This document shows positions 1-64,000 of a stretch of 64,000 nucleotides of DNA, in pieces. The notes beneath the pieces were generated by a model, which saw nothing but the letters and a program-made list of their open reading frames with translations, ran no database searches and was not told where the DNA came from. Source of the DNA: Podarcis bocagei (taxonomy: Eukaryota); NCBI GenBank assembly GCA_964188305.1, contig OZ076887.1. One strand, given 5' to 3'. Numbering within the stretch: position 1 is the first letter of the stretch; the number at the start of each line of letters is the position of its first letter. A program made the translations under genes and the position numbers.

Positions 1-3000
1 TTAATTGCTTTAAGCAAACTAATATTTAGATAGTGACCTAAGAAGAGCCTGCTGGATCAGACCAATGCCAACCAGGTGCACGTGGGAAGCCTGAAACCAG
101 GACCCAAGCACAACAGTCCCTTTGGTTGTGAAAGTTCTTGGGACCCCAATGTGCTAGGAGTGCTGTCCCTCAGCCCACCACCCAAATAGCTAGCCACCTA
201 TGGATTTCCCTCCCTGCCCATCTCTCATAAGAATTAAGAGTATCACCAACAGTGTAGATAGTGTGTTGGCAGGGGTAGGGGGGCTGACAGTGAAATATCA
301 TGCTGGAACATGGTTAGAAAATAGATATCCTGCTCCAATTTACCCCAGTCTCCCCTGCTTTCCTCTTCCTCTGTTGTTTCTTTGGTGGTGAATTGTAGCT
401 TGTAAATTCCTTGGGGTCAGGAGCTGTCTGTCTGTTCTCTGTAAAAACTCATGCTCACTAATGGCATAACTAATTTTAGGATTTCAACTTCCTTCTCCTC
501 TGCTTGGACATAGCAAGCGCAGCAGCTGAACAGTGAAGAGATACCTGATTGGGAAATGTTTAAATGTGATTAACTTTCTTAGATATGGAAATGGCTCTAT
601 TCATTCGCCTCTACTTTGAGTTATTATGGTCTTGCCATCACGTCCTGTTTCATTAGATTTGTGTAAGAAAGGATACAATTTGCATGCATGAATATATTGG
701 TGGCGATTGTTTTCTCTTTGTACAATTTCACTTCTTTCAGAAATATGCAAAACACTTTTTCCTTCTTCCTCTGCAGGGTGGTGGACGAGACAGTTTGTTT
801 CATTGACAAAGGGGGGGGGGAGGGAGGGAGGGAACCCAACAACCAGGAATCCACTGTACTATGTCAGTTGTAAGAACCCCTTGTACTGTTCCTGTGATTA
901 TACAAGATCTGAAACTGGCTGTGGTTTTCCAGGGCTCTTCTGCTTTTCAAATATATCTAAATGATTTGGGTTTTCAAGGCCAGAGTTGAATACATCAAGA
1001 ATACTTGGATAGTTGCTGGGGGCCCAATAACTATAAGGGCTCACCAGTGATCTCTACCCTGGGTCCCCATTTACATTTTATTCCAGGCTTACACTAGCTG
1101 CCATTTAAATTTCCTGCAATGTCCCTGATGTCATATCACTCTGGACATAATGGGAAGTTGAGATGCCAGCTAGATCCAGCTGCCAGTGGCTACTTGGAGG
1201 CAGGCTACTTGCCTGCTTCCATCCACCATTGCCTCAAGGTAAGCCCATTACAGATCACTTTGCTTGCATCACAAAGTGGTGCCCTCTGCATAGTCTGTAT
1301 GGTGAAGAGGATGGTTGATGCACCTGCTCCCCTATTGCCTAAATCTCTCACGCTCAGGTAAGCTTGTGTTCAGCTTACTAGGTAGATGGTGATGTAGAAT
1401 GCCTGCGCATGCCATTATATCTTTTAGCCGTTAAATAACAGACATAAAACACTGTTGCCGATAACTTCCATTAGCATGTTGGGAAAACAATCTGCAAAAG
1501 TCAAGAGTGCATTTAACAATACACACTCCCCTTTAAAAGAACTCACGGCAATTCTTAACATGCTGGCCCTACTTGTGTTGAATTTTGATTAGTCTAAAGC
1601 CAACACCAACTTTTATTTAAATCAGCTTTGAGTATATGAGCAAAGGAGAACCAAATGCTAACCAAACCAAGACATTGTGAGCAGTCTTGGGAGGGTTAGG
1701 CTTGTTAGGTGGACTATAAATGCTGTGATGAATAAAGGGTTTTCCTAAGTAGCCTTTTTGAGGGCAAGAGAGACTGGTGGAGGGGAGCTGAGAAATTCCA
1801 GAGTATGTGTGGAAGCTTCAGGATGAGTGCAGAAGGCCGTTTGGAAAATACACAATAAGGTGTGAGTGCATTTACTTGGCAGTTCACAGGACTCAGGGGA
1901 ACCGGCTTCCAAGTAAACATGAATAGGTTTGTGCTGTACATATAATGCTGTACATATAATGTTGGGGAATAGGCTTCCCCCATCCACCTCTGAGCAGCCA
2001 CATGTTCAAAGACCTGAGCGTGCGTCTAGCAGTAACCCATCATTCACCTCATAGTTTTTTGCTATGTTCACAGAAACCGATTTTCCGCCATTGTTTTCTG
2101 TACATAATATTCTCAAATGCTGCTTTCCTGTTATCAGAGGCACTTAATGTTGACTGTTATTTTCCCCCTCTGGCTGTTTCTTTTACAGGTAAGATTTAGG
2201 TTGATAAACTCTCCTTCTGACAGGGTCCTCAGCAGACCTTGAGATGCCCTAATAAACACAGCTAGTCTGGTGACATTGCTTGTTTTCTACCTAGCCATTG
2301 TCCTTATAAAAATGGTGCCTTTCCCGGAAGGTCAGACTCTGTGTGACTGTAAAATGCAGCAGGTGCTAGAGTTAGGTAAAGTTCAGAGAATGACTGGCAG
2401 CCACAAGGGGTGGAGATGCAGAGCACGACAGATTTGCAGACCAGCACAGGAAAATGTAATAATGTGTGACCTTTCAAACATTCCATGTGGCAGCTTATGA
2501 CTTCATTAGCACCTGTGTGATTGTCACACTGAAAGGGTTGAAATTTTCTGGATCTAGATTGCAAGCCGTGGTTGTTGGCTTGAGGTTACGAAGGGGGCAA
2601 CACACATTTGCACGATATGTTGCTGCCTGTCACAAATGAGTAAGTAGCTGTGCTTTTGAACATTAAGTTGTTCAATGGGTCCACAGAGCAGCTGGTTTGA
2701 TTTATTAGACTTGTATATTGCCTTTTACTGTTTTTTAAAAAGCCTTGAAATTTTCATATATGTATGTTAAGGGGAATTTTAAAGGAGTGGCTAATGTGCA
2801 TAATAACTGGTCATTGTGCACATGCACCAGGCCTCATGGAGAATGTTCACATATTCCTTCCATGAAGAGGGAAATGTATATGTTTCCAAATCAATATACA
2901 TAATCCCCAACAGACCTTGGGAATGCACATGTCTTGACAACATTTGGTACATTTTCTGAGCAATATAGTGTGGGGTGTGGCAGGCCAGGTAAGGGGCACA

Positions 3001-3129
3001 TGGCACAGGCAGTTAGTGACTGTACCGTGTGCCAGCCCCTCCTCCAACCTGGGGAACTTTGGTTGTCCTATCAGCTAGCCCTTGGGTCTGTGGCTCCTGT
3101 AGCTGAATGGCAGGTCAGCTTTGAGTAAA

Positions 3130-3790
3130 ACCTCCCTCATCCATCTGGTCTGTATCACTGAGACCTGGGTGGGTGAGCACCTGTTCCCACCCGGGTACAT
3201 AGTTCACTGCAATCTTCACTGTTCACTGTTACAACAGATGAATCTCAAGAGACAGGAAAAATGTGTCCCTCTTGATTCTTCTCAACCTCTCAGTGGCTTT
3301 TGATACCATCAAACATGATATCCTTCTGAAGTGGCTGTCCGAGTTGAGGTTGGGTGGCACTGGTCAGTTCCAGAGTGTGATGTTCTTTGACCCTGTGGAG
3401 CCTTCAATGTGGGGTTTCTCAAGGTTCAGTTCTATTCCCCATGATGTTTAACATCTACATGAAACCAATAAGTGGGGTCATCTGGAGTGTCATCAGCAAT
3501 ACAATGGTGACACACAGCTCAACTTCTGCTTTACATGTAGAGGTTTGGCAGTGGATGTGCTGGATCATTGTCTTGCCTTGGTAATAGACTAGATGAGAGC
3601 CAATAAACTGAAGCTCAATCCAGATAAGATTGAAGCACTGTTCATGGGTGGTTCCCTACATTGAATAGGTGGGGTTACGGTCCATCTGAAGGTGTGAGTA
3701 TGTAGTTTGTGGGTACTGCTGGATCTTTTGATGTTGCTTGAGCTTCAGCTGGTGGTCCAGCTGCAGCCCATGATCTGGACAGGGATAGCT
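3130..3790 (+). mobile_element. Degenerate L2/CR1-group LINE ORF2 remnant
   Basis: Endonuclease motif LVCITETW, RT motifs SLLILLNLSVAFDTIKH and GVSQGSVLFPMMFNIYM, and MRANKLKLNPDK; frameshifted. Confidence 0.8.
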
Positions 3791-3795
3791 TAACT

Positions 3796-3931
3796 CAGGC
3801 TTCCTCAGTGTTGGCCCTCCAGATGTTTTTGGCCTCCAACACCCATAATCCCTAGCTAGCAGGACCAGTGGTCAGGGATGATGGGAACTGTAGTCTCAAA
3901 ACATCTGGAGGGCTGAGGTTAAGGAAGCCTG
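3796..3931. mobile_element. Palindromic hAT-type MITE
   Basis: TIRs CAGGCTTCCT...CCCTCCAGATGTTT / AAACATCTGGAGGG...AGGAAGCCTG; TSD GCTTAACT / GCCTAACT. Confidence 0.85.
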
Positions 3932-4720
3932 GCCTAACTTACGTTGCAATGCTCTGTTAACACTTCAACCATTGTTAAGCTAGACTACTTTATTTTGAGG
4001 GAAAACTCCACTGATTTTCCCCAATTGAGTCTCACTTTTTTTAATAAGAATAAAAAATCCCCAGCATTCATGTGTGTGTTTTTATCAACATGCACTATAA
4101 ACTTGATTCACGTATCTTTTATCTTGCACATTCCTTGTTATTACATTAGTGTGCTCATGAACTGGCTTTAAATCCTGTAAGCAGAGTGAATTTGGCAAGC
4201 CTCACAGTTTCCTTTACCTTCCCACTGTGAGGAAAATGGTTGAGGGAAGCAGAATAGTGCTGGGGACAATTGATTTTATTTGGTATGAGCTTATCTACAT
4301 GACATAGTGCTCTTTAAAAAGAGAAGCAGGGGAACTGAACCACGAAGGGAAACATTGTGCTTAATGTGTCTCTGAGCTGGGGTTCATTAAGGCGCTCTGA
4401 GCAGAGGAGAATGTGTTTTCTGCTTCTTCTCTCTCCCCGCCCCAACTTGAGATGCGAGTTATGCCATGATATGAATCGGCAGAGGAAATAATCTCTTTGC
4501 TAGGCTAAATCAATATACGAGAGCTTACAAATAGATTTTTATTTTATTTTCATTGATTTTCTTATTTTTGCAAATGGGCAATTCCATGGGCCTTATTACT
4601 GGGTAGCCCTTTACTACATCTCCTCTATATATTACTGTTCCCCTTGAAGAGCGAAGGGCTGCTTTAAACTCAAGGCTCTGAGGGAGCCAGTTCATTCATT
4701 TGAAGAAGAAAAAAATCAAA

Positions 4721-4934
4721 GTGTTGTATCCAAGCAAATCATTCCATTTGTGCAAGGAATGCTGCTTGCAAAATGCAAGTTTCCCTTCCTCTACCATCCC
4801 ATGCACACCCATGCTTTCTGTTCTGGGCTTTCCCCAACCCTTTGGGACAGATTTGGGCAGGTTTGCGAGAAGCAAGTTCTGTTGTGCAAGCAGAAATCTT
4901 TGAGCTAACAGGATAACTTTGTTTGACACAACCC
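4721..4934. mobile_element. Degenerate MITE (PIF/Harbinger-like termini)
   Basis: Imperfect TIRs GTGTTGTATCCAA / TTTGACACAACCC; loosely palindromic interior. Confidence 0.45.
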
Positions 4935-5429
4935 AAAGGGTTCCATTCAACTAAGGCATACTCAAGAGTAGGCCAAATGAAATGAATGGTCTGATTTCAG
5001 TGACTGATTTAGCTAGATTCAACCCAAATAGCATGGATTTTCCCACTTCAGTCTGCTGGTGTATCAGGGGAGCAGGTTGCAGAACAAGAAGACAAGCAGT
5101 TTTCTTCCCTGACATGGTGTATTTCTAGGGGTAGGGCAATGCTTACATAGACAAAACACAACACCTACACACCTGTAGCCAAAGCAATTGAAATGTACCA
5201 TGGCTGTTGATACTGGGCATGAGATTGGCAGATAATCTAACCCAAAGCCACACAATGAGCTTCATGGATCATTAGAGAATGGCAACTGAGCCATCCCAAT
5301 CCAAGTTGAACAATCGATCCATTAAACTTGCCAGTGGTTAGCAATAGACAAACCATTGAAACAAATAACCCCTGGGAAATCAGGAATGGGATAGAAACCT
5401 CCAGTTCCTTTTCCTCCAACCCTGTTAGG

Positions 5430-5712
5430 GGGGCAATCCACTGCGTGAGGGGTGGGGCAGGGCGATCTGGCATATGCTATGGTGTGCCAATCCACCACAC
5501 ACAGCTACAGCGGTAGGGCAATCTCGCACACACTATGGTGAGCCAATCCACTGTGTGGCAGCGGCATGGCGATCTGCCGCATGGCGCGGTGGCTCTAGCC
5601 GCTGCACAAGGGGGCAGTGGGGCAGGACCCCTGTGGTGTGCCTTTTTATCACCCCCCTCAGAGATGACACCCAGGACAGCCCACCGCCACCGCCCCCCTT
5701 CCTACGCCCCTG
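5430..5712. mobile_element. GC-rich hAT-like non-autonomous element fragment
   Basis: Ends in TTCCTACGCCCCTG (CAGGGGCGTAG-type TIR); internal repeated GGCAATC/CCAATCCAC units; left TIR not found. Confidence 0.4.
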
Positions 5713-8319
5713 CCCCCTCCCATGAGTCTTTAGGGAGCCTGCTGTGAATGTTTAATCTTTTTTGGGAAGAGCAGCCTCTAAAAAAATGAAGGCAAGAATT
5801 GCATAACAAGGAACAAAACGTAAAATGGTGGATCCACATTTCATATAATCAAAAGTACAACTGTCTGTAACCATGGTGGTTCACCAGTGGGATGTATAGA
5901 TTCTACCCAGGTCCCCACAAAGGAATACAACTTGCATATGCTTCCCTGGGCATGTGAATAGTTCACTATACAACCTGGCATGTTAACAAGGCTTGGTTTG
6001 CTTCACTGAATACGTAAGCAGCATTACTGCTTTTATGTTGCCCAATATTCCCCATAGAACTTATAGCAAATTATATCTAGCAGCAGGTAATTACATTTTG
6101 ACTAAACTTTCAGCCCAGAAATTAAGACAACAGTATAATTAACTCCATCTTAAGAATTGCAGCATGGAAATCTAGTTTTGCTGTACAGTTCCTTAATTTG
6201 GGTGTTTGTCTGGGTGGGCTGATGCATTTTTCAGCCCAGGCAAAGGACGGGGGGGGGGGTGAAATGGGACAAGGCAAAGGAGTGCTCAATGCAATGCTAT
6301 GGTAGCTGTGATTTCGCATGTGTGAACTGCAGCACATATTCACCTCAACAGAGATCCATCAACACACTCCTGTACCTCTTGGGTTCTTCTCACTTTCTGA
6401 CTGAAAACAGTTTAGGGAAGCTTGAGCCCTTTGACAATATTGTTACCAGCCATTCCCAATCCCTGCCAAGCCATATGGAATTCCAGGGGTCTTGGTCCTC
6501 AACCAGGGTCTGTGCTCCTTTGGAAAATTGAAAATGCAGTGGATGTGGCCGCAGCTTTAAGGAATATGATTTCATCACATATTTGCACCTGGGTTAGGAT
6601 GGAGGGAGTCCAGATCTTACAGCAAGAGGGGTTTGTTCCCCACAACAGTGCAGTGCTGGAGTCCAAGGCATCTCATGCAGTCTGCCCAAGATGGAGCTCT
6701 CACTTTGTTCTCTCCCTTCCTCTTCTTCCCAGCACCCTCAAACCTATAACAATATAAAGAGCTATCACTAGAATCCAGAAATGAAGGGATATGTATTTTG
6801 CTGCCCCATATAAACTAACAATAAATATTGTCATGATCATGGACTTGCATCCCTTAGTTTTGTGAGTCTGTGAAAGCTTTTTCTTCAGTAGTTGTATGCA
6901 CACAAGGTAGGAGGACGCAGCTGGGCTTGACATCAGTGGTGGTGGTGAACCTTTGGTCCGCCACATGTTGTTGGACTTCAATAGCACCGACATAAGACCA
7001 TAATAGGCCACTGGCCTGCTGCATCATGCCAGTGCCCCTCTAGTCCAGTATCCGGCTCTCATGGTGCTACCCAGATGCCTATGGGAAGCCTGCAAGCCGG
7101 ACATGAGCACCACAGCATTCCGTCCACCTGTGATTCCCAGATAGTCAGAGGCATACAGAGTCTTCCCAGTTGCTGCTGATGCTGTTTCCACTATTATAAC
7201 CATCCAGAGGCCAGCAAGAGGGAAGTGAGCAGTTGGGCAGGCTCCATGAACCATTAACAGGATTCTGGGTATGTTTTAGATTCTCAGTGATGTCATCTGG
7301 AGTTCAATAGAAACTGAGCTGCACTTGGAATAAAATTTCATTGAGGAAAATTCCTCTATTTGCCAAGCACAAAACTGAATCGAGGGGGGGGGATGTGTGT
7401 ATGTGTTTTTTCATGTTCATCCATGTTTAATCAAACTCTTCCCTCACATTAAAGGTGGATGGGGAAGTTTTTTAAAGGCTCCAGTGAAAGCAATGGTTGC
7501 TTGCTTTAATTTGTTGATTTTCCCGCACAGTGTAAATTATTCAGAGCAATGTTCCCCCAATACACTTCTAAGCAAATATCCATTTTGACATTGCATCTAA
7601 CCATCCACATTTGTCAGGCTTCTCGCCATTCTTAACTTAAGGTTTGAAATCTGTAAATCAAACTACCTTTCCTAGTAGGGCAATGTTCCATTCCTTGAGG
7701 CTCACAACAAAGAATTAGGAAAAGGTGAGGATTTGTAAAGTGAAATTGAATGTGTTCTACTTTAATTGACTCCCCCTTTGCCTTAAAACGCAATTATTTG
7801 TTCTCCTAAGTATCTCAGCATGGCGCAGTGGAAAATAGTTTGACATTTCTGTGCTTCTCGGGGCTGTCCCTTAATTGTTTTAATTACTCCTTAATCCCCA
7901 TAATGTCACTAACTGGCATGTGCTCCCCACGGCTCCAGAACTTCACAGGCCTTGAAATCTTGAATCTGGAAGAAGAATAGGGGTTTGGAACATAGAGGTT
8001 TTGTGGCATTTATTTGATGTTCCTAAGTGGATAGGTAGGTGTAAATGAACTTTAGGCAGATTACAGGTACGGATGAATTCTGTTCTTCTAGCTTCAGATT
8101 TATGATTTGAGTGTACAGCAAAAATTAGAAGACACTGGCACACTTGAACCAGAGACTCTGTTCTCTCGCTTTTCTTCTTCCTAGAAAAGTTTGACTCCTG
8201 CAGCCCTGGATATCGGAGAGCATGCTGAAGTGAAAAACAAACACCCCCCCCCCATCCATGCACATGGGAAGATACTTTATACCAAGTCAAGGCTGAAAGT
8301 GGCTCTTCAAGGACTCTGG

Positions 8320-8425
8320 CAAAGGTCTTTCTTCAGTTCTGCTACCCAAGATCCTTTAACTGAAGAGGCCAAGATCGAACTTGGCACTTTCTGCATGCAG
8401 CACATGCGCCGACACTGAAGCATGA
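8320..8425 (-). mobile_element. tRNA-derived squamate SINE fragment (Squam3-like)
   Basis: Reverse complement reads ...GCATGTGCTGCATGCAGAAAGTGCCAAGTTCGATCTTGGCCTCTTCAGTTAAAGGATC with a B-box-like motif. Confidence 0.55.
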
Positions 8426-9021
8426 GTTCTTTCTAACCTCCTTTGGGCTACTTTTTTTTACGGGTGACAATTATCCATTATGGAATTTCTTCTCTCCCCT
8501 CCTTTAAATTCAACATCATTTTATATGTCAGTACTTTATTGGGCGGGTTTCATTTGTTGAGTTTTAAGACCAAGGGGGGAAACCAGAATGATTCTGTCAA
8601 GCACCAAGACTGAGGAGATTGTCAGCCAAAGGCAGAACGCAAAAGTGTGAAATTAATCACATGTAAGTAAAGCATAACAGCATGTGATGGAATGTAACTA
8701 ATTACCACAGTTCAGATGGGCAGAGGCTAGTTCTGTCTCAGTTATTCTGGTTCTTTCTTCTTCTTCAATGCTTGCCCCCCCTCCCTCCCAAAAAAGCTTC
8801 AATGCTTTGAGGTGATTAGAAGCCCATCCGATCCCAGTGCCCTAGTGGGTCACCAGCAAGACAAAGAGAAGAGTCCCACCCCCACCCCCTCACACACCTA
8901 CCATAGGGTCCAGATCAGTTGGTGTGGGAAGAAGCTCTTCAACAAATGACCAAGTTGACTGCACCATTAAAGTTGCTTTTCCTCCCCCCAGATTACCTAA
9001 AAGTGAGGCATTCTTCTTGTA

Positions 9022-9266
9022 CAGTGGCACCTCGGGTTAAGTACTTAATTCGTTCCGGAGGTCCGTTCTTAACCTGAAACTGTTCTTAACCTGAAGCACC
9101 ACTTTAGCTAATGGGGCCTCCTGCTGCTGCCACTGCGTCGCCGGAGCCCGATTTCTGTTCTCATCCTGAGGCAAAATTCTTAACCCGAGGTAATATTTCT
9201 GGGTTAGCGGAGTCTATAACCTGAAGCGTATGTAACCTGAAGCGTATGTAACCCGAGGTACCACTG
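9022..9266. mobile_element. Tc1/mariner (Tigger-like) MITE
   Basis: TIRs CAGTGGCACCTCGGGTTA / TAACCCGAGGTACCACTG; TA TSD on both sides; repeated TAACCTGAAGC subterminal motifs. Confidence 0.88.
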
Positions 9267-10159
9267 TATTTTCATTACTTCAGAGGGTAATAAGGAGGGG
9301 CACTTGATTAATATTGCAGCTTACATATACAAGGCAGAGTGCACAGAAAAGAGAGATCTGCCTCTGCCTGTAATGCAAAGTATATTTTTCATCGAATAAA
9401 AGAAGTCCACATAATCAACCTGCCGCATTCCACTCTGCCTCATCTTGGGAGCCATTAGAGGCACAGAGCAAAAGGGCTGGTGCATTCATGGGGTTTGCAA
9501 AGCAACCATTTGTACAGACTGTTTGCAGGCTCCCTGGAGCTTTTGTTTTCAGTAATTGAATCCTGGCAAGTAACCAAAACCATATAATTCCCAACCCCCA
9601 GAGTCACGCAGTAGATCAGCCAAGGAAGTAGGAGCCGGAGTGTTGCGATTAATAAGATCACCCTTGCCCTTTGCCTCCTTTGTGTGACCTCAGAAGAGTC
9701 ACTCAAACCGTTCCTGGAATTTCTAAAATTAATATAATTGCTTCATTTCCTCACAGGTTGTTGTTGTGGCAAGGACCAATTAGCCATAGTACATTTGAGG
9801 CTATGGCAAACTCCTCTCTGTTTTGATTTTTGATGCTTTAATAAATTGACACTGATACTCTTCCAGGCATGATTAGCAATCCTGCAACTGTATAAAGAGA
9901 TTGTTATTGTAGTGAATTGCCATACATTTCTTAATTGGTGTGTGTGGGGGGGTGGATCTTACAAATATTAGAATGCTATTTTTTCATCATAGGAATAAAT
10001 ATTGGAACTCACAAAACCCAAAGGTAAAAGCTCCCCAATATCCCAACTGTATGTGATCATCAGTAGAACAGGACAGGCTATGACACAGAGGACTGTGTTG
10101 GGGGTAGGTAGGCAAAAATTGGATGAGCCCCCTTGTGTGAGTGGAAGCACTTTCTGCTC

Positions 10160-10408
10160 CTTGGATGCCTTTAAAAGAGGATTGGACAAATTCATGGAGG
10201 AGAAAGCTACCAATGGCTACTAGACATGATAATTATGCTCTGCCTCCATGGCCAAGTGCAGCAATACTTCTGAATGTCAGTTGCTGGAAACCACAGGAAG
10301 GAAGAGTGCTTTGGTGCGCGGGTCCTGCTTGCAGGTTTTCCCACAGGGATCTGGTTGAGCACTGTGAGAAGAGGATGCTGGACTAGATGGTCCATTGGCC
10401 TGATCCAA
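10160..10408 (+). mobile_element. CR1 LINE 3' end
   Basis: ORF2 C-terminus LDAFKRGLDKFMEE followed by the typical 3' UTR ending GGATGCTGGACTAGATGGTCCATTGGCCTGATCCA. Related minus-strand scraps near 40-115, 7030-7170, 33195-33305 and 40885-40985. Confidence 0.8.
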
Positions 10409-11189
10409 TGCACTTGCTAGTGCAAGGCCTCGATTGGATACATCCCTAGATATCCACCTTTCAGTTGCCACTCATTTAGCATGTGTTGTCAGATGTTCGA
10501 GTCCAAAAGCTATAAGGTTGAGTTCAGTAGTGGCCTCTGCAATTACAGACCTCTTCCTAGTGCATTGCTTTACTCAAAGATGGAAGGCACTGGACTTCTG
10601 GACTGGTCATAGCTCAGATATGAAGGATCCTAAAGTGTTTGGTTTTAAAGAATCTGTCCCGTATCTTCTGTAGCCCACCTGTGCTCCCCAAAGCCCAGGG
10701 TATGAGACCTTCTGGAACAGGGGATAATATCTTGCAGAGCAACCCCAGTTCCTGAACCACCATGCTCAAGGATGTTAGAATGCAGAAGAGAATTTATATC
10801 CACCCAGCTGTGCTCAGCTCCACCAGTGGGGGAAGGAGGCCCCACAAGGCCCCACTGCACTCACTGAATACATGGAAGAAGCTACTGCCACCATATCCCA
10901 CACCAGTGGTAGCCATTGTAAACTTCTGAAATGGGGGGTTTGGGGGAGGGGAGGGGAGAGAGGACCAAGGGTCCACAAGTGGATCCTAAGCCAGTCCACC
11001 TACCAGCAACTGGCCAGATCCAGGCCCCCTTGCAACTACCTGGATTTGGCTAGTAAAGCAAAAATCAGAAGTGTCCTTTCCCCTCCTTCTCCCATTGCCT
11101 TGCTGGTGCAAACATCAGGGCTTTGGATGTGATGGTAGCAGAAAATAGAATCTAAATATGTCCCCTACATTCTCCCACCCAGAAATAGT

Positions 11190-11345
11190 GGCCATTGCTC
11201 AGTGGCCGGGTACATAGTCCAAAATTCAATCCCTGGCATCTCAGTCTGCAATAGGAGTGGGAAGACCTCCGGCTGAGAACATTGGAAGACACCATCAAAT
11301 AAAACAGAAGTTAGATGAACAAATGGTTTCGCTCAGCACAGACTG
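11190..11345 (+). mobile_element. tRNA-derived squamate SINE (Squam3-like), degenerate
   Basis: GCTCAGTGG A-box, TTCAATCCCTGGCATCTC B-box region, then GGGAAGACC...CTGAGA...TAGATG body. Confidence 0.55.
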
Positions 11346-13088
11346 TGCAGTTTATGCAAGGTGCAGTCCACTGCACTGCTGCAGTGTCTCTGTGAGAGAG
11401 TTGTGCAAATGGTTTCCTTTCGTCATGCCATTAGCTTCCAGTGTGAACTGGATCCTTTGTATGAGTGTTTGAGCATGCTGAGAGCTGATTTATGAGATTT
11501 CCCCCCTGTAACAATGGAGAAACTAATTTACAATGGAGCCTGAGTGCAAGAGGGAAGAAGCTTGTATCATTCTCCCATTATTCTGTATCAGCACTCTTCT
11601 CAGATAAACTGAGGCATTATCTATTAAACAGAGGATGGAATCCATCTATGCACTATATTGAACCTTACAGTCTGCCCTATGTGCAAGAGTTCTTTGCCAA
11701 CTCAGTGGGCAAGAAATAGCACCATAAAATTACAAGTCTTTTTGTAATGGAATGCCACACCCCAACACAGAAGGAATAGGACATCTGGACCGGTCATAGC
11801 TAAGAGATTCTTAAACCTACACAGATATGCAGGAAAACTACACATACAGTTATTGTTCCTATTTATCTAATCATTCCAATAGTCTAATACTGAGTGGACA
11901 TCCAAGTCAGTTGGCTAAGTGATACTGTACCACGTTTGCTTAACAATAAAATTAATACATGCTTTGAGGGATGTTCACCAAATCACCACAGCCTTCCACA
12001 CCTGCAAATGTTGAGAAAAGCAAGAAGGCTTACCCACTTTTAAGATGCTGGATTTTGCATTTAACTTCAAATTCATCCAGAGACCTATGGATCCAGAGAT
12101 ATTAACACATCACACCTCTTGCTTTTTATTAAGCTGAGTGATATTCTTATTATGTATTCCAGTTATCAAACTGCACTTTGGCTAACATTGGGTTCTGGGG
12201 TTTCATGCCTCTGAGAGCTCCATAAATCATACAAGCCCTTCTGCTGATGAGCTAGTGTTCTTTTCCACCCAATTGTTTTAAAGGGTCTACTTATTGCTAA
12301 TTCTAGTTATTCCATTACATGCAGAATTAGAGACGGAGGGTTCGTGTTTCAAGGGATGCTCAGTGTTGCTTTTTGGCACCCACAGTGATAATTTGCCACT
12401 GGAAAAAGATTACAGAATGGAGTATTATCTATCATTCAGGTTTATGCAGGAACAAATTATCAGAGAATGAGAGATGGATGGGGAAGGAGACTGGGAAATT
12501 TTTAGGGGGCATTTAGAAATACTAACTGGAACACAAATTAAAGCTAAGCCTTGAAGTTCTAACATGACCATTTATCCCTGATCTAATTCGTCTCAACACT
12601 CTCCCTACTCACATAGCTCATATTGAGCTCATGAGGTTTTTTTCTTCTTCCAGTGAGGCTAATTGAAGAGGCAGGTAATTATCCAAAGTGGAACAACCTG
12701 GACATGGTCAGATGAATGCCTATAGAGTTTTAATCCAAGCATTTTCTTGATCAGATCGTTGCCAAGGGTCTGAATTGCCACATGAGAGACATCCTATGGT
12801 TTGTGTCTCCATCCTGCTGTGATAAATGTATTATCTCATGTAACAATTTTATCCAAAGGTATCAAGGGAAGCTGGCAAACTTACCATTTGATTGCACGTG
12901 TTCCAGAACTATGAAAAGTAGAGGCCTCTCATGAATGCTGCAGCAGCAGCAGCAGAGGCTGCCTATTTGCATTCCATATTAATCCCCAGTACTCTCTTTG
13001 GCCAGCATGGCAAGAATTACCTTTATCCTGAGCAGCCCCATCTGAACAAATAAGACTCATCGGAAGAAAAAGGTAGATTAATAATAGC

Positions 13089-13135
<47 letters not shown>
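13089..13135. repeat. (TTTC)n microsatellite
   Basis: About 11 perfect units. Confidence 0.97.
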
Positions 13136-13596
13136 GGAATTAAATACATTTGTGAGCAATGCAAAAGCTTGTTAATAGTCCCCAAAAGCTGCTATATCTA
13201 AGTAAAAGCTTCTTCTGGACAGGACAATTTGCAGCAACAGAGAAGCAGTGAGTGGGGAAAGGGTTGTGGATCCATTTACACGTTTCCCATTGCTGCCTCC
13301 CAATTCTCTGCCCCAAATTGACATGTCTGAAAGGTGCATTTGATTACAAATAGTGGCTGATGGAGATCATTACACATCTTTGCATGGAATATTAAGTGAA
13401 GTTCTCAGATAGGTCCCTCTAGGTTACATCTTGCTACACTGCTATAATGTGTGTGTTTGGCAGAGGTGGACAGATAGATTCAATTTGTTAATGCTTTCCA
13501 TCACTTGCATGCCATTCAATCTAAAATTATTACTAGGGTTGTGCATGTCCCTGTCCCAATCCAATTAAGAGGATGATTAAGTAATTTGGATTGGGC

Positions 13597-13789
13597 CATA
13601 GGCACCAACTCCTAGTGGCCAAGGTCCCTTCATCCCCCCAATAAAATATTTGAGGGACTGCCCCCCCCAAAAAAAAATTGATGGGCATGGCCATTCAAAT
13701 GGTGTGTGCACACCACATCTTGTAATTGATTATGCAGGGTGGGGCTTGAGTCCCCCACCCCCAATATTTTATTCAAGTTGGCACCGCTG
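13597..13789. mobile_element. hAT-like MITE nested in left arm of the CHEK2-carrying element
   Basis: Imperfect TIRs CATAGGCACCAACT / AGTTGGCACCGCTG; 8-bp TSD GATTGGGC / GACTGGGA. Confidence 0.6.
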
Positions 13790-14259
13790 GACTGGGACCT
13801 AATTCAGTTCAGATCGACCCAGATCCAATTCAGACCCTGGATATGAATGACGATATGGAACTCCAAATCTGTTTTTCACATAAGTGCATTAAATTTGGAG
13901 ACATGGTAGCCCCTCAAGACGGAATTAATCCTGCCCAATTGCATACAAGTGGATCCGGGGATTTACATGCTAGCCACTTCTAAATTTTGTTGCTGCTGTT
14001 GTAAATACAAATAAAAACCTTCAGTTTACTGCTATTGTAAGTGCTCCAGTTTGGGCTGTTTCATAAAGTTGTAAAAAAAATGAAATCAATTGAATGGTGC
14101 AGCTGCATCTCCCAGGCAGCTAAGTCAAAGACAGACAGGCATGCCAGACAGGCTAGCATCTCCTAAGTGCAGACTTCGATTGTTGCACCAAAAGATGGGA
14201 AGGCAGAGGAGCAGTAGGGAACCGAGTCTGAGGAAGACAGTGTTGCCAGACAGGCACAG

Positions 14260-14975
14260 AAGTCCCTTTAACAGTGTGGACACTGTGCTTGTGTGAGACA
14301 CGGAAGTCTCCTGAGTTCAAAGTTGAAGAACTGCACTGAAAAGCAGTTAGGTGGGGTGGGGTGCAGCTACTGTGTACAATTTGAGGAACTGCTATGATCT
14401 AAAAGGTATGGTCAGTGAGTGGACTGGACAATTGCTGGCAAAACCAAGAGCATCCCTGTTAAGGGAGACTTTCTTCAGTGGAAAGGTCCTTGGGCACACA
14501 TCGATAAAGTCATACCCTCCTTGACTGCATTGTTCTCCGATGATCATCAGTAAGAGCATCCCTTAAGAGCTCAGGAACCAGTGTATCTTATCCAAAGATT
14601 CTTGGCAGTGTTGCATGTGGAGAAGTCAAGTCAGCTTTTGAAGACACCTGCAACAAAGGCTGCATGAATGAAATAAGTCAGTGAAGGTTTATGACAGAGG
14701 TTTCACCAGAGAATCAGGACAAGCCTTTTAATGTGGAAACACCCTGGAGATTTTGAAGAAGGTTGCCCATCCTTGCCTAATCAAGATAAAAAGACTTCTT
14801 TGAAGAAAAAGACTTTACATTCTCTTGGAATTTATGGAAGGCAAGAAGCTTGTTTGGCAAGGATCTGTGCCCATCAAGATTAAACGAAGTGACCTCCATG
14901 TTTTATTTCTATCAGATACGGTTGGCTATGCAATACCTTTATGAACTTGGCATTATTCACCGGAACTTGGAGCTG
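14260..14975 (+). pseudogene. CHEK2: Intronless decayed CHEK2 (Chk2 checkpoint kinase) copy
   Basis: Frameshift-corrected translation of 14539-14975: DD.Q*EHP.ELRNQCILSK/ILGSVACGEVKSAFEDTCNK...FNVET/EILKKVAHPCLIKIK/DFFEEKDF/ILLEFMEG../LFGK...RLNEVTSMFYFYQIRLAMQYLYELGIIHRNLE. This is collinear with CHEK2 ([61 protein letters not shown]). Weaker SQ/TQ-region and FHA traces at 14260-14520. Stops and frameshifts present. Confidence 0.85.
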
Positions 14976-15635
14976 GCACACCATGACATGACAAAGAGTC
15001 CAGCCCTGCTGCTTCACAGAAACTGGTCCCAGGCAGTCAGAAAAGGCAAAAGCACAGAGTCCATATGACATTGCTGAAATAGCAAGGAGAGTTGAGCCAT
15101 CACACTGAAATGCAGCAGAGGTGGTGGCAGAAGTGGCAGCAAGCCAGAAAGAGAAAGTATATGTGCGTGTTTATATATACTGACTGTGTATATTGTATAT
15201 GCAATATTACACTGTAATGTGTGCTGCTAAGAATGGACTGTGTCCAGTGTACTGGACTGTGTACAATGTACTCACAAGTCTAACTGAAACAAAAACGATA
15301 AGCAACTAATAAAGACAACCACAGAAAACAGGACACAGCAGTATATTTCCCCCCTCCACAAGCACATTCTTCCTTGCAAGCATTGTGGATGCACAATGTT
15401 GGGTGAGACCCTCAATGATCGAAGTCAAGCTCTTCTCCTCCCTCCTGGAATTTTCCTTAAATGGTGTTGTTTTCATGTTTTGCTACAATCTGGAGTCTGG
15501 CTTCTTTTGAGAGTATTTTGAGTTCCAGATTGCTCTGGATCAACTCAGGGCAACCCAGTCTGGATTTTGCATGAATTGTCTAAATTTAGTTTGGGAAACA
15601 AGATTTGACCAAATTGATTTGCACAACCCTAATAA

Positions 15636-15998
15636 GGGAAGCGGGTGGCGCTGTGGGTAAAACCTCAGTGCCTAGGACTTGCTGATCGTATGGTCAGCGG
15701 TTCGAATCCCCGTGGCGGGGTGAGCTCCCGTCGTTTGGTCCCAGCTCCTGCCCACCTAGCAGTTCAAAAGCACCCCTAAGTGCAAGTAGATAAATAGGTA
15801 CCGCTTTATAGCAGGAAGGTAAACGGCGTTTCCGTGTGCTGCGCTGGTGCTGGCTCGCCAGAGCAGCTTTGTCACGCTGGCCACGTGACCCGGAAGTGTC
15901 TTCGGACGGCGCCGGCTCCTGGCCTCTTAAGCGAGATGAGCGCGCAACCCTAGAGTCGGTCACGACTGGCCCATACGGGCAGGGGTACCTTTACCTTT
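15636..15998 (+). mobile_element. Sauria SINE (Squam1-type), full length
   Basis: tRNA-like head with A box (GGTGGCGCTGTGG) and B box (GGTTCGAATCC), Bov-B-like 3' end (GAGTCGGTCACGACT), (ACCTTT)n tail, short AATAA TSD; CpG-rich, so probably young. Confidence 0.9.
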
Positions 15999-16182
15999 AA
16001 TAATTACTAAACAAATATTAAGCTAGGTAATGATAACAGCACAAACAAAAGCAGCCTGCAGCAACACAAGAAAGAAGAGAGGGAAGGAAACATCTGCTTG
16101 CACCCATCTATTCCATTCTCTATATAACAATATATTGGTTGTAAATTGCTTTGAGTTGCCTTTGGCAAGAAAAAGTAACATT

Positions 16183-16184
<2 letters not shown>

Positions 16185-16253
<69 letters not shown>
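16185..16253. repeat. (AAT)23 microsatellite
   Basis: Perfect trinucleotide run; source of the poly-L and poly-I ORFs in the track. Confidence 0.97.
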
Positions 16254-16254
<1 letters not shown>

Positions 16255-18180
16255 TACTGTGACCATCATCCGTATATAGAGAGTTCAAATGCTAACCATT
16301 TTTTAAAATAAAACCTCCTCATAATTTCCATCCTTTTCCTTATAACTGAAAATTATGAACCTCCACTTCATATGCAAATAAGGGTGTTTGTTCTGCTGTT
16401 CTAGTAAAAACACATATTCTTTGGGGTGTGCAAATATTTTCATTCCTTCTCCTCGCCTTGCCCTCATTCCAGATGCTTAAAGTATTGGGTCACATAAAAT
16501 GCAGTAATTTCTAATGTGGCTATTGCAGTAAAGTGTTGTTTTTTTTTATGGGAGGGGGTCGCCGATACAGCTCCTTGCAAAGTGCACAAGGGAGCCTAGG
16601 TACACCTCTGAGTTCTGGAAGACGCTAGTAATCCATCTTGCTGCAACCCTCCACCTAAAATTAAGCCCTGGTGCGAAGGGCACGAGAAAGCATATAGCCA
16701 GCTACTTTTGCCTAGCTAGAACATAAGATGGGGGCTGTCTTTCATATAACCTGCTGGAATATCTTTTTACCTGAAAAGGTCATTTCCATCAGCAATGCCT
16801 GTTATTCAGAATGGCCCATTATTTTTCTCCAAGCTTTCTACTATTTCATTCTTTCTGGAAACAAGCCTGTGCTTGTCTCAAAGGTCTGTGCATTAATATA
16901 ATCCCAAAGCATGCTTTAAGGATTCACTGCACAACCCCAATACTTATGCTGGAAAGGACAAAGAACAGATTGCATTTTTAATGTGGTCATGCATGGAAAC
17001 ACTTTCGCCAAAATTAAATGGCTGCCATAGAAATGTATGGGTTGGATTTATGTTATCAAGTCCGGTTTATTATGGTTAATAAGGTGACCCTAAACTGACA
17101 CGTGACCAGTTATTCCCCTTACTCTTTTTCCAGTACACCAAAACCGCAGCATATTGAACAGTAGAATTCAAGACAATGTGCCCTTTTTATCTGGTGTCCT
17201 TTTTCTGCTAGCAGCTCACATGAGCCCAGGGGTCATCACTGTGTCTGAATGAACTACACAACTAGAACGGAAAACTGTAATCAGAATTAGACTGGAAACA
17301 AATACATTGAAGGGTAGCTGTTCCTAACCCAAGATTGCTAATAATCTTCACTTGGGATAATAATTCTCTTTATTTAAATGCTTTTCAACATATCCAATTA
17401 TGCTGTTACAGCCTGCATCTCGATGTTAGATGCAGATGCATGTGATCAAATCCAAGATTTTGCTTAGAATAGCAGCTTTGGGGTGCTGCTGTTTAGAAAG
17501 AGGATCAGCATAGGGGCTGATGAGCTCTTTCCCCATTTCCCTGCTCCATCCCCCAAGGGGATTTCAACCATCTCCTTCCCCACTCTCCACTGTCCCCAGG
17601 ATAATAGTGTGAAAGTATTTTCCATTTGACATGAGCATAAATCTAGTTCAACAATAAACACCACATCTACTTTATACTGTGGAAGGCAAATGACCGTGTA
17701 GCAGCAATTTGAGTTGGCATACTGTATTGCGTTGTGCCCATCACTTTACCAATAGACATTTTAACAGTTGTCCTTCAGGAACTAGCTTTGTCCTCTTCCC
17801 ATATTTTAATTGTGATATAACTTTTAACTCTTGCATCCATGTTTCCCCCCCCCCCTAGGAAACCTAAGTGAACACGGAGCACCTATCCAGGTATGACAAG
17901 CAACCTAATCATGTCTACTCAAAAGAGCCTCCTCTACACATGTGCAGAGTGTCTTCCCCCCACCCATTGTTTCCCCACCTCCACAATGACTGATCTTCTT
18001 AATACACTCAATTTTCCTTCTCCCTGTCTCTATTCTCCAGCCCCCACTATCCCCCCTTTAGCCTACTCTCACTAGTTTCCTTTTTAGGGGGTCCCCCAAA
18101 TTCTCATTAGGCCCCTGTTCCTTCATACATCCCATTCCCCCTTTCTCTCCCATTCTCACCCCCTTCCAGTAAGCCCTACT

Positions 18181-20145
18181 TGCCTGGACAAGGCATCTTC
18201 TCTCCCACAAAGCCAGACTCCCAGGACAACATTGATTTGGGTCAAAGCTAGCCACACCTTTATTGATTACAGATGTGGATGTTTGGCATAGTCTTCGGCA
18301 TAACCATTGAACCACCAGACCACCTGTTGGAGTATACCTATTTGGGAACAACCCAAGGCAAAGAGGGCTACGATCCACTTCTCCAGCTACAGCGAGGACC
18401 ATTTAGAGGTTGCGCCAGCTGGGAAAGGCCCTTGGAACTCAGTTCCTTTGTTGGGTCATGGCGCAGCGGGGGGGGGGGGAGGCGCTGTCCCACAATGCCA
18501 ACAAGGGGGAAAGGCAGGGAGGGGTGGGGAAGGTGAATCCCAGCATCAGAGGCAGCCTCCAAGTGGCAAAGGAAATGTTTCTCTCCAGGATAGCTCCCTG
18601 ATGCAGAGGCAGCAGCTTAGCTCCCAGCACCACAGGCTCCCTTGGCTCCCTTGTTCACTTCTCTCACACAACTCCTCCAAACCAGGGTGTCATGAACTGG
18701 CAGGACAAACATGAGGAGGAGGAGGAGCCCGGCAAGGGGTGTAGCCAAGACTGGGACACATTGGGGCAAGCTGGGCATGGGGGGGGAGAGGTTGGTATAG
18801 GAAGTACTCACAGGGTCACAGAGGATGGCAAAGGTCAGGGCACAGGAACCAGAGCTGCAGGACCCATCACCAGAGTCAGAGGGGCCCCTGTCTCCACAGA
18901 TATGGTGGGATCATGGAGATGAGCAGAAGGGGTGCCCTAGGAGAGTGAGGCAGGCAAGGGCTCACAGCCCAGTTCCTTAGCTGGCCAGGTGGGGCTCACT
19001 AGCCCTGGGAGGAGGGGTGTGATTCCTCAGCTGGAGTAGGCTTGGATCAGGTGAGGGTGCATATAATCAGCAAGCCAAGTTTAAAATGCAACAGAGCTGA
19101 GGTGCTGTGTTTGCTCAGCTGCCTGTTTTGATGAACCTGGACTTGGATGCTCCTGGACCTCCATGGGTTTGACTCTGGACTGTCTCCTGCCTGCTGGACT
19201 TCAGACTTAGCTACTTGGATTCACCCTGAACTTCATTTCCTGCCATTTGGACTTTGCTTGTGTAAATTGACCCCCAAACTTTCAACTTTGGACTTGGCAT
19301 ACTGACTTGCTGCCAGGTGGGCCAGGGGTTTAGGCCACAGGGCTGGCCAACCCATGAGGCAGTTGCCTCAGATTGGGGGACAGTTGGGAGGAATGGCAGA
19401 TCTTTGAGGAATGTGCTGTGCCGCTCGTTCCCATCTTCTCCTCCACTGCTGCCACATGCTTCTCTCTGGCTATTTTTCTCCCCTACCAAGGCAGCTTTGG
19501 AGTTGGGGGTGGGGAGGTGGCTTTGGCAGCCGGCAGCGACTTTGGCAGTGGCAGCAAAGCCTCTCAGTCTGGCCCTGCTCCAAACCTATTTTCTCACAGC
19601 TTCTTCTACCCTCAACACTACCATTTATCCACCATCACCACCACCCCCGTTGCCAATCACTACCTCACAGTTGCCCCCTCCCCACAACTTGCCCCAATCT
19701 GCTGCTTTTGGAGGAGAGGCGAATGAAGTGGAAGAAGTCTCTCTCCCTTTGACCCTGCTCTGCTGCCCACATCCTTCTGTCAGTGGCACAGAATGAAGAG
19801 GAGAAAAACTATCCCCTCTTCATCCCCTTCTCCTCTGTGAGTGACAGCCTGTGGAATCTTAGGACTGGGCCAAACTGTGAGGAGATGGGGCAGTGCAGAA
19901 AGCCCTGCAGGCCTGGCTAAGCAGGTCACTCGTGTCCTCACTCCTCCTGACCGCTTCATCAGTTGGGCCGCCCACCCATTTAGACCTGGGAGGGGAAGGG
20001 CTTTCCTGCGTCCCACAGGCATGACTCCACAACCTGCCTCTGCGTCGGGACACACCAGTTGAAGGCCTACAAATGAGGTCGTTTCATCTTCCCAAGTACT
20101 GGATCCTTTAAACTGCATTTAACCACAGAGGTGTTAGGCATGACA
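18181..20145. mobile_element. GC-rich degenerate LTR-like region (probably two nested solo LTR-like elements in opposite orientation)
   Basis: TGTCATG LTR-like starts at 18688 (+) and 20145 (-); TATA-like CATATAAT near 19061 (+); AATAAAGGTGTGGC near 18260 (-). No TSD and no gag/pol recognisable. Confidence 0.4.
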
Positions 20146-20179
20146 AGCATGTGTTCTACCTCTGAATTGTGACCATATA

Positions 20180-20375
20180 CACTGGCAGAGGAAGAGGGGG
20201 GCGGGGGAGCACACTGCCCTCAGCAGTACGATCCCAGTGGGGTGCCATCATGGCTGTCCCCACGCTGGGTGCCACACCCCCAGGATGCGCACCACAAACC
20301 TGCGGGCGGCATGCCAGGCCCCTGGGACACGCACCAGCCACACCCCCGGTGCCAGAGCATGAAGCTCTGCCACTG
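20180..20375. mobile_element. GC-rich hAT-type MITE (copy 1)
   Basis: TIRs CACTGGCAGAG / CTCTGCCACTG; TSD ACCATATA / ACCATATG; homologous to 22125-22341. Confidence 0.8.
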
Positions 20376-21195
20376 ACCATATGCTGAACCTAGTTGCTGT
20401 AACATGGCATTTTCTATGTGTGACTGTGTGCTCTTTCTCCATCGCTTCCATCAGTCCACGTATGAGGAAAGGAGACCAGGTGGCAGGCAGGGGAAGTGTC
20501 CATGCACTCAAGGATATGCCACATCGTATTTCGTGGCCCTTCAGTCTTAACAAGGACTTTTTAGCATCCCTTTACATGCAGTCAGTCTGTGTCAGGACAT
20601 ATAGTGAAAATAATGGGCAATGACAGTTTCCAGATGAAGTGACAGATGAAAAGACTCGGCCTCCTTCATCATTTAATTTAGCTCCAGGTTGATGAGTTTC
20701 AGCAGGTTTTGCATTTCGCCCTGAAATGGAAATCTTTAAGATGGAAGCATGGTACTCACCAGGGAGCATCCTATGTGTCTAAAAGCAGCAAATGAACGGC
20801 AAGGCCTGAAACCCAGCTGGGTAGAATCGCTTAGCAATGCAGCAAAACAAGACAGTGCTACCCTCTGGAGTAAGATTACTTTCTTATTGATCCTGCATGT
20901 TACGTGTCTAGGAGCTGGGTATTATTTCTGAGAGCTGACTAACCAACCAGGAGCCCCCAAGCAACAAATAGGTCAGTTTTCCTTTTCAGCAATGTCATTC
21001 TCAGAGGAATCTTTATTCTTCTGGATTCTAAGTACTGTGCAAGCTTCAGTTTACACACTCCAGAGTATAAGCAAGCAATGAAGGAAAGAAAGGGTTCTAG
21101 CTCAGCAGGGACATAGGAAGGCCTCAGGTTTAATCCCTGAGAAAGACCACCACTGCTGGAAGTCAGGTGGACTATTCAGCTGGATAGCTCTACAG

Positions 21196-21546
21196 CACGG
21201 GTGTCAAACACAAGGCCCGCGAGCCGAATCCGGCCTGCCAGACCTCGTCATGTGGCCCGTGTAGCCGCCGCCGGCCACCAGCCTTCACCTTTTATTCTCG
21301 CTTTTTTTTTTTTTTTACACAAGAAAGCCGCCTCTTCAGCGCATGCGCGGCAGCCTACAAGCCAGAGAACATCTGCCCTCTAGCGGCGCCTGCCGTTCTA
21401 CACAGGAAACCTCCACTTTACATGCATTCAGGAAACCTCCACTTGTTTTTATATTGAGCGCATGCCATCCTACAGATACAACCGGCCCTTTGAGGGTGAC
21501 CAAACTGCTGATGCGGCCCCCGATGAATTTGAGTTTGACACCCCTG
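21196..21546. mobile_element. hAT (Charlie/Buster-like) MITE, young
   Basis: TIRs CACGGGTGTCAAAC / GTTTGACACCCCTG; perfect 8-bp TSD CTCTACAG; CpG-rich. Confidence 0.9.
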
Positions 21547-22124
21547 CTCTACAGTGTTCTGACAGCTTCACAAAACATAAAGCAGGATAACAGGTTAATA
21601 CTCATGGAATCCTGCAGTCAGTGTTTGTCTCTGCTACAAATAACAGAAAGGAGAAACCTGGGAGATCAGAGAGCCTGCAGGATAGCCTAGCATCTGTAGC
21701 TACAGGCAACGTATCACACCAGGAAAGAAGATGGGGCAGGAAAGAGAGAAGCCTGGAACTAAGAGAGACTAGAGAAATCTATAAAGGTAGCCCCTTTGAA
21801 GTGTAGACATGACCACCCCAATCCCAGTCTATTTCCTAGTTGCATGTTTAGGATTGACATTTTAATAACGAAGCACATTTAGATAACTGCACACGGTCAT
21901 CAAATTTCTCTGCTATAGAAGTTGTCCTCTGGTTATATGGTCCTCCTGATATTCCTTTGGGATAGGGGTGGATAGCACTTTTTAGCCTGAAGACTGCAGT
22001 CCTTGGGTAGTGAGGGTGCATGCCTGCAATGGGCATGGGCAAAGCTGGCAATGGGCAAGAGACCCTATTTCCTCCACAGAGCTGCAATTCCCAGAGCTCT
22101 CTGAGAAGAGGGATTGATTTTCAA

Positions 22125-22341
22125 CACTGGCGGAGGAAGAGGGGTGCGGGGGGAGCGCAGCACGATCCCGGTGGGGTGCCATCGCGGCTGGGTGCTCCCC
22201 TTGTGCTGGGCACCATGCCCCCAGGACGCACGCCAAGCCCCTGTGGGTGGTGCGCCACGCCCCCAGGATGCGCGCCATGCTACCAGGATGCGCGCCAGCC
22301 CCGCCACTGCCTGTTCTGTGCCCCCTGGTGTTCTGCCACTG
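22125..22341. mobile_element. GC-rich hAT-type MITE (copy 2), nested in an older palindromic element spanning ~22055-22500
   Basis: TIRs CACTGGCGGAG / TTCTGCCACTG; TSD ATTTTCAA / ATTGTTAA; shares ACGATCCC.GTGGGGTGCCATC and CCCCAGGATGCGC with copy 1. Confidence 0.75.
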
Positions 22342-25300
22342 ATTGTTAAACCACTATTGGAACAGTAGTTCTGGGAGAGGGTCTCCTAACAGCTCTCAGC
22401 ACCCTTAACAAACTACAGTTCCTAGAATTATTTAGTGGAAAATTGTGATTACTTAAAATACCATAGGAGTGCCTTGAATGTACAATGCAGATGTGACCTT
22501 AGCTGCAGTTGCCATTCTGGGCAGATCTGCACTGAAACCATTTCACCAGTTGTTTAGGTTTTCTCTGTCCATTAGAACAGGGGACCTTCCAGAGGACAGA
22601 TGTGGTACATGTCTTTGCTTGAATTCAATTTCTGACTGCGGAATTGAGTCCAGGCTGTTCCTTAAAAAGCTTGATGTGAGGTTGATGGCTGAAAAGATAA
22701 GCTCTTTTTCTCCGCCTGCTACTCATCTGCAGCACCAAAATGTAAAAAGTCTGAACTTTTAGCAAAAGGTGCCGATACACAGTTTGTGGCGTCTCATAAA
22801 GGCTATTCTCCATAATGGGCTTTACAAAAATCCTACTCAGAGGGGTTTTTTTTGCCACCTTCTAAATAATCAGTTATTTCGGCTGTTATCTAGCACTTGC
22901 AGGTCTCCTGAACCACAACAGCAGCATTGTGGTAAGCAAAAAATATCTTAGTTGCCAGGAGAGCTTTCCTCCTGGGAGATGTTCATTTTGAACTGTGGGG
23001 CAGTTATTTGCATTGCATATGTTGACACTGGTTTAAGCTTTGAAGGATATTTGGGAGTCATTTTTATTTACAGCTTATTTTTTTTCACATATTAATGTTT
23101 CTGCTATCCTAGACAAAGGGTCCAACTCTGCAGAGTGAATGCCAACGCAGGCCCCAGCCAGGAGCCATTTTTTAAGCACCCTGGTATAGAAAAATCACAT
23201 GGTACCATCCTGTGGGCATTTGCTTCTTTGTGTGGTGAGAAGCACAGCACAGCAACCCTAATGGTGGATGGTTTCAGACTTCTGAGTCCAGTTCAAGAAC
23301 TGGGGTGGAACACTATGAGCAACCTTCTCCCCCCATCAAAACAGAATCAGAGCCATTTCAAAGTGGATCAGCCAAACAGCAGAAAGTGTTATTTTAAGCC
23401 CCCCCAATCCCCCCCCCCCAGTTTAGGCACAATAGTAAATTTTAGCCCAAGAAGGTTGTTCTGAGTCGTCTTTGCCACAAATATTAGATGCAGAAAGGAA
23501 TGCTTATTTCCCTCTCCCCATCGCCTCTGCCACTGTGAAACAAACAAAAATAAAAAAATAGCCTCACAACATCCGCTGTAATAAGTTCAGAAGGAAATAT
23601 ATTGGCTTGTGCAAATGAATGGCAGACATCAAGGCGAAAAGTAATTTTCTATTCTTTTGAAGATGGTTGCCAAAGTAAGCAGGGTGGGAACTACCAGCAG
23701 AAGTGTTGTCTGGCCAAGCCTCTTTAAGATATACCAGTCTTGCCAGACGGAAAACGAACAGCAGCAAAAAATAATACCTTCCCCCCTTACCAAAGAACCC
23801 CTTACAATTCATTTTAAAATGTGCAGCTTCTGGTTTCTCCTTGACAGGAAGAATTGTGAACAGGAAGATTTTTTTAAAATCCCACAAAATAATTTTTCTC
23901 CCCAGGAAGAGAAATCCCCTTCATCTTTTTAACAAAAGCTTGAGAGAGGATTTTTGAAGAGGGAAGACTTCAGTGAGGGTGGGGGAGTGGGGGAGTCAGG
24001 TGTAAATAACAGCATCTAGAGAAACATCACTGATGAATAATTTAAGTATTAAGACAAGAGGCGACAGGAATGATTTCATGGTGAGTTCTGAGGATCGAAA
24101 ATGTAACAGCAATGCAGTGAGTTATTAGCCCCACATGCCTTGTAGTTGTCTGTTTTCTATGCACAGTACCCAATCAGTGCATCAGCAGTGACATTCTATA
24201 ATGGCATTCTTTCTGCCTTTCAGTCATGCAGTAAAAAGCCCCATTGCTTAAGCCCTGGTTGCTACACAAAATGGAAGCATCTCATCTCTGCCTTTTATCA
24301 GAAGGCTTAGCTTTAGTTGCAGAGAGTGACATTTACTAGCCTTGCACAAGGGATTAGGATTCTTGTTTGTCTGGCAGTGCTGAGAATCATCCTAAATGCT
24401 CTGCATGCCAGATCATACTTTGTATCTGGGATCAATTCCACTAATCAACAGCACGAACCAAAATGTCAATCTTTTTCTGACCCACTGAACATGGAATATT
24501 AGCATATTGCCCTCTGAAAATATCCCCCTGCCTTTTTCTCCGTAGATGGGAATGGACCACAAAGACTCAAGATTTAAAGCGGTGGGGGGAAGGGAAGGGA
24601 AGAGCCTATTTGAATACAGCACCAGAATGTGTGGGTGCTTTTCAGGTAGGGTGAAATATAAAGGCCTGGTCTAACTTAATGATCTGGAAGCACAATACCT
24701 CCACATATCAGATCCTTGGCGGAGAGTTCACCTTGATCTAGCCTGCTAGACGTCTGATTTACAGCTCTGCACCAGACTGGAGCTAATCACTGGGGGCAGG
24801 ATGGCAAAGTGAAGCACATAAACAATGACTTTAAAATAAAACAAAATGCTAAAGAGGCTGGGAAGATTGAGCAGGATCTTTACAGAAAATCTGTTGGTTG
24901 CTTGTTTATCAAGAATCCAGTGCTAAAGGCAGCAGTAATGAAATGGGACTGGAATATTAATCTTTCGTTGAGCAGCTCCTTCGGATGATTCAGGCATATT
25001 AGAATCCTTTAATTAATTTTATTGGAACACAAACACTGAGGCGTGCATACATGTTTCAGCAAACGGTGAAAAAACATTGAGAACGATCCATTTCTAATTT
25101 GGATGTTACATTTTCCAACAATCAATGCAATTAGTGATTGCCCCCTGGATAAGCTGCAGCAAAATATGTCATTTTTCTTTTTTATACGTCTTTCCTACAG
25201 CCTTTGAATGCTGAAAAACAAAACAGCAGCAAGTCCTGGTGAAAATAGCTTGAGCACTGCCATCCCTTACTCCTAATTTTCTTATTGATCCGACCACAGC

Positions 25301-26828
25301 TCATCCATACAGATTTAGCTTTTACAACTTTATGGCAAGTAGGAAATGCAGCCCAAGTGGAAGAAGCTGGTTTTATTTTTAATTTTATTTGAAAACTGTT
25401 CAAGAAGAATGCTTAGGCACGCTTGGTATTAGTGATAGTCTGGCCTGGCTCACACATGCGCACCCACCCCCACACACACCCCACTTAATTTCTCAACTCT
25501 GCTGGAAGAGTGCTCTGCAGCATGGGACATTAAGTTCTGGTGTATTTATTGTATTTCTATTTTAGCTTTCATTTGTATTAATATGCTGTTCACCATTTTG
25601 GGCCAAGGAAGCAAACTATAACATAAAAGCTTACTCAAGATTGCACTCATGGACCAAATCCAAAAATACTCAGGTATGCACATGGTTTTTTTGCACATGC
25701 AGGCAAACGACTTATCTTTCCAAAGGAAGGAGCTCATCAGTGTATGCAAAGCTATGACCAGAATGGATATATAAAAAGAGGGGGAGCTCTGGGTATTCAT
25801 TGAAGCTCTTGCCCTCACATCAGATTGATGAAGCATTGCTAATGACTACAGCTTTGGGGCAGTTCCTGTGAGTGACTAGTAAAATTTAACTGTTGTAATG
25901 AATCTCTGAAACAGATGACCAGCAGGCATTATGGCATTTTGCATTTCTCTACCAGCATGTAGTATTTGTGTGCTTAAGGTGCTAAAGGTTTTATCTGACA
26001 CCTCATTGAATGGCTACAGCTGTTTCTATGTGCAGGAGTCAACAGGGAAAGTGGCGCATTGCAGGGCTGGCTCTCATTTTGACCCTGTTTGCTCTTTGGA
26101 GAACAATCTTGGTGCCACAGCACTGCATTCAGAAGCATTCCTTCATAATCAAAAAGAAAATGTTTTCCCCGATTAAACCCTTTCATGCCAATAGGAGCCT
26201 TGTTTGATGCTATACATACAGCCACTGGGATGGGCAGCTGCTGCGTAGAAACCCTGAAAGGAAGGAGCGGGGAGCCCTAATTGAAAGGGTGAGCTATGTA
26301 GCCAAAGGCATAATTAGAGACCAGCATACTCTCGAGCCAGAAGTCAGGCCATCAATCACAAATCGCCAGAAAACCAAGCAAGAAAATGAACAAGTGTTCA
26401 GGGCACAGCTTAGAAATTCCTTTTACAGATTTCCAGGTTCTGATCTCAGTAGCACCAAATCTTAGATATAATATCACAGCTCCTATTTTAATTGCATAAG
26501 AAGGGAGGAAAATCTCAATATAATGACCTCAATTTTATTCCTTCTTCAAGGACAGATGGATTTTATTGATGCCCCCCTCCCCTGCTGCTTGTTCTTGAAG
26601 CTGTAGACTTCCAAGAGTGAGTTTACACAAGGCCCCAAAGGGTTTGTTTCCCTTGTGTGTATTGTGGCATGGGGCTCTTTCTTCTGAACCTCCTGTGTGT
26701 AAGGGGGAAATGCTTCTGGCCACACTTAGTTTTTAAATTATTTTCTTTCTAGGTATTTTTAGCTTATTTAAAACAAAATACCAACAATATTAGCTTCCAA
26801 GACCACACGATATCCGGCATGTTCTGAG

Positions 26829-26912
26829 CATAGCTGTCAACTTTTTCTTGCGAGGAATCCTATTCGGAATAAGGGAATTTCCCTTAAAAAAGGGGAAATG
26901 TTGACAACTATG
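26829..26912. mobile_element. 84-bp hAT-type mini-MITE
   Basis: TIRs CATAGCTGTCAAC / GTTGACAACTATG; perfect 8-bp TSD GTTCTGAG. Confidence 0.88.
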
Positions 26913-27774
26913 GTTCTGAGTGGTATGGCCTTGCTTGCTGTATACACTTGAGTGCTAGAAGTAATCTCAGTGCTGGAGTATCATTTCTGCTTCTTCCTAG
27001 ACTTGAAGAATGAAGAACCTGATGAGCTGCTGGTTTAGGCACATCCTTTCAGAGAAGACTTGGGGGTGACTCCAACTTTGCAGGGCCGGCCCTACTATGA
27101 AAAGAGCGAGACAAAGTGGCAACTGTGCCCTCCAACCATTTCCCCTGAGCCTCCCAGTCATTCTTCTTTGTTGGAGATCAGAGGTCCTGTCATATACCCA
27201 CTAAACAAGATTTCTGCCCTCAGCTGCCAGTGTTGAAGTAAAAGTCCAACGCTCCAATCAGCTTCTGTATATGGAATTCAAGAGCAGGGAAAAGAACCAA
27301 GTTACCTGAGGCATTTCCTCTCCCCATATAACCAAGCCTGACAACTGCACTCTTCAGATGAGGCACTGCTGAGAGTACCACATATGCCAGTGACATGCTT
27401 AGTTTGAACTAGAAGCCGGGTTTTTAATGTTGCATCTCCACTCCATTGGAATGAGTTGCTGACTGAAATTAGACAGACCAGCTGGCATCTAGGTGTTTGT
27501 TCAGCTACCAGATATATGTTTGTTTAAAAAGGCTTTCTCTGAAAGATGCCACATTCATTTTATGGAATATTCTTTTTTAAAAAACAATTGTGGAAATGGT
27601 TTTATTACATTGAGAGTCTCTATATTGTGTGTTTAATCTCTTATTTCTTATTGTACACTGCTTCTATAGCTTCTGGCTGTGAAGCAGTCTGAAAAGCTGT
27701 AAAATAAACAAATATTCCCTTCAGGTAGCAAAACATCCTAGCCTGGCTTGGTGTTTCTGGGCTCCTTTGGTTTG

Positions 27775-27897
27775 GTCTGGGGAATCTTGGCCCTCCAGAT
27801 GCTACTGGACTGCATTTTCCACCATCCCTAATTGGCTGACTGGGGCTGCCGGGAGTTGGAGTCCACAACATCTGGAGAACCAAAGACTCCCCAGTCC
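27775..27897. mobile_element. Palindromic hAT-type MITE (family of 3796-3931)
   Basis: GGCCCTCCAGATG...ACAACATCTGGAG inverted core. Confidence 0.65.
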
Positions 27898-28712
27898 ATC
27901 AATACAGGCTTGAAGCTCTAGCTTTCCAGTCGTGCTGCTTGGTGACAGATAGTACTCTCCCCCCTCCCCCCCATACATCATATATAAAGACTGCCCTCTT
28001 CCCTCTCGCTGGCTGATTTTCTTAAAAAGCATGATGATAGATTTCTTAATGAGAGAAATCTCATGTTAATGGCTGTTCTGAATTTTCTTATCTTTGGAAT
28101 ACAGTCCTCCTGATGTAAAATGCATGTGAAGCCTTGTGTTAAGAACTCTTATTATTGATCTAAATCCATGTGATATAAACTTCAGCCAGTAGATTATTAG
28201 GACTAAGTCCAGAATGGGTGGGTATGCACTCCACAGTGAAGGGTTGTGTCCCCCCCCCTTTTAAATTTAAATCTAGTGTGCACTGAAAGCTAGGATAATG
28301 AATAAAGAATTAATTTTACCCAGGCAGACGCTGCACTTCTGGCTCCAAGTGATTTGGCTGCAACATTCATTACATTTCCTTTCCAGTGTGGTCTTCAAAA
28401 GCCTTATGTACCTGGGGACCATGGTTTCAAACTCGCTGCTCAGCGTTATGCAGAATGAATTTCCTAAGAGCGAATGAATGAATCCAAAGTCATCTAGACA
28501 GATGGCCTCTCTTTCCACTCACTTGCGGTCTTGGTACATAATTTACTGAAAAACACATGCCCTGCCAAAAAGTCAACTCTGTTCGAGTCCTGCTTTGCTG
28601 TGTATTCTAGCAAGAGATATTTCTGTTCTGTCGGTTTGGGACAATCAAAAGTGAAAGTCCGACGTTGTCTCTGAAGAGATGGGGTGATGTATATGAATGT
28701 GACTCTGTACAG

Positions 28713-28846
28713 CAGAGTTGGCAAATCTGCCTGGCTCTCCAGATGGACACCAACTCTCATCAGCCCCAGCCAATTTGGTCAATGATTCGGGATTATGTGA
28801 GTTGGTGTCTAACAACATCTGGAAGGCCACAGGTTAGTTACCCCTG
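28713..28846. mobile_element. Palindromic hAT-type MITE
   Basis: CAG...CCCCTG ends, CTCCAGATG/CATCTGGA core, TSD CTGTACAG / CTGTAGAG. Confidence 0.75.
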
Positions 28847-30191
28847 CTGTAGAGACTAAAATTCAACTTCTAGACTTACTTGATTCCCTCTTAATAGGAT
28901 GGGACTGAAGACTCTTTTGGAAAAAAGCGCTTTTGATTATTCAGTTCCTTCCTTATAGAAAGTGACATATCTGCAGATACCAGTGCAATCAAATGAAGTA
29001 TAAAATCCTAAATGAACTGCTCCAAAGACTTGGGGTTGGGATCCACATAGCTGTGAGAAGCCCAAGGGTTGCCATACATCTGGAATTTCCCGGACATATC
29101 CGAAATACTGCAGTCAAAAGCAGTGTCTGGGTGGAAATCAGCTAAACGTTTCCTTCTGGGAAGGTAGAATCCAACAGTCTTCACTGAGCTTCACCCAGGA
29201 GCAACTATTTCCACTTGATTCTGATTTTGAATTCAAGAGACCAGGCTATTATTTGGGCCCCAGTTCCTTCAAAGATAAAGCTGGAGAAAAAGCAGAAGTT
29301 TCCCATGGTAAACCATCATTACTCCTTGAATTGGTCAAAAAGAAACCGGAGAACAGGCAAATGAGAAGAGGGGCAAATGATAAACAGAATATCTAAGTAC
29401 AGGGGTTGGTAGGGTGCTTTCCTGTCAAGATGCCAAAGTGCAGTTGAAATGTTTGAGGAAAATTTTTTACGAGCTTTCGAGTTGCCCTTTTGAAGCCACA
29501 AGCAATGAATAGATGATTGCCTTGCTAAGCTGCTGTGTGATATTTCAGGATGCCTAATCTGCCCTAATGCAGAGACTCAATTAGTGTGACGCTTTATGAA
29601 AATAATGGACTCTAATTGTCTGCCATGGGTGCGTATCATGTGCAGCACACTCTCGGAGTGGTTATTTTCTGCAGCAGTCGGGCCAGGTATACACAAAAGG
29701 AAGGAAAGCCAGAGTCTTCATCATCACAGTGCAAAAGAGCAACTTGGAGGTGTCATTTTCTGTGTGCACAGCGGTGGCATTTTAATCAAACGGCAATGAG
29801 AATTAATTACGGTGCAACCCAACTATCTAATTGCTTCCCCAAAACAGGATTCTTGTAGTGTATGCTTCTCATGTTTCAAATAGGAACGCTTCCAACAGCC
29901 TCTCGATGGTGAAAAGACCAAACATACTGATGGTGCAGAGGAACTTAATCAACAAATACTGCTATCTTAACTCTGTACTTAGTCAAATAATTATTTTTGC
30001 TCACCTTTCCCAAAATGCAGCTTTGGAAATGAAGCTGTTCTTTCCATTTCTTCTTTTCCCCCAGGTCATACTCCCATCAGTATGATCTCCACCCAGGGAT
30101 GATGAGATCTGTGGTCCCACAATTATCTGGAGGGCAACAGGTTCCTGATCCCTGGCCTAGGCACCACTCAGGCGATGCCACCTTTGTAACT

Positions 30192-30324
30192 TAAGGTTAC
30201 CAGACATCCCCATTTCCCAGGGACAGTCCCCAGATTTACAAATCAGTCACCTGACAAAACCCATCTATTTAGTAGGAAGTTGAAAAGTGTCCCCGGATTC
30301 ACTGAAAAAAATCTGGTAACCTTA
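30192..30324. mobile_element. hAT (Blackjack-like) MITE
   Basis: Perfect TIRs TAAGGTTACCAGA / TCTGGTAACCTTA; TSD TTGTAACT / TTTTAACT; GTCCCC subterminal repeats. Confidence 0.85.
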
Positions 30325-32206
30325 TTTTAACTTGTTCCACCAATGGCATGGATGGGATTAATGGAGGGAGAATCAGTACAGTATGACTATGCATGGAACC
30401 AGAGCAACCAGGTATGTTGTATGAGCACAATGCGCAACCCCCCCCCCATAGAACTATCTACATAGGTATGTCCTACAGATCATAGCCATTTCTCACTTTT
30501 ATATTTGTGCAATTGGGGATGGATATTGGCATACAAAATACAGAATCTTCTTATGTACAAATAAAACCCGGGTCACATCACTTTAAAATGCTCAGAGGTG
30601 GGCTGTGGAACATTCCTAGTTGCCATTTCCAAGCATGTTAAAGAGCCCCAGCATGCCAAATTGATGGAGCGCCTACTCCCATATCAACACTAACATCTGC
30701 CAATGGCCTTCTGCAAGTGCTCTTCCATCTGTGAGGGGACCAATGTCAATTAGACAGAGGTCTGTGATGCCACAATTATTGAATGCCCTCGCCAAAGAGG
30801 CTCGGCTGGAACCAACATCAGTAGCCTTTAAATGCCAGGCTAAACATTTCTGTATTTCCTCAAGCATTTTACAACTCGGTTTTTATTTCCATTCTTGAAT
30901 CTGCTGCTTGTTAATGCTTTGGAATACTGTATTTTTAGCTGGGTGGATTTTTTTATTTTTTATTTTGTAAACAATCATAACCTACTTTTCTTAGTTACAA
31001 AACAGAACACACAACAATCGGATTGTAGTTTTAATTATTGTAAACCTACCCTGGAACTGATTCTGATGAAGGATGCTACATCAATATTTCAAATTAAAAT
31101 AAAATTATGGACAAGCCCACCCTATTTAGTAGTTGTGCATCCATAATGGGGTACAAAATGGGTACAGGGAAAATCTGACCCTTGATCTCTGTTTTCTAAT
31201 GAGGTTTGGAGAAGGCAGTGCAATTGATCTGACTTTTCAGATTTAAGAGACTTTGAAATAAACCATCCTATCATCATTATAACTAACTTCCCAAAGGCTT
31301 TAGACTTAGTCAAAGTCCGGCAATTTAGAAATCATAAGGAGGCTTCCGTGGCTCTCTGGCAGCTCCAGACAAATTCAGCCACAAATTGAATTATTTGTAG
31401 CCACGAACCAAGTATCATGGAGAATTCAAGGCTGTGTGAGTGAGGTTTGGTTTTGTGCAGAGTTGTGCTGCTGGAGGGTGCTGCCAGATGTAAAATGGGT
31501 AAGGCAAAAGGTGTGACTTCACCTTTGGACAATAGGCTATAATGAAGTCACACCAAAGTCAGAGGTCTCTACAAACACAAATGGCGTAAACATATCTTCA
31601 TCTCGGTAAGGAAGAGACATGATTAACGGTTTATTATTGTTTTTATTCATAAATCCATGACATCCCAACATCATTCAAAATATATGATACATTTTTTTAA
31701 ACATAGCAATACAGTGTGCAACCTGTTAAAAGAGAAAATTCAGAAGCACATGAAATACATACTTGGCAATGACAATCATGGATGGCTTAGCTATCCAGGT
31801 GTCTTGGTAATAAATCTAATTTGTAATAAACCTCCCTGCCCTGCCAAATAATGCAAGAAGAGGTCCCACTTCCCTGCAAACTTGTCCCTCCTGCTTTCAC
31901 CCCTCATTACTGTATGTCTTGTAAACGTTACAGCTGGGGTAAGAAACCAGACTTTGGGCCTCCATCCTTTCAACGAGAACTGCTTGGAGTACTTCCAATT
32001 TAGATTTACACCCTGCTCTTCCTTGCAAAGGAGCCCAAATCAGCAGACAAGTGTTTTTAAAAAAATAAAAAGACAGCATCTTACAAACAATTCCAATTCA
32101 GATGCAGACTAGGAAAGATGTCAGCTTAAAAAGCCTGGATGTAGTTTTTTTTGCAGCTCTTCAAGGCTGTGTCACTAGAGTAGAGCTGAAAACCAATCTT
32201 CTGCAG

Positions 32207-32338
32207 CATAGATGCTGTTGGACATCGGCACCAGATGTTGTTGGACTCCCATCATGCCACTCCAATGGCCAGGCTGGTTAGGGCTGATAAGAGCTGGAGT
32301 CTAACAGCATTTGAAGGCCACCGTGTTGGGTATCCCTG
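32207..32338. mobile_element. Palindromic hAT-type MITE, degenerate
   Basis: CCAGATGTTGTTGGACT core, CCCTG end, TSD TTCTGCAG / TTCTACAG. Confidence 0.65.
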
Positions 32339-33676
32339 TTCTACAGTCTCCCCCAAAAAGGATTCAGCTTGTAAATTTTTCTAGTCTTTAATTCACAAGG
32401 ATTCAGTTCATGTCACACAATACCTTTGCAATGCCTTAGTTTTAGCAGAGGCTTTAATAAAATAAAATTTAAAAAATAAATGGGTGGTGCTTACACTCTG
32501 CTCATACAGCTGCTTATCTCACTTGTTACCTTGGGGCCAAGGTGCTTCCCCCCCCCCCTTTCTCTTACTGTGGGCTCCCCTACCAGGTTCACTATGCAGA
32601 TCATGCTCTGGCAGAAAAGGACAGACACTAAACAGAAGCACTATTAAGGAAGACAAAGTCTCTTGAGCATCGCTTCCAGCTACACATTAGCTATTAAAGA
32701 GGCACTAGTCAAGATATCTCATAAGCATCACCCTGTGATATGGATTTGATTTGACCCAGATATTACACAAACCCATGAACCAGCAACGAACAGATGCATA
32801 AGCCAAGAGCTTATGTTAGAGCCACTCAAACGATTTCTAGAACCAGAGAGATTTCAGTCAGAAATTCCCTGGCTCCTTAACTCCATATTTAATGACAAAC
32901 TGCAAGGTTGAGAAATGTAAAAATTACCTTGCATCGATATTAAACGGCTTTTAAAACCGCAGGACACACAAGCACACAGTCCCTGGTACTCCAAGTAAAC
33001 CTGGATAGGATTGCACTATAACCCGCTTGCCTGAAAGACCTAAGTGGAGTACCAGCATTTGAAAGCGACTGGCGCTACCCTGCAGTTCTTTATGTAGGAT
33101 GTAGCACAGTAAAAGGAAGAAACATGGAAGGTGAAACCAAGTCTGCAATTACGAAAAGAACAAAACTAATCCGGATTGCAGACTGAACAAATAAGAACAT
33201 AAGGAGAGGCCAGTTGCATCAGGCCAAAGGCTCATCTAGTCCCCCTCTGGTTGTTATACTGACCTGCCAGATGACTGTGGGAAACCGACAAGCAGGACCT
33301 GAATGAAAACAGTGTGGCGACGGAGCTTAATACAAATGCAACTGTCAGAGCCCTTTTGGTTTTGGGTGCTGAATACTAGTAAGTGCTACTGCTACGAATG
33401 CTTTTCATTCTGGACCAAAATATCCACTTGTGACATTGCTTTCTTTAAAAAGGTTTTCCTTGGCTCAAGTGTTTGCTGCAGCAGCATGAAGTTAGATTGT
33501 AGTTATTACTCCCCATAGTGCTACTGCATCAGAAACTACAGGAGCACACAGCTGAAATATATAGGACGTCGAAGGTGGGTGTCTGATATTATCTGCCTGT
33601 TCAGCCCTTCAATCCAAATAGCAATGACTGCCAAAATGAGAAATGATGGCAAAGATTTTCTCTGTGTTGAAATAAG

Positions 33677-33680
33677 TGCG

Positions 33681-33720
<40 letters not shown>
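33677..33720. repeat. Compound (GC)n(AC)n(AT)n microsatellite
   Basis: Direct reading; alternating purine-pyrimidine tract. Confidence 0.95.
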
Positions 33721-34103
33721 AACAAACAGAAAGTCTTTGATATCATTTTTCATTTCAGCAGTCATTGCTATTTGCTACACATATAAACAATCCTTATGTT
33801 CTTGCACTGCAATTTACGATTTAGCTCAAAAAAGTAAGAGTGCTTGCTTTAGTGGAAATTACAATGCTTGCAATTTGTGCCCTCTAGTTCTCTTCCTGTT
33901 ATTTTACAGACACTGTACTTGGAACAGGCTATTCATATCAGAATAGAAGCTGTCAACATGAATATTTATACATTAGAAACAGAGATTGGGGGAGAGAGAA
34001 AAGGTTCTTTTCAGATACATAGCTAGATGGACTCGGAAAGGCCACAGTATCTTCTTCTATTCCTAGACTTTCTATTATAAATTATGCTTTTAAAAAGCCA
34101 CTA

Positions 34104-34318
34104 CAGTGGATGCTCGGGTTGCGAACGTGATCCATGAGGGAGGCACATTCACAACCCACAGCGCTGCGTCTGCACACGTCGCGATTCGGTGCTTCTGCCC
34201 GTGCGTTAAGTGCGAGCGCCAAAACCTGGAAGTAACCCGTTCCGGTACTTCCGGGTTCGGAGTGATGCGCAACCCGAAAACACACAACCTGAAGCGTCTG
34301 TAACCCGAGGTATGACTG
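34104..34318. mobile_element. Tc1/mariner (Tigger-like) MITE
   Basis: TIRs CAGTGGATGCTCGGGTTG / TAACCCGAGGTATGACTG; TA TSDs; related to 9022-9266. Confidence 0.82.
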
Positions 34319-36679
34319 TATTTGTATTTATATTTAGCATCATGTTATACTTTATTTATTTCTTTGGAGGGGGTTGACATTAGCTTATACTGAACAATCT
34401 GTGCTGCATTATCTGATCAGCTTAAACATCCAAAGAGAGCATTCCTCAGCTGCATTTTATAAAAGGTAGGCTCTCATTTTTATCTTGAAATTTTTGAAAT
34501 GCATACTGGATAAAACAGTGCAATTTCCTCCTGTAACTTTACAAGCTTGGCTGTGTGTACTCTGCAATGGATAAAATCCAAATTTGCCAGAGTATGTTCC
34601 AAAAACATCTGGCTTTTGAGACCCACATAGTAAGTACCCTTACTATGTAAGACTCACAAGTAAGTACAAGATAAAATATTATGCATGCTTTGCATTATTC
34701 ATTTTGCTTGTCAGACTATGCTGGACCCTATAGCCCCAACCCCCCCTCCCCCACCCAAGTATTGAACCCCAATAAGGTCTAGTAAGGCCCACCCTGGCAC
34801 CTGCAATTTCAGCTGGCACTACCCACAGTTTTGTTACAAAGCCCATCTTTGCAGCTCAAAGGGGCAACAAATTGCCCGTTAAAACATGAAAAAGAGCACC
34901 ATTGGCTTTAGCCCTCTGTGTGTCCTTCTCTGTTCAAAAAGGAGCACGGCATGAATAAAACATGGTGGAATGTGACAATTGGAAATGGATGAGGCTTCTG
35001 CCTCTCATTTTCTGTCTTTCTCCTCCTGTACCCAATGAAGTCATCTTGCATCTCTCACTGGGACTGTGCCATTGCATAATTTACTTCGGCCTTGTGGCGA
35101 TAATTCTTTTGAAAAAAAGTGAACCTGTTCTTGGGCACACCATTTTTAACTTGGAATAAATAAGTGAAAATGGAGCAGGTGAGGATTTCCAACTCCAGCA
35201 CCCATCAGACTGCATTTGGCAATATAATACTTGTAGCTTTCCTATCATGTATGTATCTTGGGGTGTGCCTTTAGAGATTTTGTTAAACTTATATTTGCAT
35301 TAGTTGTTGCAAAATATATGACCAACAAACTCTAGAATTGGGATTCCAACTCAAACCAAATCAGGCAGTTGCTTTGGATGGAATAAGGATGTGATGAATT
35401 GGCTTTGAACCCAATTTTGTGGTTGGTGTACACCCCTAATATGAACACCAAACTATACCCAAGGCTATAGCTTGATAAGCAAAGCCAGTTAACAATGATA
35501 CAATTATTTCTCCCAAGACCTTATTTGTTGCCTTTTTATGAAGTTGCACCATAAAGCGTAAATATATGACAAGCACATAAACTGCCCTAATAACTTGGAG
35601 GACCACAGTATAGGCCTTACTAATAAACATATATACAGGTGACTCCCCATTTATGCGGGGATTGTGTTCCCAACCCTCCCATATGCGAAATCACCTAAAA
35701 TGGGATGTTGCCTGTATCAGCTCAGCTGATGCATGGGTAAGAGCCTCCCTATTCATCAGCTGTGGGAGAACCAAACTGTTCCTCTACTCATGTGCACATT
35801 ACTCCACTTCTGGTCCACATCATCTGCGTCAGAGATGCATTGTTCCTCTGGCTCGCACATGCAAGCAGAGGGTCAGCTCTGCTCTCTCACAGCTGAGCAG
35901 CTGTTTCCGTGCTACACTGAAAATCAGCTGTTAGGCAGGAAGGACTCATGCTCACAAGGAGATCCTCCCCAGAGCCTTAAGAGGACATCCTATTCAGGCT
36001 CTGGGAAGGGTCTCCTGACAAGCCAGGACGCCTCTCCAGGGTGTTCCCCATTTCCAGAATCCACTTCTGAGATTCTGGCACCACGTGTGTTTGTGGTCAC
36101 ATGTAAACAGAGCACGTGCAGATGGGGAGTTGTCTGTACTCCAAAAGAAATCACTGAGTTTAAATTCAGCATGTTCACCATTACACAGGAATGTACATTT
36201 CAGAATTTTGTGATCATGTCTGGGTAAAATTCAGTCAAATTTAAGCACTTTTAAAGTCCCAGTGATTTCAGTTTTTTGATGTTTAACTTGTTAATTAATA
36301 CATATACCTAATTTGTGTGCACCATATAAGATGCTCACAAACATGTAATACATTGGAGAAGCCTGCAGACAGTTTAACTCCAGATCAACTGGAAATATTA
36401 TTAGCAATGCTCATACACACAACCTCAAAACTGACCTCCTCGCTTTCCATTTTGGCATAACAGAGAAGTCACAAAAACACAATAAATACTGCATATTATC
36501 ATAACAGGAAGTTTAATTTGTTCAGCTCATCAAAACGTCAAGGTTTTAGTGTACATTGTTAAAAAAACAACTACAATTCTACTGCAGACTAAGATACTCA
36601 GAATGGAGAATCTTCAAGGATGTTCTGTTTCCTGACCTTCGAAGGTCAATCTTGCTACATTCAAGGAAGTAGCTTTGCC

Positions 36680-36744
36680 TTTATTTATCAATATTAAGTA
36701 AGGCTGGATTTTCAGAATGGGGATTCATATTACTGTCTTTTATT
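36680..36744 (-). promoter_or_regulatory. Candidate polyadenylation signals of TBC1D32 3' UTR
   Basis: Two AATAAA hexamers on the minus strand (36739-36744, 36680-36685), 350-420 nt after the stop. Usage not demonstrable from sequence. Confidence 0.35.
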
Positions 36745-37099
36745 GGCAAACTTGTATGCAATTTAGAAATTGAAGGTAGATGTTGAAGAGAAGCAAAGTT
36801 TAATAGTATGGAAATCACTCCAAGAAAATATAAGCAGGACATTTAAGTAATTCAAGGGCAGGTTCTGAAGCCAAGTGTAAACAAGGCTATGGTGCATGGC
36901 TAGAAAAACACATTATTTTTCAGATGAACCAATTTAGAGGATGTCTTGTGAAAGCAGAATGCTGAAAAGCCTTATTATTGATTTGGCAGTATGTACATTT
37001 AGAATGAATGCATTTTTATAGAGAAGTATATAAAACAAATAATCAGTGTCCTTTTAAGAACGTAACTAAAATTTGAAATGAGAGGCTCATTTGCTTGAT

Positions 37100-37219
37100 C
37101 TATGTGTTCTGCACTCTAATGTTCTTCATGTCTCTTAGCAGCACTGGTCTGTAGGTTAGAGCCAGGTTTTCCATGTATTTGAAATAATCACTCACTTGAA
37201 ATCCATGAAGTGCTTCTTC
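37100..37219 (-). CDS. TBC1D32: TBC1D32 terminal coding exon with TAG stop
   Basis: Acceptor aatgtgcag. Encodes [39 protein letters not shown], matching the recalled C-terminus of TBC1D32. Confidence 0.94.
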
Positions 37220-40199
37220 CTGCACATTGCACAAAAGCAAAGTATTAGCCAGGGGGAAAATGATGGATATTAACATTTGAGGCTTTCCCAAGAGGCAACT
37301 TGTTTTATTTTTTCATCCCATTTAGAAATTTGTTCTGTTTCCATTGTAATACACAGATACTGCATTATGACAAAAGTGAAAAATAGACACATCCGTTTCT
37401 ATACAATGGTGTCTAATGACATATTTACTAACGGAATTAATAAAGCAAAATGAGGATTTCAAACTTTACATATTTCTTAGCTGTATCAGTATACATAATT
37501 TGAAGTATAAAATAAGCTACAATTTATCAGTAGCCCTAGTTAAAATAAATTACTGTTTAATATAAATGAGCAGTGTATTATTTCATGCTGCTCCAAACTT
37601 CCCAATTTGCTTCAACCTGGTCCTACCGCTGCCACACAGCAAGAAAAGCAGCTATGACACTGGTCTCATTGTTCATTTGTCTAGAAATAAAGAACAAATG
37701 GAAGCCTATGTTTGTTCTTAGTTTACTGCTTATAGTTTGGAAATAAACAAGCCACAAGCCTGATGCAGACAAGGTAACCTGAGATTTGTTTCCTCAGCAC
37801 AGGAGTAGCATGCTGCTCTATCACACTGAACCATCATTTATTTTAACTATGGTTTACTGTGACGTGCATACTTGGCCAACTAACATTGCCTTGTCCCATA
37901 CCCTTTGTTTGCAGTTGCATGCCATGTCCTATTTTGTTTCTGACAAATTAAACCAACCATCTTGTTAGAAGGTTAGCACTAGCTGCATTATGAACGGTAC
38001 ATTTTGAATGTCTTTTAAAATAAGATAATTGGGAATTAACCCAAGGACAGACAAGTTTAATTATTATTATTTTAAATTTCTATACAGGGCAGTTTATGAT
38101 AGAAAAACACAAACATGAATAACATAGAACAAATAAAAACAATAACACCCCACAACAGAGTTTAAAAGGGCATAGATGGTTTAAGGCCTGGGTGAAGAGG
38201 AATGCCTTTGCACTGATTTGCTATTGAGGGATAAGGAACTGCAGACTTTTGTTCCCCCAGCTCCTACCACAATGCTGGCAAGAGCTGGAAAAGGATATTT
38301 TCCAAAGCTATCCACTGTTAAAGTAATCTTAGGGACATGGTAAAACTTTGCAAGGTGCAGAGCATCGGTGAAGTCGGTAGTTCTAAACAGAAGTGGTTGT
38401 GAATTCCTCTACAAAACAACAGCAAGTGTTGCAGATGTTAATATTTGCATCTCATTTGCAGCAACTGTAGCATTAATGGCTAGTAGCCACTGGGGAGAAT
38501 AAGAAAGTTTTTAGTATACACTGAAATCAATGCTTTGTCAGTGCTTCCCTTAACCTAGAGGCAAGTTTAGTTGTTACTTTGAGTGCTGTGTAAACCATAT
38601 GGAAATACAAGATGAGGATTTTACTGCCTTTCCACATTAAGGTTTTGATGGGGGGAAAGTAATTCAGATACTGTTTTGTTTGTCAATAATTGTGTGCATA
38701 CCTGTATGATGGTTACTAGATGCTTCAAATCATCTATCTAAAATTTCATATTATATATTATGTCACTGTGCAAAAAAAGTGAAACACTTGGTTGGAGTAT
38801 TATGGGCCACCAGAAACCTCACATACTGTAATGAAGGATAGTGGTTTTGTTAGAGAATCTGCCACTTTTATCCATATATATTATTATAAAGTAATTACAT
38901 GACAAAGAGCAGCTGGCTCTTCTTGAAAGTCAGCATCAGAAAAATTGGGATAAGAAAATGCCCACATAGACTTTTGAGGTGTGGGTGGGTAGGAGAGAAG
39001 GAGGAAAAGAAGAGGTGACCTGACGGGCCCACAATCCTAGCTACAACTAAATACTGACTTTTAGTATCAATGGGATGAGTAATTAGAAATTATTTGCTTT
39101 ATGAAGCAGTTAATAAGGCTTTTATTGGAGAGATTTGCAGTCAATTGTCTCAGCCTACTAGCAAGGGAAATCCATGTGCAGAAAAAACCTACCACGTAAT
39201 AACCAACATGGATGCAGATGTTCGTCTGTATTACAATGCACACCTGAGTTCCATTAAACTGGCTTGTGCATTTGATGTAAATAGGTTTGTACATTCCTAT
39301 ATGTAGCCACAAACTGTTGCACACAGCTTCAAGTAGACAGGGTCCTCTTAATTAGAGTTTCCATTTTAATGATGCACTGCTTTGTGTACTTAGTACTGTG
39401 TTTCCTTCAAACAATGTATTGTATTCTAAGGGTGTAATTTACAACCAATTAAGTCCAGAGTATTCTAGTTAAAATTAAACTGGAATCAGATATGGTGGAT
39501 TTCTTTTCCAAAATCTGCCAAGTCAAGCCTAGTTATTAAAGTCTAGTTAGGACAGTTTGACAGAGAGTGTAAATTAAAATCGTGTTCTTTCCTCAAAAAA
39601 CATTTATTTTTTTCTTTTATAAAAATACAGCAAACCCCATGATTCCTTATAAAATGTGTTCAGCACACTTTTAATGAGAGTTTCATAATTTTTGACCTAT
39701 TATTTGGCCTCTGTATCTTAAGAACTATTTAATCATGATGGCCTGTCATCAGATGTTAAGATGCATTTTATTACAAGGAAGAATAGCTTTGGTGTGTTGT
39801 CTCCTGCTATATAATGAGGACTACAGATCTGTCATGCTATTTTAAAATGAATGTCAAAGATTTTAAATTAAAAGTATATTTTGGGAATCACATTATACAA
39901 AATGGCTGTTATAGACAGGCAGCAGCTAATGGCATGTTTAAACAATTAACTTGATATTTCTTATTTTAAAAGTATTATCCAGTCTAGAACGATATATTCA
40001 GCTTTGATTCTAAAGTTATGTATATCAAACAGGGTTTATTAAATTTAATATATATAATGCCTGAAGCAACTCTTTTCATACAGAGAATTCTACTTTGGAG
40101 TTTTCGTTTGTGCATTCTTAGAAAAGGTAAAGACAGATATGAAACTTAAATAGAAAAGCAGCTTTCAGAAAATATTAACTCATTTAACTTCATCTTTAA

Positions 40200-40540
40200 A
40201 ATTTATATCCCTACCTCTTTGCCCAAAGACTTAGGGGCAGGGGACAACAATAAATACATAATTAATGTTAAAACAAAACAATAATAGTAGAATAAAAACA
40301 GTCTGCCTAGGTGTCAGTCTACATTTAAAGAAGGTCTTTAGCTGAGTCCTAAACCTGAACGACGTCAGCACCTGCCCAATGTCTGGGAGAAGTGCTTTCC
40401 GCAACTGGGGTGCTACTACTGAGAAGGCCCTCAGATGGGTTATAAAGTCCCAAACTATTCTCAATGATGGAATCATCAGAAAGCTCTCCCTAACAGATTT
40501 CAACTCACAGGCAGGTTGAAATGGCGAGAGGCAATAGGGA
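40200..40540 (-). mobile_element. L2-like LINE 3' end, degenerate
   Basis: Minus-strand peptide RAFSVVAPQL..ALLPDI...SFRFRTQLKTF is typical of the L2 ORF2 C-terminus. Similar scraps near 27340-27720 (+), 38060-38210 (-) and 47870-48200 (-). Confidence 0.65.
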
Positions 40541-41299
40541 TAAGGAAAAATATATATTCTGACCACCTAAATTAGTTACCAGAACATGCAAAGCACTGAC
40601 ATAGTTACCATTCATTCAATGACCATTCATTCAGCTTTGAATTAACTCAGGTTTGCCAAAAGCTCATTTCTAGTTCTGAAATTCTTCACTGAGTTTTCTG
40701 AGTTAATACAGCCACTACACTTATGAGGAGACACTTTAGCTGAGATTTGTGCATTGCAGGGGCTTAGATTAAATGACCCCTGTGGTCCCTTCCAACTCTA
40801 CAATTCTGGTTCTAATAAAAGGCAGCTACTGTTTCTGCAGAGTAATGTAAAGCTTAGAAATAAACAAATCTATAGGTTAAAAATGTTAAGAACAGCCCTG
40901 CTGGATCAGATAAAAAAATCAATCTAGTCCAGCATTCTGTTCCAACAGGGTTCAGCCAAATCTCCTTGGAAATATCACAAGCAAAGTATTTTGCTCAAAG
41001 TCCATTAAGGATATGGCATTCTGTAAAAGAGAATGACATATCAAGATCAGGCTCATCACCAATTCCCAGTGAACAAACAAGGAAGAATCTATTTCATATA
41101 CATTTGGCATATGCATTTGTCTTCTTTAAAGAATTACAGAAAGGATATTTTCCTTTGTCACTAAGTAAAGCTACGAAGAAAACAGACTGAAAACAAACAC
41201 ATATTCAAAGAATAATTTGTTAAGTTTTTCTAAAAACTTGACATCAAATCTTCAACACTGTTCTATTATTCTAAGTCATGAAGATAAAGAAGAAATTAC

Positions 41300-41488
41300 T
41301 TTAAGAAAAACTTGGAGATCCTGAGTCTGCGTATGCTGAAGAATTTCTTGCTGTAGATGCTTGAATACAGATATACACATATAAATCTGATAATCTGGGC
41401 CAAGAAAAATACAAATGGCAATGTAATGGCAGATCTCGCTCCAGTCCAAGTAATTCCAGAAGCACTGAGTCAACCATTGTTGACAGAT
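41300..41488 (-). CDS. TBC1D32: TBC1D32 coding exon (TBC-like domain)
   Basis: Acceptor ttttttcctag, donor gtaatt; 189 nt. Encodes [63 protein letters not shown]. Confidence 0.95.
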
Positions 41489-43247
41489 CTAGGAAAAAAC
41501 AATAATCCAATTCATCACTTCCAGCAGCAACTGTTCCACATAATGCATCCAGCTCTATATACTCCATTCTGAGGTCCCTTGCAATTGTCAGCTACCATAA
41601 TTTACAACAGAAATCCACCCCCACTCCTAGTCATGGGGGGGGGGTAGCACACCCTGTTTCGCCACTGGAAGTGAAATGTTTTTCCCTGGAGGTTCCCAGA
41701 GCTCACTGAAAACCTGAATCACTGCCACTAGTAAGGGCTTGTCTGGGAAGGCAGCACTTCCGTTTGTAAAAGCAACTAAAGCTCTAGACCACGTCTCCTA
41801 TGCTAGGGGGAGGCATCTTTTCTCAAAGAATTTGAACTAAAAAGGAATGAGGAGGTGTGTCATATCAGCATCTCCCAATTAGTCATTTGCACTGCATCTT
41901 CTTTCTGGCAATCATGGGCATAAACAAGTTTCCACCTTAGTGTAGCATCCTTAAAAACCTGGAAGAAGAATTGCTACATGAAAGAGTTTTCTAGTGAAGA
42001 ATGTCACAAACAGTAGTACTTTGGTTTTGTTTAATGTGTTTGTATTTAGCAGAAGAGGAGCTCTCCAACTTTTTAATAAATCTGACATTCTGTTATTAAA
42101 CTGATTATGAAAAACAAAATTAGAATAACTGTTCTTTTTGTTGATCTCTACCACGACAATTTAATTTAGCTGTGAACTTATGAATCTTGTGTTAATCAGC
42201 CTGTAAATATTTACAAAAGTAAATCAGGCAAAAGTACTAATTTGATTGCAAAAGATAAGGTTTAAAACAGATTTTAGCTTGCTTCATTTGTAATCCAACA
42301 GTGACAATGGACTGGAACCAGACTTTTTCTTTTTGTGGACAGCTTCTAATCCAACAGAGAAAACCATTTTTTGTTGAGTCCCCCCTACACTCTATGACTC
42401 TAGAAAAACTTACCTAGAGGATTAAGGATCCCTTGGAAGGTAGCACTGGGGATTTTGAGGAATGGAAAAATCACTCCTCCTCTTTCATGGGAGTGTCCTG
42501 AGCAGAATTCTGCTTAGGGAATCTAGCAGGAGCAAACTCTGAATCTATCCCAATTAGTGTTTAGACAGCAAAATTACTTTTGCTCTTTTCACTTAAAATT
42601 ATGGGGTAAGAGCTGGCATCTAATACACTGCCCAATTCTATGTATTTTCATTCAGAGGCAAGTCTCATTGTTATTCCTAAGCATTCAAATACTTTCAGCC
42701 TTATTGTAGAAACTGTACAATAAATAGTACATATCAGCAAAACAAACTGTTTTTTATTGCAGTAGCAATAATTCATTTTTTTGGTCTCACCTGTATAACT
42801 TGATTTCAAGTATGGTTATGAAGAACTACCAGACAAAAGCAATTCAATTTCAAAAAGCTCTCTCTTTCTACAATTCCCAGCTGACTATTCATTAGCAGTA
42901 AATATAATTTATAGTTAACTCTGCCCACTGCTGTGCATTTAAGGGTCTGACAAAGCTATTCTTTTTACCACTATGCTTTTTAAGAGAAAAAGAAAAACCT
43001 TCCTGTGAATGTCTTTTCAGAGTAGCTTCAACATGAAATGATTTAGTGGAAGTCCTACCCAGCTGGAATCTTGTCTTAATTTCCCTGTAAGCCTCATTTA
43101 ACTTAATGGGACTTACTTCTGAGTAAACACCTAAGGGGCTGCACCATAGAAGAGGAAAGTGCTTTGGCTCCAGTTTTGCAGTCTCCTTTTCACTGACAGT
43201 CAAGGCAACCATTTTTTAAAAAAACAAATTGAAATATTTTCTATTAC

Positions 43248-43388
43248 CTGTGACGACGTAAAACCAGACATATGGAACGCAGAAAAGACTAGGGGTAACT
43301 CAGCCTTCAGCAACATCTCAACATAATGTGCACTGCAAAAATAGATTGGATGGATCCCAGACGCTGCTGTGTCAACGGGCAGGTGAAT
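43248..43388 (-). CDS. TBC1D32: TBC1D32 coding exon (TBC-like domain)
   Basis: Acceptor cattgaccag, donor gtaata; 141 nt. Encodes [47 protein letters not shown]. Confidence 0.94.
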
Positions 43389-45101
43389 CTGGTCAATGAA
43401 GCAACAATACCCAAAAGGATCCTTATTATACAGCTTTTCAAAGGTCTCCCTTCAAAAAAGATGTCACCTTCCCTCTGCCCATTCATTATCCACATGCAGA
43501 ATAGAACAGTGATCGCTTTTCCTAATTTATGTCTAGCTGTAGAAAGTTTATTTGCTCCCAACACAACTAGAAAAAAAAAATACGGCAAAGTAGCCAGTAA
43601 CATTTACCATTGCTTTGGGAGCAATGGGAAGAAAGGACTACCTGCTTCCCCCTTCCCTCCACAGCCCCCTGATAATCTAGTCCTGAAGGCTGCCCCCCCC
43701 CCCCGGGAATATGGGACATAAGTGATGGGAGCTGCAGATGGATGGTGGAACTGGCAAAAACTGCATGTCCCTCTTAAATGAATGGAGAAGCGCCTTAGGA
43801 TCCAAGTCACAGTCCTTGCCAGGGCCAGACATGTGGCTGTCTTCAAGCAGCTGCATTGCACATTCCAAAATGTGTGTTTCAGGATCCCTTGGAGTGTTGT
43901 CGAAGGTGTTGCAGCACACCTCTAATGCTAGACTGCTTCACAGAAACCAAGAACTGCACACTAGTAAGAGCTGTGGCTCTTCAAGGAATCCTGGCATGCA
44001 CAGAATTCCTTGGTGCCTAATAGAAGCATTTCGGTTCCAAGTGGACTGCTTGGGGTCTTTCTGCTGACCTACCTTTTGCAAGGAGAGGTTTACTATCTCT
44101 AAAAAGTAGTGTACAGGAAAGCCTGTTCTTGCCAGAAACTCCATGAATCGAATGACAGCCTGCTTGGCTTAAACTGCATTTATGACATCTAACTGCTAAT
44201 TTGAATGCTTTGTTACCAGTGTTAACAATATGATTTGGCTTGTGGCTTCCCTACTAGATGTGAACCATTGCTTTGACCTCTAATGGTCTTAGAAACAAAC
44301 GGGCATCAACTGTGCAAGCGTCGAGAAAGTTCCAGAATATGATTTGGAATTGTCACATGTCCATAATGTTCATAAGTAGCACTTCTTGATCATGCCCTAC
44401 ACTATTTCTTAAACTCTTTTTCAAATTTTAGTCCCTCTTGTCATATGGCTTTATTATTTTGGGGTGCTGACATGTCTCAAGTGGGGAGCCACACTTGCCC
44501 TGTTTGCTCAGTTTTCTAGTATGTGGAAGTTTATGTTAGTAGGAGAGTAAAAAATTAAACATACAAGTTTTCATTTAATTCTGTGATTATTTATGTTAAA
44601 GGAAACTTGTATAAATATCTGAGATGCTAAAATAGTGAGGCTCTGACTAGCAGTGACAATGCAAGCTGGCTTACTTTTTCCCCCCTTATCCAAAATTGCT
44701 ACTTTGTATCATTTAATGATTTTATAATAAAACAAAAGCTACTAATCTAAAGCATGAGCTTGCACATAGCAATAATAATAAAAAGGCCATTCAATAGTTC
44801 TATCTGCCTACATACAGAATTTAACACTACTAATAAAGTGAATTTTATGGCTCACTTTAAAATTCAATAACACCACCACTGCTATCTGTCTACCTGTTTT
44901 TTCCCTGGTTCCAGACAACCATTTGAGCAGATGTCAAATCCATATTTTTCTGAGAGAAATTTTGCAGGGCAAACATTTGGTTAAAAAAAACCTTTAAGTA
45001 ACTGCATTGTGTTCTGTTTATCAACAACTTTGGAAATATTAAATTTCATTTAAAATGTTCAGAGCAATCTTGTCAAGATGAAACCTTTTTTGAAGTCTTA
45101 C

Positions 45102-45256
45102 AGAACTGTGCAGCCGTGGTATCCAAAGGAATGCTGACACAAGAAGACGGGAAAACTGGTGGAGAAAATTTAATGTTTTTTCCCTGTCTCCCATCATTAT
45201 TAGAAATACAGAAGATGCAAACCAATCAAAGCCGACGTATCCTCCCTGCAAACCAC
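45102..45256 (-). CDS. TBC1D32: TBC1D32 coding exon
   Basis: Acceptor ttttcctacag, donor gtaaga; 155 nt, phase 1 to 0. Encodes (R)[51 protein letters not shown]. Confidence 0.94.
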
Positions 45257-45727
45257 CTGTAGGAAAACGTTCAGGAAATCCAAGGGTTTGTTGTTAAATG
45301 CAGAAAAACCCTGCGATCGAAAACACATCTATTAGTAGACCATTATTAGAAAAGGATCAGGCCTAGATACCAAATCCAGAGACTTAAGGGTATTCACATG
45401 CATCATGTACAAAGTACACCCCTTTCATTGCAATTGTGAATGCAAATCTATAACTGTGGGATGTCTGTGGATCTGCTTTCTACACTGGAGTAAGTGGGGA
45501 AACCACTGTAGATTTTAAAAAAACTCTGGGCAGAAATAGAAACTTAGATGGGAGAGCATCTGCTCTGGAAAATATGCCTGTTGAGAAAGGAAAATGTTAT
45601 GAAGTTCCTGCCTATATGGCACAAATCTTTGTGCCATCTTAAATAATTCAAGAAGGCATCTTAAAAATTATTTTGACAGTTATACCAACAAAAGACTTGG
45701 TGATGTTTATATTATGAGAAAGGATAC
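45257..45727 (-). other. U12-type (minor spliceosome) GT-AG intron of TBC1D32, 471 nt
   Basis: 5' splice site GTATCCTTT; branch-site-like TTTCCTGAAC about 12 nt upstream of the intron end; phase fits the reading frame. Confidence 0.8.
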
Positions 45728-45843
45728 GCAACGATGTCCTTAGAAGTGCCTGTTGTCGTTTCAAAAAATTTTCACAGTGCATTATTACATGGCATAGATC
45801 ATCTTCGGCATTCTCTCTCAGCAGGTTCAAATGTTTACCATAG
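45728..45843 (-). CDS. TBC1D32: TBC1D32 coding exon
   Basis: Acceptor poly-T-ggtttag, donor gtatcctttc (U12-type); 116 nt, phase 2 to 1. Encodes (S)YGKHLNLLRENAEDDLCHVIMHCENFLKRQQALLRTSL. Confidence 0.9.
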
Positions 45844-47704
45844 CTAAACCAAAAAAAAAAAAAAAAAGTTTAACTTAACTAGAAGCTATACTCATTTTCA
45901 TTTACTTATTTCATTACGGAAAAGAGCACACCAGACATTAATGTGAGTGATTTGTAGCCAATTGGCAGAAGCCTTAATCCACATCATATTCATAGGCAAT
46001 CTATACTGGGAAAACATGTCTGCAGCTGTTTCTTTCTTTTAAACCTTGCTACTTTATTTAAGATGCATAACATTACACATAAAATAATAATCTGAATACA
46101 GAGAGCTCATGGAAGGGCTTGATACAAACCCAACAATATTTGTGACTCCTTCTTCCAACAGCTGAACTCCATCACCACCACCCATGGCACATCATAAACT
46201 GCATTTGAAAGTCCCTCATTCCCAGATTAAACAGTTTTCCATGTGGCTTAGATGGCTGGTCTTCAAAAGAAAGCACTCTAAAGGCCCCTTGGGTTCGCGG
46301 TACTAGTTTAACGGTTCTTTGAATCCTCGCCTGACCTTTCTCTCCATATAAAGCACAGTCTGCCACTTAAATGAGACCGCTGGTTAATTTCTGCGTGAAA
46401 TGTATAATGGATTAAGGCACTGATTTGACAAAATTATGCTCTTTCTGTTAAAGATGCTGCAACTGCATGCAAAAAATGATGTAGTTACTCAGATATTGCT
46501 GTTCCACCAATGTAAACAAATAATCCCAAACCTTCCTTATGCCCAGCTCCAACCAAAGTTGTTGGTGGTTTTGCTGGGGACGTAGGAGCTGGGTGTGAAG
46601 CCTCAAGCTAGGTGCAGGAAGGTACAAAAAAGTATATTAAATACACATCAGACTACATGTTCCCAACCACAACTGGCGCCATTACAGCAAGACCAGGATG
46701 CATAAAAGGAACGTAACGTGCAACATAAAAATGAGTAAAACAGAATTTTTGAACCTGTACCTGGTACTTTCCATGACTATCTATCTGCATCTGCTTGCAA
46801 ATCCTATTTGCCTTTTTAAAATTGTGTGAGTGTCTTCTCATCAAGGCAAGGTAGCAAATAGAACAGAAATAATGGCACAACAGTATTGTACAAGCATTTG
46901 CACATTTAAAATGTTAAAACAAATGGGCTGCCCTACAATTATAATATGTGCCAGCCTAGTGAAAGCATAGGTGTGGCGTGTATTTATATTTTTATATAAA
47001 AAATATAGAGCAAGAATGGCTAACCTTTCTGGGCCTGAGGGCTACAGTTAACCTTGAACAACCCCCTGAAAGCTGCATACCAGCAGTGCATGTGATCAAA
47101 AGTGTGTGTAGCCATCTCACTCCCTTGCACACGCACACGAACACACATGCATATCCATTGATACTAGACATTTTTAGTATAAAAACTTATTAAATTCTTC
47201 CACAAAGCATTCTGCTTTGCTTCAGGCTTCCATTTGCACCCCACTGTTCACAGCTTAAGTCAGCTTTAAAATGCACATTATGTTGATTTAGATTATTATT
47301 CATTCTAGGAAGATCAAATAAAGCATATACAATGGAAATATGTTGATAGTTTAAATAAATGAATGAAACATTAGTGGTTCAAGAGCAAGGAAGAAGATTA
47401 CTAGGTCTCAGTTGAATTAATATAGAATTATTAAAGCATCTGTTAATAGTATTTTGGTAAAAATATAGTGTTCAGAGCTTGGTTACTCATACTAGAACAG
47501 CTTACTACAAAAATAATAGTATGTACTATAAAGATGTTTTTAAAATATCTGATACTCCTGTTACTGCACTTCCTATGAGGAATGGCTTGAGGGAAGCAAT
47601 GGCTTCCTGTTACCTTACCATGTAGAATTCACACTGTCGTTCATGACTTTAAAAGCCCTAAAGGGCAGAGGCCTGGCTGATTTAATGAATCAAGGTGAGC
47701 ACAG

Positions 47705-47843
47705 ATTCAAAGAACTGTAGTGTTGGAAGGGAACATGAGGGTCATCTAGTCCAATTCCCTGCAATGCAGGAATATTTTGCCCAATGTGGAGCTCAAACCC
47801 ACGATCCTGAGATTAATAGTCTCATGCTCTACCGAATGAGCTA
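47705..47843 (-). mobile_element. tRNA-Lys-derived SINE with CR1-like 3' tail (lacertid-type)
   Basis: Reverse complement TAGCTCATTCGGTAGAGCATGAGACTATTAATCTCAGGATCGTGGGTTTGAGCTCCACATTGGGC resembles tRNA-Lys(CTT) and continues into TTCCTGCATTGCAGGG...GGACTAGATGACCCTC...CCCTTCCAAC. Partial copy at ~40745-40808 (+). Confidence 0.85.
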
Positions 47844-50555
47844 CTCTCACTCCTAAAGCCTGGTGTGAACTTATTTATGTCCTGCCCTTCGTCACAACTT
47901 ATCTCAGGGTGAATTACAAAAAAAGTTACAATATGATAAAGCACTAAAATACTGTTAAAATCATCAAAGTAAACCCATATGGTTGCCTATACCTACTCTC
48001 TGTAACTGTGTGACTACACAGAGATATTTAGAAAGCATGATGGAAGAGAAAGCAATTCAGCTGGCGCTGAAAATGAATGGCATCAGCTCAGTCTTGGAGA
48101 GAGGGACATTCCTTAACTGATGGAACCAGCGCTGAGAAGCCTCTAATTACATTTTTGGTGGTACTGTCAGAAGGACCAACCTAGCTCATTTCAAAGGCTT
48201 GAGCAGGGTAGGGCCACCCACCTGTCAATCACCTAATGTCATAAAGATGTCACAAGGGTCTTGCAAAGTTCCTAAGCCTATATTGTAAAATAACCAAGAA
48301 TGTTCTTCTATTTCACTATTGCTCCTACTGTGACCAACAGGGACCTTTAGATAGACCTTCTCAGTAGAAGTCATACAATTATAAAATTCTCACTCCTGAG
48401 ATGTCTGCTAGTCAGAACCTAATCATCTAGAAGCACTCTCTAGTTTGGGGAGGCCTTTGGTGCACCGGGTTAATTCAAATTGTTAACTGGTTTCAAGACA
48501 AAACAAAACATGATTTTTGTATTCAGTTAGGGGGTTTATTTTATCATAGTAGTAATCAAGCACTTTTCTTTTTGTGTAATCTGGTTATATATTTTTTAAC
48601 CTGCACTAGGCCTCCGGGGTAGAGCAAATAACCAACCTCAAATAAATTACATTCAATGTGTCTGAACACCATTATTAATCCCTTCAGTGGAACAAAAAAG
48701 AATAAAAGCAAATTCCTAGTTTTGAAGGACAAGCTAAATGACCTTTATCAAATCTATTCTGAAAACAACAATTATGGTAATTATGTTGAAATATACAATT
48801 CAAACTTACTTAAAGGAATGAAAAACATACAAACCATACCAGGAATTATATACTGGTAAGAACATCAGTATTCATTATAAATCTCAGCTATGAAGTCACT
48901 GGGGTGACTTAGGCGAGCCTTTAACTCTTCACCTCAGCCTGCCCTCCTTTTCAATGGCAATAATGGAATATTTATTTCTTTAAAAATTACTGACAACTTT
49001 TCAGGATAAAAAAATGACAAGGTTGTTTACAAATAAATATAGTACAATAAAACATAAAGCAAACTATCTAGAGTTCAGTAAAGCTGGTACTAAGGATTAG
49101 AGTCCAGGAACGCCCATATCAAATGAAAAGTTTTTACCAGCAGCAGAACATCTGCGCTGTAGGTTCCTGTCATATCTGTAAGGGGCCGTCATTCCAGTGT
49201 GGGACACTGGTCTATTTTATACAGGTCGTCTTGTGAGGATTACCAAGAAAATATATGATAACCGCATTGCACAATATTCACTCTCTGTCCAGTTTACAGC
49301 AGGTGCATGGCTTCTGAGCAGGATCCCCAGAGGGGAACTGGATGCAGCCCAAAGAGAAAACGCAAAGCCATCATTTATACAGCACAACTGATCAGTCGGC
49401 ATAAAAAGGTAAAAATAAAGAAAAAAGGCTAATGAATCCATTCTAAGACGGGTACTACTTAGACCTGAAAGCTTGTTATTGGCACACACAAAAAGAACCA
49501 AGTATGCAAACTTCTGGAGTATTCCATTTGCATTGGGGCACTAATTTTAGTACATCTTTGATAATGAGTAGTGTTTTGTTTTGATAACATGAAAGTATCC
49601 TTATATAGAAACTTAACTTGGTCTCGTGTTGTTTCAGCACACTATAGCCCCATCTACCGTATTTCTAAGATGCTTCATGGAGAACACCCAAAGGCAGACA
49701 AAGCTGGCTGAGAGGTCACTTAAAGTGATGTAGGTGCTGTTCTGATGGTGGGGAGAGAAGCCTGCCAGCAAACCAGCCCTTATACTGCTGCAGGTCACCC
49801 ACAGAAAGCTCCAGACATAGATGTTCTGCTGCCACTGAGGGGTTGCCCAGTGTTTCATGGGCAATGGAGGATCTGATGTACTTCAATCAATCCATTTTTT
49901 TGTTTGTTACAATTTCAGATCAGCCACTAGAATATAGTCCAACACATATAATTTTACAGAGATTATAAAATTGGGATTACCAGTACTACCAAAAGCTAGG
50001 GTATGTTTGTGCATTGCCATGCATTCACAATCACACTAGAATGAGTTTTCTGAGTGCTAGTGTGGTTGGTAGAGAGATGTAATCATCTGGTTCCTGGTAA
50101 TGCAAGCGGATGTGCATAATTTTGCCACATTGATGAGTCTGGTGTAGTTAATTCCCTTCTGTTGACTTCAATGAGGGGTGTGGGGAGAAAATAGTAGAAA
50201 CAAGTCTATGGACCCCCCACAATGGATGCAGTGAGCCAACAGGGATTGGGAAGTAGCAATAGCTCTACTGTAGGATCAGTGAGAGGGGGAAGAGCTTGAT
50301 CGGCCATTGATTCATGGAACATTACAATATTTTGGTGATGTACCTGGTCTGGAAGGTGCTGGTAGCAGTGAGAGAAACCGTGTGCAGTTCTGTGGTTCCA
50401 AGCCATTCACGTTACAATAATGATTTTCACCATAAAATTGTTCAATTTAAATGTTGTATTATGTCGAATGGATAGTTTCAATAGCATTCAAGTCATAACA
50501 AATTAAAAATGAACATTTTATAAATACCTAAGTGAAATGTTTTGACGTAATGTAC

Positions 50556-50622
50556 CTGATTGTCATTTTAATGCCAAGCTGCTGTACAGATGAAAGAGTT
50601 TTGATCTCCACATTTGCATCAG
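50556..50622 (-). CDS. TBC1D32: TBC1D32 coding exon
   Basis: Acceptor tttttcttttcag, donor gtacat; 67 nt, phase 1 to 2. Encodes (A)DANVEIKTLSSVQQLGIKMTI. Confidence 0.9.
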
Positions 50623-50652
50623 CTGAAAAGAAAAAGTCACATAAAAATAAGT

Positions 50653-50866
50653 TCAGGTAGGTAGCAGTGTTGGTCTGACGCAGTCAAAATAAATAAATAA
50701 AAATTAAAATTGTCCAGTAGCACCTTAGAGACCAACTAAGTTTGTTCTGGGTATAAGCTTTCGTGTGGTGTCTGAAGAAGTGTGCATGCACACGAAAGCT
50801 TATACCCAGAACAAACTTAGTTGGTCTCTAAGGTGCTACTGGACATTTTTTTTAAAAAAAAAAATT
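50653..50866. mobile_element. Penelope-like retroelement remnant with inverted terminal duplication
   Basis: Perfect 57-bp inverted repeat (50711-50767 / 50789-50845); motif CTGAAGAAGTGTGCATGCACACGAAAGCTTATACC typical of squamate PLE termini; probable TSD ATAAAAATAAGT / ATAAAAAGAAGT. Confidence 0.8.
50767..50806 (+). ncRNA. Minimal type-I hammerhead ribozyme motif (Penelope-associated)
   Basis: Stem I GGUGU/AUACC; core CUGAAGA (50772-50778) plus an extra A; stem II GUGUG-CAUG-CACAC; GAAA (50794-50797); palindromic AGCU in place of stem III; UH site. Confidence 0.6.
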
Positions 50867-53075
50867 ATAAAAAGAAGTGTTTAACCATTTTAATCTGAAT
50901 TTCTAAGAACTGTTTAAAAGATGAAGTTTGGTGGCAATCCATAATACAGTGAATTTAGTGAAAGCAATAAATAAGTTATTATAGTTACAATAAGACAACA
51001 TTTTGGACTATCTATGGCCTTACTTTTAACAACTGAACTCTACAAGCTTCCATTTTATGACAGATATAAATAACTGTCAGCTTATGGTTCATCACCCCTT
51101 ACAACTTCATAAAACTGTCAAAGTGGCACCTTGCCTAAATACTGTCTGTAGTACTTATGCACAATCCTATGGGTGTTGCGATGGAGTTCCAGGAACCATA
51201 GGATTTTGCAGATGAATCTCGCCTTCTCCATGGGCTCTGAAGAAGCTTCATCCAGGTTGCTATGAAAAGATCCATAGCTACTACTTCCCCAGAGAGAAGA
51301 GGGCAAAAGGGAGCATTTTGCAGGTGGATTTAAGTGGTGTCTTTGGATCTGCTTGAATTCAAAGCCCTTTCACTATGAAACCGTCGGGAAAGAATGTCGA
51401 CCCTTTGGCTGGTGTCCTTCTTTTCCCTATTCAAATTCTTGGGGGGAAAAACTAAAAGCCAATAGGAGGAGAGAGAAAATGGGGAACAACACCATCACAC
51501 CACCTTCTGTCCTGACAGTGCATTCCCAGAGGGCTTTGGATTTTGTGATTTGTCTTCTATAACTACTAACCACTCCCAACACTGTTGCTCTGTCTAAGCA
51601 CTTATCCCGCAGACAGAACTTGACATCAAGTGCTCTTCTCCAATATTTGACTCAACTCAGCCTTTTGCCAAGTATGGGTAGCATCCAGTAAAAACAATAG
51701 CCTAATTCACTATAATCAAAATGAACGAACAGATTATCCTGTTTCACAGTCTCTTATATATATATGTATCTATTCATGACATAAATTAATGTGCAAAATT
51801 GTGGCTGGGTTGTCATTATAGCTATGTTTTCCTATTCAGAAGATATTTGTATCAACTCTTTCAGTGCAGATTTTAAAATGGCTTGCAGAACTCTTCACAA
51901 TTGAAGTACACTTAATATTAACCAATGAGTGAAGCATTGGCCTGGTGCGGTAGTTCTTAGATTTTTCCAGGCTAACAATATTTTCATCTGCTGTTTATAA
52001 AAAAAGTAGGCCTACAAGTCTTTCTTTGTACTTTATTCAATACATTAGGAGCTCAACGCCTCTACAGGGAAGGGGAGGAGGCATGAAAGTTGCAATTGTA
52101 ATGATGCACAAAATGTACCTTGTTTATTCCAAGATACATTATTTAATTTCCCCCAAAATCAATGTGAAACCCATTTTATTAAAAATGTCTTGAAATAATG
52201 TGGCTTTCAGAACAAAAGCATCAAAGGATCAATTTTCTCAATAAGAAAACCATTTTCCCCTTAACAAAAGGCAGAGTATCTCTGAACTGTCAATCAGACA
52301 AAGAGGTGAAACTGCTATAGTTGTTAAGCAGAATGAATAAAATATGCTATGGCAGTAGCTCCCAAGATGCCAAATTCAGGGAAAAGATTTAAGTACACCT
52401 CACAGTTCAAAGAGAAATAAAAATTGCACAGAACATGTGTAATTCATTTTTTAAAGAAATCAAACATTCAATTGGATGTATCACAATTCATATTTAATTT
52501 CAATATATGGTGACTGTCAGAATTCCAGATACAGTCATGCTGAGAACTTGTGCTGAAGTAGTTTAACAATGTTGACCATTTTTGTTTTTCAAAACACATC
52601 CTTAATTCAGAATTCACCGGCTTCTAAGAATAAGGCAGCCTCCCCACCACCATACACCATTTTAAAAATCAGATCTATTGTGTGCAGTTCTTAGGTTTTC
52701 TAACAAATTTAGATTCTAAAATAACAATTTAATAGTCTATTAAACAATACCAAAAAACGTTTCTACTAGTTGGATGCCATTAACATTGATTATTACAAGT
52801 GTTGGTGTCAATTTTCCCAAAAGGAATGTGACTTCCTCTTCTTAGTGTTAACAGGGTGCTATTCTTGACATCCAAGAAGCACAACTTCTTTTTGCATACA
52901 ATATTAATTGCATTAATCAATAACAAATTCACTATCTTTATAGGGGTTCTTCCAACCCCCAGACTTCCCCCCACTCCTCTCCCCGGTTTACAATAATTAT
53001 CTCTTCTCTTTTCTGTGACTAAATACTTTTATCTAATCTATTAAGTCTGCCTTTTCAATACCCTTTATCAAATTA

Positions 53076-53810
53076 CCGTATTTTTCGCTCTATAACACGC
53101 ACCCGACCATAACACGCACATAGTTTTTAGAGGAGGAAAACAAGAAAAAAAATATTCTAAACGAAACAGTGGATATATGATTTTTGTGGTTCATGCTGTG
53201 GCCACAGACATGTGATCTGATAGTGAGTTTGGAGTAGCCCAATGCAAAAATCCTGAGGATCCATGTGGATCCATGCTTTGTAACCACATTTTTGCACCAC
53301 TGCAGCCCCAGGCAACAGTGGGTGCGTGATTTTTTTGGGTGCAAGCTGTAGCCATGGACATGCTATGTGATCTGATGGTGAATTTGGGGTGACCCAGTGC
53401 AAAAATCCTGAGGATCCATGTGGATCTGTGCTTTGTAACCACGTTTTAAGTGGGGAGGGAAGGAAAAGCACTCAAGGGACAAAGGACACGTGTGGGGTGG
53501 GTGGAGAAGGATGCTGTTAATAATGCAGAAGAGGGGTATAAGAGGAGAAGGCTCCCCTCCCCTCCCGCTTTGCTCCTTTAAAGAAGCAGGCTCTCTGTCC
53601 CTCTCTCCTCCCCACTCAGCAGCTCTTCTCCCGCTTTGCTGTTTCAAAGCGAGCCACGGAGGAGGGAAGGAAGGGGAACCATGGATCCTCTGCTCACGAC
53701 TGCAACTGATCCTCACCAGCACCCGTAGGCATTCGCTCCATAACACGCACAGACATTTCCCCTTACTTTCTAGGAGGAAAAAAGTGAGTGTTATGGTGCA
53801 AAAAATACGG
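53076..53810. mobile_element. Non-autonomous pogo/Tigger-like DNA transposon with internal ~155-bp tandem duplication
   Basis: TIRs CCGTATTTTT.GC.C.ATAACAC / GTGTTATGGTGCAAAAAATACGG; TA TSDs; repeated ATAACACGCAC motifs; duplicated block at ~53195-53292 and ~53345-53447. Confidence 0.85.
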
Positions 53811-55235
53811 TATATTACAAGTGCTAATCCAAGCCTGCTAACGTATTTAAATGTTTGCAATGCTCCTTCATATATTCTATAAAGTTAATCCATTCATTTT
53901 TATTTTTATTTTTTTGTCCTCTTGGTGTCTAATCTTCCCATTCCCGTTCAATTTCGTCATTTTGGCATAATCCATCCAGCTCTCTTTTTGCGTAGAAGGA
54001 AGCTGCTTGAGCAACTGCTTATCTTCCACCTCCATACTGTAGCTACTGAAATAAGAACGACCTGGACAGGCAATGGGTCTCTCTCCCTGAAGCCACTTGG
54101 ACCCAGAGGCTGTAACCAATCACCCTAATGTACTAGCAGAAGCTAACTTAAGGATTCCTACCAGTGCAATGGGACCTTTCCCCTTCTCGTCCCCTGTGCC
54201 CTCCCCCCCATATGCTCCAGAGGATTGGGAGAAATCCCAAAACAGTGCATGGTGGAAGGAGAGAGGAGACCTTAACTGCAAGAGTGAGAATACGCAGAAC
54301 CTAAAGAAGGCCTTATCTTTATGTTTATCCCATCAAGAGGAATCTGGATGGCTCTCATGCTGGCTTACAGAGTATGATAGAAAAAAATAAAAAAATAAAA
54401 TCCAACATAAAACTAAAACTCAAAAGAAATATGGTAACAGTGGCTGAAAACAGCAGCTAGAACACAATTCAGTTTAGAAGTTAAATGCCTTTCATAAAGG
54501 TCAAGAAAACTAAAAAAAGATAACAATGAATAATCTTCTTTCCTAGAACACAAAATTCCAATCTCTTACAAATCTACACATAATAAAAAAATTCTTTGCA
54601 CTTGCATCCTTAGATACCATCTAGCAGATGAGCAATCCTGTCCTCATGCTAAATTACTACTGGTAAGAATAAAGCAATTTCAAAACATAAAGGTCAATTT
54701 TTAAAAGTGCAATCCATGTTCCAGGATTTTCAGCTTTTATTGCTACCTTGAAAGGAGATGCAAAATAATGTGTATGATCTGTCCTAATTCTAATTACATG
54801 AGACGTGTTCAGCTCAAAATATATACAGCTACTTATTTCTAAAATGACATTACATTCGCCAGAATTTTAAAGACTCTCTTCAGCTGGAATTGTTTCTCTA
54901 TTAACAAAGTACTCCTCAGAGTTTTGAAGGGGAAAAAAATAAAATGTGAGCAGCAGAAGTGCAGTCTTAGTTTTATAGAGCTCAGTAACCCCATGTAATC
55001 AAATGGCAAGCATGAAAATAAAAAACCCGTGGAAGACAACAAAGTAAGAAATGTTCTTTTAATAGCCAAATCCCAAATGGGACATGCAGCCCAATTTGTA
55101 ATGTTTGCTATGCTCTCCAAATAAAAGGGAAGCTTTGTCCACTTTCACTTCATTGCCAAACTATGGGCAAGAACTACATGGAAGGGAGGGATGAGAGGAG
55201 ATATTTTCCAGAAAAAAGGTCAAAGGTTGCTTTTA

Positions 55236-55236
<1 letters not shown>

Positions 55237-55267
<31 letters not shown>
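55237..55267. repeat. (AC)n microsatellite
   Basis: Direct reading. Confidence 0.95.
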
Positions 55268-55270
<3 letters not shown>

Positions 55271-56398
55271 TGAGGTTATAATGTTTAGTCTTATCTCAGG
55301 ACAATCTAGCCAAGTAGGGTCAACCATTAATGATGGGCAGGAAATGATTTTCATTGTCCCACTTTTAGAGATCCTTTAATAAGAAATAAGATTTCAGACC
55401 TATGCCTGAAAGACATGCCCAACATGTCTGACTATTACTCCATACCAAAACTAATATTTAAAAAACCCAATCCAGAGACATTTAGGATGCCTGTGAGACG
55501 GATCCTAAAATGAGTTTTGTCTTCACCACGCTAATTTTCTGCAGAAAAATATTAAATCTTGCAGAGGGGCCCAAAAAGCACAGCCCAAAAATAGGTTTGC
55601 CACTCCAAATGTTATCTTATGAGTAGGCTTAAATCTGGGGTTTCACAAATGTAGCTGGAAAATGGCGAGTCTACTACCTTAGCATCTTAATTTATAGCAG
55701 ATGATCTGATGCGAACATTGCTGTCAGGACTAGCAAGTACTCCAGTACCACCTCTAGGGCCAGCAGGCTGCCATATGGTGATGGAAAAGAGAAACAAAGA
55801 GGAAAGATTTTAAAAATATCTAGTGTCAGTTTTGTTGTGGTGGTTTGAGCTCAGGAGTGATATTTAAAGTTATATATAGCTATATGCATGGATCATATTC
55901 ATAAGTCATCCATATATTATATGAAAGACAGAGGCTGGATTTCCAGAAGTCTTTTTTCATATGCTTTAACTTTAAGCGCATCTTCCACATAAGCCAACAG
56001 ACAGGCAATATAGAGTTAAGTGTTGCTATTGTTTATTATAATTTTTTAAAGCCCTGCAACTGTATAAATGTCAATATATTAGCTTATTATTCTCCCTCAT
56101 CTTTAAAACGCTAACCGAAACTAATTTGATTTTTCCAGATTTGCAAATTTTATAATGGATTGAAATCCTGAGGGATTTCACAACAGCTGGATGAATTGTG
56201 TTATTCTAATTTCAACTACCCAAGGGTTTAGAAAGCTGCTGTAGTTTAAGATAATCAATTTCTCATTTCCAGAAACATGATAACACTGAATATCAATGCA
56301 TTGTCCTGAAACTACTTTCATATAACACATTGATTCTATTCATTAAAAAGCCAGGCTAAACTATTGTTATACTCCCTGTTGATCAAAGCCTAGCCAAG

Positions 56399-56426
<28 letters not shown>
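56399..56426. repeat. (GT)n microsatellite
   Basis: Direct reading. Confidence 0.95.
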
Positions 56427-56430
<4 letters not shown>

Positions 56431-57580
56431 GAGCTGCACTAAGTAGTCTGCTGGCTTATTAAAACTCAAATCCATCTGCTCCCTTTACAAATAATTTGGG
56501 ATACCAAACGACCTTACATCAGATTTCTTATGCTTGATGATTCTCTGTGGTTTATTCCAGTATATGATTCAAGGGCTCAATACAGAGGAGAAGACAAACA
56601 GGGAGCCATAGTGTAACAAAAGTGTCAAAGGAATATGTTGAAGATACAAAATTATATTTAATTTTTAAAACATTTTAATTTCCATTGATAGGTGGAATAA
56701 AATGCACTACAGAAGCACCCAATTAAAAAAATCATGTTCCAGCTACTCTTGAACCATAATGAGATGTAAATAGCTATGTGGTATTTCAGAGGGATCCTAC
56801 TTATTTTAGTGAAATCGTGTGTGCTTTATGTCAGATTTATGCCTATTGGAAAGGTATAAGAAAATGATTTTTTTCCAAAAATGAGGTGACAGGGTCAAAG
56901 TGACTCTGCAAAAGCCAGCTAATGTACCCCAGACACAGAGTGCAAGCGTACAGACCAAAGATCACACACAAAGTCAATGGCTGGGGGAAATATGGCCACA
57001 ATTTTTTATTGATAATGGAGATTGTTGTGGCATGGCAGCAAGGATCTTGGTATTGGGTGGCCTGACTTCTGCCTGATGTTGTCAGGAATTAGGGAATGGC
57101 CCACCTCACTGTGGGTCATCCCAGTGGTTGCTCACCCACATGGCTGCAAAGAGGCCAGCCTCAGTCCCCAGAGCTACAGCCCCACCAAGGAACCCTTATG
57201 TCTATGAATTCTGTCCTTTGTCCCTCTGCCACCAACTGTATGCTGTGACAAATACTCACTTTAGAATAAAATAGTAAACTCAATATTCTACAACCTGTGC
57301 ATGTTGCTATGAGAAAGGTGAAAACCTCATCACTACGTCATAAAATGCCAAGATCTGCCATCCTCCTATTATCATGTATTAATTATAATTATAGACTGCT
57401 TTTCTTTTTCAGTCAAAACTGAAGGTCAGCTGGGTCAAACCAGATCAAGAGAAAGGAGCCTGCTATGTCTACCTATTCCACTCAGAGCCACTAAGAGAGG
57501 CTCAGAAGCCAGAAGTGTGGCAGTTACCTTTCAGTTGACCATTGCAAGCCAGAAAAAACAGCATGAGAGAAGAAAATTAC

Positions 57581-57664
57581 CTTCACATTCTCTGCTGGTG
57601 AAGTAACATTCTGATGGCGTTTCAGAAAGATGCAAGACAAACATTTCCATTAATTCTGCCAAAT
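57581..57664 (-). CDS. TBC1D32: TBC1D32 coding exon
   Basis: Acceptor ttttatttcag, donor gtaatt; 84 nt, phase 1 to 1. Encodes (N)LAELMEMFVLHLSETPSECYFTSRECE. Confidence 0.9.
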
Positions 57665-57849
57665 CTGAAATAAAACCAAAACGATTAATGCATCAATGCC
57701 ACAAAATTTCCTTTTAAAAAGAAATCATGTCATGTTTTGTGATTTGCGTGTGCACAATTTTGTAACAATAAAATAAATATATATATATTTAAAAATGCCA
57801 CAAAGTAAAATGCAGAACTATATCAACCAATTTCTTTGTTTCCCTTTCC

Positions 57850-58038
57850 TCCACAGAACCAAAGGTGGCATATGTAGCTTGCTCCACTCCATTTTATCCT
57901 CTCAATCACCCTGCGGGAGAGGATAGGCTGAAAGACAGTGAGTGGCTCAAGGGCACCCAGTGAGCTTTATGGCTGAGTGTGGACTGAATCTTAGTCCCTC
58001 TGATATAGGCCAATACTCTGACCACAGCACAACAGTGA
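57850..58038 (-). mobile_element. MIR-like CORE-SINE, degenerate
   Basis: CCATTTTATCCTC.CAA.CACCCTG...AGGCTGA...CAAGG.CACCCAGTGAGC core motif; partial plus-strand copy near 48880-48960. Confidence 0.6.
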
Positions 58039-58957
58039 GTAGAAAATGAACCAAAATGAAAGCCTATAGGCAACTAACAGTGCACTCTACTACATATGAG
58101 TTTAGAAGAAAGTCTCACTGGGTTCAAAGAGGCTTACCTCCAGGTAAGTGCGTTACAAGATTGCAGCCTAAAGCTGTCTATACGACCGCATGTTTATTCA
58201 CAAAAGCATGGCAAAAATAATTCAAAACAGGCATTCTGTTTTTGTATTCATAACAACATTCCTGGTTTAAATTAAAATTTTAATGGCTTCTCTGACAATC
58301 TATTCAGTGTAAACTGAAAGGGAATCGTTTGTTATCCTTGGATCCTCTGAGGATTACTTCGGAATTTGTTAGACAGTTTCAACATGAAGAAAATTAGCTG
58401 TAATTAGATTGCACTGCCTACATTCTTCTATTCAGAGGTTCTGAGGAGGGAAGTTTGGCCTTAATCTTGCAGTAAAGGTCAATGCACTTTAAGAGTTTCT
58501 GTCCTCCTTTGTGCAAAAGGCGTTCCAACACAGCTACCTGCTTCCTTTTGCATCTCAGCAGGAAACTTTCCAAGCTCTGCATGGAAGTCTTTTGCACTTG
58601 TCTTACTCATTTAAATGAGTAAGAAAGCCCTAAAAGGGAGAAGAGTTCTATGTTCTATGCACACAGCATATTTGAGTACGATTGTTTTTCATTCTTTCAT
58701 GGATAGTTCCCAAAGTGATCTTTGCAAACACAGGTTTGCCTAGAGCAGGCTTTCACCAACATCTGAGTTCACTGACCCCTTGACGAGCTTATAAAGTTGT
58801 CATTGACCCCCCCAACCCAAATTCTTAGGGATGTAAATGAAATGACATCCAGAAATATCAATGTATAATCAACCTTTTTAAACCACCAATCACCATTACT
58901 AGGAATCATAAAATGGGGAAAAAAATAAGGAATACTGTCACATTGTAAAATCATCTA

Positions 58958-59311
58958 CAGTGGTGCCCCGCAAGACGAATGCCTCGCAAGACGGAAAACC
59001 CGCTAGACGAAAGGGTTTTCCGTTTTTGAGCTGCTTCGCAAGACGATTTTCCCTATGGGCTTGCTTTGCAAGACGAAAACGTCTTGCAAGTGTTCCGATT
59101 TTTTTCCGCTTCCCCCCTTTTTCTAAGCCGCTAAGCCGCTAATAGCCTTTTAGCCGCTAATCCGCTAATCCTTTAATAGCCGCTAAGCCTTTAATAGCCG
59201 CTAAACCGCTAATAGCGCTAATCCGCTAATAGGGTTGCTTCGCAAGACGAAAAAACCGCTAGACGAAGAGACTCGCGGAACGGATTAATTTCGTCTTGCG
59301 AGGCACCACTG
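58958..59311. mobile_element. Tc1/mariner (Tigger-like) MITE with internal CCGCTAA microarray
   Basis: TIRs CAGTGGTGCCCCGCAAGACGAA / TTCGTCTTGCGAGGCACCACTG; TA TSDs; many GCAAGACG subterminal repeats; CpG-rich. Confidence 0.9.
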
Positions 59312-59599
59312 TATTAAATACAGAGGCTCCTCACTGGCAAGGAAGATGCATTCTGTACATATTAATGTTCTTTATTCCTGAGGCTCGTTGCATTTCCACA
59401 CTGTCCCTTGTGGCAATCTTTTCCACCCCTAGGCCGTTTCTGACCTACTTTGGAATTCTAGATCTTTTATTCAGCCCCTGCACATTCACATCAATATCAA
59501 CCACTTTGGGAAACCATTGCCTAAATAATGTATAATTCTGATTTAGTAATTCATTTGGAGTAACTCTCTCAGGGATTCTTAGAGGAATGTTTAGGATAT

Positions 59600-59969
59600 A
59601 CTGCTATGGATACATGACGTCTCCAGGCACTGCAGTTGTCTGCAAGGGATTCCGGTCTGGCGGAGTTGATGTTGTCAGGCTTCATGTCACATTTGCAGAC
59701 ATCTTTGGAACACAGAGTTGGTCTACCAATGGGCCTGGTGCTGGAAGCCAGCTCCCCACAGAGCAGAGGAAAAATAACCGTGGGAGGAGTGCAGAGAGAA
59801 GAAACGCCATGGTGCATCTGCTGCAGCACAACTGGATGCCTTCATCTGCCCCAGATGCAACAAAACATGTGTCTCCCACATCCGTCTCTACAGCTACAGC
59901 AAGCGCTACAACCCAGCAACAGTTTGACTTCACCTCAATTGTCGCTTGAGACAGGCATATTCCAACCAA
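59600..59969. mobile_element. 5'-truncated RTE-clade LINE with inverted 5' segment
   Basis: 59600-~59765 on minus encodes LCGELASSTRPIGRPTLCSKDVCKCDMK...ESLADNCSAWR. ~59761-59969 on plus encodes EQR...EKKRHGASAAAQLDAFICPRCNKTCVSHIRLYSYSKR (RTE C-terminal Zn-finger-like) and a CCAA tail. TSD TTTAGGATATA / TTTAGGACATA. Confidence 0.75.
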
Positions 59970-59979
59970 TTTAGGACAT

Positions 59980-60290
59980 TTTGTTGTTGTTTAATCATTT
60001 AGTTGTGTCCGATTCTTCGTGACCCCATGGACCAGAGCATGCTGGTAGCTTCGAGAACACTGTCCAACCATCTCGTCCTCTGTCGTCCCCTTCTCCTTGT
60101 GCCCTCCATCTTTCCCAACATCAGGGTCTTTCCCAGGGAGTCTTCTCTTCTCATGAAGTGGCCAAAGTATTGGAGCCTCAGCTTCAGGATCTGTCCTTCC
60201 AGGGAGCACTCAGGGCTGATTTCCTTAAGAATGGATAGGTTTGATCTTCTTGCAGTCCATGGGACTCTCAAGAGTCTCCTCCAGCACCAT
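59980..60290 (-). mobile_element. Bov-B (RTE) LINE 3' end, 5'-truncated
   Basis: Encodes WCWRRLLRVPWTARRSNLSILKEISPECSLEGQILKLRLQYFGH...TLMLGKMEGTRRRGRQRTRWLD, a Bov-B hallmark. (CAA)n tail; perfect 12-bp TSD AATTTAGGACAT (59968-59979, 60291-60302). Confidence 0.92.
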
Positions 60291-60437
60291 AATTTAGGAC
60301 ATAGCAACATATAATACAAACTGGTTTAAATGGCATGTCTTCCCCTTTGACAGTCCTCAATCATACCTCACTATAAAGAATCATCAATATAACATAGCAA
60401 GGATAAGCAGCTTCCCTTTAAAAATAATTATACTTAC

Positions 60438-60563
60438 TGGTTCCACTCATAACAGTTGGTTTGTTTTCCATGATTTCACAAAACTGTCTTTGAATATTTT
60501 CAATCAATTCCAGTGGTTTCTCTGGATTATTTAAAGCACATGCAAGCTTGCTAGCATTGCCAT
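60438..60563 (-). CDS. TBC1D32: TBC1D32 coding exon
   Basis: Acceptor cttcgttttag, donor gtaagt; 126 nt, phase 1 to 1. Encodes (D)GNASKLACALNNPEKPLELIENIQRQFCEIMENKPTVMSGT. Confidence 0.88.
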
Positions 60564-62842
60564 CTAAAACGAAGATGAAAATATTGCTATGAAAGCTATG
60601 GTTTTACTTTTGCCTAAATGACCACAGCAATCAGTGAAGAACTTAGTAGGTCTGCCTCAAACCAATAAAGCTCCTATACAAGGAAATACAAAAAGATGTT
60701 CACAGGTCATAAGAGGACTGGACTGTGAAGGTGAGTTGCTTGGCTCAAACAGCAGATGGGGTCTGGGAGGCACTCCCCTCCCACCTGGCTGCTCTGCCTC
60801 TTTAAACTTCATGCAGTATTAGAATTACTAAATATTACCATAGTAACAGCATTTTCCTGAAATTAAAAGTCCTGCTTTTTACAAACAGGTGCTTAGAAAT
60901 GGCTCTTTATGAGCCTCCAAGAAGCTTTCAGTGAATTTCTTAATTGTAAATATCAAAGTGATCAAGATAATTTCTCCCTGCTATCATCCTCTACCAAGTT
61001 CTTGTTTGTGCAATATCGTACCTGTTTCTAGGCTTTAAAATTGCCTAAATTCATTTTAAGTATACACAATAAAACATTTCTGTAGTCAGACTTTAGAAAC
61101 TTTGGTTCTTTAAGATACTTATTATTCCTGCTTCATTTCAGCATTTTAGTATCCTAGTTAATATTCAACTTCCTAAATGAAATCATCACTTGCAAATGCC
61201 GTTAGCCTTTTTTTATTAAATAGAAAATATTTGCTTTCTGTTTCTTTCACCGCATAAAATGCATTTTAAAATAGTGTTTGCACTTTAATAATTTATACTT
61301 AAATTGTTTTCCCATCACTGGAATTCATTTGACCAACCCAGAGTATTTCACAAAGCTGTTCGACTAGTACAATTCTTCCAATCTATTCCATATGCACATT
61401 CAAATGCCAAGTAATTACACCAAAAGGCTTCATTTCTCAAAGGCCCTCACTGGCACAAGCCTAATTTAGTTCTTCATCTAATGTTCACTTCATGTAGCCA
61501 GGCACAGGGAAAAAGAAGCTTCTTACGCAGATTAGATCGTTGGTGATGATGAAACTCCTCTGGCCCTTTCTCCCTGTATGATCATGACTTGTTCCCACTG
61601 CCAAGGAGGAATAGGTATTCATTTCCTACTTTCAACACCTTTTGTTTATATCTATTTGTAAGTGTAAGGTATTCTATATGTCTTATCATGCTTCTCAGGA
61701 TCCCACTTTTTGACTCTACATGATTGCCCTTTCCTTTTATGAGAATGAAAGGTGGCAATAATGTAGAAGACTGGAAAGTACTTAACAAGAATAACTTAGA
61801 AAACTTAAGACTGTGTCTGTTAGGAGAAAGATTCAATTCAGGGCCGCACCAAGAAACGTGGCTGCTTAAGCAAAGTATAGGATTATAATCTACTGTCACC
61901 TGAGGCAGTTGCCTCACTTTGACAGCCCTGATTCAACCCCAGGCAGAAAGTACTAGAGTAGGGAAAGGTTTTCTAGAACAAAACTGAGTTTCCTTTATAG
62001 GTATTGGGTGGGAGGGGAAAACTAATTTGTTCCCATATTCTGTTTTCCCTCAGTTTGATTTTCATACGTAAAGGAATTGAGTCCCAGTATCTGATTGATT
62101 TTATTATAAAAACCCTGCTGTGTTTGTATTAAATTCAAGGAACAAGTGTAAAGTCATCCTGTGTTCAATTTAACACTTGGTAATATACATCTATATTAAC
62201 AAAAACATTAAGCCTAATGGATAATGTGTGCATCTTAGAATTGAAAGGGAAAAGCACAGTAGACACAGATAAACCATGCAATCCCGGCAGGTTTTGAATG
62301 CGCAAGACTCTTCTTTGGGGAATAAATGCTGCCTATGGGACATGGGGTACATTCAGTAAAATTCCTTGATTTGTAGAGTTAAGCTCCACGAAGATTTTTA
62401 TTTTATCCTCTAAAGAGCCTTAAGTGTTTGAAATGCATGCAGTTATTGTACTGTTTGCCTGGACATAAATATCTGCACCTACTGTGTTCTCTCTTTCACA
62501 AGGGATTTTGCTTGGAGCTACCCTCTCTGTGACAACACCTTATGATTCAAATGTGAATAAATACAGATCCATATTGCATCTCAATGATAAAATACAAACC
62601 AAGCAATGCAAACAGAAAACCAAGAGATACAAATAAGAAAAAACTATCACAAAGGAATATGGTAAACTCCAGCTGCCATACAGATATGTTCATCTCATAT
62701 TCTTTACCCTCGTGAGCCTTTCAAAAAGGTTCCTCAAAACAAAACAAGATTTATGCACAGACTAACACATAACCATAAATTAATCTAAAATACATATTTG
62801 TGCTTTTTACATGCATCACTCCAGTAAACTAACATATTATAC

Positions 62843-62936
62843 CTTGCCTTGTGTCAGTTTTTCTTGGAAATTCAGCAAGATAGCATGTTGGTAAAGGATA
62901 TGACGAAAACATGGGCCAAGGATATGGATCATCACC
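62843..62936 (-). CDS. TBC1D32: TBC1D32 coding exon
   Basis: Acceptor tctcccttag, donor gtataa; 94 nt, phase 0 to 1. Encodes [31 protein letters not shown] ([13 protein letters not shown] motif). Confidence 0.93.
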
Positions 62937-63304
62937 CTAAGGGAGAACCACCAATAATAAAGTGATGTTATAACTTACTGATGGTTTATATATTTCATTC
63001 TGTCGTTTGAAGACTCTGCACTCTGTACTTACAGGTAATCTTCAGATATTTCATGCATTACCTACATATAAAACATAGTGCACTTGACACTGTACTTTAA
63101 TGCTATCAGTGTAATGAGTCAGGATGATTACACAGAACAACTCTTTTAAGCCCACTCAAAGGGCAGTAGCCGCAGTTAGTCAGCAGAGGTTCAATGGAAT
63201 AATCAGCTCTAAATAAATGGTAGAAATAATAAATAAATCTCAGTCTGCAGCACTTATCTCCAGAGAGGCTAAATGTGAAGAAAACTGAAAAGCACGTTTA
63301 CAAC

Positions 63305-63413
63305 CTTATGCAATATTCTTGGAGGCAAGATCCGTTCCGTTGGTCCACCAACATGATTTATTCTAACAAGAATATGGTTTCTCTCTACTGATAGGCCATC
63401 AATTATAAAGTCT
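63305..63413 (-). CDS. TBC1D32: TBC1D32 (Broad-minded) coding exon, first of 10 in window (gene continues beyond right edge)
   Basis: Acceptor ttgttgcag, donor gttgta. Encodes [36 protein letters not shown], matching recalled vertebrate TBC1D32 ([31 protein letters not shown]). Confidence 0.93.
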
Positions 63414-64000
63414 CTGCAACAAAACAAAATTGAATTGCATGTGGAAATTGCCATGAGTCTCATGATTCTCAAGAGCTAGATTACTGAGAAAGTATTTCAA
63501 GCCCGGTTGTTAGCATGGACACTGAATTGCAGTTTTGAACAAGGTAACAAAATCCTGGCACTGGATTCAGGGGAATTCAGAGGTAGAAGGGAATGCATTA
63601 TGTGTGCTTTGCTTAGTCTTTTCTAACCAGAATATAATACAAACTACTCTTTTTATGGCATGCAGTATTTATTTATGGTGCACTGACCAGCCCTAATGGT
63701 TTTTGAGATAATATATCAGCACTTCCCAAGATCAAATTACAACACAGAAGCCAAGAATGGGTTGTGGTTAACGAATAGTTACTTCAAAGGAGTAGCAAGC
63801 TTACAAATTATTCCCATCCTTGCGAGGTCAATAAAGGTTGTGAATACATCAGGGATGTTCATTCTGCCTCATGTTGGTTGTACCCCTTCATGCATGCTTC
63901 CTAGTGGCAGTATGCAGCCAAGTAGTAAAGAACGATACGAAGTCATCAGACAAAACTTCCAAGAAAAGTTCAAGTGGCACAACAATGAGGACAATAAACA

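Follow-up and report, generated by a model that had tools for sequence, protein, structure and literature searches.

A hAT-type element enclosing a broken, spliced CHEK2 fragment in Podarcis bocagei

We analyzed a 64,000-nucleotide stretch of Podarcis bocagei DNA (contig OZ076887.1, assembly GCA_964188305.1), referred to in the following as the window, and found a 2,098-bp transposable element that holds a decayed piece of the checkpoint kinase gene CHEK2. The element is probably a dead non-autonomous hAT transposon that acquired, at the DNA level, a piece of an old processed CHEK2 pseudogene as part of its filler DNA; this reading is drawn from one copy of the element. The best reading of the cargo is that it has no function now, and that it is neither a fresh retrocopy nor a working checkpoint modulator.

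Results

The left TIR, TAGGGTTGTGCA (13534–13545, plus strand), begins with TAGGG, which fits the hAT terminal motif YARNG (PMC3014272). Its 12 bp lie within the range of about 10–25 bp of the short TIRs of this superfamily. The right TIR, on the minus strand at 15620–15631, reads TGCACAACCCTA on the plus strand and is the exact reverse complement of the left one, so that the two TIRs are identical at 12 of 12 positions, as an earlier note on this DNA had claimed. The 12-mer has two exact matches in the window, and these are the two. The left copy of the target duplication (TSD), ATTATTAC, was read directly at 13526–13533. On the right, the first half, ATAA, was read directly at 15632–15635, and a SINE comes straight after it; the right copy, ATAATTAC, is found behind the SINE at 16000–16007, where it consists of the ATAA repeated by the SINE, followed by TTAC. 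Deleting 15636–16003 in silico rebuilt CCCTA followed by ATAATTAC, an 8-bp TSD that matches the left copy at seven of eight positions. The earlier statement that the duplication becomes visible after removal of the SINE is thus borne out. Both copies fit the nTnnnnAn hAT target pattern, having the required T (position 2) and A (position 7). Together, the TIR pair and the TSD set the limits of the whole element at 13534–15631 on the plus strand.

The SINE inside the right TSD copy (15636–15998, plus strand) is of the Sauria type, whose hallmarks are an (ACCTTT)n 3′ tail and a short TSD starting with T (PMC13295347). Its tail, ACCTTTACCTTT, an (ACCTTT)2, ends at 15998, and its flanks are TAATAA and (T)AATAA; the ATAA at 15632–15635, with the preceding TA, doubles as the 5′ side of the short duplication made by the SINE itself. 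A SINE copy in Lacerta agilis (L001 653–969) aligns to it at 77% identity, and tail, T-first duplication and this relative all agree with the identification made previously. A search for a tRNA-related head gave no call from ARAGORN or Rfam, even at E ≤ 1. The observed/expected CpG ratio is 0.87 for the SINE vs. 0.16 for the hAT element, which marks the SINE as a young insertion; it landed after the hAT element had arrived.

When the other long open pieces of the element were searched against Pfam on either strand, no transposase remnant was matched, as the earlier reading of a transposase-free element had implied. The 8-bp TSD, the YARNG terminus and the lack of a transposase support a non-autonomous element of hAT type with host-derived CHEK2 sequence inside.

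The CHEK2-derived part, spliced and pseudogenised, lies at 14458–14976 on the plus strand and runs from the end of the FHA domain through the linker and the kinase N-lobe to the catalytic loop, HRDLKL. The match is robust from 14539 and weaker at 14458–14538. Squamate Chk2 proteins, which were reached via a phmmer whole-library search with a 72-codon ORF piece, matched by tblastn at E = 1e-30 to 1e-34, and the top matches among solved structures were all Chk2. The phmmer search with the 72-codon piece itself returned only odd multi-kinase models, the best of them (P0001) joining Chk2/lok of a stick insect to a potassium channel. It had been proposed that a CHEK2-like remnant fills the middle of the element; the identity holds, but the remnant occupies 519 of the 2,098 bp, about a quarter.

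A frameshift-aware alignment to residues 137–322 of Elgaria Chk2 gave 104 identical residues out of 168 (62%), and a stricter run gave 93 out of 144 over residues 178–322. The reading frame is disabled by two stops (14551 and 14682) and about eight frameshifts, there are three small deletions, 15 residues are missing from the alignment, and no open piece exceeds 92 codons. Absent are the SQ/TQ region of the N-terminus, the larger part of the FHA domain and all that follows the catalytic loop. What was described as capture of the checkpoint kinase is, in any working sense, the presence of a broken internal fragment. Upstream of 14458, neither protein nor DNA comparison gave a CHEK2 signal above shuffled controls. 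A cargo that begins at the start codon of the mRNA and covers its 5′ region, possibly lacking one skipped exon, was considered and rejected because the sequence upstream of about 14458 is at shuffle level.

Seven CHEK2 exons are represented in the fragment and their pieces abut without introns. Five of the six junctions are clean and one falls within a small deletion, as judged from blastn against five separate Tiliqua CHEK2 exons and an exon map from Phrynocephalus; the intron-bearing CHEK2 loci used for comparison were those of Tiliqua (L002), Phrynocephalus (L003) and Protobothrops (L004). Both breakpoints of the homology fall inside exons, one in the middle of the FHA region and the other 46 nt into the 96-nt catalytic-loop exon, at 14976. 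Inspected by eye, the CHEK2 part has neither a poly-A nor an mRNA 3′ end, and its borders are free of visible direct repeats; none of the repeats listed for the window brackets it. The earlier note had considered a retrocopy with its own poly-A and TSD, and neither is seen here. Breakpoints within exons on both sides, together with the lack of a poly-A and of an mRNA 3′ end, do not fit the outcome of target-primed retroposition.

Outside the CHEK2 part, the interior comprises roughly 1.5 kb, for whose origin the preferred reading does not account. In the left part, a palindromic stretch of C-runs and G-runs (about 13600–13790; inverted repeats I13 and I16) had been taken for a nested MITE, but it appears to be no more than palindromic: no target duplication was found for it, and no second copy turned up in the window or in loci L001–L004. 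The right-hand interior (14977–15619) runs into the right subterminal region and contains an AATAAA at 15308–15313 without a poly-A run. It showed no similarity to the CHEK2 exons and flanks in L001–L004 and no Pfam domain. We also considered 14977–15400 as a second CHEK2 piece or as a duplicate of the upstream part; the comparison showed neither, and both were rejected.

In a protein tree, the cargo was placed inside Squamata with 100/100 support, on a branch of 0.64 compared to a median of 0.053, or about 12 times as long. In DNA, its branch was 0.31 vs. 0.08–0.20, and the cargo branch far exceeds that of any real CHEK2 in length. In the squamate Chk2 comparison, the identity of the cargo was 41% for Anolis vs. 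47–52% otherwise, which makes Anolis an improbable host. Under 0.11–0.23 extra substitutions per site, the joint probability of 24 intact TIR bases and at most one change in 16 TSD bases would be 0.0005–0.03, a rough neutral-decay estimate made without the host's own CHEK2 and biased by the element having been noticed for its perfect ends. Since such intactness is improbable at the rate at which the cargo decayed, the cargo was probably already old at the time when this hAT copy inserted.

A processed CHEK2 copy does exist in squamates, which speaks in favor of a processed source for the cargo. In Lacerta agilis, a “Chk2-like” copy (L001 22787–23782) is intronless, its frame stays open for 323 codons up to the C-terminus, and no hAT ends were found around it. 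Like the cargo, it is an intronless CHEK2 of squamate origin; unlike the cargo, which is internal, broken and enclosed in a hAT element, it is open to the C-terminus and free of hAT ends. A common origin of the two was unsupported: they have two residues in common (EE and CP), and two informative DNA sites pair them in a tree that did not resolve the question. Two other stretches of the window match the Lacerta locus, but synteny was rejected and the matches were judged to be interspersed repeats, because one stretch has matches at several positions of the window, the other aligns at 71% with gaps, and there is no further collinear match. The Lacerta agilis copy, with its intact kinase frame, is a by-product of this work that may deserve a separate look.

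Discussion

The most probable history, as far as it can be read from this copy, begins with a hobo-like hAT copy, now dead, that would have been mobilized in trans by a transposase recognizing TAGGGTTGTGCA ends, its transposition leaving the 8-bp duplication. The interior would be filler DNA, of which about 0.5 kb appears to derive from an old processed (spliced, RNA-derived) squamate CHEK2 pseudogene. This piece would have been taken up at the DNA level, either as a genomic block or by template switching during double-strand-break repair, rather than arriving as CHEK2 mRNA retroposed into the element. The cargo may have ridden in with this transposition or been copied into the resident copy by gap repair; we lean slightly towards the former. 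As a later step, the young Sauria SINE would have entered the right-hand target duplication.

One alternative is that a LINE retroposed CHEK2 mRNA into a resident hAT copy and that deletions subsequently took the 5′ part, the 3′ part and the poly-A. The spliced state of the cargo would be expected from such an event, the Lacerta agilis copy without hAT ends shows that squamates make CHEK2 retrocopies, and the AATAAA lies about 330 bp downstream of the CHEK2 part. The same ambiguity was raised by Tan et al. for an ARF6 retrogene inside MER20 (PMC8277862). Against it stand the intra-exon breakpoints together with the missing poly-A, mRNA 3′ end and direct repeats, and the sequence after the breakpoint, which is unlike the downstream exons or flanks of CHEK2 in three squamates. 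Moreover, the cargo is far more decayed than the TIRs and TSD, which this model requires to be older. On balance, we consider the alternative unlikely.

It is also conceivable that the element belongs to a multi-copy hAT family with the same spliced CHEK2 fragment at many sites; in the strongest form of this reading, younger copies would encode or transcribe a truncated FHA–kinase piece, or antisense or small RNAs, interfering with the Chk2 damage checkpoint that transposition triggers. If true, vertebrate DNA transposons would be able to acquire RNA-derived gene pieces and disperse them. We regard it as highly improbable. Self-BLAST of the window found the element alone. A second hAT-like MITE in the window (30192–30324) shares TARGGTT at its ends with this element, and no more. 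The exact product of the 72-codon ORF had no match, and a homologue search with the same ORF gave no candidate. A profile built from squamate Chk2 segments and the window's own pieces retrieved real or partial Chk2 proteins only, none of which bears the cargo junction. Two metagenome scans for the element ends yielded zero matches and then two chance 20-mers without further similarity.

Still harder to credit is the proposal that this is one decayed member of a mobile Pack-hAT family whose CHEK2 cargo is or was under selection, for example as a truncated FHA–kinase decoy that damps the damage checkpoint during transposition. The cargo does seem older than the insertion, which fits transport by transposition. 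However, it consists of the last FHA strands and half of a kinase domain that stops before the activation loop, the two stops and about eight frameshifts leave at most 92 codons open, and there is no evidence for a promoter or start. Among 5.8 billion proteins searched, no related short Chk2-like protein shared the cargo junction. The earlier suggestion of selection to modulate the host response thus finds no support at this copy, which holds a broken fragment on a very long branch.

Equally remote is the idea that a coincidental 12-bp pair and 7/8 “duplication” happen to surround an old pseudogene fragment in ordinary intergenic DNA: although the window has as many as 290 perfect 12-bp inverted pairs within 5 kb (about 41 simulated), so that such pairs are common, and the SINE was removed by eye to obtain the TSD, Markov simulations that ask for an adjacent duplication of at least 7/8 expect only 0.075 cases per window before the YARNG start and nTnnnnAn are required, adding these brings the expectation near 1e-4 to 1e-3 by our own arithmetic, the limits of the SINE are fixed independently by its own tail and TSD, and lizard genomes contain tens of thousands of real hAT copies each (PMC3014272). 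Subterminal short repeats that bind the transposase are a further feature of hAT elements. ATCCA/TGGAT (6 observed where 1.0 would be expected; p = 7e-4, uncorrected for 511 tests) and TCCAGA/TCTGGA were nominally enriched near both ends (p about 7e-4), and the enrichment was not significant after multiple-test correction, a point in favor of chance ends.

Captures by plant Pack-MULE and Ds elements are usually genomic, with introns, and often multi-copy and transcribed, and MULE is another superfamily. Like the present element, these are non-autonomous TIR elements with host gene fragments (summarized in PMC8277862 and PMC3260210). The earlier note had called gene capture by TIR elements rarely reported in vertebrates, a view that is now dated: Tan et al. 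(2021) listed 370 Pack-TIRs across 100 animal genomes, hAT elements accounting for 208 (PMC8277862), and Novick et al. (2010) described lizard hobo-type hATs that routinely incorporate foreign DNA (PMC3014272). A Pack-TIR is defined as host-derived sequence between intact TIRs with a TSD, which describes the CHEK2 sequence at 14458–14976 within 13534–15631. As in the animal Pack-hATs, a piece of a host gene sits in a TIR-bounded non-autonomous element, hAT being the commonest carrier (PMC8277862). Most animal Pack-TIRs exist as single copies and are short and non-coding, and template switching or gap filling has been put forward to explain them (PMC8277862). The piece found here differs in being spliced, which indicates a processed copy or cDNA rather than an intron-bearing parent, and is longer, at 519 bp vs. 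a median of 224 bp (PMC8277862). The intronless feature is also that of LINE-mediated processed pseudogenes, whose 3′ end, poly-A and own direct repeats are not seen here.

Among known families, there is a close likeness to the Anolis carolinensis elements hobo_AC and hobo-N1..N15 (PMC3014272), which have 11–12-bp TIRs starting TAGG.TTG, an 8-bp TSD of the type NTANNTAN, which the right copy ATAATTAC fits, a length of about 2 kb and interiors of foreign genomic DNA with older repeats. The TIR diverges from theirs after position 8 (TAGGGTTGTGCA vs. TAGGCTTGMTC/TAGGCTTGAGC), and whereas no host coding sequence was reported in the Anolis families (PMC3014272), a CHEK2 piece is present here.

The element is nothing out of the ordinary: a transposon filled with other DNA, without any indication of a working cargo. 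Numerous elements bearing this CHEK2 piece, or an open frame in it, would make the finding far more important, and nothing here points that way; for now it amounts to a neat annotated example and not much beyond that. Its contribution is one further vertebrate case, in which the captured piece is RNA-derived, and it bears on whether Pack-TIRs form from retrocopies already present or through template switching.

Ends and target duplication of the hAT element

Direct reading of the sequence bore out the earlier note's description of 13526–16007 as a pair of terminal inverted repeats (TIRs) with a target site duplication (TSD) and a SINE in its right copy. The left TIR, TAGGGTTGTGCA, lies at 13534–13545 and its exact reverse complement at 15620–15631; these element ends are the only two exact occurrences of TAGGGTTGTGCA in the 64-kb window. 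The 8 bases ahead of the left TIR are ATTATTAC. On the right, the TIR is followed by ATAA, a 363-bp SINE (15636–15998) and (A)ATAATTAC. When the SINE and one copy of its short duplication were taken out, the right end read CCCTA followed directly by ATAATTAC, which matches the left flank at 7 of 8 positions. The element terminus conforms to YARNG and the two flank copies to nTnnnnAn, the hAT hallmarks given for lizard elements (Novick et al., PMC3014272).

Perfect 12-bp inverted pairs no more than 5 kb apart numbered 290 in the window, compared with ≈41 in first-order Markov simulations. For an inverted pair with an adjacent 8-bp duplication matching at 7/8 or better, the simulated expectation was 0.075 per window, falling to roughly 1e-4 to 1e-3 by hand arithmetic when YARNG and nTnnnnAn were also required. 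The motifs ATCCA/TGGAT and TCCAGA/TCTGGA bunch near both element ends, an enrichment that is nominal and loses significance on multiple-testing correction. Neither strand of the element showed a transposase remnant in its long open pieces, and the 64-kb window has no second copy. Searches for further copies at the protein level, by exact match and in metagenome data yielded nothing or chance hits only. On its sequence features, we accept the element (13534–15631) as a non-autonomous hAT of 2,098 bp.

The SINE has the terminal tail ACCTTTACCTTT, with (T)AATAA as its flanking sequence; Sauria SINEs are described as having such a tail and a T-first target duplication (PMC13295347). Identity to a Lacerta agilis SINE copy is 77%, and neither ARAGORN nor Rfam called a tRNA in the head of the SINE. 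It has kept 28 CpGs, with an observed/expected ratio of 0.87 versus 0.16 for the hAT, which marks it as a young insertion in an older element.

Other repeats in and near the element

The left part of the element contains a palindromic stretch (13600–13790) with C8/G-runs and arms AATAAAATATT and AATATTTTATT, called a nested MITE in the earlier note, for which we looked for a TSD and a further copy and found neither. A long (AAT)n microsatellite (16185–16255) lies ≈180 bp to the right. Just right of the element, at 16421–16939, TTGGGGTGTGCA and the reverse complement TGGGGTTGTGCA form an imperfect TIR-like pair 0.5 kb apart; its flanks have no matching 8-bp duplication, and it is either a chance pairing or a very old relic. 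A 133-bp hAT-like MITE at 30192–30324 has perfect 13-bp TIRs (TAAGGTTACCAGA) and an 8-bp duplication matching at 7/8 (TTGTAACT and TTTTAACT); its terminus TAAGGTT resembles the element's TAGGGTT, and the similarity goes no further.

Several repeats are shared with L001, a Lacerta agilis locus. A palindromic MITE at 3813–3920 is 88% identical to L001 24028–24135, where the copy has 59-nt inverted arms of 97% complementarity (24016–24153). A tRNA-related SINE-like repeat at 47703–47843, also present at 40743–40820 (Rfam tRNA, 37 bits at 47786–47843, minus strand), resembles several places in L001. Finally, a 0.65-kb GC-rich stretch (18688–19333) matches L001 9875–10532, the site of the first exon of a "Chk2-like" gene model, with 71% identity and many gaps; we rejected synteny and judged the match to be an interspersed repeat.

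The CHEK2-derived cargo is spliced and decayed

Squamate Chk2 proteins match 14595–14975 (tblastn E = 1e-30 to 1e-34), and the top solved-structure matches to the cargo's 72-codon ORF were all Chk2, with matching ending at HRDLK. Frameshift-tolerant alignment to Elgaria Chk2 gave 93/144 identical residues over residues 178–322 under strict penalties, and 104/168 over residues 137–322 (14458–14975) under affine penalties. The affine alignment is interrupted by two in-frame stops (14551 and 14682), roughly eight frameshifts and three small deletions. Upstream of ≈14458 no CHEK2 homology rose above shuffled controls at the protein or DNA level; the cargo (14458–14976) is therefore ≈519 bp, one quarter of the element. 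Judged by these alignments, it is without the 5' end of the CHEK2 gene; it has no SQ/TQ region, no activation loop and no C-lobe, and little of the FHA domain. Of the proposal that this is a Pack-hAT with captured CHEK2, the hAT ends, the TSD and the CHEK2 piece hold; a working or selected cargo is not supported, since nothing in the sequence points to one, the fragment is truncated and its longest open piece is 92 codons.

We mapped exons in the intron-bearing CHEK2 genes of Tiliqua scincoides (the true CHEK2 locus, flanked by HSCB and TTC28), Phrynocephalus forsythii and Protobothrops mucrosquamatus. By blastn, five Tiliqua exons that are 0.3–1 kb apart in the gene adjoin directly in the cargo. 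On the Phrynocephalus map, the cargo begins within exon 3 and stops 46 nt into exon 9, which is 96 nt long; it thus crosses six exon junctions, five of them clean and one within a small deletion. Both limits of CHEK2 homology are mid-exon. Right of the 3' breakpoint there was no more CHEK2, nor any A-run or 3' UTR similarity; an AATAAA at 15308–15313 is isolated.

Origin and age of the cargo

In the protein tree, the cargo read-through fell inside Squamata (100/100 support), its placement there not being settled, with a terminal branch of 0.64 versus a median of 0.053. Its branch in the DNA tree was 0.31, versus 0.08–0.20 for the three reference genes and a Lacerta copy. The joint chance of 24/24 matched TIR bases and at most 1/16 changed TSD bases is 0.0005–0.03, assuming neutral decay of 0.11–0.23 substitutions/site, estimated without the host's own CHEK2 and subject to ascertainment bias, the element having been chosen for its perfect ends. 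Ends so intact are improbable under the cargo's decay; they suggest, and do no more than suggest, that the cargo had long been a pseudogene by the time this copy inserted at the present site.

The Lacerta agilis "Chk2-like" protein is coded mostly by a single uninterrupted, intronless stretch (L001 22787–23782, CM020425.1), a 323-codon open frame from the kinase-domain start to the C-terminus. This frame lacks an FHA domain and is 85% identical to Elgaria Chk2. The copy may be a retrogene, judging from its sequence; no hAT ends were found around it. The gene model is chimeric, its first coding exon (MTEEEEEE...) lying in a repeat and two short exons 16 kb downstream. By raw DNA distance the cargo is nearest this copy (K2P 0.34 versus 0.40–0.45). 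We do not claim a common origin, since the pairing has just two informative sites behind it and the two are not joined in the DNA tree. The Lacerta copy shows only that a suitable processed CHEK2 donor occurs in squamates.

Proposed history

The best-supported account is that a hobo-like non-autonomous hAT would have acquired filler DNA, part of it a ragged piece of a processed CHEK2 pseudogene that was already old, by DNA-level uptake, either as a genomic block or via template switching in break repair. Transposase supplied in trans would then have moved it by cut-and-paste to the present site, creating the 8-bp duplication, into whose right copy the Sauria SINE would later have inserted. Judged from this single copy, such arrival by transposition is only slightly more likely than in-place gap filling of a resident hAT from a CHEK2 pseudogene elsewhere. 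Direct retroposition of CHEK2 into a hAT already resident at the locus is disfavoured, because the cargo lacks poly-A and a 3' end, breaks mid-exon on both sides and is more decayed than the element ends.

The history of filler uptake and mobilisation in trans has precedents: lizard hobo-type elements behave in the same way, with interiors of foreign genomic DNA containing older repeats (PMC3014272), and the element matches the animal Pack-TIR class, mostly hAT and mostly single-copy (Tan et al., PMC8277862). The element is a Pack-hAT, or hobo-like hAT with filler DNA, of a kind already known, with one mildly unusual trait: its captured piece is RNA-derived.
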